A stretch of 64,000 nt of DNA from Candidatus Kapaibacterium sp. (GTDB taxonomy: Bacteria; Bacteroidota; Ignavibacteria; Kapaibacteriales; UBA2268), in the NCBI GenBank assembly GCA_963665665.1, contig OY762428.1:3712001-3776000 (forward strand), given 5' to 3'. The notes under the pieces were generated by a model that saw only the letters and a program-made list of their open reading frames with translations, had not been told where the DNA came from and did not search any database. Below are positions 1 to 64,000 of this stretch, in pieces (position 1 is the first letter of the stretch; every line of letters starts with the position of its first letter). The translations under genes and the position numbers were made by a program.

Positions 1-2
1 GC

Positions 3-686
3 AGCGGCGCCAAACCAGGCTCCGGCCACGCAACATGCCCCACCTGCAACGGGGCAGGTGAAATCAGGCAGGTTTCGAGATCATTATTCGGCCAGTTTGT
101 TAATATTCAGCCATGCCCCGCCTGCAACGGCGCAGGGCAGATTATTAAAGATCATTGTATGGCATGTTCAGGCGAAGGCCGTGTGAAAGGCGAAGATACT
201 ATCACGGTAAAAATCCCTGCCGGAGTGGAAGAAGGAAATTACCTGCCGGTACGCGACAGAGGAAATGCAGGCCGCAGGGGAGGAACTCCCGGAGATTTGA
301 TTGTGATCATTGAAGAAAAAGAGCACGAGAACTTTACCCGCCAGGGCAATGATATAATATTTGAATTGATGATAAGCTATCCTTCGGCAGCATTGGGAAC
401 TGAAGTTGAAGTACCAACACTACACGGAACCGAAAAAATTAAAATTGAAGCAGGTACACAGCCCGGTACAACAATAAAGCTGCGCGACAAGGGAATCCCA
501 TTCCTGAATTCTTACGGCAAGGGCAACCAGATTGTTTATGTTAATGTATTTGTACCAAAGAAACTTGATTCAAAGGAGAAAGCTCTTCTAAAAGAATTAG
601 AAGAAAAACCAAATATTTGCCCACGTAAGAAGGACCAGAAAAAGAGCAAGGACTTCATCGATAAGATCAAAGATCTGTTCTCGTAA
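3..686 (+). CDS. dnaJ: Chaperone DnaJ, C-terminal part (5' truncated by window)
   Basis: Frame is open from position 3: CPTCNGAG, CPACNGAG and CMACSGEG zinc-finger repeats, then the DnaJ C-terminal domain (GDLIV, ALGTEVEVPTL, GTQPG). Confidence 0.97.
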   Translation, partial: SGAKPGSGHATCPTCNGAGEIRQVSRSLFGQFVNIQPCPACNGAGQIIKDHCMACSGEGRVKGEDTITVKIPAGVEEGNYLPVRDRGNAGRRGGTPGDLIVIIEEKEHENFTRQGNDIIFELMISYPSAALGTEVEVPTLHGTEKIKIEAGTQPGTTIKLRDKGIPFLNSYGKGNQIVYVNVFVPKKLDSKEKALLKELEEKPNICPRKKDQKKSKDFIDKIKDLFS

Positions 687-820
687 TTATTTTCTCATAA
701 CCATCAATATCGAACAAAATATTAAACAATCCGATCGCATAAGGTGTTCGGATTTTTTTTCGATTATAAGTTATTTTGTTTCCATTCAGCTAAGTTGATA
801 TTATTATGTTTTAAAAAAAG

Positions 821-1115
821 AATTGCAAAATTGTCATTCCCCGAGCTGTCACCGATAAATCGGAAATATATCGGAACCAGCGGTGGACAGTGCCGTTTTT
901 GTTCTGAAGTCCCCCGCCAGCGGGTGACAGATAATGTTGTCTGACGGAGCGAAGCGTCCGAAGAATCCATCTTTGTTTACAGATAGTGTGTGAAGAATCC
1001 ACCCCGTTTCGCTGCGCTTGCCACCCCTCAACGAGGGGAATTATTTCCATCCTTCCCAAGCGGGGCTTGGGAAGGAGTATAAAAGAATGGATTCTTCGCT
1101 GGCGCTCAGAATGAC
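821..1115. repeat. Composite palindromic intergenic repeat (REP/MITE-like), nested hairpins
   Basis: Begins AATTGCAAAATTGTCATT and ends ATGGATTCTTCGCTGGCGCTCAGAATGAC, arms shared with 5796-5885 and 49914-50005. Internal inverted repeats: CTGTCACC..GGTGACAG, CCCCTC..GAGGGG and CCTTCCCAAG..CTTGGGAAGG. Confidence 0.8.
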
Positions 1116-1150
1116 CTTCCAGCAACTATAATAACTTCAATCGTAAAAAG

Positions 1151-1185
1151 AAACCTTCCACAGGTTCGAACCCTGCAGAAGGTTT
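1151..1185. repeat. REP-like hairpin / possible terminator downstream of fbaB
   Basis: AAACCTTCCACAGGTTCGAACCCTGCAGAAGGTTT, an imperfect 35-bp palindrome just past the fbaB stop. Confidence 0.6.
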
Positions 1186-1209
1186 AATAAAATATTAAAA
1201 TTGCAATTC

Positions 1210-2274
1210 TTATGCTACGGTCACTTCTTTGGTCAGGTAAACATCCTGGATTGAGTTGAGAAGTTTCACGCCATCTTCCATCGGGCGCTGGAATGCTTTC
1301 CTGCCGGAAATAAGGCCCATACCGCCGGCACGTTTGTTAATAACAGCGGTTTTAACTGCTGCGCCGAAATCATTGCTGCCTGATGCGCCGCCGCTGTTTA
1401 TAAGGCCAATCCTGCCCATGTAAGTATTGGCTATCTGGTAGCGGCAAAGATCGATCGGATGGTCGCTGTTCAGCTTGGTATAAATTTCATCGCTGTATTT
1501 GCCGAATTTCACACCGTCGGAGTTCATTGCAATATAACCGCCATTGTTTGTGGCAAGTTTCTGCTTAACTATATCGGCCTGGATAGTGGCGCCAAGGTGG
1601 TTGGCCTGGCCTGTCAGGTCGCTTGATGAATGATAATCTTTATCCTTTTTAAATTCCGGGTTGCGCAGGTAGCACCACAGAACGGTGGCCATGCCAAGCT
1701 CGTGTGCAAGCTGGAAAGCTTCTGCTATTTCAACTATCTGTGCACGGGCATTGTCCGAACCGTAGTAAATAGTAGCGCCAACAGCCGCAGCGCCCATGTC
1801 ATAAGCCTGTTCTACCTGGCCAAAAAGTACCTGGTCGAATTCATTCGGGTAAGTCAGTAATTCGTTGTGATTGATCTTTACGAGAAATGGAATTTTATGT
1901 GCATATTTCCTGGAAAGAATACCGAGAACGCCAAATGTTGAAGCTACAGCATTACAGCCGCCTTCCATTGCAAGCTTCACAATGTTTTCCGGATCGAAAT
2001 ATGCCGGGTTGGGTGCAAAGCTGGCTCCGGCCGAATGTTCAATTCCCTGGTCAACAGGAAGTATCGACAAATAGCCGGTACCGGCCAGCCTGCCGTGATT
2101 ATACATCCATTGCAGGTTACCCAATACACGGTTGTTCCTGTCGGATTGAGCAAAGATCCTGTCAACAAAATCAGGCCCCGGAAGGTTAAGCTGATCTTTG
2201 GATATCTTTGGAGTATCGAACCCAAGGAGGTTTTCGGCATCGTTGCCAAGATATTCGCGAATTTTCTCTATCAT
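1210..2274 (-). CDS. fbaB: Class I fructose-bisphosphate aldolase (DhnA/FbaB type)
   Basis: [22 protein letters not shown] (Schiff-base Lys), [17 protein letters not shown]. Start placed at ATG 2274 after GGAGA. Confidence 0.95.
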
Positions 2275-2614
2275 CTGAGTTTCTCCGTTTATAAATAACA
2301 AAATCAATATCAAAAATTGCAACTTTTATTATAGCAAAGATATTAACATTAGGGATTATATAAAAAATAATTCGTGACAACTAAGAATAGAAATTGAAAA
2401 AAAGTATGTTTACTTCATTACAAGTATTGGCAATGATTTCAATTCAATCCTCCCAGCTTATCACAAAGCAGGATATATAAACATTTTGAATCCCCAGCCG
2501 GAAGGGTTTAAAGCCAACTGTATGATTGATTCAGCACTGCTTTCAAATAATCTTAGGAAGAGTTTTAGCAAAAAAAAACATCTTATTCGTCTATATATTT
2601 AATAAATTGCATCA

Positions 2615-3964
2615 TTGAAAATGACAAAACACGATTGGACAATGGCAACAGCGCATAAAAATAGAAGAAACAAGAACAGAAAAAGGATTTCGGAGAAAAA
2701 AGTTAAGCCGGTAAAGAAAGAAAATCCGGTTAATAAGACCATTCTAAATAACGGAATCAGAATTTTAACCGAGGAAGTGGAAAGCGTAGAGTCATTTTCG
2801 CTTGGAATTTTTATTACAGCGGGCTCAAGAGATGATTTCAAAGCTTATGAAGGAATGGCTCACCTTCTGGAGCACGTTACATTCCGATCCTGCAAAAATG
2901 GCACATCAAGGCAGGTAGCCGCTAAGTTCGAATCCGTGGGCGCTCACCTGAACGCCTATACAACCAAGGAATTTACCTGCTACCACGTCAGGGCCCTCAA
3001 ATCTAACGTGAAAAAAATATTCAACTTATTAGCAGATGTTGCGCTGAACGGCAATTTTACACAGAAAGAAATTGATGCTGAAAAACCTGTGGTTATCGAC
3101 GAGATACGCTATTACAACGACGACCCCGAGGAAACTGCCGCCGAAACTGCCGACAAAGCGCTTTTCCCCGGCCACAGCCTGGGAGTTCCTGTTGCCGGTT
3201 ATGAAGACAGTGTAAAAAGGATTAGCGAGAAAGAACTAAAAGAATTTTACAATAAATTTTACTCGCCGGAAAATATTATAATTGCCGCCTCGGGTAATAT
3301 CAGGCATGATAAAATGACGAGCCTTGCCGAACAGCTTTTTGCTGATAAAGTCCCGTCGGGAAGCGAATCCGGAAGAACCGTGCCGGATGAGATTGAATCT
3401 CCTGTGGCAATAGAAAAAACTTATCCCTCGCAACAGGTTTACTGGACTTATGGCCACCGTATGCCCGGTATTAACTCCCGATTCAGGATAAAAGTGAAAG
3501 TGTTGGATGAGTTGTTTGCCGGAAGCATGAGCTCGCGCCTTCAATACAGGCTAAGGGAAAAGGAAGCTCTGACTTATAATATTGAATCCGAGATGGATAT
3601 GTTCTCCGATTCCGGGGCTTATTATATAAACTGTTCCTACGATCCCGACCTGAAGGCAAATATTCCCGCTATAATATTTGCTGAAATGGAAAAAATACTG
3701 ACCGGCAAAATATCCGGCGCGGAACTGCAAAGGGCAAAAGAACAGATTAAATCCGGCCTTGTGATGGAAATGGAAAGTATGTCTGCCCGTATGGATGCAT
3801 TGGTTAGCGCAGAGGTTAATACATACGGCCCGGCAGGCATCAGCGATATTATACGCGAGGTAGAAGGCGTTACCCGCGAGGATATTGTTCAGGCAGCCGG
3901 GGTTATCTTCGACCGCTCGAATGCCGTGATAGTGAAATTGGTACCCGAAAATAAAAGCAAGTGA
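2615..3964 (+). CDS. M16 (pitrilysin/insulinase) family zinc peptidase
   Basis: GMAHLLEH inverzincin HxxEH motif, LNAYTTKE, SSRL..LRE C-terminal motif. Exact start uncertain. Confidence 0.92.
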   Translation: MKMTKHDWTMATAHKNRRNKNRKRISEKKVKPVKKENPVNKTILNNGIRILTEEVESVESFSLGIFITAGSRDDFKAYEGMAHLLEHVTFRSCKNGTSRQVAAKFESVGAHLNAYTTKEFTCYHVRALKSNVKKIFNLLADVALNGNFTQKEIDAEKPVVIDEIRYYNDDPEETAAETADKALFPGHSLGVPVAGYEDSVKRISEKELKEFYNKFYSPENIIIAASGNIRHDKMTSLAEQLFADKVPSGSESGRTVPDEIESPVAIEKTYPSQQVYWTYGHRMPGINSRFRIKVKVLDELFAGSMSSRLQYRLREKEALTYNIESEMDMFSDSGAYYINCSYDPDLKANIPAIIFAEMEKILTGKISGAELQRAKEQIKSGLVMEMESMSARMDALVSAEVNTYGPAGISDIIREVEGVTREDIVQAAGVIFDRSNAVIVKLVPENKSK

Positions 3965-4114
3965 TTGCCTGTTATTTTCTTTGCGAAGCTACTGCTATGT
4001 AGCGGAATTTTTTAAAGCCGGGTTTGAAGGTTTTATAGTTCAACTTTGTAAGAATTTCCGATTTCCTGATATTTATTTGAAATGATAGAAACCGGCTATA
4101 AGGAGCCCTGAGTT

Positions 4115-4412
4115 TTATTTTGCGTTCAATCTGTCTTTCCAGTATTCCGGCTTACGGTGGAGATGCATAATAGCTATTATTAAAACTTCATTATCTTCAT
4201 GAGAATAAATTATACCATAAGGAAATCGTTGGACAAGCGCTTTTTTCGTATTTTCTGAAATTTTCGGCCATGAATCAACAAAGTTTACAATTTTCTCAAT
4301 AGTTTTTTATCTCATTGGCAAAATCAAAACCAAGCCCGTCACTCTGCTCATTATAGTAATTAATTGCCTCTTCGAATTCCAGTTTCGCTTTGCTGAGAAA
4401 ATTAACCTGCAT
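4115..4412 (-). pseudogene. RelE/ParE-family toxin, frameshifted
   Basis: ATG at 4412 gives MQVNFLSKAKLEFEEAINYYNEQSDGLGFDFANEIK, then a stop. The sequence continues in a shifted frame as TIEKIVNF..RFPYGIIY..IAIMHLHRKPEYW to TAA at 4115. Length 298 nt (3n+1); the shift is at the T6 run 4303-4308. Confidence 0.85.
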
Positions 4413-4413
4413 A

Positions 4414-4635
4414 TCAAACATTCAACGATGAAAAAACTTCGTTGGCTGGAATCTTTTCAATTGATCCTTTTTTAGCAGCTTTTAGTCTTTCCTCTGCTTC
4501 AAGGGCCCAATCATTTTCAATTTTTTCCATAGCTTCAAAATCAAAACTGCCCAGAATGTGTTCAATTAATTGAGTTTTTTCTATGGGTGATAGTTTTAAA
4601 GCCTGTTCAAATAGTTCTTCTCTCGATATAATCAT
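4414..4635 (-). CDS. Putative addiction-module antitoxin (partner of ParE-like toxin)
   Basis: 73 aa, ALKLSPIEKTQL...W..EAEERL...IPANEVF pattern, immediately upstream of the toxin gene. Confidence 0.85.
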   Translation of the reverse strand: MIISREELFEQALKLSPIEKTQLIEHILGSFDFEAMEKIENDWALEAEERLKAAKKGSIEKIPANEVFSSLNV

Positions 4636-4855
4636 TGTTTTACCTAATATATTATTTATCTAAAAGAAAACACTTCTTTCAATAATAATAACAAGCAAAT
4701 ATAATTAATATTTGAATTTATACAAATTAATTACAAAAGTCACAAAGAGGAGCTACTTCTGTATTTATATAGTCCTTAAAACCAATAGGTTGAAGTCCCG
4801 AAGAGCGGCATATATTAACAATATGCCACTCCTTGGGAACAGTCTGATTCAATCA

Positions 4856-5689
4856 TCATTTCCTGCAAAAGCTGAAAGTCAGGTTAAGGCCGTTCCAGGG
4901 ATCATCGCCTTTCACAACGTCGTCATAATATTCCATTTCTGAAAAGCCTGCTTCGCCAAGCATTTCAGTTAGTTTTTTATTCGAGAACATTGAAGTCCAG
5001 AATCTGTAAACGGAAACCATATCATTATTTTCCAGGATTACATGCTGGTAGAGAACTACTTTTTCATCCTCGTAAAGGAAGGAATCCGATAGAGCCAGGT
5101 ATGGCGTGGGACGCCAGAATCCCTTTTCAGCCATTTCCCAGTTCCTCGGGGTAAGTTTGGAATCCATATCCCTGTCGTTCAGAACATCAAAAATGAAAAT
5201 CCCGCCCGGTTTCAAAGCTGCATAAATATTTTCAAGAAGTTTCTTCTGGTCGACTGGATTCAAGACGCCGAAATCGGTATATATCAGCGTAATCAGGTCA
5301 TATTCCTGTTCCGCGTCAAGGTCCAGGTAGTTCATGTTCAGGTAGCTTATAGCTTCATTATTATCCATAGCATTCTGTTTCGCGTATTCAATGGAGACCC
5401 TGGAAAAATCCACTCCCGTTACATGGTGGCCGGCTTTATGGAATTCCCTGCAATACAGGCCCGGGCCGCAACCGAGGTCAAGAATTTTCATATTGTCGCG
5501 CCCGGCCTTTTCCAGTATCCATTTCACGGTTTCGTCGATAGTGGTTTTCTTCCTGCTGGCCAGGTCAAGTTCGGGATTCAGGTGAACGTGCAGTAATTGT
5601 GCGGCAATATATTCATCAGTCCACATAAGGCGTGTGCCTTCTTCAAACAGTGCCGGTTTGTCAGTATATTTCAATATATCGTTAATCAT
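4856..5689 (-). CDS. Class I SAM-dependent methyltransferase
   Basis: ILDLGCGPG motif I, VTGVDFS, LKPGGIFIFD. Confidence 0.9.
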   Translation of the reverse strand: MINDILKYTDKPALFEEGTRLMWTDEYIAAQLLHVHLNPELDLASRKKTTIDETVKWILEKAGRDNMKILDLGCGPGLYCREFHKAGHHVTGVDFSRVSIEYAKQNAMDNNEAISYLNMNYLDLDAEQEYDLITLIYTDFGVLNPVDQKKLLENIYAALKPGGIFIFDVLNDRDMDSKLTPRNWEMAEKGFWRPTPYLALSDSFLYEDEKVVLYQHVILENNDMVSVYRFWTSMFSNKKLTEMLGEAGFSEMEYYDDVVKGDDPWNGLNLTFSFCRK

Positions 5690-5795
5690 AGTGATAATCT
5701 TTTATTTTTGTATAAATTCAGTTGCTTAGCCATATAGATAGTGTAATTATCGAAGGTTTAGATATAAATTGACAGTCCTTTCGAAAATCACTGGC

Positions 5796-5885
5796 TGTCA
5801 TTCTGAAGAAGCTTGCGACTGAAGAATCAAACATTCTTATAAGAAAATATCAAAGAATGGATTCTTCGCTGCGCTCAGAATGACA
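5796..5885. repeat. Palindromic intergenic repeat TGTCATTCTGA...TCAGAATGACA
   Basis: Terminal inverted repeats TGTCATTCTGA/TCAGAATGACA and GAAGAATC/GATTCTTC; right arm nearly identical to 1082-1115. Confidence 0.85.
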
Positions 5886-6128
5886 TTTTTCAAAAGATCA
5901 TCAAATTTCAATACATTCAACTATCAAAAAAAGCTAAGTAAATTATTATATTCAAAGGAAATATTTAATTCCCTGATATCAATATCACGGTAGGAGTTAT
6001 TTGTGGCGTTATTTTGTTACTTTTTCATAACATACAAAATTAGTGAAAAATCCTGATAAGGAAAAAATTTTCTTTGGGTTGGGGGGGGGAGAAGCTTTAG
6101 CACAATACTTCCATATCCCCGCAGCTAT

Positions 6129-6572
6129 TTATAATTTCTTTTTCAGATAAACCATATCGATAAGTTGTATTCCGTCTTCAAACATCGGGTGGTCATAATT
6201 ATCGGTAAAGAAATTCCTGATGTAATGAGAAATTGCAAATCCGCTCTTTTCATAAAAGTTCAATATTGTTGGAATATCGCCGGTTCCTACAAGCATGCTT
6301 TTATATTTGTTTTTGTAATGGCCGGTGAGGAACTTTATCAGAGCAGTTGCATATCCATTGCCCTGATATTCGGGATATGTGGCTATGTTTTTCAATTCGC
6401 AGGTATCGTCGTCAATCGCAGCAACAACGCAAACAGTTTTCAAATCGTCGTCGAATAGCGCGAACATATCGCCGCTTTCCAGATACTTGTCAATCATATC
6501 TTCCTGCTCGTCTGCCAGTAGCAATAAATCTAAGTATAGCTTCTTATTATCGATAATTTGTTCTATTCTCAT
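6129..6572 (-). CDS. GNAT family N-acetyltransferase
   Basis: LLLLADE N-terminal motif, [14 protein letters not shown] acetyl-CoA motif, FYEKSGF. Confidence 0.9.
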
Positions 6573-6644
6573 TATATTTTCAATTCATTAATAACTATTT
6601 CAGGAAATAATTTTTTATGTTCGTGTTTTATCAACAGCAGTTCT

Positions 6645-7514
6645 CTAATCAGGCCTGTGATTTACAATTTTATCAATCCCGATCTGCTCTCCAAATTCTT
6701 TTAAATCACAATAACATTCAAGATTATTAAATAGTTTCTCAATTTTTAAAGAATCTGTTGGAGATATTAATTCGTATCCGTTTTCTTTTGTGATAAAATC
6801 ACCAAAAATATTTTTTATTGTCTCAAAGGAAACTATTTCGTTTGAAAATTTTGTTCTGAATAATTTCCTGATCTTTTTTTGAATAATAAAATAGTCAACT
6901 TCGGGTATAACTGTAGAAATATGCTCAGGCCAAACACACAAGGTAGAAATCAATCCTGTTTGATGTTCCCTATAATAAAAAATACCCGGAACAAATGTCA
7001 TATCGCCAAGCTTTTCCTGAAGAGTCTGTCTGTTGTGATTGAATTCCCATGATTTATTTGATTTATCTGGGTCAAGGTAAAATAATTCATACTTGTCGAA
7101 ATACCGGGAAGAATTCCTGGCATTAATGCCACTCCAATTTTCAAATAAATCCTTATGAGTATATTTTGCAAGTGTGTCATCTCCACCTAATTGTGGATTA
7201 AAAACCAACAAGTCAAGATCATTAATTAAATTTACTACCAGCGGAAATGCCTCTAATCCGAAAAACTGAGGCCTGATAAAATTGATATTGAACATCCAGT
7301 TCGTATTGTCAAAATCCTCGAAGCCTTCAATCGGCTCATCATCAGGATCAGGTTCGTTATATTCGAAGGAGAAATAAACCCCTGTATTCTTATTCTCATA
7401 CCAGTATTGGTCTGAGTTTTCCGAATTTTGAAATTTTTCGCTCAGATAATTCCTGATGTCCGAATCAGTCGTTTTGCAATTTTTTTCTTTATAAAAGTAT
7501 AAATCGTAACTCAT
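6645..7514 (-). CDS. Hypothetical protein
   Basis: 289-aa ORF starting MSYDLYFY; acidic/aromatic-rich; no domain recognised. Confidence 0.75.
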   Translation of the reverse strand: MSYDLYFYKEKNCKTTDSDIRNYLSEKFQNSENSDQYWYENKNTGVYFSFEYNEPDPDDEPIEGFEDFDNTNWMFNINFIRPQFFGLEAFPLVVNLINDLDLLVFNPQLGGDDTLAKYTHKDLFENWSGINARNSSRYFDKYELFYLDPDKSNKSWEFNHNRQTLQEKLGDMTFVPGIFYYREHQTGLISTLCVWPEHISTVIPEVDYFIIQKKIRKLFRTKFSNEIVSFETIKNIFGDFITKENGYELISPTDSLKIEKLFNNLECYCDLKEFGEQIGIDKIVNHRPD

Positions 7515-7698
7515 TGTTGCATCTTTCCATTTCTAATGTTGGACAACTGCTCCTTACACCTTATTCGATTTATCTTTATGATGATTAGGATAAACGAAAG
7601 TGATTCTATAAATTTACATAAAGAATAATATTTTAGCAAATTAAAAAGGAAATTGAATACTGTCGGGGGTGCACAAAATTAGTTGAGTTATTATTACA

Positions 7699-8766
7699 TT
7701 ATAGCGGATCACTTTTATCTGATTTATCTTTCATTTTATTTTTTGCCTGCCTGGTTTTCCATCTTTCCCTGGCATATTTCTGCATGTCAATTATAGTGTC
7801 CTTTTCATCAACAATTTCAAGCCCGAGCAATGTTTCGATAACATCCTCCATGGTAACTATCCCGTCCAGGCCTCCAAATTCATCCACTATCAGTGCAATA
7901 TGTTCTTTATGTTCCAACAGTTTTTCCCATAATGAAAACAGCATCACACTATCAGGAAAAGTCATTATATTACGTTTTAAATCCCTTAATTTAAGATCAT
8001 GTTCATCTTCAGCCAGTTTTTCAAACACCTGCTGCCGGAATACATACCCGCTAATATGATCATCCTTGCCGGTATAAACCGGTATCCGGGAAAAATTTAA
8101 GAAATTTTTGTTTTTCAGGAACTCATTCAAAGATAAATTTTCATCTGCTGATGCCACAACAACCCGGGGCGTCATTACTTCAGTTGCTTTAATGTTTTTC
8201 AGCTTAAGTATGTTCTGGATAATCTTATTTTCTTTGTCCGAGAACAATCCTTCGGTTGTTCCAATGCTTGCTAATGCAGCAATTTCCTCTCTGCTTGTTG
8301 TTTTTTCATCTTTATTACTTGATATTATTTTTGTAATGAATGCTGACATAACAACAAGCGGGTAGGTGATGATTATCATTGATTTTATGGTGTAATAAGA
8401 TAACATCGAAAAATTTTTCCAGTACCTTGCACCTATCGTTTTAGGGATTATTTCAGTTATCACAAGAATCAGAATGGTAAGTATGGCAGATGCAATTCCA
8501 AATGAAGCTTCTCCGAAGACTTTTACAGCCTGTGCTCCGACACCCGCGGCCCCGATAGTATGAGCAACCGTGTTCAATGATAATATGGCTGAGAGGGGTT
8601 TGTCGATATTCACCTTAAATTCAATATATGATCTTGCCCAGCTATGTCCTTCGTTCTGCTTCACTATCAGATATGAGCGCGGAGTGGATAGAAGAACAGA
8701 TTCCATAATTGAGCATAGGAATGACACGAATAAGGCCAGGAAGAGATATGCAAATAAGGCTATCAT
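7699..8766 (-). CDS. CNNM/DUF21-CBS domain protein (CorB/HlyC-like)
   Basis: SFLCSIMESVLLS, EIIPKTIG, VMTPR, SRIPVY, VDEFGGLDGIVTMEDVIE. Confidence 0.92.
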   Translation of the reverse strand: MIALFAYLFLALFVSFLCSIMESVLLSTPRSYLIVKQNEGHSWARSYIEFKVNIDKPLSAILSLNTVAHTIGAAGVGAQAVKVFGEASFGIASAILTILILVITEIIPKTIGARYWKNFSMLSYYTIKSMIIITYPLVVMSAFITKIISSNKDEKTTSREEIAALASIGTTEGLFSDKENKIIQNILKLKNIKATEVMTPRVVVASADENLSLNEFLKNKNFLNFSRIPVYTGKDDHISGYVFRQQVFEKLAEDEHDLKLRDLKRNIMTFPDSVMLFSLWEKLLEHKEHIALIVDEFGGLDGIVTMEDVIETLLGLEIVDEKDTIIDMQKYARERWKTRQAKNKMKDKSDKSDPL

Positions 8767-8890
8767 TTTTTCTCTAAAATATCCGAAATTATGTATTGTA
8801 TTTATTTATTATCAGAAAATACCCTTCCGAAACCCGACACTTTGCGCCATTACAGCAGAGGCCGCCAAAAAACATATTGCCTGTTATCCA

Positions 8891-9460
8891 TTACTTTCTT
8901 CTGCCGACTAATAAAAGCGAGTCGTCTTCTTCAAATTCCTGATAACTTTCTAATAAAAGAATTTCAAAATACCCGGAAAAGAATTTCCGAATAATATTTT
9001 CATTATGGTAGTTAACGAAAAGGCCCTTAAATATCTCTGAACCATCACCTTTCCAGAATGAATGGCAAATTATTCCGTCAGGAGCCAGGATATTATATTG
9101 TCTTTTAATTGAACTCTTCAGGCCATCATCAGCCAAATGATGTAACACTTTATTTGAATAAATACCATGAAATTTTTTTTTAGTATCAATCGTAATTGCG
9201 TCAAGCTCAAGAAAGCTGCCATCAGGATTTTCCGATCTCAAATGTTTTAAAAACTCTGTTGAATTGTCAGAACCGGTTGCATTGTAGTACTGTTTCAATA
9301 TTTTCCAATCCGTTCCGGGGCCGGAGCCAATTTCAAGCAGGTCGGAATTTTCAGGCAGAAATTTTCTGAGTTTATCAATTAGTTTCCTGCCATTAACATC
9401 TTTCGCCAGTTCAATATACTCTTCAACGGATTCTTTAGTTTTATAGTAGTCTTTATCCAT
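8891..9460 (-). CDS. Class I SAM-dependent methyltransferase
   Basis: LLEIGSGPG motif I, VLHHL, LAPDGII. Confidence 0.85.
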   Translation of the reverse strand: MDKDYYKTKESVEEYIELAKDVNGRKLIDKLRKFLPENSDLLEIGSGPGTDWKILKQYYNATGSDNSTEFLKHLRSENPDGSFLELDAITIDTKKKFHGIYSNKVLHHLADDGLKSSIKRQYNILAPDGIICHSFWKGDGSEIFKGLFVNYHNENIIRKFFSGYFEILLLESYQEFEEDDSLLLVGRRK

Positions 9461-9680
9461 TCTCTACTGGTGTTTTTAAATAATTCTATTCATTATCAAT
9501 AAACTTTTCTTTCGGAAAATTATTTTAACATTCCTCACATTCCGGAAAAAAGCAATTTGACGTTATTTGAAAATAATAGGATAAACTTAATTATTACACA
9601 ATGCTTTTTAAACCTCAGCTTTCATTGACAGCTTTAAATTGATATATACGGTTTAATAACTTTCACAAGCCCATAAAAAA

Positions 9681-10991
9681 TCATGCGTTTTCAACATCAT
9701 CTTCCCTGCGGTGGCGGTACATGGATATTTGCATGGCTGCAATCGACAAAGCAAGGAAAAATACGCCCAGCGCGAAAATTCCTGAAAATCCGATTATTTC
9801 ATAAAGGCCCACGCCAAGAAGAGGAGCAAAAGAAGCCCTGGCTCCAACAAGAGTAAGATGAACCGACTGGTAATCGGCAGATTCCTCATTACGGCAGAAG
9901 TAAGCCGACCCAATTGCCCAGAGAATACCCATTGTTGCTGCAAAAAAACCGTGGAAAATAAACGCCACAATAAGCATATAATATATCTGCAAGCCGAAAA
10001 TTTCGGTATTGTATGGCACATATTCGGTTATGCCGATAAACAGAATATACAACAGCAGCGACAGGAATGTAATCGAGGCAAATTTCCGGGGGTCGATACT
10101 GTCAAGCATTTTTCCGAAAAACGGCAGCAGTATAATAGCAATAATATTATATGCATTTTTATAAAAGGCAATGGAGGAATAGTTCAGGTCAAGTTCTTCG
10201 GCAAGGAAAATAGTTATCACGCTTATTGTCAGCATAAATGAAAATCCGTACAGCATAAAACCTATCTCGAAATCACGGTACGGTTTATTACTAAGTATAA
10301 TATCTTTCATCCTGATAACAGACTGCCAGGCACTGCTCATAATTCCCCCACCGTTTCTTTCCGGCTCAATTCCCGGATCGAGAAGAGAAAGCAGGTAAAT
10401 GGAACTAATACCGAGAACAGCTAATAGCGGGTAAATATAAGTAAAGGCATAATTGTCGAAATCCAGCAGCAGCCCAAACAGGAAGGTTATTACCAGCATC
10501 ACAATTTTGTTGGTACTGGTGGCAATACTGTACAGCCTGCCAAAATGCGAAGCCATGTAATTTGTTTTTAGAAACAGGTTTATCGTTGGAAGGATGATAG
10601 GCTGAGCCAGGTAGAAAAGCAGGAAAATTGCCAGGAATATATAGTGATAAATACTGCCGGCCTGGTGATATTCGTGCCCCACGGGAAAGAAAGCCAGCAA
10701 AGCCAGGGGAAGCCTTGTTATCAAAGCAACTATCCTGAGAAGTTTTTTCTTTCTGAATCTTTTTACAACCTGGTTCAAAATTACAGTTACAAGCAAAACC
10801 ACAGTGCTGAACTGAAACAGCACCCCAAGCTGGAAATTTGTGCCGTGCAGGCTTTTCAGGAAAATAAATTCGTTAAGGGCAAGAGCGCCAAGTATAATCC
10901 CCTCGATTATCGAATATATCAGGTGTATTCGAAACACTTTTTTCTCGTTATTTTCCAGGCCTTTAAGCATCAGTTTTCCATCAGTTATCAA
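9681..10991 (-). CDS. MFS transporter
   Basis: About 12 hydrophobic segments, FFGKMLD loop motif. Start could be ATG 10970. Confidence 0.85.
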   Translation of the reverse strand: MITDGKLMLKGLENNEKKVFRIHLIYSIIEGIILGALALNEFIFLKSLHGTNFQLGVLFQFSTVVLLVTVILNQVVKRFRKKKLLRIVALITRLPLALLAFFPVGHEYHQAGSIYHYIFLAIFLLFYLAQPIILPTINLFLKTNYMASHFGRLYSIATSTNKIVMLVITFLFGLLLDFDNYAFTYIYPLLAVLGISSIYLLSLLDPGIEPERNGGGIMSSAWQSVIRMKDIILSNKPYRDFEIGFMLYGFSFMLTISVITIFLAEELDLNYSSIAFYKNAYNIIAIILLPFFGKMLDSIDPRKFASITFLSLLLYILFIGITEYVPYNTEIFGLQIYYMLIVAFIFHGFFAATMGILWAIGSAYFCRNEESADYQSVHLTLVGARASFAPLLGVGLYEIIGFSGIFALGVFFLALSIAAMQISMYRHRREDDVENA

Positions 10992-11258
10992 TCCTAACCT
11001 GCAAATATACGATTAAATTATCCGATTATTTCGTGGAAGTTTATTTTACGCATTACTAATCCAATTAGTTAGCCAGCATAATGATTTTCAGATTCCAGTG
11101 CAATTATTCTTAGGAATAGATATAATTAGTATTTAAGTAACATAATATCAATGTTTATTTTGCGGGATAATGTCATTTCTATAATTCAAAAATTCTTTTT
11201 TAAACAAAAATATTCCATTTTTCCCTTGATTCTGAAACATATTTCAACTATTTTCGTT

Positions 11259-11297
11259 ATATCAATAAAATATCATTATGATATCACTTTAATATCA
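11259..11297 (+). promoter_or_regulatory. Four ATATCA repeats at 11-bp spacing; putative Arc/RHH operator
   Basis: ATATCA at 11259, 11270, 11281 and 11292, directly upstream of the SPFH RBS (AAGGAG). Confidence 0.65.
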
Positions 11298-11313
11298 ACT
11301 GAAGGAGTCCGAA

Positions 11314-12207
11314 ATGAAAAGTAAATACGAAAAAAAAGCTTTCAAGGTGAATGGTTTCGTAATGCTCATCCTGAATATTGCAATACTGGGGGGCGGCCTT
11401 TGGCTGCTTATTCCTAAAACATCGATTTTGTTTGGCATAATCTGCCTTGTGTTGTTTGTACTTATAGCCCCCGGTTACTTTGCGGTACAGCCAAACGAAT
11501 CACGAGTACTAATATTCTTCGGTTCATATACGGGCATGGTATCAACTACGGGCTTCTGGTGGGCAAACCCGTTTGCACAAAAAGTAAAGGTTTCGCTCAG
11601 GGTACACAACTTCGAATCATCCAAAATGAAAGTTAACGACAAAACCGGTAATCCGATTGAAATAGCAGCTGTAGTTTCCTGGAAAGTGGTGGATCCCGGC
11701 AAGGCAACATTTGATGTTGAGCAGTATATGTCCTATATTTCCACTCAGAGTGAAACAGCTATCAGGACGATAGCTACAAATTATCCCTACGATACTTTCA
11801 ACGAGGAGTTACCAGGCAGCTTAAAAGTTGCTTCCGATGAAGATCAGATATCTCTTCGTGAGAATTCGGAAAAAATATCCGAGGAGATGAAAAAGGAACT
11901 TGGCGACAGGCTGGATATTGCAGGTGTAGAAGTTCTCGAAGCAAGGATAACCCACCTGGCATACGCCCCTGAAATTGCTCAGGCAATGCTGCGCCGCCAG
12001 CAGGCAGAAGCTATAATCATGGCAAGAAAGAAAATCGTTGACGGAGCTGTTGGTATGGTTGAAATGGCACTTAAACACTTAGACGAAGGAAACATAGTTG
12101 ATCTGGACGATGAAAAGAAGGCCAGTATGATAAATAACCTGCTCGTTACATTAACGTCTGACAGGGAAACACAGCCGGTAGTAAACACTGGAACTCTTTA
12201 TACCTGA
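11314..12207 (+). CDS. SPFH (band 7) domain membrane protein
   Basis: Two N-terminal TM segments, KVNDKTGNPIEIAAVV, LAYAPEIAQAMLRRQQA, VVNTGTLY. Confidence 0.93.
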   Translation: MKSKYEKKAFKVNGFVMLILNIAILGGGLWLLIPKTSILFGIICLVLFVLIAPGYFAVQPNESRVLIFFGSYTGMVSTTGFWWANPFAQKVKVSLRVHNFESSKMKVNDKTGNPIEIAAVVSWKVVDPGKATFDVEQYMSYISTQSETAIRTIATNYPYDTFNEELPGSLKVASDEDQISLRENSEKISEEMKKELGDRLDIAGVEVLEARITHLAYAPEIAQAMLRRQQAEAIIMARKKIVDGAVGMVEMALKHLDEGNIVDLDDEKKASMINNLLVTLTSDRETQPVVNTGTLYT

Positions 12208-12228
12208 TAAAAAAACGGATTAAATGGC

Positions 12229-12393
12229 ATGGCACAAAAAAAACAATTTCCATTGAGAATTGATCAGAAACTCTATGAAAGTTTGAAAAAATGGGCAGAT
12301 GATGACTTCAGAAGCATTAATGCACACATAGAGTTCCTGCTTAGGGAGGCTGTGCGGAAATCCGGCAGGGAGAAAAAGGATAAAGAGAAGTAG
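12229..12393 (+). CDS. Arc-like ribbon-helix-helix DNA-binding protein (54 aa; absent from ORF track)
   Basis: MAQKKQFPLRIDQKLYESLKKWADDDFRSINAHIEFLLREAV: FPLRI beta-strand and RSIN motif, right after the SPFH gene. Confidence 0.88.
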   Translation: MAQKKQFPLRIDQKLYESLKKWADDDFRSINAHIEFLLREAVRKSGREKKDKEK

Positions 12394-12614
12394 AATTGAA
12401 ATATATCAAATGATTAATAAAAAACAAACCGTCTGCTTAGTATTTAAGTTGACGGTTTTGGTATTAAGGCAAAGAAGAATTGTGACTTCGATTACAACGG
12501 GTTATAGGGCAAAAATAATTTTTCCGATCCATTTTTTAAACAGTTTATTTCGCATTACGCATAATTGCGTTACGCAGATTAGCGTAATTTAGCCATATTT
12601 CTAATAAATCGTAT

Positions 12615-12638
12615 AAAAAAAAGAGGCTTACCAGCCTC
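12615..12638 (-). terminator. Intrinsic terminator of VTC-DUF4956-DUF2490 operon
   Basis: GAGGCT/AGCCTC stem with an A8 run on its left (U-tail on the minus strand). Confidence 0.65.
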
Positions 12639-12673
12639 CTTATATTTAAAATTTATGTAATATTCATGGGTAA

Positions 12674-13330
12674 TTATAATTCTATTGTATAGAATAAACC
12701 TATAACCCTTTTGATATCAATTTTTTTCATATTGAATTCACTGTCGTAAGTGTAGTGAAGTGTTAACTTCTGATTCTTGGCTATTTTGAAATCTGTTCCG
12801 ATCCTGAGCCTGTAACTGTTGAACCTGTCGCCTTTGTCGTAATTGAAGCGGTAAAAAAGCTCTCCTGAAATGAAAGGATCAACAGGGCCTTTGATATTGT
12901 AATACAGCTCCAGCCTGTTCCTCAGATAATATTCATTATCCTTATCCTGATTGGGTTCATTATCGAATCTAAGGCGATATTCCATGCTTAATCTTTTAAT
13001 TTCTTTCTCCGCGTATGCTGAGAGGATCAACACATGATTTTTTTCATCAGTTCTGCTTTTCAATCTGTAGAATGCAGCAAATTTCATAAAATCAAGTGGT
13101 TTATACTGAACACCGATATCTATCAGGTTGCTTTCGAATTTTGAAATATCCTGATCGAAGCGAATTTGCTCACTAACCTGCAGCTCGAATAACTCATGAA
13201 TATCATACTGCACTTCAACGCCGGACCACATATTAAGATCGTTAGATTTAATTTTTCCGGCCATCAGGTTTGTAGTAATTAACAAATTGAGCAATAAAAC
13301 AAGAATCAGCTTCTTATGGCTTTTGTACAT
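12674..13330 (-). CDS. DUF2490-family outer-membrane beta-barrel protein
   Basis: Signal peptide, YRLRF..YLRNRL..PFISGELFY amphipathic strands; last gene of a VTC/DUF4956 operon. Confidence 0.75.
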   Translation of the reverse strand: MYKSHKKLILVLLLNLLITTNLMAGKIKSNDLNMWSGVEVQYDIHELFELQVSEQIRFDQDISKFESNLIDIGVQYKPLDFMKFAAFYRLKSRTDEKNHVLILSAYAEKEIKRLSMEYRLRFDNEPNQDKDNEYYLRNRLELYYNIKGPVDPFISGELFYRFNYDKGDRFNSYRLRIGTDFKIAKNQKLTLHYTYDSEFNMKKIDIKRVIGLFYTIEL

Positions 13331-13955
13331 TTGTCCTGCCCTTAATATCCTCGTTATAAAATACCTTTATGTTCACAATATCTTTTAAAAAATCAATTTT
13401 CCCGATCTCGAACCTGTGAATATTCAGGCCTGTTCTTTCCCTGAGGTCAGCCATAAGTTCATCATGATTTTCCGGCTTGATCAAATCGATTTTTTCATAT
13501 AAGATATTTCTTTTCAGCTCGTTTTTTACCCATGATTTTTCAAGAACGAAGGTGAAGCCTATTATAATAATATTAGTAAACAACACCTGAATAAGCCCTA
13601 CCGCGTGACTGCTTATAGCATTTATAATAGCTATACTTATTGATATGAACATATAGGTCATTTCTTTGATAGGAACCGTTTCGGTACGGTATCTTAATAT
13701 CGAGAAAATCGCAAAAATACCAAAAGCAAATCCAAGGCTTAGCTTTACGCTGTTCAGAAGATAGCAAACAAAGAATATTATCAGGTTGAACATGAACATG
13801 GTAAAAAGATAATCCCTGCTCGGATGTATTCTGAAATATATTTGCCTGACAATAATATAAATAACCCCCAGGTTAATCAGGAACCGGAAGGCAAAGTCAA
13901 GAGTATTTACGCCGTCGAGAAGTTTAATACCAAATAGGGTTTCCATTTCCACCAT
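13314..13955 (-). CDS. DUF4956 family membrane protein
   Basis: LSLGFAFGIFAIFSILRYRTETVPIKEMTYMF signature; DLRERTGL. Confidence 0.9.
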   Translation of the reverse strand: MVEMETLFGIKLLDGVNTLDFAFRFLINLGVIYIIVRQIYFRIHPSRDYLFTMFMFNLIIFFVCYLLNSVKLSLGFAFGIFAIFSILRYRTETVPIKEMTYMFISISIAIINAISSHAVGLIQVLFTNIIIIGFTFVLEKSWVKNELKRNILYEKIDLIKPENHDELMADLRERTGLNIHRFEIGKIDFLKDIVNIKVFYNEDIKGRTNVQKP

Positions 13956-14706
13956 TACATATTTTGTTAATCATCAACATTTTAGATTTATACCTGTTGT
14001 ATTTGATATTGGGTACGGTAAGTATATTACCGGTGCAATATTTACTAACAGATTCTTCTCTTATACCGTGCTTTATCATTAATTTCCGGAAAGTGGTATT
14101 TACAGAATTCTTTGATATTTTCACCTCGGCAATTGCCAATTCAGACAAACTCATGTTTTTTTCCGAACTTTCAAACTCCAGGTCGAAATCGAAAGTAATT
14201 TTCTCATTATCTCTCTTATTCAGCAGAGTTATTCTGCGATACCTGACCTTTAATCCGGGGACAATATTTTCGGGATCAATATCATGATTTTTAAGCAGTT
14301 GCATTTCATCCGGCCTGAGATGCCCGTTTAAACCGGGAATTTTTATCCGGTACTTTTCGGTAAGGCCTTTGTTGCTTTTTGTTTTCAGCTCAAAGAATGA
14401 AATATCTGCATCAACATAATGTCTTGCTCTTATTTTATATCTTGCCGCTTTGCCGTTAACATGCATTCTGTGCAAAAACAGATCTTCGGTATCATAATAC
14501 TGATTATCATACTGAAAGCATCGTTTTTCCTTTACCTGAAGTATATCGTAATCATCTTTAAGTTCATCAAGCATTTCAGGGATTATTTCGGTATTGAATA
14601 TGTACTTTGTGTCATATCTGTCAAGAAGTTTCATTTCCTCCAAATCAGATAATCCTATTGGATTGTATTCTGCCAAAATTTTTTCAATATTTTCTCTGCA
14701 GGCCAT
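13924..14706 (-). CDS. VTC (polyphosphate polymerase-like, CYTH/TTM) domain protein
   Basis: RYDTKY, YYDTEDL, RYKIRARHY, FFELKTK, RITL..KITFD, SKYCTG. Confidence 0.88.
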   Translation of the reverse strand: MACRENIEKILAEYNPIGLSDLEEMKLLDRYDTKYIFNTEIIPEMLDELKDDYDILQVKEKRCFQYDNQYYDTEDLFLHRMHVNGKAARYKIRARHYVDADISFFELKTKSNKGLTEKYRIKIPGLNGHLRPDEMQLLKNHDIDPENIVPGLKVRYRRITLLNKRDNEKITFDFDLEFESSEKNMSLSELAIAEVKISKNSVNTTFRKLMIKHGIREESVSKYCTGNILTVPNIKYNRYKSKMLMINKICNGGNGNPIWY

Positions 14707-15001
14707 AAAATCATTCCCGGATAAAAAAAAACTACTTATTAAAAAGAGACACAAATTTTCATAATGGTTAATATTTTGTTAATAAAATTTTGCCAGAATT
14801 ATTAAATTAACATATTCACTTACCTATATAGACACACGAAACAGCAAAAAGTCTTAAAAAATAATTACAAAAAATTTTATTTTTTTTATAAACCGAAAAT
14901 TAACAAAAAATACCTACAAAATTAACACAATTTTTCAAGCTATAAAACTGTGAATTTTTCTATATTTATTGATTAACTGTTTTTTGAAAAAAAGTAACGC
15001 T

Positions 15002-15499
15002 ATGAATAAAAAATCTAAAGTATTTATTAACCTTACTAACGGAATTGAAGCAATAGATAAGTACAATCTCGATCCTGATAATGTTTCATTTTTACGTATT
15101 CAGTCTTCACATTGCGAAGGCCATTCCTGGGACAGAATGCTGCTTGATCTGGACAATAACCTGCTGATGCATCTTGCGCTTGGCTATGAATGTATTGTTT
15201 ATGATTTCGGGGCGCATACGGAATACAGCAAGGCTGTATATATAGGGTTGGAATGGATAAAATACTGCCTGAACAGGCGCTGGTTTAACAGGATTGCAAA
15301 GCCGATAGTTAAGGGAAAGGATATATCAAATTATTTCGAAGTTGAGTACGCCAAGCTAAGCAAATACGCAAAAAAGAAAATTGACTATTACAAAAAATTC
15401 CTGCTGACCGATGAAATTAAACTTAACGGCATATCGACAATAACCGAACATGATAATAAGAATGAATATTATATTGATTTGGTAAAAGATATTTATTAA
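15002..15499 (+). CDS. Hypothetical protein
   Basis: 165-aa ORF with FINLTNGIE, RIQSSHCE and IVYDFG segments; no family assignable by eye. Confidence 0.75.
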   Translation: MNKKSKVFINLTNGIEAIDKYNLDPDNVSFLRIQSSHCEGHSWDRMLLDLDNNLLMHLALGYECIVYDFGAHTEYSKAVYIGLEWIKYCLNRRWFNRIAKPIVKGKDISNYFEVEYAKLSKYAKKKIDYYKKFLLTDEIKLNGISTITEHDNKNEYYIDLVKDIY

Positions 15500-15511
15500 G
15501 CATATAAAACG

Positions 15512-15550
15512 AAAAAAAAGAGCTCCGATCGATAGATGAAGCTCTTTCTT
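15512..15550. terminator. Bidirectional intrinsic terminator between convergent genes
   Basis: AAAAAAAAGAGCT...AGCTCTTTCTT inverted repeat. Confidence 0.6.
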
Positions 15551-15566
15551 CAATCAAATTCTCCTG

Positions 15567-16337
15567 CTACCTTTTCTTCATTTCCTTGCTCATTACCACG
15601 CGTCTGCAACGTTTTTTCCAGTCGCTGCCTGATTCACCCTGTTTCTTTTCGAGCAATTCGTTCTCGCCGGCAGATTTTACTTCCATCAGCGCTACCGGTA
15701 CGCCGCGTTTCTGCAACTCGTCGAAGAGGAATTGTGCGCGATTCTCGCCAAGCTTCATGTTTGCTGCGTCGGAGCCGTCGCTGTCCGTATGCCCGGTAAT
15801 TATAATCTTGCTAATATAATCTTTATATTTGTTCAAGTCCTCGGCAACCTGCTCAAGAGCTAATTGCCATGTATCTGTTGATTCGTTTCCATCATCGTCC
15901 AGAACAAAAGGATAAGGATTATCAAATTTATTAGTCGGGAAGTTTAGCCTGAGCTGCAATTCCGATGGGAGATAAAAATCGTGTTCAATTTCTTCAACCG
16001 AATCCCTGATACTTACCCGGGTTGCCCAGGTATCATAGAATAGTTCCGGTGCCTGGGCTTTAATGTCCAGATCCACACCTCTCGGAATTGTAACGGTATA
16101 AAATCCGTTTGCATCGGCTTTTACTTCTGCAAGGACTTTTTGCTGTGATGCTTCCCGTATGGTAACATCAGCATTTGGCACAAGCTGATTTGATACTTTG
16201 TTGTAAACATTGCCCTTTAGTATCAGTGTCATGGGCTTTTTGGCTTTAGGAATTCCCGGAAGCTGCTGCCTGTCCTGAGCCATCAATCCGGGAACAAAGA
16301 ATAAACAAATAAGCATATAGATAATAATTTTTTTCAT
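15567..16337 (-). CDS. OmpA-like C-terminal (peptidoglycan-binding) domain protein with N-terminal beta-sandwich
   Basis: Signal peptide MKKIII..., ADANGFYTV, ITGHTDSDGSDAANMKLGENRA, RRV. Confidence 0.85.
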   Translation of the reverse strand: MKKIIIYMLICLFFVPGLMAQDRQQLPGIPKAKKPMTLILKGNVYNKVSNQLVPNADVTIREASQQKVLAEVKADANGFYTVTIPRGVDLDIKAQAPELFYDTWATRVSIRDSVEEIEHDFYLPSELQLRLNFPTNKFDNPYPFVLDDDGNESTDTWQLALEQVAEDLNKYKDYISKIIITGHTDSDGSDAANMKLGENRAQFLFDELQKRGVPVALMEVKSAGENELLEKKQGESGSDWKKRCRRVVMSKEMKKR

Positions 16338-16356
16338 CTTTTTCTCCGGTTTGGGT

Positions 16357-17739
16357 TTAAGGTTCGGTAAATTCAACATCGCCATCAGAATCAGACAGCC
16401 TTATCAGGCCGTGCAGCTTAACGGAATCCAGCCCGAGATAAGCTCTTTCATATCCTTTCAGGTTGTATAGCTGTACCTGTCCGTTATGGTTCGAGGACGT
16501 TCCACAGAATACAGTCAGTTTTCCGTAAATATTCCATGTTCTTAGCTGGCCGTTGCCGTCGGAACTTGTTCCAACATAAGATGTCATGTTGCCCTTAGTG
16601 TTCCATGTCCTCATCTGGCCGTTGCCTTCTGTACTGGTACCAACGAAAGCAGTCATTTGGTCTGCTGAATTAAATAGTTGAAGCTGGCCGTTTTCTTTCA
16701 GGTTAGTACCGAAGTTCCCGGTTTCATTTCCGGACTTTGCAAAAGTCTGAAGCAGGCCGTGACCGTCTGCTGTAGTACCGATATTTGCAGTTTCATTTCC
16801 AGCTTTACCAAAAGTATGCATAATACCTCTGCCATCTTCTGTTGTGCCAATATTTGCAGTTTCATTTTTACTTTTGTTGTATGTATGAAGTAGTCCGTTT
16901 TCATCTTTTGTTGTTTCGGCATAGATGGTTTTAACGCCGTTGGTATTTGCAAGATACATTTCACCGTTAGCGCTTTCATCAGAACCGATAAAACCGATAA
17001 ACTTTGAATCCTTATTATAAATATTCATTGCTGCTCCGCCTGCACCGGAATAAATAATTGCAGAAGTATCACCTGCCGGGGAATTTATCTGTACCAGGCC
17101 GCTACCGTCAACTACTGTTCCGATATAGGAGCTTATTTGATCGTCCTTGTTCCAGGTTTTAAGTTCCCCGCCCTTGTTGCTGTTTATTCCAAATACAGCC
17201 ACAGTATCTCCCGATTGGTTATAGGCCGAGAATAATCCTGCATATATCCTGCCGGTAAGACTACCTTCGGGAACTTTGTACAGATTCAGGTAGCCGTTCC
17301 TGTCGCCGTCAACAGAACCCAGCTCTGTGGTAATATTTCCGTCTCTGTCTTTAGTTCTGAGCATTCCTGTTTCTTTATTGTCCGTACCGAAATACCCTGA
17401 TTCCTTTCCATTGCCGTTATAAGTAATCAGCATTCCGGCATTCTGCGTGCCTGTACCTGCATATACAGAAACTTTTTCGTCGATATTGTAAGTCATCACA
17501 ACACCGCTGCCGCCCTGGTCGGTACCAAAATATCCGGTAACCTTTCCGTCACTGTTATAGGTTCTCAGGAAACCGTCGGTAAGCACTCCGACAACATTTC
17601 CGTCATCATCGACGATCGAGATTTGCTTAACAAAAAGATTCTCATAAGTAGCGCCAATCGGTGAAGCTCCTACAATAACAATCAGCAAAAGCATTGAGAG
17701 CATTCCGATTATCAGGCTTTTGGGGTCAATTTTTTTCAT
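16357..17739 (-). CDS. Secreted/anchored protein made of ~18 tandem 23-aa Gly-rich beta repeats
   Basis: N-terminal hydrophobic helix; units such as GLLHTYNKSKNETANIGTTEDGR and GIMHTFGKAGNETANIGTTADGH; 18-bp DNA identity at 16781 and 16850 (69-bp period). Confidence 0.85.
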   Translation of the reverse strand: MKKIDPKSLIIGMLSMLLLIVIVGASPIGATYENLFVKQISIVDDDGNVVGVLTDGFLRTYNSDGKVTGYFGTDQGGSGVVMTYNIDEKVSVYAGTGTQNAGMLITYNGNGKESGYFGTDNKETGMLRTKDRDGNITTELGSVDGDRNGYLNLYKVPEGSLTGRIYAGLFSAYNQSGDTVAVFGINSNKGGELKTWNKDDQISSYIGTVVDGSGLVQINSPAGDTSAIIYSGAGGAAMNIYNKDSKFIGFIGSDESANGEMYLANTNGVKTIYAETTKDENGLLHTYNKSKNETANIGTTEDGRGIMHTFGKAGNETANIGTTADGHGLLQTFAKSGNETGNFGTNLKENGQLQLFNSADQMTAFVGTSTEGNGQMRTWNTKGNMTSYVGTSSDGNGQLRTWNIYGKLTVFCGTSSNHNGQVQLYNLKGYERAYLGLDSVKLHGLIRLSDSDGDVEFTEP

Positions 17740-17910
17740 TGATCACCTCGAGTATATTAATGAAATGAATATTTTAATTTCTTAGTTCCGGCTTTGTAAT
17801 TCATTTTTCCGTACCGCATATCTTTTGGTATGGGAAATATAATAAAAAAATTCTATCTTGCAATTAAAGGAATGTAAATAAATAGTTAATTTTTGTGTTA
17901 TTTGAAAGTA

Positions 17911-19161
17911 ATGAGTGAAAACAAGAAAATATTAGTTCTCATAATATCATCTTTTTTTATTTCATTTTCGCTATGCTTCGATTTCTTCAGCCCGGAACAT
18001 TTGCAAAGCGATTATTTAACATTTTATTCAGCAAGCCTGTCCGCAGAAACCGGAAACGATCCTTATATTGTCGAAAACCTTGTAATATCTTCCGGATATG
18101 AATCTGTTTATCCATATTTGTATACACCTTTTCCTCTGACGGTATTTTCTGTTTTCAACAGCGGCAATTTTATACTATCACAGACATTATGGGCAATTTT
18201 TAATATTATCATATTCCAGTTAATTATTTCTTTGGTGTTTAAGATAGTTAATAATGATCAAACGATGAAGTTTACCGACAACTCCGGTAAAAGGGGTAAT
18301 TATTTTTTCCTGTTCAGTTCATTTATTATGATATTCATCCTTCTTGCTTTCAGGGAAAATATCAAAATCGGACAGGTTAATATACTTACTTTATTATTTA
18401 TCAGCATGGCAATTTATGCTGCGCAAAAAGGGAAAAGCGATATTTCCGGGCTGTCCATGGCAGCAGCAATTTTAATAAAAACAAGCCCGGCTTTGCTGAT
18501 TATTCCTTTGGTATATAGGTTAAAATTTAAGTTTATCAGGGGATTGGTTGTGGGTTTGGCTGCATTCTTTTTAATCTCAGTTCTGCAATTCGGATTAGAG
18601 CCCTGGCAGCAATACCTTGATTTTTTAGGTACGATCCGGGGATATTCGGAAATACCGGGATTGTTCAAATATACTGTAGCTTTCAATAATTCCCTGTTGT
18701 CTTTGAGCGGAAGAATCCTGGGTGAAACCAGTGCCGCTTATTCAGCATATTATCTGGGAATTATCATCATTATCATCATTATAGTTTTTAAGCAGAGAAA
18801 ACTTATTCAATGGAGTGCAGTTGATTTTCTGCCATGGCTAACCCTTATGGTGATAGCCTCGCCATTGTCCTACAGGCATCATTCGATATATTTATATGCT
18901 CCTTCAGTTGCGATGCTTATTTCTCTTTATTCAAAAAAAAATTACCGGGGCAGGTATTTTTCAATTTCATTGTTCCTGATATTTCTTGCATGGTGCGGGT
19001 ATAATTTCCTCAGGCATTATGTTCCGCTTATCGAAGCCGGACGTGATATGACATTTATATCAGGCCTGGGGCTGTTCGGATATATTGCAATCTTTATTTT
19101 TTATTTCTTCATTAACGACAAATTCAAAACTGTTGGGAACAGTCAGACTGAAGATATTTAA
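17911..19161 (+). CDS. GT-C glycosyltransferase, family 87 (DUF2029-like)
   Basis: SDYLTFY, YPYLYTP, GQVNIL and IKTSP motifs; multi-pass membrane protein. Confidence 0.85.
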   Translation: MSENKKILVLIISSFFISFSLCFDFFSPEHLQSDYLTFYSASLSAETGNDPYIVENLVISSGYESVYPYLYTPFPLTVFSVFNSGNFILSQTLWAIFNIIIFQLIISLVFKIVNNDQTMKFTDNSGKRGNYFFLFSSFIMIFILLAFRENIKIGQVNILTLLFISMAIYAAQKGKSDISGLSMAAAILIKTSPALLIIPLVYRLKFKFIRGLVVGLAAFFLISVLQFGLEPWQQYLDFLGTIRGYSEIPGLFKYTVAFNNSLLSLSGRILGETSAAYSAYYLGIIIIIIIIVFKQRKLIQWSAVDFLPWLTLMVIASPLSYRHHSIYLYAPSVAMLISLYSKKNYRGRYFSISLFLIFLAWCGYNFLRHYVPLIEAGRDMTFISGLGLFGYIAIFIFYFFINDKFKTVGNSQTEDI

Positions 19162-19282
19162 CGTCGATAGAAATACCTATCACCTGACCATTGACTGATC
19201 AGGAAAAGCCCTGATAACTTAATTTTTATAAGTACGTGGAATACAATCGGATATGGTTTCAAAGCTCAACTTTGCAGGAAAA

Positions 19283-19311
19283 CTCCTTCCCAAGAATGTC
19301 TTGAGAAGGAG
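19283..19311. repeat. Hairpin repeat CTCCTTCCCAAG..CTTGAGAAGGAG
   Basis: Near-identical to 1050-1077; lies between convergent genes. Confidence 0.65.
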
Positions 19312-19361
19312 GATAAAAACTGTTGCATACCTGTATGTGACAATGCAATTTTTTTATTTTA

Positions 19362-19868
19362 TTAATTTTTGATAATGCCGCTATCAATAAAATCTCTGAG
19401 TAATGGTTTTATATCAATCCTGCTGGTGTCTGATGTGCCAGCCCGGCTTACCTGAACAAGCCCTATGCCCTTGCCTTGGGAAAATATCCTCAGAACAACA
19501 CCGAAACTTTCCGTGTAATACAAGGTCTGTACTGATTTGCCGATATTGTAATTCACCATGTAAAAAGTAATTTCTTCATTATTAAAACTCAAGCAGAAGC
19601 TGCTGTCAATTTTTAATTCCGGGAATATTTTTCCGTCATCTATGATTTGTTCAATTTTATCATTCAAATCATAGATGTCAGCATTGTGCTTGAAAAGAGT
19701 TGTTTTAGACTCCGCTCGGATCGTATCAGCAAAAATTCCGGAATAAAAAAAATCATTCTTTTCCAGGTCTATTCCCCTGATAAGAGACCAATGATTAATA
19801 ACGGCATTATATCCCGAACATGAAATAAAAATTACAGAGAATATTACTAATAAAGTGACTCTTTTCAT
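19362..19868 (-). CDS. Hypothetical lipoprotein
   Basis: MKRVTLLVIFSVIFISC lipobox-like signal; 10 nt downstream of glmM. Confidence 0.7.
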   Translation of the reverse strand: MKRVTLLVIFSVIFISCSGYNAVINHWSLIRGIDLEKNDFFYSGIFADTIRAESKTTLFKHNADIYDLNDKIEQIIDDGKIFPELKIDSSFCLSFNNEEITFYMVNYNIGKSVQTLYYTESFGVVLRIFSQGKGIGLVQVSRAGTSDTSRIDIKPLLRDFIDSGIIKN

Positions 19869-19878
19869 CTGTTTATTT

Positions 19879-21243
19879 TTATATATTTTTAACAATATCA
19901 ATTATCTTGGAAGCCAGAAGATTAGCCTCGTGTTCTGATTCTGCTTCGGCCATTATCCTTACAATTGGCTCTGTGTTGGAGGCCCTTAGCTGAACCCAGG
20001 ATTTTTCGAAACTAACTTTAACTCCGTCGTCTTTAACTACATTTCCTTCAGGAAGTGCATCAACAACCTGATCAATAAGTGGATTAATATCTCCGGAAAA
20101 CACCTGTTTTAACTTAATCATGGAATAATCCGTATAATCGGAAACGAGCCGGGAAACAGTCAAATCTTTGTCTGCCAATAAGGACAGGAGCAAAGCTGTT
20201 CCAACAAGAGAGTCCCTGCCATAGTGGCATTCCGGAAGGATAACACCTCCGCTACCCTCTCCGCCAATAACAGCGTCGCATTCTTTCATTTTCTTTACCA
20301 CGTTGATTTCGCCAACCGGAGATCGTTCAACTTTAGCCTTATATTTTGCTGCTACATCTTCAACAGCACGTGTAGTTGAATAATTTACACTAACTTTCAG
20401 GCCTGGTTTATTCATGAATCGAAGAACTGATTCTGTGGAAATCACTATTGTTCTTTCCTCGCCCACGGGGTTACCTTTTTCATCGATTATTACAAGCCGG
20501 TCAGCATCAGGATCAACCGCGATCCCAATATCAGCATTTTCTTTTTTCACGGCTTCGCAGAGCCCGTTCAGGTTTTGAGGCAATGGTTCCGGGGTGTGCG
20601 GGAATAATCCGCTACTGTCGCAGGCAAGCCTTATCACATCGCAGCCCAGTTTATCAAGAAGCATCGGAACTGCTTTCGAACCGGAAGCATTCACGGCATC
20701 CACAACAACTTTAAATTTCCTTGTTCTTATTCTGTCAAATATTCCTGAATCTTTCAGGAAAGGAATTTCAAGTATCCTGCCAACATGCCTTTGAACAGCG
20801 TTGTCATCATTTATAATATTTATCTTACTGCGAAATCCTGTTTCCTCGAAGTAAGAATTATCAACGATATCCCAGAAGTCACTGTTTTCCTTAGCATCAA
20901 GAAAAACCCCGCTCTTATTAAGAAACTTCAACCCGTTCCATTGTTCCGGATTGTGTGAGGCAGTTATTGCTATCCCACCGGCAGCATTGCTGTGCTCTAC
21001 TTCCAGTTGTACAGTGGGGGTTGGCACAATACCAATCATTTTTACTTCGCGTCCTGCAGCTGCTAAAGCTCCGGCAACAATTAATTCAATCCATTTGCCT
21101 GACGGGCGTCCGTCTCTGCCGACAATGATTGGCCCTTCAGGGCAGAATTTGGCAAAACCAAGAGCGTAATTGCTAATCATCGATGCATTCATACTATCGC
21201 CGAGCGTGGCTCTAAGGCCTGATATAGATCTAATAAACGGCAT
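19879..21243 (-). CDS. glmM: Phosphoglucosamine mutase (alpha-D-phosphohexomutase)
   Basis: SISGLR, ITASHNP phosphoserine motif, DPDADR, GGEGSGG, RASNTEP. Confidence 0.88.
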   Translation of the reverse strand: MPFIRSISGLRATLGDSMNASMISNYALGFAKFCPEGPIIVGRDGRPSGKWIELIVAGALAAAGREVKMIGIVPTPTVQLEVEHSNAAGGIAITASHNPEQWNGLKFLNKSGVFLDAKENSDFWDIVDNSYFEETGFRSKINIINDDNAVQRHVGRILEIPFLKDSGIFDRIRTRKFKVVVDAVNASGSKAVPMLLDKLGCDVIRLACDSSGLFPHTPEPLPQNLNGLCEAVKKENADIGIAVDPDADRLVIIDEKGNPVGEERTIVISTESVLRFMNKPGLKVSVNYSTTRAVEDVAAKYKAKVERSPVGEINVVKKMKECDAVIGGEGSGGVILPECHYGRDSLVGTALLLSLLADKDLTVSRLVSDYTDYSMIKLKQVFSGDINPLIDQVVDALPEGNVVKDDGVKVSFEKSWVQLRASNTEPIVRIMAEAESEHEANLLASKIIDIVKNI

Positions 21244-21584
21244 ACTAAAATTTTTCCAGTTTTAATAATTACTAAAATTATTTAAGATAAATTTTTTATT
21301 AAATTATCTGTTCAATCCGAATGCCTGTTTAAAAATTTCAGCAAATTAATTGAAAATTGTATTGATAAATTACTATTTAAAATCAACACGATATAATCCA
21401 ATAATCAATTTATTTATTCGAAATTATAAAAAAATTGAGACTAAATTAAACTTTTAGTGTTCTTATTTCTGTGAAAAGAAAATTTTTTTAAATTCATTAC
21501 TTGCAAATAAGGCTTAACTTTATGATTTTTGTTGTTCGTCGAATGTGTTAAAAATTTATGTTATTATAATTATCAGGAATTATT

Positions 21585-23636
21585 ATGAGTTTCATGTCAA
21601 AAAGTAAGAAGATTTGCAGAATAGGGTTTTCTCTTAGCCTGCTAATTACTTTATTTATTTCCAATTCATTGTTTTCTGCCGCTCCCGACCCGGGTGCAGT
21701 TCTGGTAACAGTTGGTAAAGAAAAAATTACATATTCTGATATCGAGAAAGCATGGATGAAGAATATGAACCGCAATAATAAAGAATTGTGGGAACTTCAC
21801 CCCGACAGCGCAAAATCTTTTCTGGAACTATATGTGAACTACCGCCTGAAAGTAAATGACGCTATTGACCGCGGTTTCGACAAAGATTCGTCAGTTATAG
21901 CTGATATTGAAAACAACAGAAGGATCCTTGCCGAATCATATTATTTCGATAAGGAACTTGTGGACCCGAATGTTGAAAAAATTCTGAAAAAACGGGAATC
22001 GGAAATGAAAATCGCTGTTATCCTGCTTGCATTCGATAACAGCAAACCAATACCTGATACTGTCGAAGCCTTTAAAAAAGCGACCGAAGCAATGAACAGA
22101 ATCAAAAAAGGCGAGGATTTTGGAAAAATTGCCAAGGACCTTTCTGATGATAAAGAAACTGCCAAACGCGACGGCGTTGTACCCGGCTGGATTACTGCCG
22201 GAAGGGTACAAAGGCCAATAGAAGATGCAATTTACGGTATAGATAAAATTGGCGGAATAACCCCTGAATTGGTAAGGGCAAAATTCGGATATTTCATTAT
22301 CAAGCTTCTGGACAGGAAAAAAACTGAATTTGTAAGGGGAAAACACATCCTGATCAGCGGTGGCAAAAAGAATGAAAAAATTGATGCCAGGGCAAAAGCC
22401 GACAGCATACTTAAATTATTGAAGAACGGCGCTGATTTTGCCGAGCTGGCAGAAGCTAATTCCGACGATCCCGGAAGTGCTATGCGCGGCGGTGATATTG
22501 GAGCATGGTATTCACGGTCATTTGGCCTGCAGGGTACGGGCAGAAGCCTTATGCCGGAATTCGAAGAAGGGCTCTATTCTTTGAAAGACGGTGAAATTTC
22601 CGGGCTCGTGAAAACTGATTATGGCTATCACATTATTATGAGGGATTCAACTAAGAAGTATGATCCTAAGCAGGAAAGTTCCGAAGCAAAGAAACTCTAT
22701 AAGAAACTCTATTTTGAAAATGATAAAAAAGAATTAAAAATAAAACTGAAAAAGGATTGTGGCTTTAAATACGTCGAAAATGTATATAATGCCTTCTTCG
22801 GCTTCCTGGATACAACAAAAACCACTCTTGATTCGGCATGGGATGCTAAACTCCCGGAAACCATAATGGATAAACCGCTTTTCCGATTCCTTGATAAGGA
22901 ATATTCAGTTGCCGAATTTGTTGATATGCTTGAAAATAAAATTGAATTGCGCGGAACATCTACAAACCGAAAAGGAATAGACCGGGCCGTTGATAAAATT
23001 ATCGAACCGATAATGATGCAGGAAGCAACTAAGAACCTGGAAAAAGATTATCCTGATTTCGCTGCCCTGATGCGGGAGTTCCGTGATGGTATCCTCCTTT
23101 TCAAAGTGGAAGCTATTGAAGTATGGGACAACCTGAAGTTTGATTCCACTCTTGCTAAAGAATATTATGAACAGAGAAAAGAAGATTATCAAACTTCTCC
23201 TGCTTACGATCTGGCTGAAATTTTCGTTATGAAAGATTCGCTTGCCCGGGATATATATGAAAAGGCTAAATCAGGTGAAGATTTCTCAGCACTTGCTGAA
23301 ACTCACACTCAGCGAGGCGGATACAGGGAGAAAAAAGGCGAACGAGGAGTACTTTCCATTGAAAAAAGCGACCTGGCAAAAGCAGCTTTTGAAAATAAAG
23401 CAAAAGCCGGCGACATAATAGCCCCAATTAAGAATGGCCGTGGATACTCAGTAATTAAAGTAAATAAATTCCTTGACTCCAGGCAAAAAACATTCGAAGA
23501 AGCTATTCCCGATTTTGCTCCCGATTTCCAGGATATGATGCAGAAAAGACTTACCCAAAAATGGCTAAAAAAAGTTAAGGAGAAACATGCTGTTGAAATC
23601 AACAGAGAAAATTTTAAGAAAATTTTTAAAAACTGA
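21585..23636 (+). CDS. SurA/PpiD-like parvulin peptidyl-prolyl isomerase
   Basis: Signal peptide and three rotamase domains (GEDFGKIAKDLSDD, HIL..GADFAELAEANSDDPGS, GYHII). Confidence 0.9.
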   Translation: MSFMSKSKKICRIGFSLSLLITLFISNSLFSAAPDPGAVLVTVGKEKITYSDIEKAWMKNMNRNNKELWELHPDSAKSFLELYVNYRLKVNDAIDRGFDKDSSVIADIENNRRILAESYYFDKELVDPNVEKILKKRESEMKIAVILLAFDNSKPIPDTVEAFKKATEAMNRIKKGEDFGKIAKDLSDDKETAKRDGVVPGWITAGRVQRPIEDAIYGIDKIGGITPELVRAKFGYFIIKLLDRKKTEFVRGKHILISGGKKNEKIDARAKADSILKLLKNGADFAELAEANSDDPGSAMRGGDIGAWYSRSFGLQGTGRSLMPEFEEGLYSLKDGEISGLVKTDYGYHIIMRDSTKKYDPKQESSEAKKLYKKLYFENDKKELKIKLKKDCGFKYVENVYNAFFGFLDTTKTTLDSAWDAKLPETIMDKPLFRFLDKEYSVAEFVDMLENKIELRGTSTNRKGIDRAVDKIIEPIMMQEATKNLEKDYPDFAALMREFRDGILLFKVEAIEVWDNLKFDSTLAKEYYEQRKEDYQTSPAYDLAEIFVMKDSLARDIYEKAKSGEDFSALAETHTQRGGYREKKGERGVLSIEKSDLAKAAFENKAKAGDIIAPIKNGRGYSVIKVNKFLDSRQKTFEEAIPDFAPDFQDMMQKRLTQKWLKKVKEKHAVEINRENFKKIFKN

Positions 23637-23657
23637 TCTGCATTGAAAATTTGTTAT

Positions 23658-23697
23658 AAATCCGTCCCCGTTTGTCAGGGGATGGATTTCTTTTTTT
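23658..23697 (+). terminator. Intrinsic terminator
   Basis: AAATCCGTCCCC..GGGGATGGATTT stem followed by a T-run. Confidence 0.75.
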
Positions 23698-23784
23698 ATG
23701 AAAAACAAAATCGTTTGACTTGAAAAAAAATTTTCATAATTTGAATTATTCCCCTGGCAAAGTTGTCGGGTGATATATAAAATA

Positions 23785-23903
23785 TAATTTCTTCGGGGCA
23801 GGGCGAAATTCCCTACCGGCGGTAATAGTCCGCGACTCCCGAAAGGGACTGATCCGGTGAAATTCCGGAACCGACAGTCAAAGTCTGGATGGTAGAAGAT
23901 AAT
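23785..23903 (+). ncRNA. FMN riboswitch (RFN element)
   Basis: CTTCGGGGCAGGGCGAAATTCCCTACCGGCGGTAA..AGTCCGCGA..GATCCGGTGAAATTCCGGAACCGACAGT..AAAGTCTGGATGG.AGAAG consensus, upstream of ribB. Confidence 0.97.
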
Positions 23904-23970
23904 ACCTTGCATGTACCAAATCAATGGTTCATGCCCTGTCCCGGTTTAATGCATAATGATCGAGGCAGAA

Positions 23971-24606
23971 ATGGAAACAATCAGAAAATTCGGAAAAAAC
24001 TACAACGAAAGAATTAACAATGCGGCTGATGCTTTACGCCATGGTCGTGGTATTTTGCTTGTTGATGATGAAGACAGAGAAAACGAGGGAGATATAATAT
24101 TCCCTGCTAAAACAATGACAGACAAAGATATGGCACTTATGATAAGAGAATGCAGCGGTATTGTATGCCTATGCCTTACTCCCGAAAAGACTCAAAAACT
24201 GGGCCTTCGTCCAATGGTCGAGAACAACAATTGCAAGAATCAAACAGCATTTACAATCTCCATCGAGGCTAAAGAAGGGGTAACAACGGGAGTATCTGCT
24301 GCCGACAGAATAAAAACTATTCATACTGCTGTTTCCGATAGAGCAGTGCCTGAAGACCTGGTACACCCCGGGCATGTATTCCCATTAACTGCAAAGAAAG
24401 GCGGAGCATTGGAAAGACGCGGGCATACTGAAGGCAGCATAGACCTGGTTAAAATTGCCGGACTTGGAGACAGCGCTGTTCTTTGCGAACTGACAAATCC
24501 CGACGGAACAATGGCACGGATGCAGCAAATAATTGATTTTGCAGATTTGCATGAAATGCCGGTAGTTACGATCGAGGATATTTGCCGGTTCAGGATGGAG
24601 AACTGA
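23971..24606 (+). CDS. ribB: 3,4-dihydroxy-2-butanone-4-phosphate synthase
   Basis: [33 protein letters not shown]; start after GAGG (alternative 23956). Confidence 0.96.
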
Positions 24607-25030
24607 TTGGTTTTTAAGGTTTAACTTTCAGCTTCTAATATTTTTGCATAGTTTTCAATAGATAATTATTAATGTAAATGCAATCTATCCCGGATATATG
24701 TTCGGGATAGAACATATCTTAACCAATAATTACTTCAATTGCCGGTTTGTTGACTCAAAATATAATCTGCTATAATATTGCAGATTCGGTATTTTCTGCA
24801 AAGCTCTGTATTGCAATTATATTCCGGCTCTGGCCAGGGCTTGCGGTTTGGTTAAATATTTGTGATCAATATCACCCAATACTCGCCTGAGAATTACCAT
24901 CTGATTTTGGCGGATATAATGATATATACCGCAGTAAATTTGTTAAAAAATTAAAATTTTGACTTATATTCGTTTTTTTATTATTTTTTGAATTATGGAA
25001 ACTCAAAAAACAAAAATAGTTTACTAAAAT

Positions 25031-25603
25031 ATGAATGATAAAGAGTATAACCGGAAAAAAAAGAAAATACTTAATGCTTCCCGGGAGTTGATAAGAATGC
25101 GTGGCGTAAAGGGATGGAATATGGATAATATAGCTGCTGTATGCGGGATGTCCAAAAAAACAATGTATAAAATCATTATGAATAAGGAAAATATGATAAC
25201 TGAGCTTTATGCCCGTGAGGTTATGGATAATTTAAAAAATATCAGGCGTATTATCGAGAATGAAAATGATAAACGCAAAGCATTGGAAAGAATAGCAGAA
25301 GAGATTCCCGCCAATATCGGAGCTTTCGTTTACAAATATGCCAATGAAATGAGCATGGAATTTCCGAATGTAAATAAGAATGTGAATGAATACCTTGAAG
25401 AAGAGAGAAAAGCGCTTATTAATTTCTTCGCCGAATGCTATGGAGAGAAAATTTTCAAAGAGGACTTCCCGCCGGATTTTATAGTGGATCTGACAAAAAA
25501 AATTATTGACACCTATGCTTATAAAGAATACTCAGAATCTGAATTTGTTCGCAAATGTTCTTTGGCTTTGAAGGCAGTATTCTTTGGAATTGTGAAAGAT
25601 TGA
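25031..25603 (+). CDS. TetR/AcrR family transcriptional regulator
   Basis: N-terminal HTH GVKGWNMDNIAAVCGMSKKTMYK..NKE. Confidence 0.88.
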   Translation: MNDKEYNRKKKKILNASRELIRMRGVKGWNMDNIAAVCGMSKKTMYKIIMNKENMITELYAREVMDNLKNIRRIIENENDKRKALERIAEEIPANIGAFVYKYANEMSMEFPNVNKNVNEYLEEERKALINFFAECYGEKIFKEDFPPDFIVDLTKKIIDTYAYKEYSESEFVRKCSLALKAVFFGIVKD

Positions 25604-25700
25604 TTTTATCTTGCAGAAGATTTACACGATGGATTAGGAAAAAGGTTTACGAGCCGCTGTTCGGTAAGGTTATTTATGTTTAATTCGGGAATTATGATAA

Positions 25701-26939
25701 ATGAAAAAACCGCCTATTGATTTGAATACTCTTTACAGGCTGCCATGGACTTTGCCTGACAATGCGATATCATGGCTTGAGCCAACTGCTGCCTGCAACC
25801 TGCATTGCGACGGCTGTTACAGGAAAAATATAAAAGATTCTCACAAGTCCATGGACGAGGTAAAGCAAGAACTTGATGTTTTCCAGACTTACAGAAACAC
25901 AGACTGTATCTCCATTGCCGGGGGCGATCCCCTGCTTTATCCTGATATTATTGAACTTGTTGCTGAAATAAAAAGAAGGGGAATTAAGCCCATAGTTAAT
26001 ACTAACGGTATTGCCCTGACAAAAGAATTATTACACGACCTGAAGAAAGCCGGCGTTTTCGGATTTACTTTCCACGTGGACAGCAAGCAGGGCCGCAAAG
26101 GCGAATGGGCCGGCAAAAATGAACTTGAACTGAATGAACTGCGTTATTATTATGCAAAGATGCTGGCCGACGAAGGCGGTATCTCTTGTTCTTTCAATTC
26201 CACTGTTTACAGCGATACATTGCAATATGTCCCCAAAATGGCTGAATGGGCAAGAAATAATATTGATATTGTAAATACAATGGTATTTATAATGTATCGC
26301 TATATCGTTCCTGGGCTTCCTTTTGACTGGTATGTAAACGGTAAGCAGATAGACTGGAAAGATGTAATGTACAGCTCGGAAGAACCGAGGGATATCAGCG
26401 TTACTGCTCCTATAATGCTTGACCTGATCAGGAAAACAGAACCGGAGTTCAGCCCTGCGGCATACCTGAACGGAACAGGAAAATCAGATTCATACAAATG
26501 GCTTCTAACCGAAAGAATCGGTACAAAGGAAAGAACATTCGGCTATATGGGTAAAAAATTCATTGAACTTGTAATGTCCTGGAATCATTTTGTTAATGGT
26601 ACTTACCTGTCCTATGGATCGCCTGCAACTTTCGGAATGGGACGTTCAACATTGTTTTTCTTATGGCCTTTCGATAAAAAGCTGAGGAAATCAGTTGGCA
26701 AATATTTTAAATATCTATTGGCAAATCCATTCAGGATATTTAAAAAAGTACACATGCAATCTATACTTTTTATACAGCCTATTGATATTCTTGAAAATGG
26801 CCAACAGGTAATGTGCGACGGCTGTCCGGATATAACCGTTCACAAGGGCGAGCTTGTTTGGTCCTGCCGATTGGAAGAACCACTACAGCTCGGTGGTTTC
26901 CTGGTAACAATGCCGAAACAGGATAAAAATCAGAAATAG
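25701..26939 (+). CDS. Radical SAM protein of unknown function
   Basis: CNLHCDGC (CxxxCxxC), IAGGDPL, NTNG, C-terminal CDGC..SC cysteines. Confidence 0.9.
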   Translation: MKKPPIDLNTLYRLPWTLPDNAISWLEPTAACNLHCDGCYRKNIKDSHKSMDEVKQELDVFQTYRNTDCISIAGGDPLLYPDIIELVAEIKRRGIKPIVNTNGIALTKELLHDLKKAGVFGFTFHVDSKQGRKGEWAGKNELELNELRYYYAKMLADEGGISCSFNSTVYSDTLQYVPKMAEWARNNIDIVNTMVFIMYRYIVPGLPFDWYVNGKQIDWKDVMYSSEEPRDISVTAPIMLDLIRKTEPEFSPAAYLNGTGKSDSYKWLLTERIGTKERTFGYMGKKFIELVMSWNHFVNGTYLSYGSPATFGMGRSTLFFLWPFDKKLRKSVGKYFKYLLANPFRIFKKVHMQSILFIQPIDILENGQQVMCDGCPDITVHKGELVWSCRLEEPLQLGGFLVTMPKQDKNQK

Positions 26940-27092
26940 TAATAGGTCCGGATAATAAATGAATTTGAAATGGTTTGGGGAAGTATTAATCATGCTTCCC
27001 CTTATCGAATAAAATCGAAAAGAAAGATCCACAGAATATTCAAATATTTGTAAATTAATTGAATCATATTCGAAATAAAAACTGGAAATATT

Positions 27093-27887
27093 ATGAAACT
27101 GTCAGTTGTGCAATTTGCTCCCGTATTGTGGGATAAAAAAGTAAATACTCAAAAAATTATTGACTTTATTGACAAAATTGATTCTGATATTATAATCTTT
27201 CCTGAGTTGGCTACCACAGGATACTTCTTTGAATCAAAAGAGGAAACTGCCCCTCTTGCCGATGAGATGGGCCAGGGGGATATCGCTGTTTTTCAGCAGA
27301 TGGCAACAGATCAGGATAAAATCATCGTGGTTGGGTTTATTGAAAAAGCCGGAATAAAAATATTTAATTCTGCTGCACTGCTCTTTCCTGATTCAGATTT
27401 AAGTGCATGCTACAGGAAGACACATCTATTCTATAAAGAAAGGTTTTGCTTCGATGAGGGCGATACAGGATACTTTGTTGTCCGGGATGAGAATAGGGAT
27501 ATAAATATCGGTACCATGATCTGTTACGACTGGCGATTTCCCGAGGCTGCAAGATCGCTCGGTATTGCGGGGGCCGACCTGATTGTCTGCCCTTCAAATC
27601 TTGTTACCGATGTTTGGCACATTGCAATGCCTGCACGAGCGTTGGAGAATAAAGTTTACCTTGCTGTTGCGAACAGGTTCGGAACTGAAATCAGGAATGA
27701 GGAATCTCTTTTGTTTCTTGGCAGATCTGCAATTCATAAGTATAACGGGAGCTTAATGGAGCAGGCCCCGGCAGATAAAGAAACAGTAATAACAACTGAG
27801 ATAAGTCCCGCTGAAACAAGGAATAAATCCTTTAACGAATTTAACGATATATTCAAAGATCGCAGGCCGGAGCTATATATCAGGTAA
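27093..27887 (+). CDS. Carbon-nitrogen hydrolase (nitrilase superfamily)
   Basis: E-K-C triad in FPEL, YRKTHL and ICYDWRFPE; RRPELY C-terminus. Confidence 0.92.
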   Translation: MKLSVVQFAPVLWDKKVNTQKIIDFIDKIDSDIIIFPELATTGYFFESKEETAPLADEMGQGDIAVFQQMATDQDKIIVVGFIEKAGIKIFNSAALLFPDSDLSACYRKTHLFYKERFCFDEGDTGYFVVRDENRDINIGTMICYDWRFPEAARSLGIAGADLIVCPSNLVTDVWHIAMPARALENKVYLAVANRFGTEIRNEESLLFLGRSAIHKYNGSLMEQAPADKETVITTEISPAETRNKSFNEFNDIFKDRRPELYIR

Positions 27888-27993
27888 CTTGTAAATATTA
27901 ACTGACATCATATACCTTTTTTAATCATTGTTTTTTTCCTGCTACTATTTCCGGAAATACAGAATATTTGGTAAACAATATCATATATCTTTT

Positions 27994-28752
27994 TTACTTG
28001 TAATTAGCTGCTACCAGCTTATCAAACATTTTCTCGCTCAGTATCTGGTGGGTCAGGAATTTACCATCCAGGAAAAGGCTGAATATCGTGAAAGGAACAA
28101 CATGCTTCTGTGCCTGCTCCATTGTGTCTATCTTGATTATTTTCAAATTAAAATTTCTTTCATCACATACCCTTGCGAGTTCGGTTTTCACATAGTATTC
28201 GGTAAAAGGGCACGCATTGCTGTAATATGCAGTAAAACCATTTTTATTATCACATTCAGCATCTCTAACACTATCTCTGAATTTTGGTTCAGGAGCTTTG
28301 GAATTAAATTTTCTGCACCAGAGTTCGAAATATGGCGGAGCGCTGTCGCAAAGTTCAAATCCCATTTTTTCAAAGAATTTCTTATCAGAAAGGAAAGGCA
28401 TTTTCTTTTTGCCGGTAATTACTACGATCCCATTTTTTGATTTTGAATCATTCTCGCATAATTCATATAATTGCCTTCCATAACCGCTTTTCTTGTACTT
28501 GCCGGATACCCAAAAGCAATTTATCATAATATATCCCTTAGCATCAACAGGATTCCAGGCAAATTCAGCGGGACAATATTCCATAAAAACTTTACCCCTT
28601 GCATCAAGTTTCCTGAAAATATATCCCTCTTTGAATCTTTCACTAAGCCAATGTTTCTTTGCTGCGTATCCTTCCGAGCATTTTTTATCCGAAAAAGCGC
28701 AGCAGATGTGTTCATCAGCAATGTTATCTTTATTTAAAACTACAAAATCCAT
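27994..28752 (-). CDS. GNAT N-acetyltransferase with YoaP-like C-terminal domain
   Basis: EHICCA, INCFWVSGKYKKSGYG, CPFT, FSLFLDGKFLTH. Confidence 0.85.
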   Translation of the reverse strand: MDFVVLNKDNIADEHICCAFSDKKCSEGYAAKKHWLSERFKEGYIFRKLDARGKVFMEYCPAEFAWNPVDAKGYIMINCFWVSGKYKKSGYGRQLYELCENDSKSKNGIVVITGKKKMPFLSDKKFFEKMGFELCDSAPPYFELWCRKFNSKAPEPKFRDSVRDAECDNKNGFTAYYSNACPFTEYYVKTELARVCDERNFNLKIIKIDTMEQAQKHVVPFTIFSLFLDGKFLTHQILSEKMFDKLVAANYK

Positions 28753-28991
28753 GGAATTAAACGTTAATTATTAAACACAATTGATGGTAAATATAAGCAA
28801 TAATTATTACATCATTCCAAAAAGAATTTTATGGAAAGTGTTGACTTTTTTGTGTAAGAATTTGAAAATTGATTCTATACAAATCTTGATCGATATTTTT
28901 GGAAAAACTATTATCTTTGCAACTTAATTGCTAAATTTATAAAAAGGCTTTTATGCCATACTGTTTGTTCCATATAAGGCTATTATAAAAA

Positions 28992-31478
28992 ATGAAAGCA
29001 AAATCGAAAGCAAGTAAATCCGGGGATACAAAAGAAAAGAAGATTCCGTACTACCGCAAACCTGATGATATGAGCATTGATGAATGGCAGTCCGGCCTAA
29101 GGAAGCAATATGGGATACAGCAGGAATTTGAAATTGAAAATGTTGGTGACGGTCCCGTGTTTTCTGATTACAATGTTTACAATCCGGAAAGCGGAAAAAC
29201 ATATAAAGTTGCTATCAGATCGAAAGAAAAGGGGCTGAATTTTTGCTCCTGTCCCGATTTTAAAGTAAATAACCTTGGAACATGCAAGCATATTGAAAAT
29301 GTAATTTACCGAATAAAACAAAAGAAGAAAAACGTATCTCTTCTGGATCAGGGAAACATACAGTTTTATTCTTCTGTTAGCCTGAAATATGGAGCAGAAA
29401 GAAAAATTTATCTTCGAATAGGGGAGAACAATTATGATAAAATTAAAGATATTGCTTCAGAATTTTTTGACTCAGATAATTTTCTGAAACCAACTGCGTT
29501 TGCAAAATTTGAACTTTTCCTTGAAAAAGTGAATCGGTTAGATCCTGAATTTCGATGCTATCCTGATGCAATGGATTTTATTATTGATGTCAGAAATCAA
29601 TCAATGAGAAAATTCCTGATCACAGAAAAATTCAGTGATGGGATTGACAGCCCTGAATTTGATAATCTGATCAATGCCAAACTATACAGGTATCAAAAGG
29701 AAGGTGTTCTATTTGCCGCTAAAAACGGACGCTGCCTGATTGCTGATGATATGGGGCTTGGAAAAACAATTCAGGCTATTAGCGCCGTGGAGATTTTTAC
29801 AAAGGAATTCAACGTTGAAAAAGTGCTGATTATCTGCCCCACATCATTAAAATATCAGTGGAAAAGCGAAATTGAAAAATTCACAACAAGGGATGTTTTG
29901 CCAATAGAGGGCCCCGCGGATAAAAGAAAAATGCAGTACAAGGAAGAAGCCTTTTATAAAATAGTGAGCTACAACAGTGTTATTTATGACCTCGACTCGA
30001 TACTGTCTTATTCTCCTGATGTAGTAATTCTGGATGAAGCCCAAAGAATAAAGAATTGGAAGACAAAAACCGCCCAGGCTGTGAAAAGTATACAGTCGGA
30101 ATTCGCATTGGTTCTTACCGGCACTCCGTTAGAGAATAAACTGGAGGAATTACATTCTATTGTTGAGTTTATCGACCGCTATAAGCTCGGGGCATTGTTC
30201 AGGTTCTTAAGTAATCACCAGGTAAAAGAAGATACAGGCAAAGTTATTGGCTACAAGAATCTGAATGAAATATCAAGAACACTTGATAATGTATTAATAA
30301 GACGAAAAAAAACAGAAATTCTGAAAGAACTCCCCGAAAGAGTTGATAAAAACTATTTTGTTCCTGTTACCAAAGAACAGATGGATATTCATTCGGATTA
30401 TTCCTCTACTGTATCCAGATTGGTTAATAAATGGAGAGCAAGAGGTTTTCTGTCTGAACCAGAAAGAAGAAGGCTGATGCTGTCATTAAGCTGCATGAGG
30501 ATGGTTTCCGACAGTACTTATATTCTTGATCAGGAAACAAGATTCGATACTAAAATAAATGAATTAATGGCCCTCCTGATTGATGTTTTTGAAAGTGGAG
30601 AAGAAAAAGTAGTTATATTCAGCCAGTGGGAAAGAATGACAAGGCTGGTAGCAGCTGAGTTGAAAAAAATCGAAGTAGGGTATGAATACCTTCACGGCGG
30701 TGTGCCCAGTGCCAAAAGGAAAGACCTGCTCGAAAATTTTGCCAATGACAGAAGTAAGCGTGTATTTCTTTCTACTGATGCCGGCGGAGTCGGGCTGAAC
30801 CTTCAAAGCGCCAATATTGTTATAAACCTGGATATTCCATGGAATCCTGCTGTACTCGAACAAAGGATCGCGAGAGTATGGAGAATCGGCCAGGGCAGGC
30901 ACGTCAGGGTTGTTAATTTTGTTTCTACCGGAACGATCGAACACCGTATGCTAAATGTCCTGAATTTCAAACAATCTCTTTTTACCGGTGTTCTTGATAA
31001 TGGCGAGGATTCTGTTGTTCTTGATCAGAAAAAATTTGATAAGCTGATGGAAATAGTCGAAGATGTATCCGAAAAACCATACGACGATAGCCTGTCTGAT
31101 AATGATGATATATCAGACAATGAAGCTTACGGTGAGAAAAAAGAAAAGGAAAAAGCAAAAGATACAAGCCAAAAACCGGATAATAAAGAAAATGTTCAGA
31201 AACATGAAATCCCCGCTAAAGAAAAAGAAACAGCAAAAAAAGGTGCGACTCCGGATAATAATGTCGGGGATTTGATATCATCGGGAATTGATTTCCTTCA
31301 AAAATTCGGAAAGGTCCTCTCAGATAAGGAAAATACCAGAAAAATGGTCGATTCATTAGTTACTGAAGACAAAGAAACAGGTAAGAAGAGTATTAATATT
31401 CCAATAAATGATGATAAAACTGTCGATAAGGTTGTTGATGTTATTGATACTTTCCTGAATATGTTCAAAGGAAAATAA
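28992..31478 (+). CDS. SWIM-zinc-finger SNF2-family (DEAD/DEAH-like) ATPase
   Basis: CSCPDF..CKH SWIM motif, ADDMGLGKT, LDEAQRIKN, LTGTPLEN, STDAGGVGLNL, QRIARVWRIGQ. Confidence 0.93.
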   Translation: MKAKSKASKSGDTKEKKIPYYRKPDDMSIDEWQSGLRKQYGIQQEFEIENVGDGPVFSDYNVYNPESGKTYKVAIRSKEKGLNFCSCPDFKVNNLGTCKHIENVIYRIKQKKKNVSLLDQGNIQFYSSVSLKYGAERKIYLRIGENNYDKIKDIASEFFDSDNFLKPTAFAKFELFLEKVNRLDPEFRCYPDAMDFIIDVRNQSMRKFLITEKFSDGIDSPEFDNLINAKLYRYQKEGVLFAAKNGRCLIADDMGLGKTIQAISAVEIFTKEFNVEKVLIICPTSLKYQWKSEIEKFTTRDVLPIEGPADKRKMQYKEEAFYKIVSYNSVIYDLDSILSYSPDVVILDEAQRIKNWKTKTAQAVKSIQSEFALVLTGTPLENKLEELHSIVEFIDRYKLGALFRFLSNHQVKEDTGKVIGYKNLNEISRTLDNVLIRRKKTEILKELPERVDKNYFVPVTKEQMDIHSDYSSTVSRLVNKWRARGFLSEPERRRLMLSLSCMRMVSDSTYILDQETRFDTKINELMALLIDVFESGEEKVVIFSQWERMTRLVAAELKKIEVGYEYLHGGVPSAKRKDLLENFANDRSKRVFLSTDAGGVGLNLQSANIVINLDIPWNPAVLEQRIARVWRIGQGRHVRVVNFVSTGTIEHRMLNVLNFKQSLFTGVLDNGEDSVVLDQKKFDKLMEIVEDVSEKPYDDSLSDNDDISDNEAYGEKKEKEKAKDTSQKPDNKENVQKHEIPAKEKETAKKGATPDNNVGDLISSGIDFLQKFGKVLSDKENTRKMVDSLVTEDKETGKKSINIPINDDKTVDKVVDVIDTFLNMFKGK

Positions 31479-31729
31479 TCAATATTTTGATTTTCAGGTT
31501 TGTCAGAAAAGAATATTTTATTGATTCATTAGCCGATTTTGAATGCAATTTACGGCAGTTGTTGCTTATTTACCTGATTTATAAGTTCCGGTAGTATATT
31601 TTTATCAGGTTGAAAAAAATATTAATTCTATAAATCTATGTATTACAATAATATATATAATATCTACATATCATATTAGAAAAAAAATCAAATTACTTTG
31701 TAACTTTTCAACTAAATGATGCGTTATAT

Positions 31730-31765
31730 AACTAAACTATTAGTTAATAAACTAAAATTATAGTT
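31730..31765 (+). promoter_or_regulatory. Two AACTA-N6-TAGTT palindromes; putative BlaI/MecI operators
   Basis: AACTAAACTATTAGTT (31730-31745) and AACTAAAATTATAGTT (31750-31765), just before the blaI-like RBS. Confidence 0.7.
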
Positions 31766-31776
31766 CCGGAGATATA

Positions 31777-32154
31777 ATGAAAGAGTTAACAAAGGCAGAA
31801 GAACAGGTAATGAAAATCCTGTGGAAGATCGGCAAAGGTTTTGTTAAAGATATTATCGCAAAATTCCCTGATCCAAAGCCCGCCTACAACACCGTTTCCA
31901 CCATAGTAAGGATACTTGAAAAGAAAGGTATTGTGTCCTACAAAGCTTATGGCAAGACCCATGAGTATTACCCGTTGATAAGCAGAAAGGAATATACCAA
32001 GGGTTTCCTGAAGGATTTCATGGGAAGTTATTTTGGAAATTCTTTCGGTAGCCTTGTTTCATTTTTCGCAAAGGAAAGCGAAATGTCTGTCGAGGAGATG
32101 GAGGAATTAAAGCAGATAATGGAAGAAAAGATCAGGGAGAAAAGAAATGACTGA
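31777..32154 (+). CDS. BlaI/MecI/CopY family repressor
   Basis: LTKAEEQVMKILW..PAYNTVSTIVRILEKKG. Confidence 0.95.
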   Translation: MKELTKAEEQVMKILWKIGKGFVKDIIAKFPDPKPAYNTVSTIVRILEKKGIVSYKAYGKTHEYYPLISRKEYTKGFLKDFMGSYFGNSFGSLVSFFAKESEMSVEEMEELKQIMEEKIREKRND

Positions 32155-33448
32155 CAACGCAGCTTTTATCATATACCTGCTTGAATCTTCAGCCTGCATG
32201 ATAATATTTTACCTGTTTTACAGGCTGGTACTTGCCGGACAGACTTTTTTCATGATGAACAGAGCCTATCTTATTGCAACTGCCATTTTATCATTAATAA
32301 TACCACTATTTTCTATCGATATAAGTTCGGCAAATCAAGCTATTGGATACTATATGCTTAATCCTATTGTAGTAACGGCAGGTTCCGGGCTTGAATCTGC
32401 TATTTCAAATCTGAGTTTCACAGATATTATACTAATTGTTTACCTGACGGGAGCCAGTCTCTTCATGATAAGATTTATATACCAGATATTCCAGTTAATT
32501 ACTATCGTTAGAAAATTTGGTATAAGCCGTAATTATGGCATAAATATTATCTTAACGGACAACTCACTATCTCCCTTTTCTTTTTTCAACATGGTTTTTC
32601 TTGATAAGAGCCATCTCAGCCCTGAGGAATTCAATCACATAATTGAACATGAAAAAATGCATATCAGACAAAAGCATACTATTGATCTGCTGTTGCTTGA
32701 ATTATTTGGAATTTTCCAATGGTTTAACCCATTTGTAAGATTATATATTAAGTCCATTAAAGAAATCCACGAACACCTTGCCGACCGCGAAGTTATCAGG
32801 AATGGCGCCAACTTGAAATCCTATATGGAGCTGATAATGAAAAGGTCAGGGGGCGTACGGTTTTTCGAAATGGCTAACAACTTCAATTTTTTAACGATAA
32901 AAAGGAGAATAAAAATGATAGGATCGGCCAAGCCTCCGAAAATCTCATTTTTCCGTTTTGTATTACTGCTGCCTGTTGTTTCAGGTTTGCTACTTGTATT
33001 TGCATGCACCGACAAAGAAAATATCACACCGGTTGAAAAAGTTGAAAGTATTTCAATAACCACAGAAGATAAAGCCCCGGAGACAACTGAAAAGAATGAA
33101 GGAACTGTGACAAAGGCTGATGAAATAAACATCAAAACCTCTGCTGAAAAGAAGGGAAATTATATTGTTGTTGATTCTGAACCGGAAGTTGACCTTACGC
33201 AACTCCAGAAATCGATAAAATACCCGGAAGAAGCCAGAAAAAAAGGCATTCAGGGAAAAGTTCTCGTCAAGGTAATGGTTGATAAGAATGGTAAACCTTC
33301 GAAAGCTGAGATAATCAGTTCTGATAATCAAATATTCAATGAATCAGCTGTTAATGCAATAATGTCCTGCACTTACAAACCCGCTGAACAAAAAGGTAAA
33401 AAAGTGGCTGCATATATTAATGTTCCCTTACATTTCAGGTTAAGATAG
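32147..33448 (+). CDS. M56 (BlaR1-like) peptidase fused to TonB C-terminal domain
   Basis: SPFSFF, HEKMH zinc motif, WFNPF, HEHLAD; C-terminal KYPEEARKKGIQGKVLV. Confidence 0.92.
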   Translation: MTDNAAFIIYLLESSACMIIFYLFYRLVLAGQTFFMMNRAYLIATAILSLIIPLFSIDISSANQAIGYYMLNPIVVTAGSGLESAISNLSFTDIILIVYLTGASLFMIRFIYQIFQLITIVRKFGISRNYGINIILTDNSLSPFSFFNMVFLDKSHLSPEEFNHIIEHEKMHIRQKHTIDLLLLELFGIFQWFNPFVRLYIKSIKEIHEHLADREVIRNGANLKSYMELIMKRSGGVRFFEMANNFNFLTIKRRIKMIGSAKPPKISFFRFVLLLPVVSGLLLVFACTDKENITPVEKVESISITTEDKAPETTEKNEGTVTKADEINIKTSAEKKGNYIVVDSEPEVDLTQLQKSIKYPEEARKKGIQGKVLVKVMVDKNGKPSKAEIISSDNQIFNESAVNAIMSCTYKPAEQKGKKVAAYINVPLHFRLR

Positions 33449-33456
33449 GAAATGTT

Positions 33457-33867
33457 ATGAAAGCAATAAACCATTTCAGATTTCTATCGCTTATTGGAAT
33501 TGTTATGTCAATGCTTTTAGCTTTTAGTGCAATTAGCAATGCGGACGAAAAAAAATTCAGTAGTGATATTACTATGCCGCAGTATAAAGGCGGACAAAAA
33601 GCAATGGAGAAATTTATTTCCCAAAACCTGAAATATCCTGCCGAGGCACAAAAAAGAGGCATTCAGGGCAAGGTGATTATTTCTTTCGGAATAAGTAAAG
33701 AGGGAAATATTATAAATCCTAAAGTAGTTGAAGGTATTGGCCACGGGTGCGATAAAGAAGCACTAAGGGTAGTTAAAAAAATGCCGAAGTGGAAACCGGG
33801 CAAGGATAAAGAAGGAAATATCGTAATTGTATATATGAAACTACCAATTCATTTCCGACTGCAATAA
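33457..33867 (+). CDS. TonB C-terminal domain protein
   Basis: N-terminal hydrophobic/signal segment, MPQYKGG..LKYPAEAQKRGIQGKV..CDKEALRVV..WKPG. Confidence 0.88.
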   Translation: MKAINHFRFLSLIGIVMSMLLAFSAISNADEKKFSSDITMPQYKGGQKAMEKFISQNLKYPAEAQKRGIQGKVIISFGISKEGNIINPKVVEGIGHGCDKEALRVVKKMPKWKPGKDKEGNIVIVYMKLPIHFRLQ

Positions 33868-33892
33868 ATATTCGCTTAATTCCATGATCCGT

Positions 33893-33928
33893 ATCCTTTC
33901 CGTAAATTATTACGGGAAGGATTATTTT
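33893..33928 (+). terminator. Putative intrinsic terminator
   Basis: ATCCTTTCCGTAA/TTACGGGAAGGAT stem then TATTTT. Confidence 0.6.
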
Positions 33929-34048
33929 AAATATTTCCATCTTCTGCAAAATTTATGTGCAATCCGGCATTTCATAGTTGATATGCATATTGTATTTCTT
34001 AGAAATAATAGTTTTACCAATCAAAAAATATTATCTTATTTTTGTAAG

Positions 34049-35926
34049 ATGGCGGAACGAAATGAAATAAAGGAAGAGATAAAAAGAGTAGCCAATATCG
34101 TTGAGATTGTTGGCGAATATGTGCCGCTGAAGCAGCGCGGACGCAACTTCCTTGGCCTGTGCCCTTTTCACGAGGAAAAAACTCCTTCTTTCACCGTCTT
34201 TCCCGAGACAAATATCTATAAATGCTTCGGTTGCGGGAAATCCGGCGACGCTTTCAGTTTCATGATGGAATACCACGGCATGGGATTCCGCGAAGCTATG
34301 AAAACACTTGCAGCCCGTTACGGCATTAAAATGATGGACAGCGGCCCGACACAGGGAAAATCCGAAAGCGAGAAAAAGGAAAATATTTTTTCTGCCCTAA
34401 AAGACGCAGCCATGCTCTATCAGAATGCCTTGAAGCATAATGATGGCAAAATCGCAAGAGATTATTTTGCGAACAGGGGGTTTGGTAATGAACTAATAGA
34501 AAAGTTCATGCTTGGCTATTCAGTTGACAAGTGGGAAGGAATCGTGCAGCCCTTGCAAAAAGCCGGGTACGACCAGAAAACGCTTGAGGATGCCGGGCTG
34601 ATTGTTGTTAAAGATGACGGACGCTTTTACGACCGCTTTCGGGGCCGCCCGATTTTTCCGATACGGGATTACCTTGGGCGTATAATCGGTTTCGGGGCCA
34701 GAGCTTTGAAAAAAGACGACCCAATGGGGAAATATATAAACTCCCCTCAGTCGCCGGTTTACGACAAAAGCCGCAGCCTGTACGGGCTGTTCGAAGGCCG
34801 CCAGATGATAATGAGTAAGAAGGAAGCTATTCTCGTAGAGGGATATGCAGACGTTCTTTCGCTCTACCAGGCGGGATTCGAGAACTGTGTGGCATCCAGT
34901 GGCACCTCGCTTACCACCGAGCAATTGAAACTGCTGAAACGCTATTGCAGTAAATTATATTTTGTTTACGACGGGGACAAAGCCGGTATTAAAGCCGCAG
35001 ACCGCGGATTGGAACTCGCATTGCAGGAAGGGTTCGACGTTATGCTGGCGCTACTGCCCGAAGGAGAAGACCCTGACAGTATGGTTAGAGATCACGGAGC
35101 TGAAGCCTTCCAAAAGCACTTAGACGGGGCAACGGGATTTATTGAATTCCGAATTGAATTGCAAAAAAAAGCCGGGATGTTCGATACTCCAGGCGGAATC
35201 GCTGACGCTGCACGCGAGCTGCTAAAGCTCGTTGCAAACATACCGGATAAGATGAAACATGATTTCTTTATAAATCATTTCGCTTCCCTTCTACATTTGA
35301 ACGAAAGGCAGATACAGCAACTATATAAAGAAAAAGATACGATAGGAAAGCAGCCCCAAAGGCAATTATTTCGGAAACAGCAGGAAAAACCGGTACAACC
35401 TGAAAGAACTGCCAAAGATATTTTAAGATTGATCAGCAGTGAAGAAACACTACTGCTTCATATTGCTATGAGAAAGGAAAATGATTTCAATTACATTATC
35501 CATGAAAAAGACCTTCGCGAGGACGATTTGATAACTCCCGACGCGCAAAGGCTTTTCGGCCTGATTATTTATCTGCATGAGGAAAACAGTGACATACTTG
35601 CTGAAATAATTTCGAATACAAACCTGAATGAAACCGACCGCGACCTGCTGACTTCAATTGCGCTGAAAAAAGATGAAGTAAGCAGCAAATGGGTGGATTT
35701 CGGCGTGGAATTTCCCGAGGACGACATAGAAAGAATGGTAAACGATGCCATTGCCAAAATAAAAATGGTTAAAATTGATAAAGAGATAAACCAGTTAAAA
35801 AGCAGTTTGTCCGGGCTAAAGGACTTTGAAGAAGTAAAAGCCAACCTGAACCGACAGTCGGAACTCAACCAGGAAAAAGAAAAACTCTTCCTTAGCAGCG
35901 ATACATTTACCACCGGTAAGGATTAA
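34049..35926 (+). CDS. dnaG: DNA primase
   Basis: CPFHEEKTPSF..CFGCG zinc finger, YDRFRGR, KYINSP, EGYADV, YDGDKAG TOPRIM, DPD. Start moved to ATG 34049. Confidence 0.97.
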   Translation: MAERNEIKEEIKRVANIVEIVGEYVPLKQRGRNFLGLCPFHEEKTPSFTVFPETNIYKCFGCGKSGDAFSFMMEYHGMGFREAMKTLAARYGIKMMDSGPTQGKSESEKKENIFSALKDAAMLYQNALKHNDGKIARDYFANRGFGNELIEKFMLGYSVDKWEGIVQPLQKAGYDQKTLEDAGLIVVKDDGRFYDRFRGRPIFPIRDYLGRIIGFGARALKKDDPMGKYINSPQSPVYDKSRSLYGLFEGRQMIMSKKEAILVEGYADVLSLYQAGFENCVASSGTSLTTEQLKLLKRYCSKLYFVYDGDKAGIKAADRGLELALQEGFDVMLALLPEGEDPDSMVRDHGAEAFQKHLDGATGFIEFRIELQKKAGMFDTPGGIADAARELLKLVANIPDKMKHDFFINHFASLLHLNERQIQQLYKEKDTIGKQPQRQLFRKQQEKPVQPERTAKDILRLISSEETLLLHIAMRKENDFNYIIHEKDLREDDLITPDAQRLFGLIIYLHEENSDILAEIISNTNLNETDRDLLTSIALKKDEVSSKWVDFGVEFPEDDIERMVNDAIAKIKMVKIDKEINQLKSSLSGLKDFEEVKANLNRQSELNQEKEKLFLSSDTFTTGKD

Positions 35927-36283
35927 ATTTTTTCAGAAATGGCTTAAATTTCATCATAATATATAACCAACAAAAATATCAATATCTTGTTCCCGTCCTG
36001 AAAGTAATTATTGCAGCCCATTATTTCAGGTCCGGAAGTCCGAAATCAACTTGATTTTTCATAGCGGTTTGTTGGTACGTTTAGTTCATTTTTTGTCCTC
36101 TACCGATGCAGGCTGTGATATGTCATTACAAAAGATGAAAGAGCTCTGGATATTCCCCTGCTGTCGGAAATGTCCTGAATGCCGGTGAATAGAAAATATT
36201 TGTAGTGACCAATCGGAGAATTTTCCTCCAATATTGATAAGCATTTAGCTTTATACCCGTGCAAATTGGGTTAATGCTTTATA

Positions 36284-36697
36284 TTAGTCCCGTGTAGTAT
36301 TAAATGACAATATATGAATTGTAACGGCAGCAGCAATTATGATCAACAGAATTTTAAGCCATAAGGGATCAACAAAAAAATATGCTGAGCTTAGAATAGT
36401 CGGCCACATGGTTGCCATGGCCATGATCTTTCCCTTCAAAGGAATACCTTTTTTTTCGCGATAATTTCGGATATATTTACCAAACCTTGGGTGTTCTGTC
36501 AGTAGGCGGTAAAATTTATCTGAACTGCGGAAAAAACATGCTGCTGCCAAAAGCATGAAGGGAGTTGTGGGTAATACTGGCAAAAAAATACCAATAATAC
36601 CAAGAACAGTAAACAGAATACCTGAAAATATCAAAAGCCACCTGACTATAGGTGATTTCGCTTTTTTTATCCCCTGTGTTGCTAATTTTGAATCCAT
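36284..36697 (-). CDS. YbaN/DUF454 family inner-membrane protein
   Basis: LGIIGIFLPVLPTTPFMLLAAACFFRSS signature. Confidence 0.9.
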   Translation of the reverse strand: MDSKLATQGIKKAKSPIVRWLLIFSGILFTVLGIIGIFLPVLPTTPFMLLAAACFFRSSDKFYRLLTEHPRFGKYIRNYREKKGIPLKGKIMAMATMWPTILSSAYFFVDPLWLKILLIIIAAAVTIHILSFNTTRD

Positions 36698-36698
36698 A

Positions 36699-39600
36699 TC
36701 AATATGCCAGATTTGTTGCAAGCCATTTTTCAGCCTGTTTCAAACTGATTCCTTTACGTTCTGCATAATCTTTTACCTGCTCTTCATTAACTCTTCCAAC
36801 TGCAAAATATTTTGCTTCCGGGTTAGCAAAGTAAATTCCACTTACTGAAGCTGCCGGCAACATCATGAAATTATCGGTTAATTTCATTTGTGTTTCAGAT
36901 TCAACTTTCAATATATCAAAAATTTGCTTAACAACAGTATGATCCGGTAAAGACGGGTATCCAGCAGCAGGACGAATTCCTCGATATTTCTCGGTCAGGA
37001 TTCCGGCAATATCAAGCCCCTCTGAACTATATCCCCAGTAGTTTGTCCTTACTTCCCTGTGCATATATTCGGCAAAGGCTTCAGCCAGCCTGTCTGCCAG
37101 TACTTTTGTCATTATACTGTTATAATCATCATTATCCTGTTTGAATTTCTCTGCAAGTTCTTCAGATCCGATTCCTGCTGTTAAAGCAAATATCCCGATA
37201 TAATCTGTAATTCCGGTTGAAACGGGAGTTATAAAATCTGAAAGCGAAAAGTTGGGTTCGTTGACTTTTTTATTTTGCTGCCTGAGGGTGTGTATTTCAT
37301 GGATAACATTTTTATTTTCAGGATTGTCGTATATAATAATTGAATCCTGTTTGGAATTGGAAGGGAAAATCCCAATTGTCCCCTCTGCAGCAATCAGATT
37401 CTGATCAATAATTTTATCTAATAATTCATTTGCATCATCATAAAGTTTTGTTGCTTCTTTACCTTTCTTTGGATGATCAAATATTTTCGGATATTTCCCG
37501 CTTATCTCCCAGGTAAGGAAAAACTGGGTCCAGTTAATATATTTCCTGATCTTGTTCAGATCAACATTATCAAATTTTGTTATACCCGCCTTTTCAGGAA
37601 CCGGAATTTCATAGTCTTCCCAATTAATTGTTAATCTATTTGCCCTGGCTTCGTCAAGAGAAATTAAATTTTTGGATGCCATTTTCTTCTCATGCCTGTC
37701 CCTTAGTTCCTTATAATCATTTTTGATTTGTTCAATAAAATCAACTGACTGCTCCTTGCTGAGAAGCGAACTAACTACAGGAACACTTTTTCCTGCATCA
37801 ACAACATGAACTACCGGCCCTGAGTAAACAGGATCGATTTTCACTGCCGTATGAATCCTTGAAGTTGTAGCTCCTCCTATTAATAATGGAATTTTTAAAC
37901 CGGTTCTTTCCATTTCAGATGCAACGTTTACCATTTCGTCAAGGGACGGTGTTATCAGTCCGCTTAAGCCAATAATATCAACATCTTTTTTTACAGCCTC
38001 GCTGATGATTCTCTCTGCCGGAACCATTACTCCCAGGTCGATAACCTCATAGTTATTGCATGCAAGTACAACGCCAACTATATTTTTGCCTATGTCATGC
38101 ACGTCACCTTTTACGGTAGCCATAAGAATCTTACCAGCTGACTTCTTTTCCTCATGTTTCAAAGATTCTTCAATATAGGGAATCAGGTATGCAACTGATT
38201 TTTTCATCACCCTGGCTGATTTTACCACCTGCGGAAGGAACATTTTACCTGAACCAAACAAATCTCCTACTTCATTCATACCGTCCATAAGGTATTTCTC
38301 AATTATCTCCAGTGGATTGTTAACTTGTTGCCTGGCAATTTCGGTATCTTCGATAATATTATCAAGAATACCTTTTACCAGAGAATGCTTCAATCTTTTA
38401 TCAACAGGAAGTTCACGCCATTTGTCAATTTTTTTATCTGATTTATCTTTCTGGCTGATATTGGAAGCAAGGTTAATAAGCCTTTCAGTCGCGTCATCCC
38501 GGCGGTTAAGCAGAACATCTTCTACAGCTGACAGAAATTCTTCGGGAATTTCTTCATAAATTTCCAACTGGCCGGCATTTACTATACCCATATCCATCCC
38601 GGCTTTAACTGCATGGTAAAGGAACGCAGAATGCATTGCTTCCCTTACACGGTTGTTGCCCCTGAATGAGAATGAAATATTTGATACTCCGCCGCTGACT
38701 TTAGCTCCCGGCAGATTCTTTTTTATCCATTCCGTTGCCCTGATAAAATTGACTGCATAATTCCTATGTTCATCCATACCTGTGGCAACTGTCAGTATAT
38801 TAGGATCAAAAATTATATCCTCGGGAGCAAAACCTACATTCTCAGTTAATATTATGTATGCTCTTTGGCAAATTTCAATTTTTCTTTCATAACTTACCGC
38901 CTGGCCTTTTTCATCAAAGGCCATAACAATCAAAGCGGCTCCGTATGAAAGTACTTTTCGTGCATGATCAATAAAAGATGCTTCACCTTCTTTCAGGGAA
39001 AGTGAATTTACGATACCCTTGCCCTGTAGGCATTTTAGGCCGGATTCAATAACTGACCATTTTGAAGAATCCAGCATAACAGGAACCTTTGCAATATCCG
39101 GTTCAGATGCTATCAGGTTCAGAAATCTGACCATTGAATCTTCGGAATCAATCATTCCTTCATCCATATTTATATCAATTACCTGGGCGCCATTTTCAAT
39201 CTGCTGCCTGGCAACTTCAATAGCTTCATCGAACTTTTCTTCTTTTATTAAACGCCTGAATTTTGCCGAACCGGCTACATTGGTTCTTTCGCCGATATTA
39301 ACAAAATTTGATTCAGGCCGAATAGTTAAAGCTTCCAGCCCACTGAGTTTCAGATACCGGGGATTGACGGGGATAACCCTCGGCTTTAAATTTTCCACCG
39401 TTCGGGCCATTGCATTTATATGAGCAGGTGTTGTGCCGCAGCATCCGCCCACAATATTTATCAATCCTTCATTTACATAGCTATTAATAACTTCGGCCAT
39501 ATATTTATCAGTTTCATCATACTGGCCGAATTCATTGGGAAGGCCTGCATTTGGATAAAGGCTGGTGTAGCAGTCTGCAATTTTTGACAATTCTTTTATG

Positions 39601-40370
39601 TGCGGCCTCATCTGCCCGGAACCCAGAGCGCAGTTCAATCCTACGCTGAGCAAATATGGAGTATGAGCGATTGAAATATAAAATGCTTCGATAGTTTGTC
39701 CTGACAGGGTTCTGCCGCTTTGGTCAGTAATTGTGCCGGAGATCATTACCGGAATAATCCTGCCGCTATCGTGGATATACCTTGAAACAGCGTTGATAGC
39801 AGCTTTGGCATTTAATGTGTCGAAAATAGTTTCTATCAGAAAAATATCTGCTCCGCCCTCGGCCAGTCCTTTTACCTGGGTATAGTAGGCATCTGACAGT
39901 TCATCGAAAGACACAGCCCGGAATCCAGGATTATTAACATCCGGCGACATTGATGCTGTTCTGTTTGTTGGCCCGATTGATCCGGCAACAAACCTGGGCT
40001 TGCCGGGATTTTTTCTGCTAACTTCCAGGCAGGCATCTTTAGCAATTTCGGCTGCTTTTAGGTTTATTTCGTAGGCTAATTCTTCGGCATTATAATCAGA
40101 CTGGGAAATTGCCTGTGCATTAAATGTATTTGTCTCGATAATATCCGCACCGGAATTCAGGTATTCAATATGAATTTCTTTAATTATATCCGGCTGAGTT
40201 AAAACAAGGATATCGTTGTTTCCCTTCAGGTCTTTTCCATGATTTTCAAATCTTTCACCACGAAAATCCTCCTCCGAGAATTTGTATTTTTGAATCATCG
40301 TTCCCATCGCTCCGTCAAGGACGAGTATTCTTTCCTTCAGGATTCCTTTTATTTGCTCGTATTTATTCAT
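36699..40370 (-). CDS. metH: Cobalamin-dependent methionine synthase
   Basis: [33 protein letters not shown]12 motif, GIRPAAGYP activation domain. Confidence 0.98.
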
Positions 40371-40380
40371 TGTCTTCCGA

Positions 40381-42225
40381 TTATCTAAAATTAAAACCAT
40401 CGAGTACATCAAATACACTTTGTATTCTGCCAAATGGCGCTGATATCTGTATTCCCTTAATATGATTCCGTATCCGATTCAGCGTTTCCCGGGCAATATC
40501 AATACCTTCCTTAAGGCTGTCTTCCTTCGAACCTGCTCTTTTTCTCATTCGAATCAGTATTTCTTCCGGGACGTCACAGCCGGGTACTTCATTGTTCATG
40601 AACTCTGCATTTCTTATGGATACAAGTGGCCATAAACCCGCAACAATAGGGATTTTTATATGTTTTGTTCTTTCAATAAAATTCTCAAATACTCTGATAT
40701 CAAAAACCGGTTGAGTAATAATAAATTCTGCCCCGGCATCAACTTTCCAATCCAGCCTTTTTATTTCTTCATCCAGGTTTACAGCGCCGGGATTAGCACC
40801 AACCCCAATGAAGAAACCCGTAGGATCGCCAATCGGGTTTCCGGCTATATCCATTCCGTGGTTCAGACGGTTTATTATATTTACGAGGCCGATGGAATCT
40901 ACATCAAAAACTGCCGTGGCATCAGGGTAGTTTCCCAGTTTCGGGGGGTCGCCCGTAATAGCTAATATATTTTTTAAACCAAGAGCATAGGCGCCCAGTA
41001 AATCTGACTGAATGCCAATTACATTACGATCCCTGCAAACATAGTGCAAAAGGGTTTCAATGCCCACTTCACGCTGAATTTTAACTGCAAGTGCCATTGC
41101 TGACATCCTTGCGCTGGCACGAGGGCCGTCAGGGATGTTAATACAATCAATTCCATAATAGTTAAGTTCCCTGGCTTTTTCAATTTCCTTTTTTGGGAGT
41201 ACTCCCATAGGTGCGAGTAGTTCAACAAATTTTATAAAATGGCCGTCTTTAAGTTGCCTTGCAGTTCTGGATTTTTTCTCACAGGGAACAGTTGATATTT
41301 CAATTTTCTTGGCTGGCTCGCTGAATTTAACCCTGTTTTGTTTCAGGTCCGGTTTCAATGAGTTCAGCATATTACTCATTTTTTTGATATGCTCAGGCCC
41401 TGTTCCGCAGCATCCTCCAATTATATCTGCTCCGGTTTGTATATAGTGCTTTGCATATTCGCCAAGATATTCAGGGGAAGTCAGGTAAATATTCCTCCCG
41501 TCAATATTTTTTGGTTTACCTGCATTCGGCATCACTGATATATATTTATCCGTATACTTTCTGGCTTCCTCCAGCCAGTTCAGCATAACCCTTGGCCCTA
41601 CCGAACAATTCACCCCGATAATATCTGCCCCGAAACTTTCCATTTCCCTGATCATTATTTCCGGTGAAGCACCTGTAAGTGACCTGGAATGTTCGTTGAT
41701 TGTCATCTGTGCGATAACCGGCAGGTTTGTGACTTCCCTTGCAGCCTTAACAGCACATTTCAATTCGTCAGGATAGATGAAGGTTTCGAAAAGAATAATA
41801 TCTATTCCGCCATCAATCAGGGGAATCAATTGTTCTTTGAAAAATTCAATTGCCTCTTCACGGCTGATTGGGCCCAGAGGTTCAATTTGAATTCCAAGCG
41901 GCCCGACTGAACCAGCCACGTAAACAGAATTATCGGCAACTTCCCTGGCAATTGATGCTGCATTAAAATTTATCTCTTTAAGATTTTCATGCAGCAGTTG
42001 CCTTCGAAGTTTGAACCGGTTCCCGCCAAATGTATTTGTGGTAATAACTTCCGCACCGGCTTTGATGTAATCGGAATGAATATCTTTTATCAACTGTTTG
42101 TTTGATAAGTTAAGTTCCTCAAAGCACTTGTTAAGGAATACCCCTCTTTTGTACAGTTCAGTTCCAAAACCACCGTCAAATAGTATCGGACCCTTTTTTA
42201 TTCTCTCTAAAAAGCTTAATTTCAT
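40381..42225 (-). CDS. Bifunctional homocysteine S-methyltransferase / methylenetetrahydrofolate reductase (YitJ-like)
   Basis: FDGGFGT, GVNC, GGCCGT in the N-terminal domain; IPDGPRA, CRDRN, ITGDPP, ITQPVFD in the MTHFR domain. Confidence 0.93.
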
Positions 42226-42403
42226 ATTAATAACGAATCAGTTGTTTTTAATAAAACTAATAATATAATTTAGCTGTACTAAAAAACCAAATTATTTGTG
42301 ACTATTTTCAAAAAACAGTCAGATTTTAATAAATATACTTGCATATTTGAAATCATTCTGTTTATTTTGTTTTAGCAGCATAGAGAATAAATTTTTGAAA
42401 CAA

Positions 42404-43618
42404 ATGAACATATTAAAATATTCCATTCCTATTTTATTTCTCCTGATTTTCAACGGGAAAGCATTTTCCGATGAAAATTGTTTTCTTACAGCCAAACCAA
42501 AAAAGGGAGACGGTATATCTACTTTTTTGAAACGCTATGGCCTTCCTGCCGGTAGTGAAGAGAAAAAATCATTTATTGATATAAATTCAGGGCGGCTTAC
42601 AAAAAGAAACGGCCTTGTTCTTGGCAGGCATTATCAATTGCCCATATTGAAAGTGAAATTCAACGGGAAAACAATACGCTCGTGTACGGGTATCGTTAAT
42701 TTTGACAGTGCAAAAGCAATCCAGGATTATAATGACAAACTTGCTAAAAGAAGAATCAAAGATAAAGATTTTAGAATCGATAAAGTACTTTGGGTACCAC
42801 AGTTCCTTATATCCGTTTCCCAGGAAAAAAATATACCTGAAAAGTCTCTTGATTGCAATGAAAGCGGCAGAAAGATAAATGCACCAGACTTATCAATATT
42901 CGGGGAAGCGAATTCAAAATTAATTAAGAGAGACACAAAGCTGAATGGTGCTGTGTTTTACCTTGTTGCAGGGCATGGCGGGCCTGATCCGGGAGCTGTT
43001 GGGACAAGGGGAAAATATACTTTTTCTGAAGACGAGTACGCTTACGACGTTACTTTAAGGCTCGGCAAAAGATTGCTTGAACACGGGGCTACTGTTCATT
43101 TCATAGTTCAGGATCCCAATGACGGGATAAGAAGCGGTAAATACCTGGAATTGGATTATGATGAATACTATCTCGGTGGTGATACAATTTCGGCTGATCA
43201 GCTTGAAAGACTGGCAAAAAGGGTGGAAATTATTAATAAAGAATATCAAAAATCTAAAAAAAAATCAAAATATCAGCGTGTTGTCGTAATACATGTTGAT
43301 TCCAGAACCGAAGGAAAGAAAATTGATATATTTTTCTATCATAATCCCGGAAGCCTGACAGGAGAAAAATTTGCAAAAAACCTACAGCAAACTATCAGGA
43401 AAAAATACGCTGCAGCCCAGCCTGGCAGGGGATACGGCGGTACTGTCAGCTCCCGTGGGCTATACCTTTTGCGCAAAACCAATCCTGTTTGTGTATATAT
43501 AGAACTTGGGAATATACAGAATTCAAGAGACCAGCTGCGATTTTTTCAGGAGAATAACAGGCAGGCTATTGCAAACTGGCTTGCTGAAGGTTTGATAGAA
43601 GATTTTAACCAAAAATAA
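42404..43618 (+). CDS. N-acetylmuramoyl-L-alanine amidase (Amidase_3)
   Basis: Signal peptide; AGHGGPDPGA, EDEYA, IHVDS, YIELGN zinc/catalytic motifs. Confidence 0.9.
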   Translation: MNILKYSIPILFLLIFNGKAFSDENCFLTAKPKKGDGISTFLKRYGLPAGSEEKKSFIDINSGRLTKRNGLVLGRHYQLPILKVKFNGKTIRSCTGIVNFDSAKAIQDYNDKLAKRRIKDKDFRIDKVLWVPQFLISVSQEKNIPEKSLDCNESGRKINAPDLSIFGEANSKLIKRDTKLNGAVFYLVAGHGGPDPGAVGTRGKYTFSEDEYAYDVTLRLGKRLLEHGATVHFIVQDPNDGIRSGKYLELDYDEYYLGGDTISADQLERLAKRVEIINKEYQKSKKKSKYQRVVVIHVDSRTEGKKIDIFFYHNPGSLTGEKFAKNLQQTIRKKYAAAQPGRGYGGTVSSRGLYLLRKTNPVCVYIELGNIQNSRDQLRFFQENNRQAIANWLAEGLIEDFNQK

Positions 43619-43783
43619 TTATTTGCAAAAATAGCCACAAAATGATTACAAAAGAATTTATAAATGCCTAATAAATATTAGTAATAGATTAAAAAATCCT
43701 ATATATTTGTATCTGCATATTATAGCAGAAAATGAAATTGATTTTGAAAACAGTAAATTATGATTTTTTAACCGGAGAAAAGT

Positions 43784-45019
43784 ATGAATGTTTTAGTGCT
43801 TAATTGCGGAAGTTCATCACTGAAATTTCAGATTGTTGATACTGATTTAGAGAAGATAGGTAACGATGATGATAAGATGTTGGCAAAGGGATTGATAGAA
43901 CGTATTGGTAGTCAGTCACTTATGACATTTCAGGTAATGGGAAAACCTGCAGTTAAAATGGCAACACCTTTAAGAGATCACAGGGCTGCAATTTTCCAAC
44001 TCAAAAAATGGCTTGAATCAGACGAAACAAAAATCCCGGGCCTTACAAGCAACGAAGATATTCATGCTATCGGCCACCGCACAGTACATGGCGGTGAAAG
44101 GTTCAAACGCTCGGTTCTTATAGATAATGAAGTAATTCAGGGTATCGAAGATTGTATCGACCTGGCTCCGCTTCACAATCCTGCAAACCTGAAAGGTATT
44201 TATGCAGCAAGGGAACTTTTTGGCCCTGTTGTTCCTCAGGTAGCAATTTTTGATACTGCATTCCATGCTTCTATGCCACAGTCTCATTACTTGTATGCTA
44301 TTCCTTATCAGCTCTACAGAAGGTATAAGATCAGGCGTTACGGATTCCATGGAACATCTCACAGGTATATACGCTACAGGTATGGCAAAATTACCGGACG
44401 TACACCCGAAGATACCAACATCATTACAATCCACCTTGGCAACGGCGCTTCGGCATGTGCTATTAAAAAAGGAAAGTCAATTGATACTTCAATGGGATTC
44501 ACTCCGCTTGAAGGCCTTATGATGGGTACAAGGTCGGGTGATATTGATCCTGCTATCGTTGAATATCTGTCGCACAAAGAAGGTGCTACACTTGACGAAG
44601 TAATGGCCACATTGAATAAACGTTCAGGCCTTCTCGGCGTGTCCGGCCTTACAAATGATATGCGCGACCTTCTTGAAGAAATTGATGAATTCCACGACAG
44701 GCGTGCGCTTCTTGCAATCGACATGTTTGCTTCCAGAGTTAAAAAATATATTGGTGCTTACATCGCTGAAATGAACGGTTGCGACGCTATCTGCTTCACA
44801 GGCGGTATTGGCGAGAACTCACCTGAAGTACGTCGCCAGATATGTGCAAACTTAGAAAACCTTGGAATCGAGATTGATGACATCCTTAACCAGGATGCTA
44901 TTCGCGGAAAAGAAATGCTGATAAGCACAAAGAGCAAAATTGCAATCTATGTAATTCCCACAAATGAAGAACTCGTAATGGCTCGCGATACAGTACGTTG
45001 TGTTATGAACGCAATATAA
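43784..45019 (+). CDS. ackA: Acetate kinase
   Basis: VLVLNCGSSSLK, GHRTVHGG, APLHNP, FDTAFH, RYGFHGTSH, HLGNGAS, FTGGIGENS, TNEE. Confidence 0.97.
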   Translation: MNVLVLNCGSSSLKFQIVDTDLEKIGNDDDKMLAKGLIERIGSQSLMTFQVMGKPAVKMATPLRDHRAAIFQLKKWLESDETKIPGLTSNEDIHAIGHRTVHGGERFKRSVLIDNEVIQGIEDCIDLAPLHNPANLKGIYAARELFGPVVPQVAIFDTAFHASMPQSHYLYAIPYQLYRRYKIRRYGFHGTSHRYIRYRYGKITGRTPEDTNIITIHLGNGASACAIKKGKSIDTSMGFTPLEGLMMGTRSGDIDPAIVEYLSHKEGATLDEVMATLNKRSGLLGVSGLTNDMRDLLEEIDEFHDRRALLAIDMFASRVKKYIGAYIAEMNGCDAICFTGGIGENSPEVRRQICANLENLGIEIDDILNQDAIRGKEMLISTKSKIAIYVIPTNEELVMARDTVRCVMNAI

Positions 45020-45065
45020 AATTTGGAAAATTAAGTTGTTTTAATAAAGATTTACAGGAATTATA

Positions 45066-46049
45066 ATGGCCGATAATACATTTATAAATGGCGTAAGGGC
45101 AAAAGCCGCTGAAATTTGCAAAAGAGTAGCCTTCCCCGATGCAGCAGATGTTAGATCAATTGAAGCATCAAGATTTCTTGCCGACCAGAAACTGGCAGAA
45201 CCGGTACTCGTTGGATATGAAGATGAAATAAAAAAAGTTGCTACTGATAATAATATAAATCTTGATGGTATTGAAATTATCGATCCCAAACAAAGCAATC
45301 TGAGCGAAGAATTCGCCAATATGCTTTTCGAGAAAAGAAAAAATAAAGGAATGACAATAGAACAGGCTAAAGAAACAATTCTTGACCCGCTATATTTTGC
45401 CGGTTATCTTCTTGAAACAGATAATGTTGCAGTTGCTGTTGGCGGTAACGTTTCTTCAACCGGCAACGTACTCCGTGCTGCAATTTATTCAGTGGGCGTT
45501 GCTCCCGGTATTTCAATTGTAAGTTCATACTTCATCATGGTTCTTACAGACGGCAGAATGCTTTGCTTTGCAGATTGTGCCGTTAACCCTGATCCGGATG
45601 CAAAACAGCTTGCAGATATTGCTATTGCTTCAGCAAAGAATTTCCAGTCAGTAACAGGTGAAGAATCAAAAGTTGCCATGCTTTCGTTCTCAACAAAAGG
45701 AAGCGCTGAGCATCCGCTTGTTGATAAAGTACGCGAAGCAACAAAGATCGTTTCTGAAAAAGAACCCAACCTACCGGTTGACGGTGAACTTCAGCTTGAT
45801 GCTGCTATTCTTCCTGCTATCGGTGAAAGAAAAGCTCCCGGATCGAAAGTTGCCGGTAAAGCTAATGTTCTTGTATTCCCGGATCTAAATGCCGGAAATA
45901 TTGGTTACAAACTTACACAGCGTCTTGCAGGCGCCGAAGCTGTCGGGCCGATCGTTCAGGGGCTTGCAAAACCTTATTGCGATCTGTCAAGGGGTTGCAG
46001 CACCGAAGATATGGTTAACGTAGCCTGTATTTGTTCACTGATGGCTTAA
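45066..46049 (+). CDS. pta: Phosphate acetyltransferase
   Basis: [44 protein letters not shown]. Confidence 0.95.
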
Positions 46050-46071
46050 GCAGATCACAGATAATAATATT

Positions 46072-46110
46072 ACAATACTACAGAGGCAATGCTTTTGTAG
46101 TATTGTTTTA
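46072..46110 (+). terminator. Long stem-loop after pta (terminator or processing/stabilising hairpin)
   Basis: ACAATACTACAGAGGC-AAT-GCTTTTGTAGTATTGT 16-bp stem followed by TTTA. Confidence 0.6.
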
Positions 46111-46162
46111 ATTTAACCGGCAGTTTAAACTGTTTTAGTTAAAACATACAACGAGGTATCTA

Positions 46163-47692
46163 ATGGCTTATGAAATTAAAGGCGAAGGCTTAACAATTGA
46201 CAACCTGGTCAATGTTGCAAGAAATTATGAAGAAGTAAAACTTGCTGATGAATCCGTTGAAAGAATCAAAAAATGCAGGGCATTGCTTGAAAGAAAAATT
46301 GAAGCACGCGAAATCATGTATGGTGTAAATACAGGTATCGGTGAATTTTCTGAAGTTGTTCTTGACGATGACCAGGTGAAAGAATTCCAGAAATACCTTA
46401 TCTATAACCACTCTGCCGGTATAGGTGATCCTGCCCCGATTGAACATATAAGGGGTGCTATGCTTGCAAGGACAAATGTTCATGCACATGGTAATTCGGG
46501 TTGCCGCCCGGAAATAACTCAAACTTATGTAGATTTGCTTAACAAAGGCCTGACGCCGGTTGTTTGCGAAAAAGGCTCGGTTGGAGCATGTGGCGACCTT
46601 GCACCTATGTCACAAATTGCTTTGACGTTGATGGGTGAAGGCGAAGTATTTTTCGAAGGTAAAAGAATGCCTTCGAAAACAGCTATGGAAAAAGTCGGTA
46701 TTCCAATTCCCGGGCTTAAAGCAAGAGACGGTCTGGCAGCTATAAATGGTTCAAATCTTCTCACTGCCATGAGCGCTATTACGCTTCATGATTATAATAA
46801 ATTCCTAAAGATGGCTGAGATTGCCGCTGCTATGTCTCTGGAGGCATTGCTCGCTAACATGAAACCTTATGATATGAGAATTCATCAGCTTCGTGGTTTC
46901 AAAGGGGCGCAGCGCAGCGCTATGGCATTGAATAAATGCCTGGCCGGCTCTGATCTTATCAGTGGTAAAATTAAAACGAAAGTTCAGGATGCATATTCAA
47001 TGCGTTCAACACCGCAGATTATCGGCGCGGCACATGATGCACATGCTTATGCAAGATCTCAGGTTGAAATTGAACTTAACGGAGTAGGTGATAACCCGAT
47101 ATTCATTCCCGATGATGATGTACAGCTTTCAGGAGCTAACTTCCAGGGTACTCCGGTTGCTGTTCCAATGGATATGGCAGGTTCATCAGTAACTATGGTC
47201 AGCGTTTTGTCTGAACGCCGACTGAACAGGCTTCTCAATCCTGCCCTCAGTGTCGGTCTGCCGGCATTTCTTACTAAAGGAGCGGGAATGTTCTCAGGCC
47301 TGATGCTTAGCCAATATACAGCAGATATGCTTATTGTTGAGCAGAGAATTCTTTCAAACCCGGCATCAATTCAGTCTATACCTGCTGCTGCAGACCAGGA
47401 GGACTTTGTATCGATGGGAATGAATACAGCACTGAAAAATAACCAGATACTTGATAATGCTTACGGAGTACTCGGAATAGAATTCATGGCTGCCGCACAG
47501 GCTCTTGATATCAGAGATTTCAATAATGGCGACGGTGTTATGGCTGCACGCAAGGTAATCCGTGAACATGTTGAATTCCTGGAAATTGACAGGCCACTTT
47601 ATAAAGACCATAACACTATGAAAGAACTTGTAAGATCAGGAAAAATTCTTGAAGCAGTTGAAGCTGTCGTTGGCAGCCTCGAAACAGAATAA
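46163..47692 (+). CDS. Aromatic amino acid ammonia-lyase/aminomutase (HAL/PAL family) with atypical Ala-Cys-Gly MIO motif
   Basis: YGVNTG, GSVGACGDLAP, INGS, QDAYSMR, DNP, NFQG, QEDFVSMG. Confidence 0.92.
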   Translation: MAYEIKGEGLTIDNLVNVARNYEEVKLADESVERIKKCRALLERKIEAREIMYGVNTGIGEFSEVVLDDDQVKEFQKYLIYNHSAGIGDPAPIEHIRGAMLARTNVHAHGNSGCRPEITQTYVDLLNKGLTPVVCEKGSVGACGDLAPMSQIALTLMGEGEVFFEGKRMPSKTAMEKVGIPIPGLKARDGLAAINGSNLLTAMSAITLHDYNKFLKMAEIAAAMSLEALLANMKPYDMRIHQLRGFKGAQRSAMALNKCLAGSDLISGKIKTKVQDAYSMRSTPQIIGAAHDAHAYARSQVEIELNGVGDNPIFIPDDDVQLSGANFQGTPVAVPMDMAGSSVTMVSVLSERRLNRLLNPALSVGLPAFLTKGAGMFSGLMLSQYTADMLIVEQRILSNPASIQSIPAAADQEDFVSMGMNTALKNNQILDNAYGVLGIEFMAAAQALDIRDFNNGDGVMAARKVIREHVEFLEIDRPLYKDHNTMKELVRSGKILEAVEAVVGSLETE

Positions 47693-47724
47693 TTGTTATA
47701 ATAATAAATCATACGGAGATATTC

Positions 47725-48621
47725 ATGGAGTTAAAATCCCTGAATGATTTAATAGAAATCGCAAAACAGAAACCAAAAAAGAAAATTGCTGTAGCTGCTG
47801 CTGCCGACGAACCCGTACTCCAGGCAGTTGCTGATGCTATGCAGGCCGGAATTGCAGATCCTATTCTTGTTGGAAATGAAAAAAACATCAGGGATATTGC
47901 GGCAAAAATTAATTTCAATCTTGATAATGTTGAAGTTATCAACGAAGAAAATGCTGCCAGGGCTGCAATTAAGTGTGTAAAGATAATCCGCGACGGTGAA
48001 GCCCAGATAATCATGAAGGGCCTTGTAGCCACTGCTGATTATCTGCGTGCCATTCTGAACAAAGAACACGGCCTTAGAAAAGGTTCGCTTCTTTCTCATA
48101 TCGGATTTTTCGAAGTACCGGTTTATCATAAACTACTTGCTTTGACCGATGCAGCTCAGAATATTGCCCCCAACCTTATGGAAAAGGTCGGTATTCTTAA
48201 TAATTCGATTGATATGTTCCACCACCTCGGTATTGAAAAGCCTAAAGTTGCTATGCTGGGAGCAGTTGAAACAGTCAACCCGAAAATGGAATCTACTATT
48301 GATTCAGCTGCCATCACACAAATGTACAGAAGAGGGCAGATAAAAGATTGTATGATTGACGGCCCTCTGGCTTTCGACAACACAATATCAATGGAAGCTA
48401 CAAAACATAAAGGAATTGTAAGTGAAGTAGCAGGCGATGCCGACTTACTTTTCGCTCCGAATATTGAAGTTGGAAACGTTCTTTACAAGTGTTTCACATA
48501 CTTCGGTGGCGCTACGGTAGCTGCTGTTATTCTTGGAGCTTCAGTTCCTGTTGTTCTTACATCCAGGGCCGATTCTGATAAGAGCAAGTTAATGTCTCTG
48601 GCTTTAGCTGCATCCTATTGA
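47725..48621 (+). CDS. ptb: Phosphate butyryltransferase / phosphate acyltransferase
   Basis: IMKGLV.TA, AVETVNPKM, DGPLAFDN, PNIEVGNVLYK, PVVLTSRADS. Confidence 0.9.
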   Translation: MELKSLNDLIEIAKQKPKKKIAVAAAADEPVLQAVADAMQAGIADPILVGNEKNIRDIAAKINFNLDNVEVINEENAARAAIKCVKIIRDGEAQIIMKGLVATADYLRAILNKEHGLRKGSLLSHIGFFEVPVYHKLLALTDAAQNIAPNLMEKVGILNNSIDMFHHLGIEKPKVAMLGAVETVNPKMESTIDSAAITQMYRRGQIKDCMIDGPLAFDNTISMEATKHKGIVSEVAGDADLLFAPNIEVGNVLYKCFTYFGGATVAAVILGASVPVVLTSRADSDKSKLMSLALAASY

Positions 48622-48666
48622 TTTGAATTATAAATTTTTTTGTATAATTGACCAACAGATTGGAAA

Positions 48667-49737
48667 ATGAAAATACTAACAATTAATCCGGGTTCCACAT
48701 CAACAAAAATTGCTGTTTTTAATAATTTGGAATCTGTGTTCGAAAAAACTTTGCGCCACTCGGTGGATGAGCTTGCAGATTTTCAAAATATTACCGACCA
48801 GTTTGAATTCAGGCGCAATATTATACTTGATTGTTTGAAAGAAGAAAATATTTCTGTTGATTCTTTCGATGCAATAGCCGGCAGGGGTGGAATGTTGAAA
48901 TCCATTCCGGGCGGAGTTTACAGGGTAAACCAGGTTATGATAGAAGACCTGAAAAAAGGTGTTCAGGGCGAGCATGCTTCAAATCTTGGTGGCATACTTG
49001 CCAGAGAGATTGCTCAGGAAACAAAGCATCCTGAAAATGCTTTTATCGTGGATCCTGTTGTTGTTGACGAGATGGAAGATATTGCCCGCTATTCCGGGCT
49101 TCCGGATATGCCAAGAGTAAGTATATTCCACGCTTTGAACCAGAAAGCTGTAGCCAGGCGCTATGCCAGGGAACACGATCTTGATTATAAAGATATTAAT
49201 CTTATCGTTGTTCATCTCGGCGGGGGTATAACCGTTGGTGCACACAGGCGCGGCCGGGTGGTTGATGTTAATAACGGACTCGACGGCGAAGGGCCGTTCT
49301 CGCCAGAAAGAGCCGGCACAGTACCTGTTGGCGCACTGATGAGACTTTGCTTCTCTGGTAAATATCAGCTTCATGAAGTAAAGAAAATGTGCGTTGGAAA
49401 AGGTGGTATGGTATCATACATGGGCACTAACGATGCTTATGAAGTAGAATTGATGATGGAAAAAGGCGACCAGAAAGCAAAGGACTGCTATCTTGCGATG
49501 GCATACCAGGTGGCTAAGGATGTTGGTGCCAATGCAACAGTGCTTAAAGGCGAGGTGGATCAGATTCTGATAACAGGAGGCCTTGCAAGGTCCAAACCTT
49601 TCGTTGATATGATCAAAGAAAGAATTTCTTTCCTTGCCCCGGTATCAGTTTATCCCGGTGAGGACGAACTTCAGGCATTAGCTGAAAACGTTCATTACGC
49701 TATGCTTGGCGAACGCCAGATAAAAGAATACCTCTGA
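48667..49737 (+). CDS. buk: Butyrate kinase
   Basis: ILTINPGSTSTK, GRGG, HASNLG, DPVVVDE, HALNQKA, HLGGG, GPFSPERAG, YPGEDE. Confidence 0.96.
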   Translation: MKILTINPGSTSTKIAVFNNLESVFEKTLRHSVDELADFQNITDQFEFRRNIILDCLKEENISVDSFDAIAGRGGMLKSIPGGVYRVNQVMIEDLKKGVQGEHASNLGGILAREIAQETKHPENAFIVDPVVVDEMEDIARYSGLPDMPRVSIFHALNQKAVARRYAREHDLDYKDINLIVVHLGGGITVGAHRRGRVVDVNNGLDGEGPFSPERAGTVPVGALMRLCFSGKYQLHEVKKMCVGKGGMVSYMGTNDAYEVELMMEKGDQKAKDCYLAMAYQVAKDVGANATVLKGEVDQILITGGLARSKPFVDMIKERISFLAPVSVYPGEDELQALAENVHYAMLGERQIKEYL

Positions 49738-49761
49738 TAGTTACATATAATTTGTTTATAG

Positions 49762-49789
49762 GATCCCGGCTTCGAAGTCGGGATTTTTA
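49762..49789 (+). terminator. Intrinsic terminator after buk
   Basis: ATCCCGGCTT-CG-AAGTCGGGAT stem followed by TTTT. Confidence 0.8.
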
Positions 49790-49913
49790 TTATTTATCGG
49801 CTTGCTTTTTATATTTATTTTGATTTCCTGATTAAATATATAAAAGATTCAATCAGGGTAACAACTCAGCATAAAGGAAGAGTATGTTAGATATGGTTAA
49901 TAATACCAGAAAA

Positions 49914-50005
49914 TGTCACTCTGAACGAAGTGAAGAGTCTATTCTTCATAATTTTATCCTAAAAACAAGTGGATTCTTCAGTCGCTTCGCTCCTTCAGAA
50001 TGACA
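49914..50005. repeat. Palindromic intergenic repeat (inverted copy of the 5796-5885 family)
   Basis: TGTCACTCTGAA..GATTCTTCAGTCGCTTCGCTCCTTCAGAATGACA; the right arm is close to the reverse complement of 5796-5828. Confidence 0.85.
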
Positions 50006-50166
50006 TTTTTGCAATTATTCTTTTCAAAAACAGAATAATATTATATTTGCTGAGTAGTATTCAATCAGGTAATACTGAAACATCATCATATCAATACCCG
50101 GGAAGAATGTTAATAATCTTTAAATTAGTACTTTGAGTGAATCATATCAATAGGGATGTAACTATC

Positions 50167-50203
50167 AAAAAAAGAAAAACCCGCGAAAATTTTTAGCGGG
50201 TTT
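50167..50203 (-). terminator. Terminator downstream of tRNA-Met
   Basis: AAACCCGC/GCGGGTTT stem with an A-run on its left. Confidence 0.65.
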
Positions 50204-50211
50204 AAGTTTTG

Positions 50212-50285
50212 TACCGGAGGACGGATTTGAACCGCCGACACTCGGATTATGATTCCGATGCTCTAACCAACTGAGCTACTCCGGC
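50212..50285 (-). tRNA. tRNA with CAT anticodon (probably elongator tRNA-Met)
   Basis: Reverse complement GCCGGAGTAGCTCAGTTGGTTAGAGCATCGGAATCATAATCCGAGTGTCGGCGGTTCAAATCCGTCCTCCGGTA folds as a cloverleaf. It has no initiator GGG/CCC anticodon stem, and CCA is not encoded. Confidence 0.93.
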
Positions 50286-50343
50286 TCACAAGAGAATTCA
50301 AATATACGGCTAATTTTTATAATGCGCAAGAACTTTTTAATAT

Positions 50344-50955
50344 TTATCCTTCGGATCCTGTCATTTTGTTCAATTCGTCTCTAAGTTCCGCGGCCTTTTC
50401 GTAGTTTTCTTCCTGAATTGCTTTTTCAAGCTGCATCTGCAGCATTTCAAGTTTGGATTTAGGCTGATCTTCCTCTTTAGGTTTATCCGGTTTTTTCATG
50501 AAACCAAGATCGTCTTCCTCATCTTCAGAGGCAGGAAAGTCTTCTTCACCTTCCTGCGGAGCCAATCCTGTTTCGTCCAAAATGCCACTGTTCACATATA
50601 TCGGAGCTCCGCAACGGACAGCAAGCGCTATGGCATCGCTCGGCCTGGAGTCTATTTCAAGGTTAATGGATTCAAATATCAGTTTGGCATAGAAAGTACC
50701 GTCTCTAAGTTCATTTATGAAAACTTCAGTAAGTGAAGTCCCCATTTTGTCGATCAATGATTTCATAAGGTCATGAGTCATAGGACGCGGGGGAACAACT
50801 CCTTCCATTTCAAGAGCTATAGCCTGGGCTTCAAATGCCCCGATAATAATTGGCAGCCTCCTGCTGCCTTCTGATTCCTTTAAAATTAAAGCGTAGGCGT
50901 TATTACTTGCCGGGCTGGCTGACAATCCCAAAACTACGAGTTGAATTTTTTCCAT
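50344..50955 (-). CDS. Bifunctional nuclease (DUF151) with C-terminal UVR domain
   Basis: LPIIIGAFEAQAIA, RPMTHDL, DSRPSDAIALA, ENYEKAAELRD. Confidence 0.93.
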   Translation of the reverse strand: MEKIQLVVLGLSASPASNNAYALILKESEGSRRLPIIIGAFEAQAIALEMEGVVPPRPMTHDLMKSLIDKMGTSLTEVFINELRDGTFYAKLIFESINLEIDSRPSDAIALAVRCGAPIYVNSGILDETGLAPQEGEEDFPASEDEEDDLGFMKKPDKPKEEDQPKSKLEMLQMQLEKAIQEENYEKAAELRDELNKMTGSEG

Positions 50956-51114
50956 TCCTTGTCTATTCTCTGTTCAATTAAAAAAATATTCCGGTTTACA
51001 GACTTTTTCAATGTCCTTTTATTGCAGTTCGAATAACTGCAAAATGTATTTTAATTTTTCTGCAATATATAAAATGAATTCTTAAAATTAACTTTCTTTT
51101 ATTCCCTAAATCAA

Positions 51115-52623
51115 TTATTCCATCATATCAATAATATTATCAAGTATTGTATCCCGCACTTTAAGTAATGCTACGGCTACGGCAATTCTCCTCGATAACA
51201 GCGGCTGGTTTTCCCTGGATACATTTTCCCTGCCAATCATCATTATCGAAGAACCGCCGCCATCAAGATTCATGGCATTCCATGAGCCTGTCTTTTTCAT
51301 TATTACAGCTAAATCCTGCAGGGATGCCCCTTTGGTTCCCCATTTACGGCTTCCCGGCTGAACAACTCCAAGGTAGAGAGTATCCCCGTTTTGGCTGGCT
51401 CCGATTGCTGTTCTTGGCAGGTGCCGGCTAATAAATCGCCTGCTGCGCGAGCCTTCGAATCTGGCCTCGTGTTCAGCTTTTCCGTTTGTTACCAGGCGGG
51501 GAGTGGCAGACAGGCCAGTTAAAAATTCAATATCAGAAAACTTGTCAGTTTTAGTCATCAGGTATATTGTATCTCCGATCCGGGGTATCAGATTCCGGGG
51601 TATATCAGTTCCGAAAGATAGAACGGCTCCGTTTTCCGGCACCCCAATCGATGTATTAGCCCTGTCGGTAACCTTACACTGGATTTCCCTGTTGATTGCG
51701 GGTTCGTCAATAAATTCTAAAGCTATTTTTTCAAGAGAAAATTCAATATCGGAAATTTTTTTGTTTCTGATTACTTCGGCTTCATATTCATCCATATCGA
51801 ATTCTTCTTCAGTCTGGTCGTCGAAAATTGTATCCTGCAATTGTTCCATCATAGCCTGGTCCAGTATCTGGTCCAATTCCAAATCAAATACAGACGGAAT
51901 CGAATCGCCTGCAAAATGATTATACATTACAATGCCATTTTCAGATTTCCTGCGGTTCACATAGTCAACATCAATTATTCTGCTTTTCCTGTCGATAATT
52001 GTTGTTTTAAGTTGAAATCTGCCAAAATATGGTTTATTATCATAATCAAAAAAAACCGAACTCCATTTTTTATAAGAAGGCATTTCAATTATGTAACCAT
52101 TTACAAATGTGGGGCCTATTGGAAAAACATTATATGCCTTCCAGAAACTACCATTTACGGCTCCGACAACAGACCACTCAGTTGTTGCATCGTAGGTATC
52201 GGCCATATTGTGAAGTTTTTGCAAAGTACCAGCTTTATTATTTGCAAGCATTACGGCAAGCGAACAATTAGGATTTTTCAGATCGGCTTCAAGAAGGTGC
52301 AGAATATGCTGATACCTGCCGCCTTTTATTTTTATCATTTTGTAACGAATACCTTCGGATAAAGTGGTGTCGATGATTACTTTATCCCTTGCAATGCACA
52401 TTTGCCGGTTAAATGGCAAAATAAAAGATATTGCTAATATAAGATAAACAGTAAATTTAATTCTTGAGAGATAAGTTTCATTAGTCAATTGAAACGATGT
52501 CAGGAAGTCGGATATTCCCGACGAAACCTGAGGGTAAATATACCGCAACCTGCTGCGGAATCCGTTTCCAAACTTTACTTTGTGGTTCATATCCCTGATT
52601 TTTCTTTCTGCCATATTATCCAA
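51115..52623 (-). CDS. Phosphodiester glycosidase (NAGPA-like) family protein
   Basis: AVNGSFW, HLPRTAIG, AMNLDGGGSS. True start uncertain. Confidence 0.85.
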   Translation of the reverse strand: MDNMAERKIRDMNHKVKFGNGFRSRLRYIYPQVSSGISDFLTSFQLTNETYLSRIKFTVYLILAISFILPFNRQMCIARDKVIIDTTLSEGIRYKMIKIKGGRYQHILHLLEADLKNPNCSLAVMLANNKAGTLQKLHNMADTYDATTEWSVVGAVNGSFWKAYNVFPIGPTFVNGYIIEMPSYKKWSSVFFDYDNKPYFGRFQLKTTIIDRKSRIIDVDYVNRRKSENGIVMYNHFAGDSIPSVFDLELDQILDQAMMEQLQDTIFDDQTEEEFDMDEYEAEVIRNKKISDIEFSLEKIALEFIDEPAINREIQCKVTDRANTSIGVPENGAVLSFGTDIPRNLIPRIGDTIYLMTKTDKFSDIEFLTGLSATPRLVTNGKAEHEARFEGSRSRRFISRHLPRTAIGASQNGDTLYLGVVQPGSRKWGTKGASLQDLAVIMKKTGSWNAMNLDGGGSSIMMIGRENVSRENQPLLSRRIAVAVALLKVRDTILDNIIDMME

Positions 52624-52920
52624 TCGTCAAAATAAATTTTATTTAATATATTTACCATTAAAGAAACCGAAATATCTTCAAACCGAAAATTAACCATTGT
52701 CGGGTATATTTACTAAAAAAAGATATCTTCTTTTTATGAAAATATTAATAATCATAAACAAATAAATACTTTCGGGTACATCAGCAAAAGCAAAGATCGA
52801 ACCATCGAAGCGAACTGGTTTTTCAGCACAGGCTGGATTGATCTATGTTTTGCATCGCCCTGCAATCTTCTTTACCGGCATAAATATTTGCTTTGCTAAG
52901 TTTAAGTTATAAAATCAAAT

Positions 52921-53400
52921 AAACAATTTAGAATATAATTAGCTTAAGTAATACTATTATCAATCTAAATTACCATATTTTAATATCTTATCAGAATATT
53001 AGTAATTATCTCAATTAAATTATCTATTAATATTATTATTTTTTTGAGGTGTTATAAAATATTATCTGTTGAAATAATAAAATTAATAATCAAAAATATT
53101 ATATAATCGATATAAATTATAAATGATATAATTGATCTAATATTAAAGTTAAACTAAATAAATAGTAATATTATTAATAAATATTATCTGACAGATATGG
53201 AATATTATTATTTATAAATTTAAAATTATAATATGAACCAATAATATTATTATTTATATAAAAAGTTTAGTTAGATGAACTATATCAAGGCTTAGATATA
53301 ATATATATTTTATTATAAATATTATATAATTTATATGATTAGTATGTATTTTAATATTATAGATTAATTATTTGATGATTTGATCAATCTATAGATATTG
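52921..53400. other. Extremely AT-rich non-coding tract
   Basis: Hand count of about 63 G+C in 480 nt (~13% GC); no ORF; AATATTATTATTT occurs three times. Confidence 0.85.
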
Positions 53401-53553
53401 TTCAGGCTAAGAGTTGTAATTCCAGAGTCTGTCAGGAATGAAACAAGGCCGGAAAAAGCTTCAATACTTCCTGAAATGGCAATTGAAAGCCCTGCAAACA
53501 AAATATTAAGATAGAATTTCAGTTTTATTATGGCAAACAGGTTTGAAGATAGG

Positions 53554-53588
53554 AACTTATCCGATGGCCTTAAGCCACCGGATGAGTT
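53554..53588. repeat. REP-like hairpin downstream of ABC permease
   Basis: AACTTATCCGATGGC-CTTAA-GCCACCGGATGAGTT imperfect 35-bp palindrome. Confidence 0.65.
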
Positions 53589-53612
53589 GTTTAAACAAAT
53601 GAAAATAATTAA

Positions 53613-54908
53613 TCAGCCGCGACGTGCCCACTTAATCAGATCTTTAATTGCGGGTTTGCGTCCGGTCATCATTATCCCTATCCTGTATATTCTTGAGCTT
53701 ACCCACAAAGCACCAATGAATGTGCCGATCATCAGTACTACAGACAGAGCTATCTGCCAGAAAGGTACTTCCGTTGCTGCAATTCTTACTATCATCAAAA
53801 TAGGTGAAAACAGCGGGAAGAGCGATAATACTGTTGCAAGCACACTGTCAGGATTCTGCATGATGCTGAATATAAACAGTATAGGTAATATGATTGGCAA
53901 GGTTACGGGTGCCTGAAGCTGCTGAGCATCCTGTTCCTGATCAACGGCGGAACCAACGGCAGCAAAAAGCGATGCATAAATAAAATAACCTGAAAGGAAA
54001 TAGAATACAAATGCTACGCCTATCCATGGGGATATTTCCGGTATCTCGAATCCCTGGGGCAGCCCCTGCCCGGTAGCAGCCATACCCTGCGCCATGTTGT
54101 CAGGTGTGGCAAAGCTGGAAATTATCGGCCCGGCCAGTGAAAGAACTCCAACAGCCAGTATTATCCAGCACAGAACCTGCGTTAGCCCTACAGCTCCGAT
54201 ACCTACTACCTTACCGAACATAATCTCGAAAGGCTTGGCAGATGAGGCAATAACTTCCACTATCCTGTTGCTTTTTTCCTCGATTACGCCTCGCATTACA
54301 AGTCCGCCATACATGAACATCATACCGTAGATCATAAATCCAAGAACATATCCCATAACGGCAAAAGCCTCGGTGTAATCTTTTTGCTCACCTTCCTCGG
54401 TAAGTTTATTGGTTTCAATTTCAAGGCCCTTGTTCACCACTTCAAGTATTTCGTCTGAAGCTCCGGCATCAAGCAGGCGCTGTTTTCTTACTTCCCAGGC
54501 CAGTTCACTGCGGATGGAACCTGTAAATCCAAGACCGCCGCCGCCACGGGTATAAACTTCAACTTTACCGGCTTCAAGAATATTTGCCGGTATTAGCAGG
54601 AACCCGTCAATTTTCGAGTCAAGAACCTGAGTTTTTAGCTCTTCAATCGGAGTGCTTTCAATATAAAATTTGTCCGGCTCGTTATTAACAAGTTTTTCAC
54701 CAAAAAGGCCTGTTTCGTCAACCACGGCAAGTTTTCTTTCTGTGCTGTCCTCGGACATAATAGCTACGAGAGCAGGTATGGTAAGGAATGCAACAAGAAT
54801 CAGCGGCCCGAAAAGAGTACCGATAATAAATCCTTTGGAGCGAATTTTCAGTAAATATTCATGCCTTATGATGTTGAATATCTTGGATGTGCTTTTTCCT
54901 TTCATCAT
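53613..54908 (-). CDS. ABC-2 type transporter permease (NatB/YhaP-like)
   Basis: VIEEKSNRIVEVIASS, GKVVGIG, LFAAVGS, RIYRIGI. Confidence 0.92.
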   Translation of the reverse strand: MMKGKSTSKIFNIIRHEYLLKIRSKGFIIGTLFGPLILVAFLTIPALVAIMSEDSTERKLAVVDETGLFGEKLVNNEPDKFYIESTPIEELKTQVLDSKIDGFLLIPANILEAGKVEVYTRGGGGLGFTGSIRSELAWEVRKQRLLDAGASDEILEVVNKGLEIETNKLTEEGEQKDYTEAFAVMGYVLGFMIYGMMFMYGGLVMRGVIEEKSNRIVEVIASSAKPFEIMFGKVVGIGAVGLTQVLCWIILAVGVLSLAGPIISSFATPDNMAQGMAATGQGLPQGFEIPEISPWIGVAFVFYFLSGYFIYASLFAAVGSAVDQEQDAQQLQAPVTLPIILPILFIFSIMQNPDSVLATVLSLFPLFSPILMIVRIAATEVPFWQIALSVVLMIGTFIGALWVSSRIYRIGIMMTGRKPAIKDLIKWARRG

Positions 54909-55816
54909 TTAGCTCCGTCTTTTGATACAACATCAACAAAAATTTCATGAAGGCTGGGTTCTGCCAGTTCAAAACGGTAAATATCTGTTTTGTCAACAAT
55001 AGTTTTCAGAAATTCTTCAGCTTTTATATCAGAGTTTGTTAACCTGAATTCAACCCTGTTTTCAGCACGGTTGATGAAATGAAGACCATCAATTTCATCC
55101 AGGAATGAATCATCTCCTTCAAATTCCAGGAGAATGGTATCCCGGCCATAGCTCTTTTTGATTTCACGGACATTTCCTTCCAGAACAGCGTTCCCTTTAT
55201 TAATAAGGCAGATATCATCGCAAAGCTGTTCCACCTGCTCCATGATATGGGTTGACAGCAGAATAGTTTTTCCCTGCTCCTTGAATTCCAGGATAACATT
55301 TTTCAGAATATCTGCGTTAATCGGGTCGAAACCTGAAAATGGTTCATCAAGAATTAAAATCTCAGGATCATGCAGAATTGTGGAGATAAACTGAACTTTC
55401 TGCTGCATACCCTTCGAAAGCTCCTGTATTTTCTTTCCTGCCCAGTCGGCAGCGCCGAGCCTTATCAGCCATTCCTGTGCTTTTTTTGTTGCATCAGTTC
55501 TGTTCATGCCTTTGAGCTGTGCAAAATAAAGGAGCTGATCCATTACTTTGATCTTTTTATAAAGGCCTCTTTCTTCGGGCAGGTAGCCGATAATATCCCT
55601 GTGTTCCGGGCTTATTTCTTTTTCTTTTATCAGGATTTTCCCTTCGTCCGGAACGTAAATATTGGTGATCATTCTAATCATCGTAGTTTTACCGGCTCCG
55701 TTAGGGCCAAGCAATCCATAAATTGCTCCCTTCTCAACTCTGAAACTGATGTCGTTGGAAGCAGCATAATCACCGAAATATTTTTTTACATTTTGTACTT
55801 GTATAATATCCATCAA
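54905..55816 (-). CDS. ABC transporter ATP-binding protein (YhaQ-like)
   Basis: GPNGAGKTT, LSKGMQQK, ILDEPFSG, STH. Confidence 0.95.
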   Translation of the reverse strand: MMDIIQVQNVKKYFGDYAASNDISFRVEKGAIYGLLGPNGAGKTTMIRMITNIYVPDEGKILIKEKEISPEHRDIIGYLPEERGLYKKIKVMDQLLYFAQLKGMNRTDATKKAQEWLIRLGAADWAGKKIQELSKGMQQKVQFISTILHDPEILILDEPFSGFDPINADILKNVILEFKEQGKTILLSTHIMEQVEQLCDDICLINKGNAVLEGNVREIKKSYGRDTILLEFEGDDSFLDEIDGLHFINRAENRVEFRLTNSDIKAEEFLKTIVDKTDIYRFELAEPSLHEIFVDVVSKDGAK

Positions 55817-55876
55817 AGTCCCCGTTTTTTAACAAAAACACTAATATAACGGATTTGAATATCTTATGTTTCATTG

Positions 55877-55899
55877 AAAAAAGCCTCCTTGGAGGCTTT
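55877..55899 (-). terminator. Intrinsic terminator
   Basis: AAAAAAGCCTCC-TT-GGAGGCTTT. Confidence 0.7.
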
Positions 55900-55906
55900 A
55901 TCAAAT

Positions 55907-56938
55907 TTAGAATAATCTGTCGTTATATCTTTTCGATTTCCTGTCTTTCCAGGATTGCTTATGATAAGCATAAGATGCAATCAGCGGCCATGTAACTGTG
56001 GCCTCGCCGTAAACCATCTGTTCGTAACTTGTTGAAACTTTGCCCCACGAGCTTGCTTCTTTAAGAGTAGACCCTGAAAGTGCACCGTCGCGTTCGTCGG
56101 CCACTGTAAGCTGAACAGCATATTTGTGCATGGCAGCATCATAACCTAATACGTCTGCTGAAACCACAACATCCTGTGTAAAGTTTTTAGGAACACCTCC
56201 GCCAATCATAAAAATACCTGTCTGCGGAGAATCTATCTTTGTTTTTGTAAGTTCATAGAAATCTTTAGCAGAATCAATAGAAACATGGTTGTCAGGGTTG
56301 GCATGCTGATGGTGAACAAGTCCGAACCCTGCAGAACAATCAGAAAATGCGGGAACAAAGATAGGGAGGCCGGCTTCGTAAGCAGTGCGTACAATTGAAC
56401 CTTCTCCTTTATCGTTGAGAACAAGCCATTTACCCATTTCCTCGATAAATTCACGCGAGCTGTAGGGCCTTGGTTCAAGCGAGTTTGCTATTTCGGCAAT
56501 GGTCATATCACACACTCGAAGTTCGTCCTCGTCGATGTATGTATCGTATATCCTGTCAATTTCAAGATCGCGAAGTTCGTTATCATCGCTGAACGGGCTT
56601 CCCTGGTAATGTTTAAAACCGAGGCCTTCAAAGAAATCCTGATCGACAATGTTGGCGCCTGTGGAAATGATAGCATCAATCATGTTGTTTTTTATCATAT
56701 CAACAACGATAGTTTTAAGTCCGGCGCTGAACAGCGAACCTGCAAGAGTAAGATAAACGGAACAATCTTTATCAGCCAGCATCATATCATATATTTTGGA
56801 AGCCCTGTAAAGGTTGCGGGCCTGGAATGCCATTTTACCCATGGCTTCAACCATTTCGATAGTGTTAAACTTCTTAATGTCAATGTGTTCAACAACCATC
56901 TCAGGATTCAAATAATCTTTTTTTTCGGCCATTTTCAT
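55907..56938 (-). CDS. Deoxyhypusine synthase-like protein (probable homospermidine/polyamine synthase)
   Basis: STGAN, IDRIYD, IGGGVPKN, GALSGSTLKEASSWGKV. Confidence 0.9.
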   Translation of the reverse strand: MKMAEKKDYLNPEMVVEHIDIKKFNTIEMVEAMGKMAFQARNLYRASKIYDMMLADKDCSVYLTLAGSLFSAGLKTIVVDMIKNNMIDAIISTGANIVDQDFFEGLGFKHYQGSPFSDDNELRDLEIDRIYDTYIDEDELRVCDMTIAEIANSLEPRPYSSREFIEEMGKWLVLNDKGEGSIVRTAYEAGLPIFVPAFSDCSAGFGLVHHQHANPDNHVSIDSAKDFYELTKTKIDSPQTGIFMIGGGVPKNFTQDVVVSADVLGYDAAMHKYAVQLTVADERDGALSGSTLKEASSWGKVSTSYEQMVYGEATVTWPLIASYAYHKQSWKDRKSKRYNDRLF

Positions 56939-57020
56939 TTTTCCTTATCAAAGTTTATTGATTATCAAATTCAATTCAAACCAAATTAAGTAAAAAAACA
57001 TACAATTTGTTTAGGAATTT

Positions 57021-58028
57021 TTATACCCTGCTTTTAATGATTTCAAGTTCTTTCTGAAGCCTTCTGTTTTCTTCTGTCAGAACTTTCAGGGTGCTGACAA
57101 TTTTTTTGGTATTAATTTGAGGAATCAGTTCCTTTTGATTTTCGATTTTACTGATAATCACCAGACCTTCAACATTTTTTTTCTCGGTAAGCAGAGGGTA
57201 AACAGTATATTTAACCGAGAGGTCGCCAACATTTTTAAGATAGCTTTTGGGTTCTTTATTAATGATAACCCTTTTGTTAATATTCAGCCTTTTCTTGATT
57301 TCTTCGTTGGACTCGTTTACGAGTATTTCCTGGAACAATTTACCATCCAACTTTGCATTTCTAAGCAATTTGTTTCCCTGGTGAATATAAGCATCCTTGG
57401 CTTTTTCATTTATAAAGATAATATTATTCCTAATATCAAGAACCGTAATACCATCGGAAACCACGCCAAATATCTCCCTTTTATTTCTTTCCTCGCTTGC
57501 AAGTTCTTTTTCGTATTGTTCTTTAAGGGAATGAATAATTGTATTTGTAGGAATGATCTTGAAAAATGATTTGAAGTTCTTACCTTTTCTGATGATTTTC
57601 CAAATAAGAAGAAATATCTCGGATTTATCGTTCTGGCCGATAATTTTAATTATCTTTTCTTCCCGATGCCCGTCGATGAATTCAGTAAGGGATTGATCAA
57701 GGTCCTGTTGTTCTTCTATCGATCGTGTATCACCATCGATTTTTTCCTTTGTATTTCGGGTTGTCTTGTAAATCATAGTAAGAAGATTTTTTCCTCTTTC
57801 GATTTTTTCTGCAACAGATTCAAATATTTTTTCTATTGCTCCATAAGAATTAATAATTCTGAAATCAGCAGTAAATTCAACAATTGCCATTTCGGAATAT
57901 TTAAGAAGCTCATTCATTTCAGCTTCCTGTGTTTGAATTTTTGATTCATATTCCTTTAGTCTGGATTCGTATTTGGATAATTGCGATCTTAAACTTGCAA
58001 CCCTTTCGTCATCATTTGTATTTTTCAT
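57021..58028 (-). CDS. Coiled-coil / PAS-domain protein
   Basis: N- and C-terminal coiled coils; DGITVLD..IIFINEKA PAS start; no catalytic domain seen. Confidence 0.7.
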   Translation of the reverse strand: MKNTNDDERVASLRSQLSKYESRLKEYESKIQTQEAEMNELLKYSEMAIVEFTADFRIINSYGAIEKIFESVAEKIERGKNLLTMIYKTTRNTKEKIDGDTRSIEEQQDLDQSLTEFIDGHREEKIIKIIGQNDKSEIFLLIWKIIRKGKNFKSFFKIIPTNTIIHSLKEQYEKELASEERNKREIFGVVSDGITVLDIRNNIIFINEKAKDAYIHQGNKLLRNAKLDGKLFQEILVNESNEEIKKRLNINKRVIINKEPKSYLKNVGDLSVKYTVYPLLTEKKNVEGLVIISKIENQKELIPQINTKKIVSTLKVLTEENRRLQKELEIIKSRV

Positions 58029-58045
58029 TGTCAGTGATAATAATT

Positions 58046-59974
58046 TTAATCGTTAATTAAACTAAGCGGAAGAGTAAGAATAATATCAGTGCCTTCTCCG
58101 AGTTCACTTCTGACGTCTATCTTACCATCCATTTTATTTACAAATTCATTGCATAGAAGTAGGCCAAGGCCTGTTCCTTTTTCATTCTTGGTGCCGGTGG
58201 TACTTTTTGTTTTTCCCGCCATGAACAGGCAGTCCATTGTTTTGCTGTCCATGCCGAGTCCGTTATCGCTGATAATCAGTTTAATATTATTTTCTTCAAT
58301 AATAGTTGAACTTTGAATCCGTCCGCCAATATTGGTAAATTTTATTGCATTTGAAATTATATTCCTTACAACGGTATTTAGCATATTCATATCAACATAA
58401 GCAATTGCTTCTTTGCTAATACTATTAATAAATTGAATATTTTTTTCTTTTAAATTTTGTGACAGCAGATCAGAATTTAGATTAACCAGGCTATATAAAT
58501 TCACTGTTTCGGGGTTATTATCTATCATATTTCTTTGGGAACGCGACCACTGAAGGATATTTTCGAGAAGTTCCTGAAGGTTTTCAGAAGAAGAGTTGAT
58601 GTCCAGAAGAATTTCCTTAATATTTTCAATTGGCATATCATCAATGTCTGAGATCAACATATTCAGAACACCCCTGAATGATGCGAGCGGGTTTTTAAGG
58701 TCGTGGGCCAGTATTGAAAAGAACTTATCCTTGGTATCATTGCTTTTTATTAATTCCCTTTCAGATTCTATCATTTTCAGTGTTAGTTCATTCAGCTTAT
58801 ATGAATGTTCTTCAACTGCCTGCTGTGAATAACTCAATTCCTCGATCAGGCGGTTCATATCCTTTTCCCTGATCTTTTTAAAAGTAATATCCCTGATTAT
58901 CCCGATTGCATGCCATCTTTTGTTTATTCTGACAGATGAAAGCGATAATTCCACCGGAAATTCCAGGCCATCGCTGCCAACAGCCATCAACTCCAATGTT
59001 TTTCCAACTGCCGGGCCTGAACCGGTTGATCTGAAAGTATGAATTCCTGCCCGGTATTTATCCCTGTATCTTTCGGGTGCCAGGAAATCGTGCAGTTTTG
59101 TGTTTAAAACATCTTCTTTTTTATATCCGAAAATTCTCTCTGCAGCACGATTCCAGAAGGTTATTGCCCCTTCATCGTTCATCATGATAATTCCATCCTG
59201 GGCTGAAGCGCTCATCGATCGAAATTTCAGTTCGCTTTCATGAGCCTGGGTGTTTGCGCGGATAAGATCTGTCAGGTCGTAAATGCTTTCAACGGCTCCA
59301 ACCGTTTTGCCATTGTTGTCCCTTAGTATCATAGCATTTTTTGATACGATCTTGCTGCTGCCCTTTTTGGTTTTAATTACAGTTTCTGTTGTATAGAATT
59401 CCAAAGGACTATCTGATTTATCAAAAAGCCGGCAATTGTTATCGCAGGGATATCCTGAAAATAAGAAACATTCCCTGCCTACAACCTCACCGGCTTTGAA
59501 TCCTGTAATTTCTTCAGCACGCTTATTCCAAAAAGTAATTTTCCGGTTGGCATCAACATAAAATATACCGCTTGGAGCAACTTTCATAAGAATTTCATGC
59601 TGCCTGTGAAGGTCTTCATATTCCGAATAATATTCATGTTGCTTAGTAATATCCTGGAGAATAGACAGCAGGTAGTCTGTATGCCCCTCAATTGATTTAG
59701 TTATCAGGCTAAAATATTTTTGTTTCCCCTTAAATTTTAACTTAAAGGTTTTTTTCCCTTCAAAATAAATATCACTATTATCGGCAGCTGTTTCAATATG
59801 CGGATTTTCTTTAGATAAGTTCCTGAAAATATCATTATAAATGATTATTTTATTATTCGAATCAGAAATAAATGCAGGGAAGGGAAGGTTTGATAAAATT
59901 GAAGAAAACAGGGAATTTAATTTATCCGAACTGTTCATTTTGTCCTTATTGTTTGTTTTTTCAGACATTTTCAC
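58046..59974 (-). CDS. Cytoplasmic PAS-domain sensor histidine kinase
   Basis: PAS domains (FWNKRAEEITG, FWNRAAERIFG), AHDLKNP H-box, NAIKFT, DNGLGM, GTGLGL. Confidence 0.95.
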   Translation of the reverse strand: MKMSEKTNNKDKMNSSDKLNSLFSSILSNLPFPAFISDSNNKIIIYNDIFRNLSKENPHIETAADNSDIYFEGKKTFKLKFKGKQKYFSLITKSIEGHTDYLLSILQDITKQHEYYSEYEDLHRQHEILMKVAPSGIFYVDANRKITFWNKRAEEITGFKAGEVVGRECFLFSGYPCDNNCRLFDKSDSPLEFYTTETVIKTKKGSSKIVSKNAMILRDNNGKTVGAVESIYDLTDLIRANTQAHESELKFRSMSASAQDGIIMMNDEGAITFWNRAAERIFGYKKEDVLNTKLHDFLAPERYRDKYRAGIHTFRSTGSGPAVGKTLELMAVGSDGLEFPVELSLSSVRINKRWHAIGIIRDITFKKIREKDMNRLIEELSYSQQAVEEHSYKLNELTLKMIESERELIKSNDTKDKFFSILAHDLKNPLASFRGVLNMLISDIDDMPIENIKEILLDINSSSENLQELLENILQWSRSQRNMIDNNPETVNLYSLVNLNSDLLSQNLKEKNIQFINSISKEAIAYVDMNMLNTVVRNIISNAIKFTNIGGRIQSSTIIEENNIKLIISDNGLGMDSKTMDCLFMAGKTKSTTGTKNEKGTGLGLLLCNEFVNKMDGKIDVRSELGEGTDIILTLPLSLIND

Positions 59975-60042
59975 CCTGTTTACTATTTATTACCATCAAT
60001 TGAAAATATATAATTTTAAACTAAAAATCCAAGATTTTTATT

Positions 60043-62172
60043 CTATTTTGCCAGTATTAATTCAATTTTTTTCCTGTCAATATCAGTATTTACGATCTGC
60101 ACGGTAATGCTGTCACCAAACCTGAATTTCCTTTTTTTCTTTTTACCTGTCAGGGTATATTTTTTCTCATCATAAATATAGTAATCATCCTTCAGGTCCT
60201 TGATATGCAGAAGGCCTTCCACCCAAAGGTCATCCATTAGAACAAAGATACCGAAATTTGTTACTCCTGATATCACACCAGTGAATATTTTGCCAATTTT
60301 TGAAGAAGCAAGCACAGTTCCGGCGAGCCTTTGCGAAAGCCTTTCTGCTTCTACAGCTTTCTTTTCAGTTTCGGTTGAATGTGTACAAGTATCTTTCAGA
60401 AGCATTTTAAGGAACCCGATCCTGTTTTTGTCTGGTTTGGCAACTGAATATTCTTTTATCAGGCGATGTACTATCAAATCCGGATATCTTCTGATAGGAG
60501 AAGTAAAATGAGTATAATCCTTGAATCCAAGCCCGAAATGCCCCGGATTTTTTGTTGAATAGATTGCCTTTGCCATAGACCGGATCAATACCTGGTTTAC
60601 AATACTTTTCCTGCTGCTGTTTTCCACTTCTTTAAGAAGTTTGTTCAAATCTTTTGCTTTGGGTTCTTTTACTTTTGTTCTGATACCGAGAGTTTTAATA
60701 AATGAAATAGCATCGGCTACCTGTCCGGGTTCAGGTTGGTCATGAATTCTGTAAATAAAAGGAACATCTTTAATTCTGAATTTTTTCGATAGTTTTCCGG
60801 CATGTTCGGCTACGGTTTTATTTGCAGCCAGCATACACTCTTCTACCAGCGAAGTAGCCGGGGTTTCTTCCCTTAGTTTGGCTTCAACGGGAATATTGTT
60901 TTCATTCAGAATATATTTTACTTCAGATGTATGAAAATTAACTCCGCCGTATAAGAAACGCTTTTTCTTCAAAGTTTTAGCAAGGTTGTTAAGTTTTTCC
61001 AGTAATTTAACTTTATCACCCTGGCCGCTTTCCAGAATTTCCTGTACTTCCTCGTAGGAATAACGCCGTTTGCTATTAATTACTGTTTCTTCAATTTTAT
61101 AATCTTTAAGGCCGCCCCTGGGGCCAAAGGTCATGAAAACAGAAAAAGCAAATCTGTCAACATTTGGTTTAAGTGAACATAATTCATTCGACAATTCCTC
61201 GGGCAGCATTGGAACAACCCTGTCAACAAGATATACACTATTGCCTCTGGTTCGGGCATCAATATCAAGATCGGAATTTTCTTGGACAAAATGGCTGACA
61301 TCAGCAATATGCACACCAAGATAATTATCTCCGTTCGGTAATATTTCAAGTGAAAGAGCATCATCAAAATCCCTGGCATCGGCAGGGTCTATGGTAATAA
61401 TTTCCATATCCCTTATATCGTGACGGCGCGACAATTCTTTTTCACTGATATCAATCTTCAGTTTCTTTGCTATAGTCTTAACTTCGGGAGGGAAGTCTTT
61501 TGGAAGTTTGAATTCCTCAATAATTGAATCGAATTCTGCTTCAGGTTCTCCTGCTTTGCCCAGAATCTCAACAACTTCGGCTCTGGGGCTTTTCAGAGGA
61601 TCAATCCACCTTAGGAATCTTGCAGAAACTTTATCGCCATCTTCAGCTCCATTCAGCTTATCTTTAGGGATAAGAAAATCAACATAATATTTTTCATCAT
61701 CAGGAATCAGGAAACAAAAATTATCATCAATTTCCAATTCACCTACAATTATATTATCAGCCCGATCCACAACACCGGTAATTTCGCCCTTTGGTTTTCT
61801 GCCGGGCTTAACAGCATGAAGCTGAACAACCACAATATCACCGTCCAGGGCGGTTCCGAAATATTTTCTGCGAATATTAATTTTTTGGTATTCAGGATTG
61901 TCGGTTATTACAATGGCCCTGTCTTTTCTAATTACAAAAACCCCCTGCAGAGCACTTTCGCTGGAATAATCAATCAGGGAGTAGCGGCGTCTGGAAGATT
62001 TTCTCAGCAAATTATCATCACAAAGCTGATTCAGTAATTCTTTCAGGACAAAATATTTTCCGGTATCGGACTTATATCCGAAATGTGCTGAAATATCTTT
62101 CAATTGCAGAGGCTGAAGTGAATCGCCCAGCAATTTCAATATTTCTTCGGTCATTTTTTCTGTGCTCATCAA
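60043..62172 (-). CDS. rnr: Ribonuclease R
   Basis: TIDPADARDFDDA, SVYLVDRVVPMLP, EECMLAAN, HFTSPIRRYPD, C-terminal S1 domain. Confidence 0.97.
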   Translation of the reverse strand: MMSTEKMTEEILKLLGDSLQPLQLKDISAHFGYKSDTGKYFVLKELLNQLCDDNLLRKSSRRRYSLIDYSSESALQGVFVIRKDRAIVITDNPEYQKINIRRKYFGTALDGDIVVVQLHAVKPGRKPKGEITGVVDRADNIIVGELEIDDNFCFLIPDDEKYYVDFLIPKDKLNGAEDGDKVSARFLRWIDPLKSPRAEVVEILGKAGEPEAEFDSIIEEFKLPKDFPPEVKTIAKKLKIDISEKELSRRHDIRDMEIITIDPADARDFDDALSLEILPNGDNYLGVHIADVSHFVQENSDLDIDARTRGNSVYLVDRVVPMLPEELSNELCSLKPNVDRFAFSVFMTFGPRGGLKDYKIEETVINSKRRYSYEEVQEILESGQGDKVKLLEKLNNLAKTLKKKRFLYGGVNFHTSEVKYILNENNIPVEAKLREETPATSLVEECMLAANKTVAEHAGKLSKKFRIKDVPFIYRIHDQPEPGQVADAISFIKTLGIRTKVKEPKAKDLNKLLKEVENSSRKSIVNQVLIRSMAKAIYSTKNPGHFGLGFKDYTHFTSPIRRYPDLIVHRLIKEYSVAKPDKNRIGFLKMLLKDTCTHSTETEKKAVEAERLSQRLAGTVLASSKIGKIFTGVISGVTNFGIFVLMDDLWVEGLLHIKDLKDDYYIYDEKKYTLTGKKKKRKFRFGDSITVQIVNTDIDRKKIELILAK

Positions 62173-62411
62173 CTACCTTATCAGTTTTTGTTACTATAAA
62201 TTTTTAGCAATATAGCACTTTTTTATACCAATTATACATTGAATAAGCAGAATGAAATCCAAAAAGAATTTTTTTAGAACATATTCCACTTCATAAAATA
62301 TGGTTTAATATTCTGCCGGATAAAGAATCACAAAAAAATAACAACAGCTAATTGTTAAATTAATATAAAACACGTATTTTAATTTTTTTGAAATTATACA
62401 GGAATTTAATT

Positions 62412-63224
62412 GTGTCCGTTTTTATAAATGCAATTTTTATTGGCGACGTGGTTGGCGAACCTGGTATGAAAGCTCTCAGGCAGTATCTTCCGAATGTAAA
62501 AGAAAAATACTCTCCTGATTTTGTTGTTATTAACGGTGAGAATGTAACTAACGGCAAAGGTATTACCGAGCCTGAAGCAGAAGAGATATTTTCTATGGGT
62601 GCTAATATTATAACTACCGGCAATCATATATGGGACAATTGGAAATCCAGGCCATTGCTGGCTAAAAATCCTAAGATCATCAGGCCGCTTAACTATCCGT
62701 CCGGAAATGCCGGGTTGGGGTATGCTTTTTATAATCTTGATGCAAAAACTAAAATTGCTGTTCTCCAGCTTCAGGGCAGAACTTATATGCAGCCTATTGA
62801 TTGTCCTTTCAGGGCTGCCGATTATGCCGTGAAGAAAATTCAGGAACAAACAAACAATATTATTGTGGACTTCCATGCTGATGCAACTGCCGAGAAAATT
62901 GCCCTGGGCTGGTATCTTGATGGCAAAGTCAGCGCTGTTTTCGGTACGCATACTCATATTCAGACAGCGGATGCTACCTTACTGCCGAACGGTACTGCAT
63001 ATATTACCGATGTTGGTATGACCGGCCCTTATGATTCAGTTGTCGGCTTGCGTAAGGATATAGCATTAAAAAGATTTATGCTGCAAACAGCTCATAAATA
63101 CGAGATGGCTGATGGGGATATACGGCTTTCGGGTGTATTCGTGAAAATTGATTCTACTACCGGACAGGCCATGAAAATCGAACCATTTGCACTGCCTGAA
63201 TTTGTCAGAGAGATTGAAATATGA
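62412..63224 (+). CDS. YmdB-like (TIGR00282) metallophosphoesterase
   Basis: FIGDVVG, NGEN, TTGNHIWD, DFHADATAEK, GTHTH, DVGMTG. GTG start inferred. Confidence 0.93.
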   Translation: MSVFINAIFIGDVVGEPGMKALRQYLPNVKEKYSPDFVVINGENVTNGKGITEPEAEEIFSMGANIITTGNHIWDNWKSRPLLAKNPKIIRPLNYPSGNAGLGYAFYNLDAKTKIAVLQLQGRTYMQPIDCPFRAADYAVKKIQEQTNNIIVDFHADATAEKIALGWYLDGKVSAVFGTHTHIQTADATLLPNGTAYITDVGMTGPYDSVVGLRKDIALKRFMLQTAHKYEMADGDIRLSGVFVKIDSTTGQAMKIEPFALPEFVREIEI

Positions 63225-64000
63225 GAAGCGATATCAACCTGGCGGTTGTTGGTGCAACAGGGCTTGTTGGCAGAAAAATACTGAAAGTTCTTGAGGAAAG
63301 GGATTTTAATTATAAATCCCTGACCCTGCTTGCATCAGAAAAAAGCGCCGGGCAGATAATAAATTTAAACAGAAAAGAACATATAGTTTCCGGAATTAAA
63401 GATAGTTCATTCGATAATATTGATATTGCTCTCTTTTCAGCCGGCGGGTCTGCAAGTAAAATATTTGCTCCTATAGCTGCACAATCCGGTTGTATCGTTG
63501 TTGATAACAGCAGTGCCTGGCGAATGGATGAAAATGTACCACTTATTGTTCCGGAAGTAAACCCTGACGATTTGAAAGGGCACAGGGGAATAATTGCCAA
63601 CCCCAACTGTTCTACAATACAAATGGTTCTTGCGCTGCAAACGGTACATGAATTATTCGGGCTGAAAAAAGTGGTTTGTTCTACTTATCAGTCAATCAGC
63701 GGAGCAGGGCAAAAAGGGATTTCACAGCTTAAGGATGAAATAGAAGGAAGAATTCCCGATACAAGGATTAGCCCTTACCAGCTTGCATATAATACGGTCT
63801 TCCATAGTTTCTCCGAAGGCAATAATTATACTGAAGAAGAATTGAAAATGGTAAATGAACCCAGGAAGATACTTCACCTTCCCCACCTGGAAATGGAAGT
63901 AACCTGCGTGCGCATACCTGTTCTTGGCGGCCACGGGGAATCGCTTTATATTGAAACTGAAAAAGAAGTTGATGTTAGCAAATTAAAATCAGCTTACGAG
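63221..64000 (+). CDS. asd: Aspartate-semialdehyde dehydrogenase (3' truncated by window)
   Basis: AVVGATGLVG, FSAGG, DNSSAWRM, PLIVPEVN, IANPNCSTIQ, TYQSISGAG, TCVRIPV.GH. Confidence 0.96.
   Translation, partial: MRSDINLAVVGATGLVGRKILKVLEERDFNYKSLTLLASEKSAGQIINLNRKEHIVSGIKDSSFDNIDIALFSAGGSASKIFAPIAAQSGCIVVDNSSAWRMDENVPLIVPEVNPDDLKGHRGIIANPNCSTIQMVLALQTVHELFGLKKVVCSTYQSISGAGQKGISQLKDEIEGRIPDTRISPYQLAYNTVFHSFSEGNNYTEEELKMVNEPRKILHLPHLEMEVTCVRIPVLGGHGESLYIETEKEVDVSKLKSAYE

Follow-up and report, generated by a model that had tools for sequence, protein, structure and literature searches.

The locus lies in a window of 64,000 nucleotides, the whole stretch of Candidatus Kapaibacterium DNA that was analysed, and comprises five genes that follow one another on the forward strand in the order ackA, pta, lyase, ptb and buk. 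The ackA gene (43784-45019; TIGR00016, 507.1 bits) and pta (45066-46049; TIGR00651, 362.5 bits) precede a gene for a probable histidine ammonia-lyase (HAL), an open reading frame of 509 amino acids with an ATG start at 46163-47692, whose product we denote P0001. Downstream are genes for a phosphate butyryltransferase (ptb, 47725-48621; NF004472, 400.5 bits against a cut-off of 399) and a butyrate kinase (buk, 48667-49737; TIGR02707, 533.3 bits). A scan by consensus only placed a terminator-like hairpin of 16 pairs, ending in a T-rich tail, behind pta and ahead of the lyase gene (46072-46106, forward strand), and a second one behind buk (49760-49787, forward strand), at the likely end of a lyase-ptb-buk unit. 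Since hairpins follow both pta and buk, and since the gaps between lyase and ptb and between ptb and buk measure only 32 and 45 bases, the three genes are likely to be co-transcribed. The linkage of the lyase to acetate and butyrate kinases would fit a role in amino-acid fermentation. A search of positions 42000-51000 against Rfam (E <= 0.1) revealed no riboswitch or leader upstream of the lyase gene, its sole match in this interval being a tRNA at 50212-50285. Among the sequencing runs listed, no RNA run matched the lyase gene, with run X5 giving fragments only.

The most unusual feature of the lyase is the triad Ala142-Cys143-Gly144, located within GSVGACGDLAP at 46586-46594 and presumed to be the precursor of the cofactor 4-methylideneimidazol-5-one (MIO). 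This cofactor is taught as arising from Ala-Ser-Gly by cyclisation and dehydration; in the HAL of Pseudomonas putida the triad is A142-S143-G144, whose numbering we take to be the same as that of P0001. The first-pass annotation, made from the sequence alone, had already pointed out the cysteine, and re-reading the bases returned the same codons, GCA TGT GGC. The other motifs that it quoted are also present in P0001. These are the loop YGVNTG (residues 53-58, 46319-46336) with the catalytic base Tyr53; LIYNH (residues 79-83), whose last two residues, Asn82-His83 (46406-46411), keep the imidazole-binding histidine of HAL and replace the canonical serine by asparagine; INGS (residues 194-197) with Asn195 (46745-46747); QDAYSMR (residues 275-281, 46985-47005), in which Gln275, Tyr278 and Arg281 correspond to Gln277, Tyr280 and Arg283 of P. 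putida; NFQGTP (residues 326-331) with Phe327 (47141-47143; Phe329 in P. putida); and QEDFVSM (residues 412-418) with Glu413 (47399-47401; Glu414 in P. putida). All of these lie on the forward strand.

Both its domain match and its structural model place P0001 in the PF00221 superfamily, with a predicted HAL/PAL fold. The PF00221 match spans residues 10-468 and scores 531.2 bits against a gathering score of 27.3. By sequence, the best relative of solved structure is the HAL of Thermoplasma acidophilum (7tqr), which aligns over residues 3-496 with an E-value of 3.6e-90 and carries the canonical markers RSH, NFHG and QEDHVS. From a 44-row alignment, AlphaFold2 predicted a structure with a mean pLDDT of 93.5; it is a model of the monomer, and the active site in this family is built from several subunits. 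The best Foldseek matches of this model were the P. putida HAL entries 1eb4 and 1b8f, with TM scores of 0.93-0.94 (top 0.94). P0001 thus shares its fold, and also its length, with bacterial HutH (EC 4.3.1.3; P. putida HAL 1b8f, 1gkm and 1eb4; Geobacillus kaustophilus HAL), and Tyr53, His83 and residues 142-144 carry identical numbers in the two. The sequences have nevertheless diverged: P0001 is about 31-32% identical to P. putida HAL where Foldseek aligns the two, and its identity to a canonical HutH of the Ignavibacteria type is 39%.

Histidine ammonia-lyase is also the nearest family among the NCBIfam models. P0001 only just passes the histidine ammonia-lyase subfamily model NF006871 (525.2 against a cut-off of 524) and stays below the cut-off of the HutH equivalog TIGR01225 (498.8 against 539.15), where the clade members in loci L088-L090 score similarly at 491-503. 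Both scores count against reading the protein as a HAL. We rejected three other identities from the same superfamily. Phenylalanine ammonia-lyases (PAL) and tyrosine ammonia-lyases (TAL) have Phe-Leu or His-Leu as their specificity pair, in contrast to Asn82-His83 in P0001, which scores 197.8 against 519.15 in the PAL model TIGR01226 and 321.2 against 700 in the FlxA TAL model. The aminomutase models were likewise missed (TIGR03832, TAM, 362.9 against 501; TIGR04475, PAM, 337.1 against 800).

The lyase belongs to a slowly evolving clade, recognised by LIYNH, NFQG and QEDFVS, whose active site can be compared with that of canonical HAL residue by residue. In an alignment of 20 clade members with 24 other HAL sequences (A1), no variation is seen at Tyr53, His83, Gly144, Asp145, Asn195, Arg281, Phe327 and Glu413, and at least 90% of the rows share Gln275 and Tyr278. 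According to one report on Geobacillus HAL (PMC11432326), mutation of Y52, H82, N194 or E411 abolishes activity and mutation of Q274, R280 or F325 lowers it, in a pattern that mirrors P. putida HAL; the same report assigns imidazole binding to His83 and Glu414, and carboxylate binding to Arg283 together with Gln277 and Tyr280. All of the HAL residues that mutagenesis has defined are thus kept in P0001 and its clade.

Around this preserved set the clade has changed. At 33 positions the clade and canonical HAL differ with each side fixed, and several of these positions flank catalytic residues: N82 in place of S (N in 20/20 clade rows, S in 20/22 canonical rows), S197-N198 in place of T-Q, M280 and S282 around Arg281, A325 and Q328 around Phe327, and F415 in place of H. 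P0001 thereby differs from bacterial HutH by Cys143 for Ser, by N82, Q328 and F415, and by the loss of the canonical cysteine behind Arg281, which is found at residue 282 in 22 of 22 canonical rows. Because these substitutions adjoin catalytic residues, a shifted specificity of the clade is possible. The first-pass annotation had gone further and described a hybrid HAL/PAL site. This description is not supported, given the retained HAL residues His83 and Glu413 and the low score in the PAL model. NFQG, which the first-pass annotation had likened to plant PAL, stands here for NFHG and is a marker of the clade, not a sign of PAL chemistry.

A TGT codon at a position where serine is expected could in principle be a sequencing error or a mutation private to one strain, since TGT is a single base away from AGT and since the three genomes of the same taxonomic family that were read (G081, G137 and G045) carry Ala-Ser-Gly (ASG) with AGC or AGT. 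The sequence data leave this explanation with practically no probability and already refute it. Logan contigs from runs X1 and X3, which derive from one sample and possibly from the source of the assembly, contain the whole gene with 0 differences, and a contig from run X4, from another sample and another study, has 6 differences from the gene, none of them within 46586-46594; such contigs can mask rare variants. Cysteine is moreover the usual state among the relatives. In the 120 best homologue clusters (75-82% identity), which all carry LIYNH or LVYNH and are annotated from Ignavibacteria, Kapaibacteria, Chloroflexota, Desulfobulbaceae, TA06 and others, the triad reads Ala-Cys-Gly (ACG) in 104 and ASG in 16. 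We also kept 80 species-representative loci, in 79 of which the clade gene was recovered by pattern; the triad is ACG in 53 of these 79 (TGC in 34, TGT in 19) and ASG in 26.

The checks on reads and homologues that the first-pass annotation had called for thus bear out its natural, conserved cysteine. It had also named as damaging the case that the closest homologues all carry ASG, and this is partly so: the same-family genomes do, while the closest sequences have ACG. With ASG in all three same-family genomes, the change from serine to cysteine is a recent event in the lineage of P0001, and not an error.

When one genome was searched for each species, relatives of P0001 turned up in at least 591 species-representative genomes. 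The LIYNH clade keeps 70-82% identity across many bacterial phyla, and members at 73-74% identity occur in archaeal bins labelled as Thermoplasmatales. Beyond this group, the closest entries in a library of representatives at 50% identity reach only 56%, 52% and 48%, and the whole 70-82% group behaves as a single tight cluster. Branch lengths inside the LIYNH clade are 0.03-0.3, as compared with 0.5-1.5 for canonical rows. Such short branches in members from many bacterial phyla and from archaeal bins point to horizontal spread combined with tight constraint.

In a FastTree phylogeny of 260 rows, the sequences with NFQG and QEDF/YVS form a group of 134 tips, of which 112 have cysteine and 21 serine; the remaining tip, P0126, was missed by the pattern and reads ASG. 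Parsimony requires at least 8 changes between serine and cysteine on this group, during which the other catalytic motifs stay fixed. The middle position of the triad is thus interchangeable between Cys and Ser in an otherwise fixed catalytic framework, and the cysteine, as the first-pass annotation had supposed, is typical of a distinct clade. An IQ-TREE quick tree of 51 rows chosen from the 260 recovered the NFQG superclade with an SH-aLRT of 99, placing it among canonical HAL representatives on an unresolved backbone. Its successive early branches are P0126 and then P0134 and P0123 (both ACG, with YSH), with the LIYNH clade nested inside, and the Thermoplasma enzyme 7tqr falls outside it. 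P0126, the earliest branch, passes the HutH equivalog cut-off that P0001 misses (547 against 539.15), and is one of 88 that do so among the 95 full-length representatives scanned (of 150).

The genome that carries the window (5.46 Mb, one contig) encodes the rest of the Hut pathway. Its hutU (435 bits), hutI (452.4 bits) and ftcD (409.9 bits) all score over their cut-offs and lie at sites unlinked to the lyase gene; no hutG over the cut-off was found in this genome, where the best match reached 79.1 bits. Of the possible routes, it is accordingly the FtcD route that this genome has. Besides P0001 the genome contains one other PF00221 gene, a divergent paralogue, P0122, with the triad ASG, the motif RTH and a HutH score of 385.8, and this second gene could be the HAL of this genome.

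In a sample of 151 genomes from the phylum, 10 including this one carry an orthologue 69-100% identical, and all 10 have hutU. This is weak evidence when taken alone because the base rate of hutU in the sample is already 108/151 (any HAL homologue, 110/151). Five of these carriers are 99-100% complete; each of the five has the clade gene as its only PF00221 match and possesses both hutU (about 900 bits) and hutI. We then checked 50 of the 80 species loci, from many phyla, at the level of the genome, for which completeness figures were not given. A hutU match was found in 48 of the 50 carrier genomes (47 over the cut-off), and in 30 of the 50 the clade gene is the single PF00221 match. Among these 30 genomes, hutU exceeds the cut-off in 28, in one of which it contains in-frame stops; of the other two, one retains only a fragment of hutU and one lacks it. 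Urocanase requires urocanate, and the routes to urocanate known to us are lyases of the PF00221 family; a sole family member in a genome with hutU would for this reason most simply be a HAL. The substrate had been called unpredictable in the first-pass annotation, a view that is not supported: the mutagenesis-defined HAL residues are invariant, the nearest representatives are HutH equivalogs, and many genomes that bear urocanase have no PF00221 gene besides that of the clade.

The other 20 of the 50 carriers also have a canonical-type lyase, in some of them beside hutU (for example G163, G165 and G168), which leaves room for a second role of the clade gene in such genomes. This co-existence is among the observations that would favour reading the clade as a MIO lyase for some other substrate of the imidazole type, for instance a histidine that is methylated or modified in another way, or else as an isozyme whose kinetics or regulation are its own, and not as a plain HutH replacement. 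The 33 clade-specific substitutions, several of them next to catalytic residues, would be expected under this explanation, as would the score below the HutH equivalog cut-off and the unusually short branches, with 70-82% identity across phyla, which would reflect a tight constraint of the clade's own. We nonetheless consider it improbable, as His83, Glu413 and the other first-shell residues of HAL do not vary, the basal member P0126 is still recognised as HutH, and the genomes in which the clade gene stands alone (30/50 and 5/5) nearly all contain urocanase.

A related proposal is that the clade is a functionally distinct lyase that spread horizontally through lineages of mostly anoxic habitats, its cysteine and remodelled second shell conferring a property absent from canonical HAL. 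This property may be a maturation that releases H2S and needs a reduced thiol, so that formation of the cofactor would be gated by redox state, or a preference for modified histidine. The proposal would explain why the clade gene is kept beside canonical hutH in some genomes; overall we regard it as unlikely.

The arrangement of genes around the clade gene was examined by clustering 916 ORFs from the 80 loci and the window (81 sources). A conserved operon was rejected, since every neighbour family is limited to 12 or fewer of the 81 sources. This lack of a common neighbour, like the distance between the lyase gene and the hut genes, counts against the HAL reading. The contexts are specific to lineages, among them BatA-HflX-lyase-RmuC, a histidyl-tRNA synthetase gene at most two genes upstream in 7 loci of the Bacteroidales type, and ptb-buk in 4 sources including the window, and the neighbourhood for this reason offers no general functional clue. 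The lyase-ptb-buk order is found in 3 of the 80 loci (L040, L043 and L063) besides the window; the three same-family genomes instead have just the upstream amidase in common.

One of these contexts bears on the relation between the clade gene and hutH. In two related genomes (G097 and G057) the clade gene and a canonical hutH (648-667 bits) are direct neighbours on the downstream side of HflX, with RmuC following in G097. In G105, a third genome, it is separated from a canonical hutH (651 bits) by about 2.5 kb and lies two genes away. In 12 other loci the clade gene sits beside HflX in the same region, and no second lyase was seen in 10 of these 12. The neighbouring pairs can be taken as a sign of two enzymes with separate tasks. 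Because the clade gene stands next to hutH in some genomes and alone there in others, the pattern in the HflX-RmuC interval looks to us like the in-place replacement of one isofunctional gene by another.

Taking these observations together, we think it probable that P0001 is a genuine histidine ammonia-lyase and that it makes its MIO from cysteine, with loss of H2S. The clade as a whole most likely represents a branch of HutH that has diverged, is strongly conserved and has spread horizontally, and in which the residue that would provide the MIO methylidene is usually cysteine. We infer that the backbone of Ala142-Cys143-Gly144 would cyclise and dehydrate as in the Ala-Ser-Gly enzymes, with the side chain of Cys143 leaving as H2S in place of water, to give the same 4-methylideneimidazol-5-one. 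Catalysis would then proceed as in canonical HAL, with Tyr53 as the base and with the imidazole bound by His83 and Glu413 and the carboxylate by Arg281, so as to convert L-histidine, the presumed substrate, into trans-urocanate and ammonia. This urocanate would be passed on to HutU, HutI and FtcD, whose genes lie elsewhere in the genome, and transcription of the lyase together with ptb-buk would suit the fermentation of amino acids.

Loss of H2S has a precedent in the engineered S143C histidase of P. putida, which Langer, Lieber and Retey are said to have described in Biochemistry in 1994 and which reportedly matures into a fully active enzyme. This laboratory mutant of a canonical enzyme has the same change at the same position, whereas in the clade of P0001 cysteine is the natural majority state.

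It is conceivable that Cys143 is instead retained, giving no MIO or a thiol-substituted imidazolone, so that the protein would be inactive, use another mechanism or mature in a redox-dependent manner. The literature that we searched, covering few subscription journals, contained no report of a natural Ala-Cys-Gly MIO precursor and no study of a natural ACG enzyme, and relatives that work without MIO do exist. These are the trimethylammonia-lyases, namely ergothionase (6s7j) and the histidine betaine lyases, which share the fold of P0001 (TM 0.94-0.96) and, like HAL, give urocanate-type products. In a 2026 preprint (10.64898/2026.04.22.720169), Ala-Ser-Gly is stated to be required in all characterised aromatic amino acid ammonia-lyases, and the MIO-free lyases are described as lacking this triad. 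P0001 differs from the latter in keeping Ala142 and Gly144, with Cys and Ser alternating at position 143. Asp145 and Phe327 are conserved as well, and an alternation of ASG and ACG within one tight clade, with no change in any other motif, is hard to reconcile with a different chemistry. Together with the activity reported for the S143C histidase, this makes a retained cysteine very unlikely.

In this genome P0001 can be annotated as the probable HutH of a pathway through HutU, HutI and FtcD that is linked to genes of acetate and butyrate fermentation. More widely, Ala-Cys-Gly is the natural majority form of the presumed precursor in a clade present in at least 591 species-representative genomes. 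If biochemistry confirms this, the signatures of the family will need to be widened, together with annotation rules and cofactor annotations, wherever they demand serine, and the clade will supply natural enzymes in which MIO maturation through loss of H2S can be studied.

The codons in the triad carry a further suggestion. Serine in the 26 ASG loci is encoded by AGC (11), AGT (2), TCC (8), TCA (3) and TCG (2), that is, equally by AGY (13) and TCN (13). Since both serine codon families are represented and TGY is one step from each, cysteine may be a viable bridge between the two codon sets at this catalytic position. Two sequences outside the NFQG superclade also have Ala-Cys-Gly: P0234, and P0226, whose score (650.6 bits) marks it as a canonical HutH.

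Two lineages of the histidine ammonia-lyase (HAL/HutH) family mostly differ in the residue at the centre of the active-site triad, and they also differ at position 282 of P0001, the 509-aa lyase of the window (codon at 47006-47008). In an alignment of 20 members of the clade to which P0001 belongs and 24 other HAL sequences, the residue immediately following the carboxylate-binding arginine is cysteine in all 22 canonical HAL rows and serine at position 282 in 20/20 clade rows. The lineages therefore present two pairings: canonical enzymes combine Ser143 with Cys282, and clade members mostly combine Cys143 with Ser282.

Both lineages can be found side by side in the same genome. In three related genomes a canonical hutH and a clade gene lie together in the HflX-RmuC interval (L088, 5585-8809; L089, 5561-9039; L090, 5332-10954), adjoining each other in L088 and L089 and spaced by about 2.5 kb in L090. 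The clade copy carries the ACG triad in two of these loci and ASG in the third.

Gene neighbourhoods differ between groups. A histidyl-tRNA synthetase gene is located shortly upstream of the clade lyase in Bacteroidales-type loci (L049, L064, L073, L080, L083, L084, L086 and L087), at most two genes away in 7 of these, which hints weakly at a link to histidine. Upstream of P0001 is an N-acetylmuramoyl-L-alanine amidase-like gene (42347-43618, forward strand), and the order amidase-lyase is kept in same-family genomes. The ackA-pta pair directly precedes the lyase both here, where it is placed between amidase and lyase, and in locus L040, in which no amidase was found. On the other side of the cluster, a tRNA gene (50212-50285, reverse strand; Rfam, 68.5 bits) separates buk from an open reading frame at 50344-50955.

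The genome encodes a second PF00221 protein outside the window, P0122 (520 aa; G000:C1:4123073-4124422; 1330-2892 in L002, reverse strand), which is only 31% identical to P0001. It carries ASG, LIRTH, NFHG and QEDHVS motifs and an odd Tyr loop, YGFTRGFG; it falls under all NCBIfam cut-offs (HutH score 385.8), and an aminotransferase-like reading frame adjoins it.

Interrupted reading frames were found in other genomes. The hutU (urocanase) match of G194 (G194:C3:203745-204923) contains in-frame stops (6 TGA and 1 TAA), and the lyase matches of G176 (G176:C47:53264-56509) are fragmented, with in-frame stops; these represent either decayed genes or error-rich assemblies. The hutU of the present genome (G000:C1:2195910-2197559; L003) is of a long type, with an open frame of 676 aa (435 bits), whereas three same-family genomes carry a short type of about 555 aa (about 900 bits); its urocanase thus seems to differ in origin from that of its relatives. 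At 5.46 Mb, this genome is also much larger than theirs (2.7-3.3 Mb).
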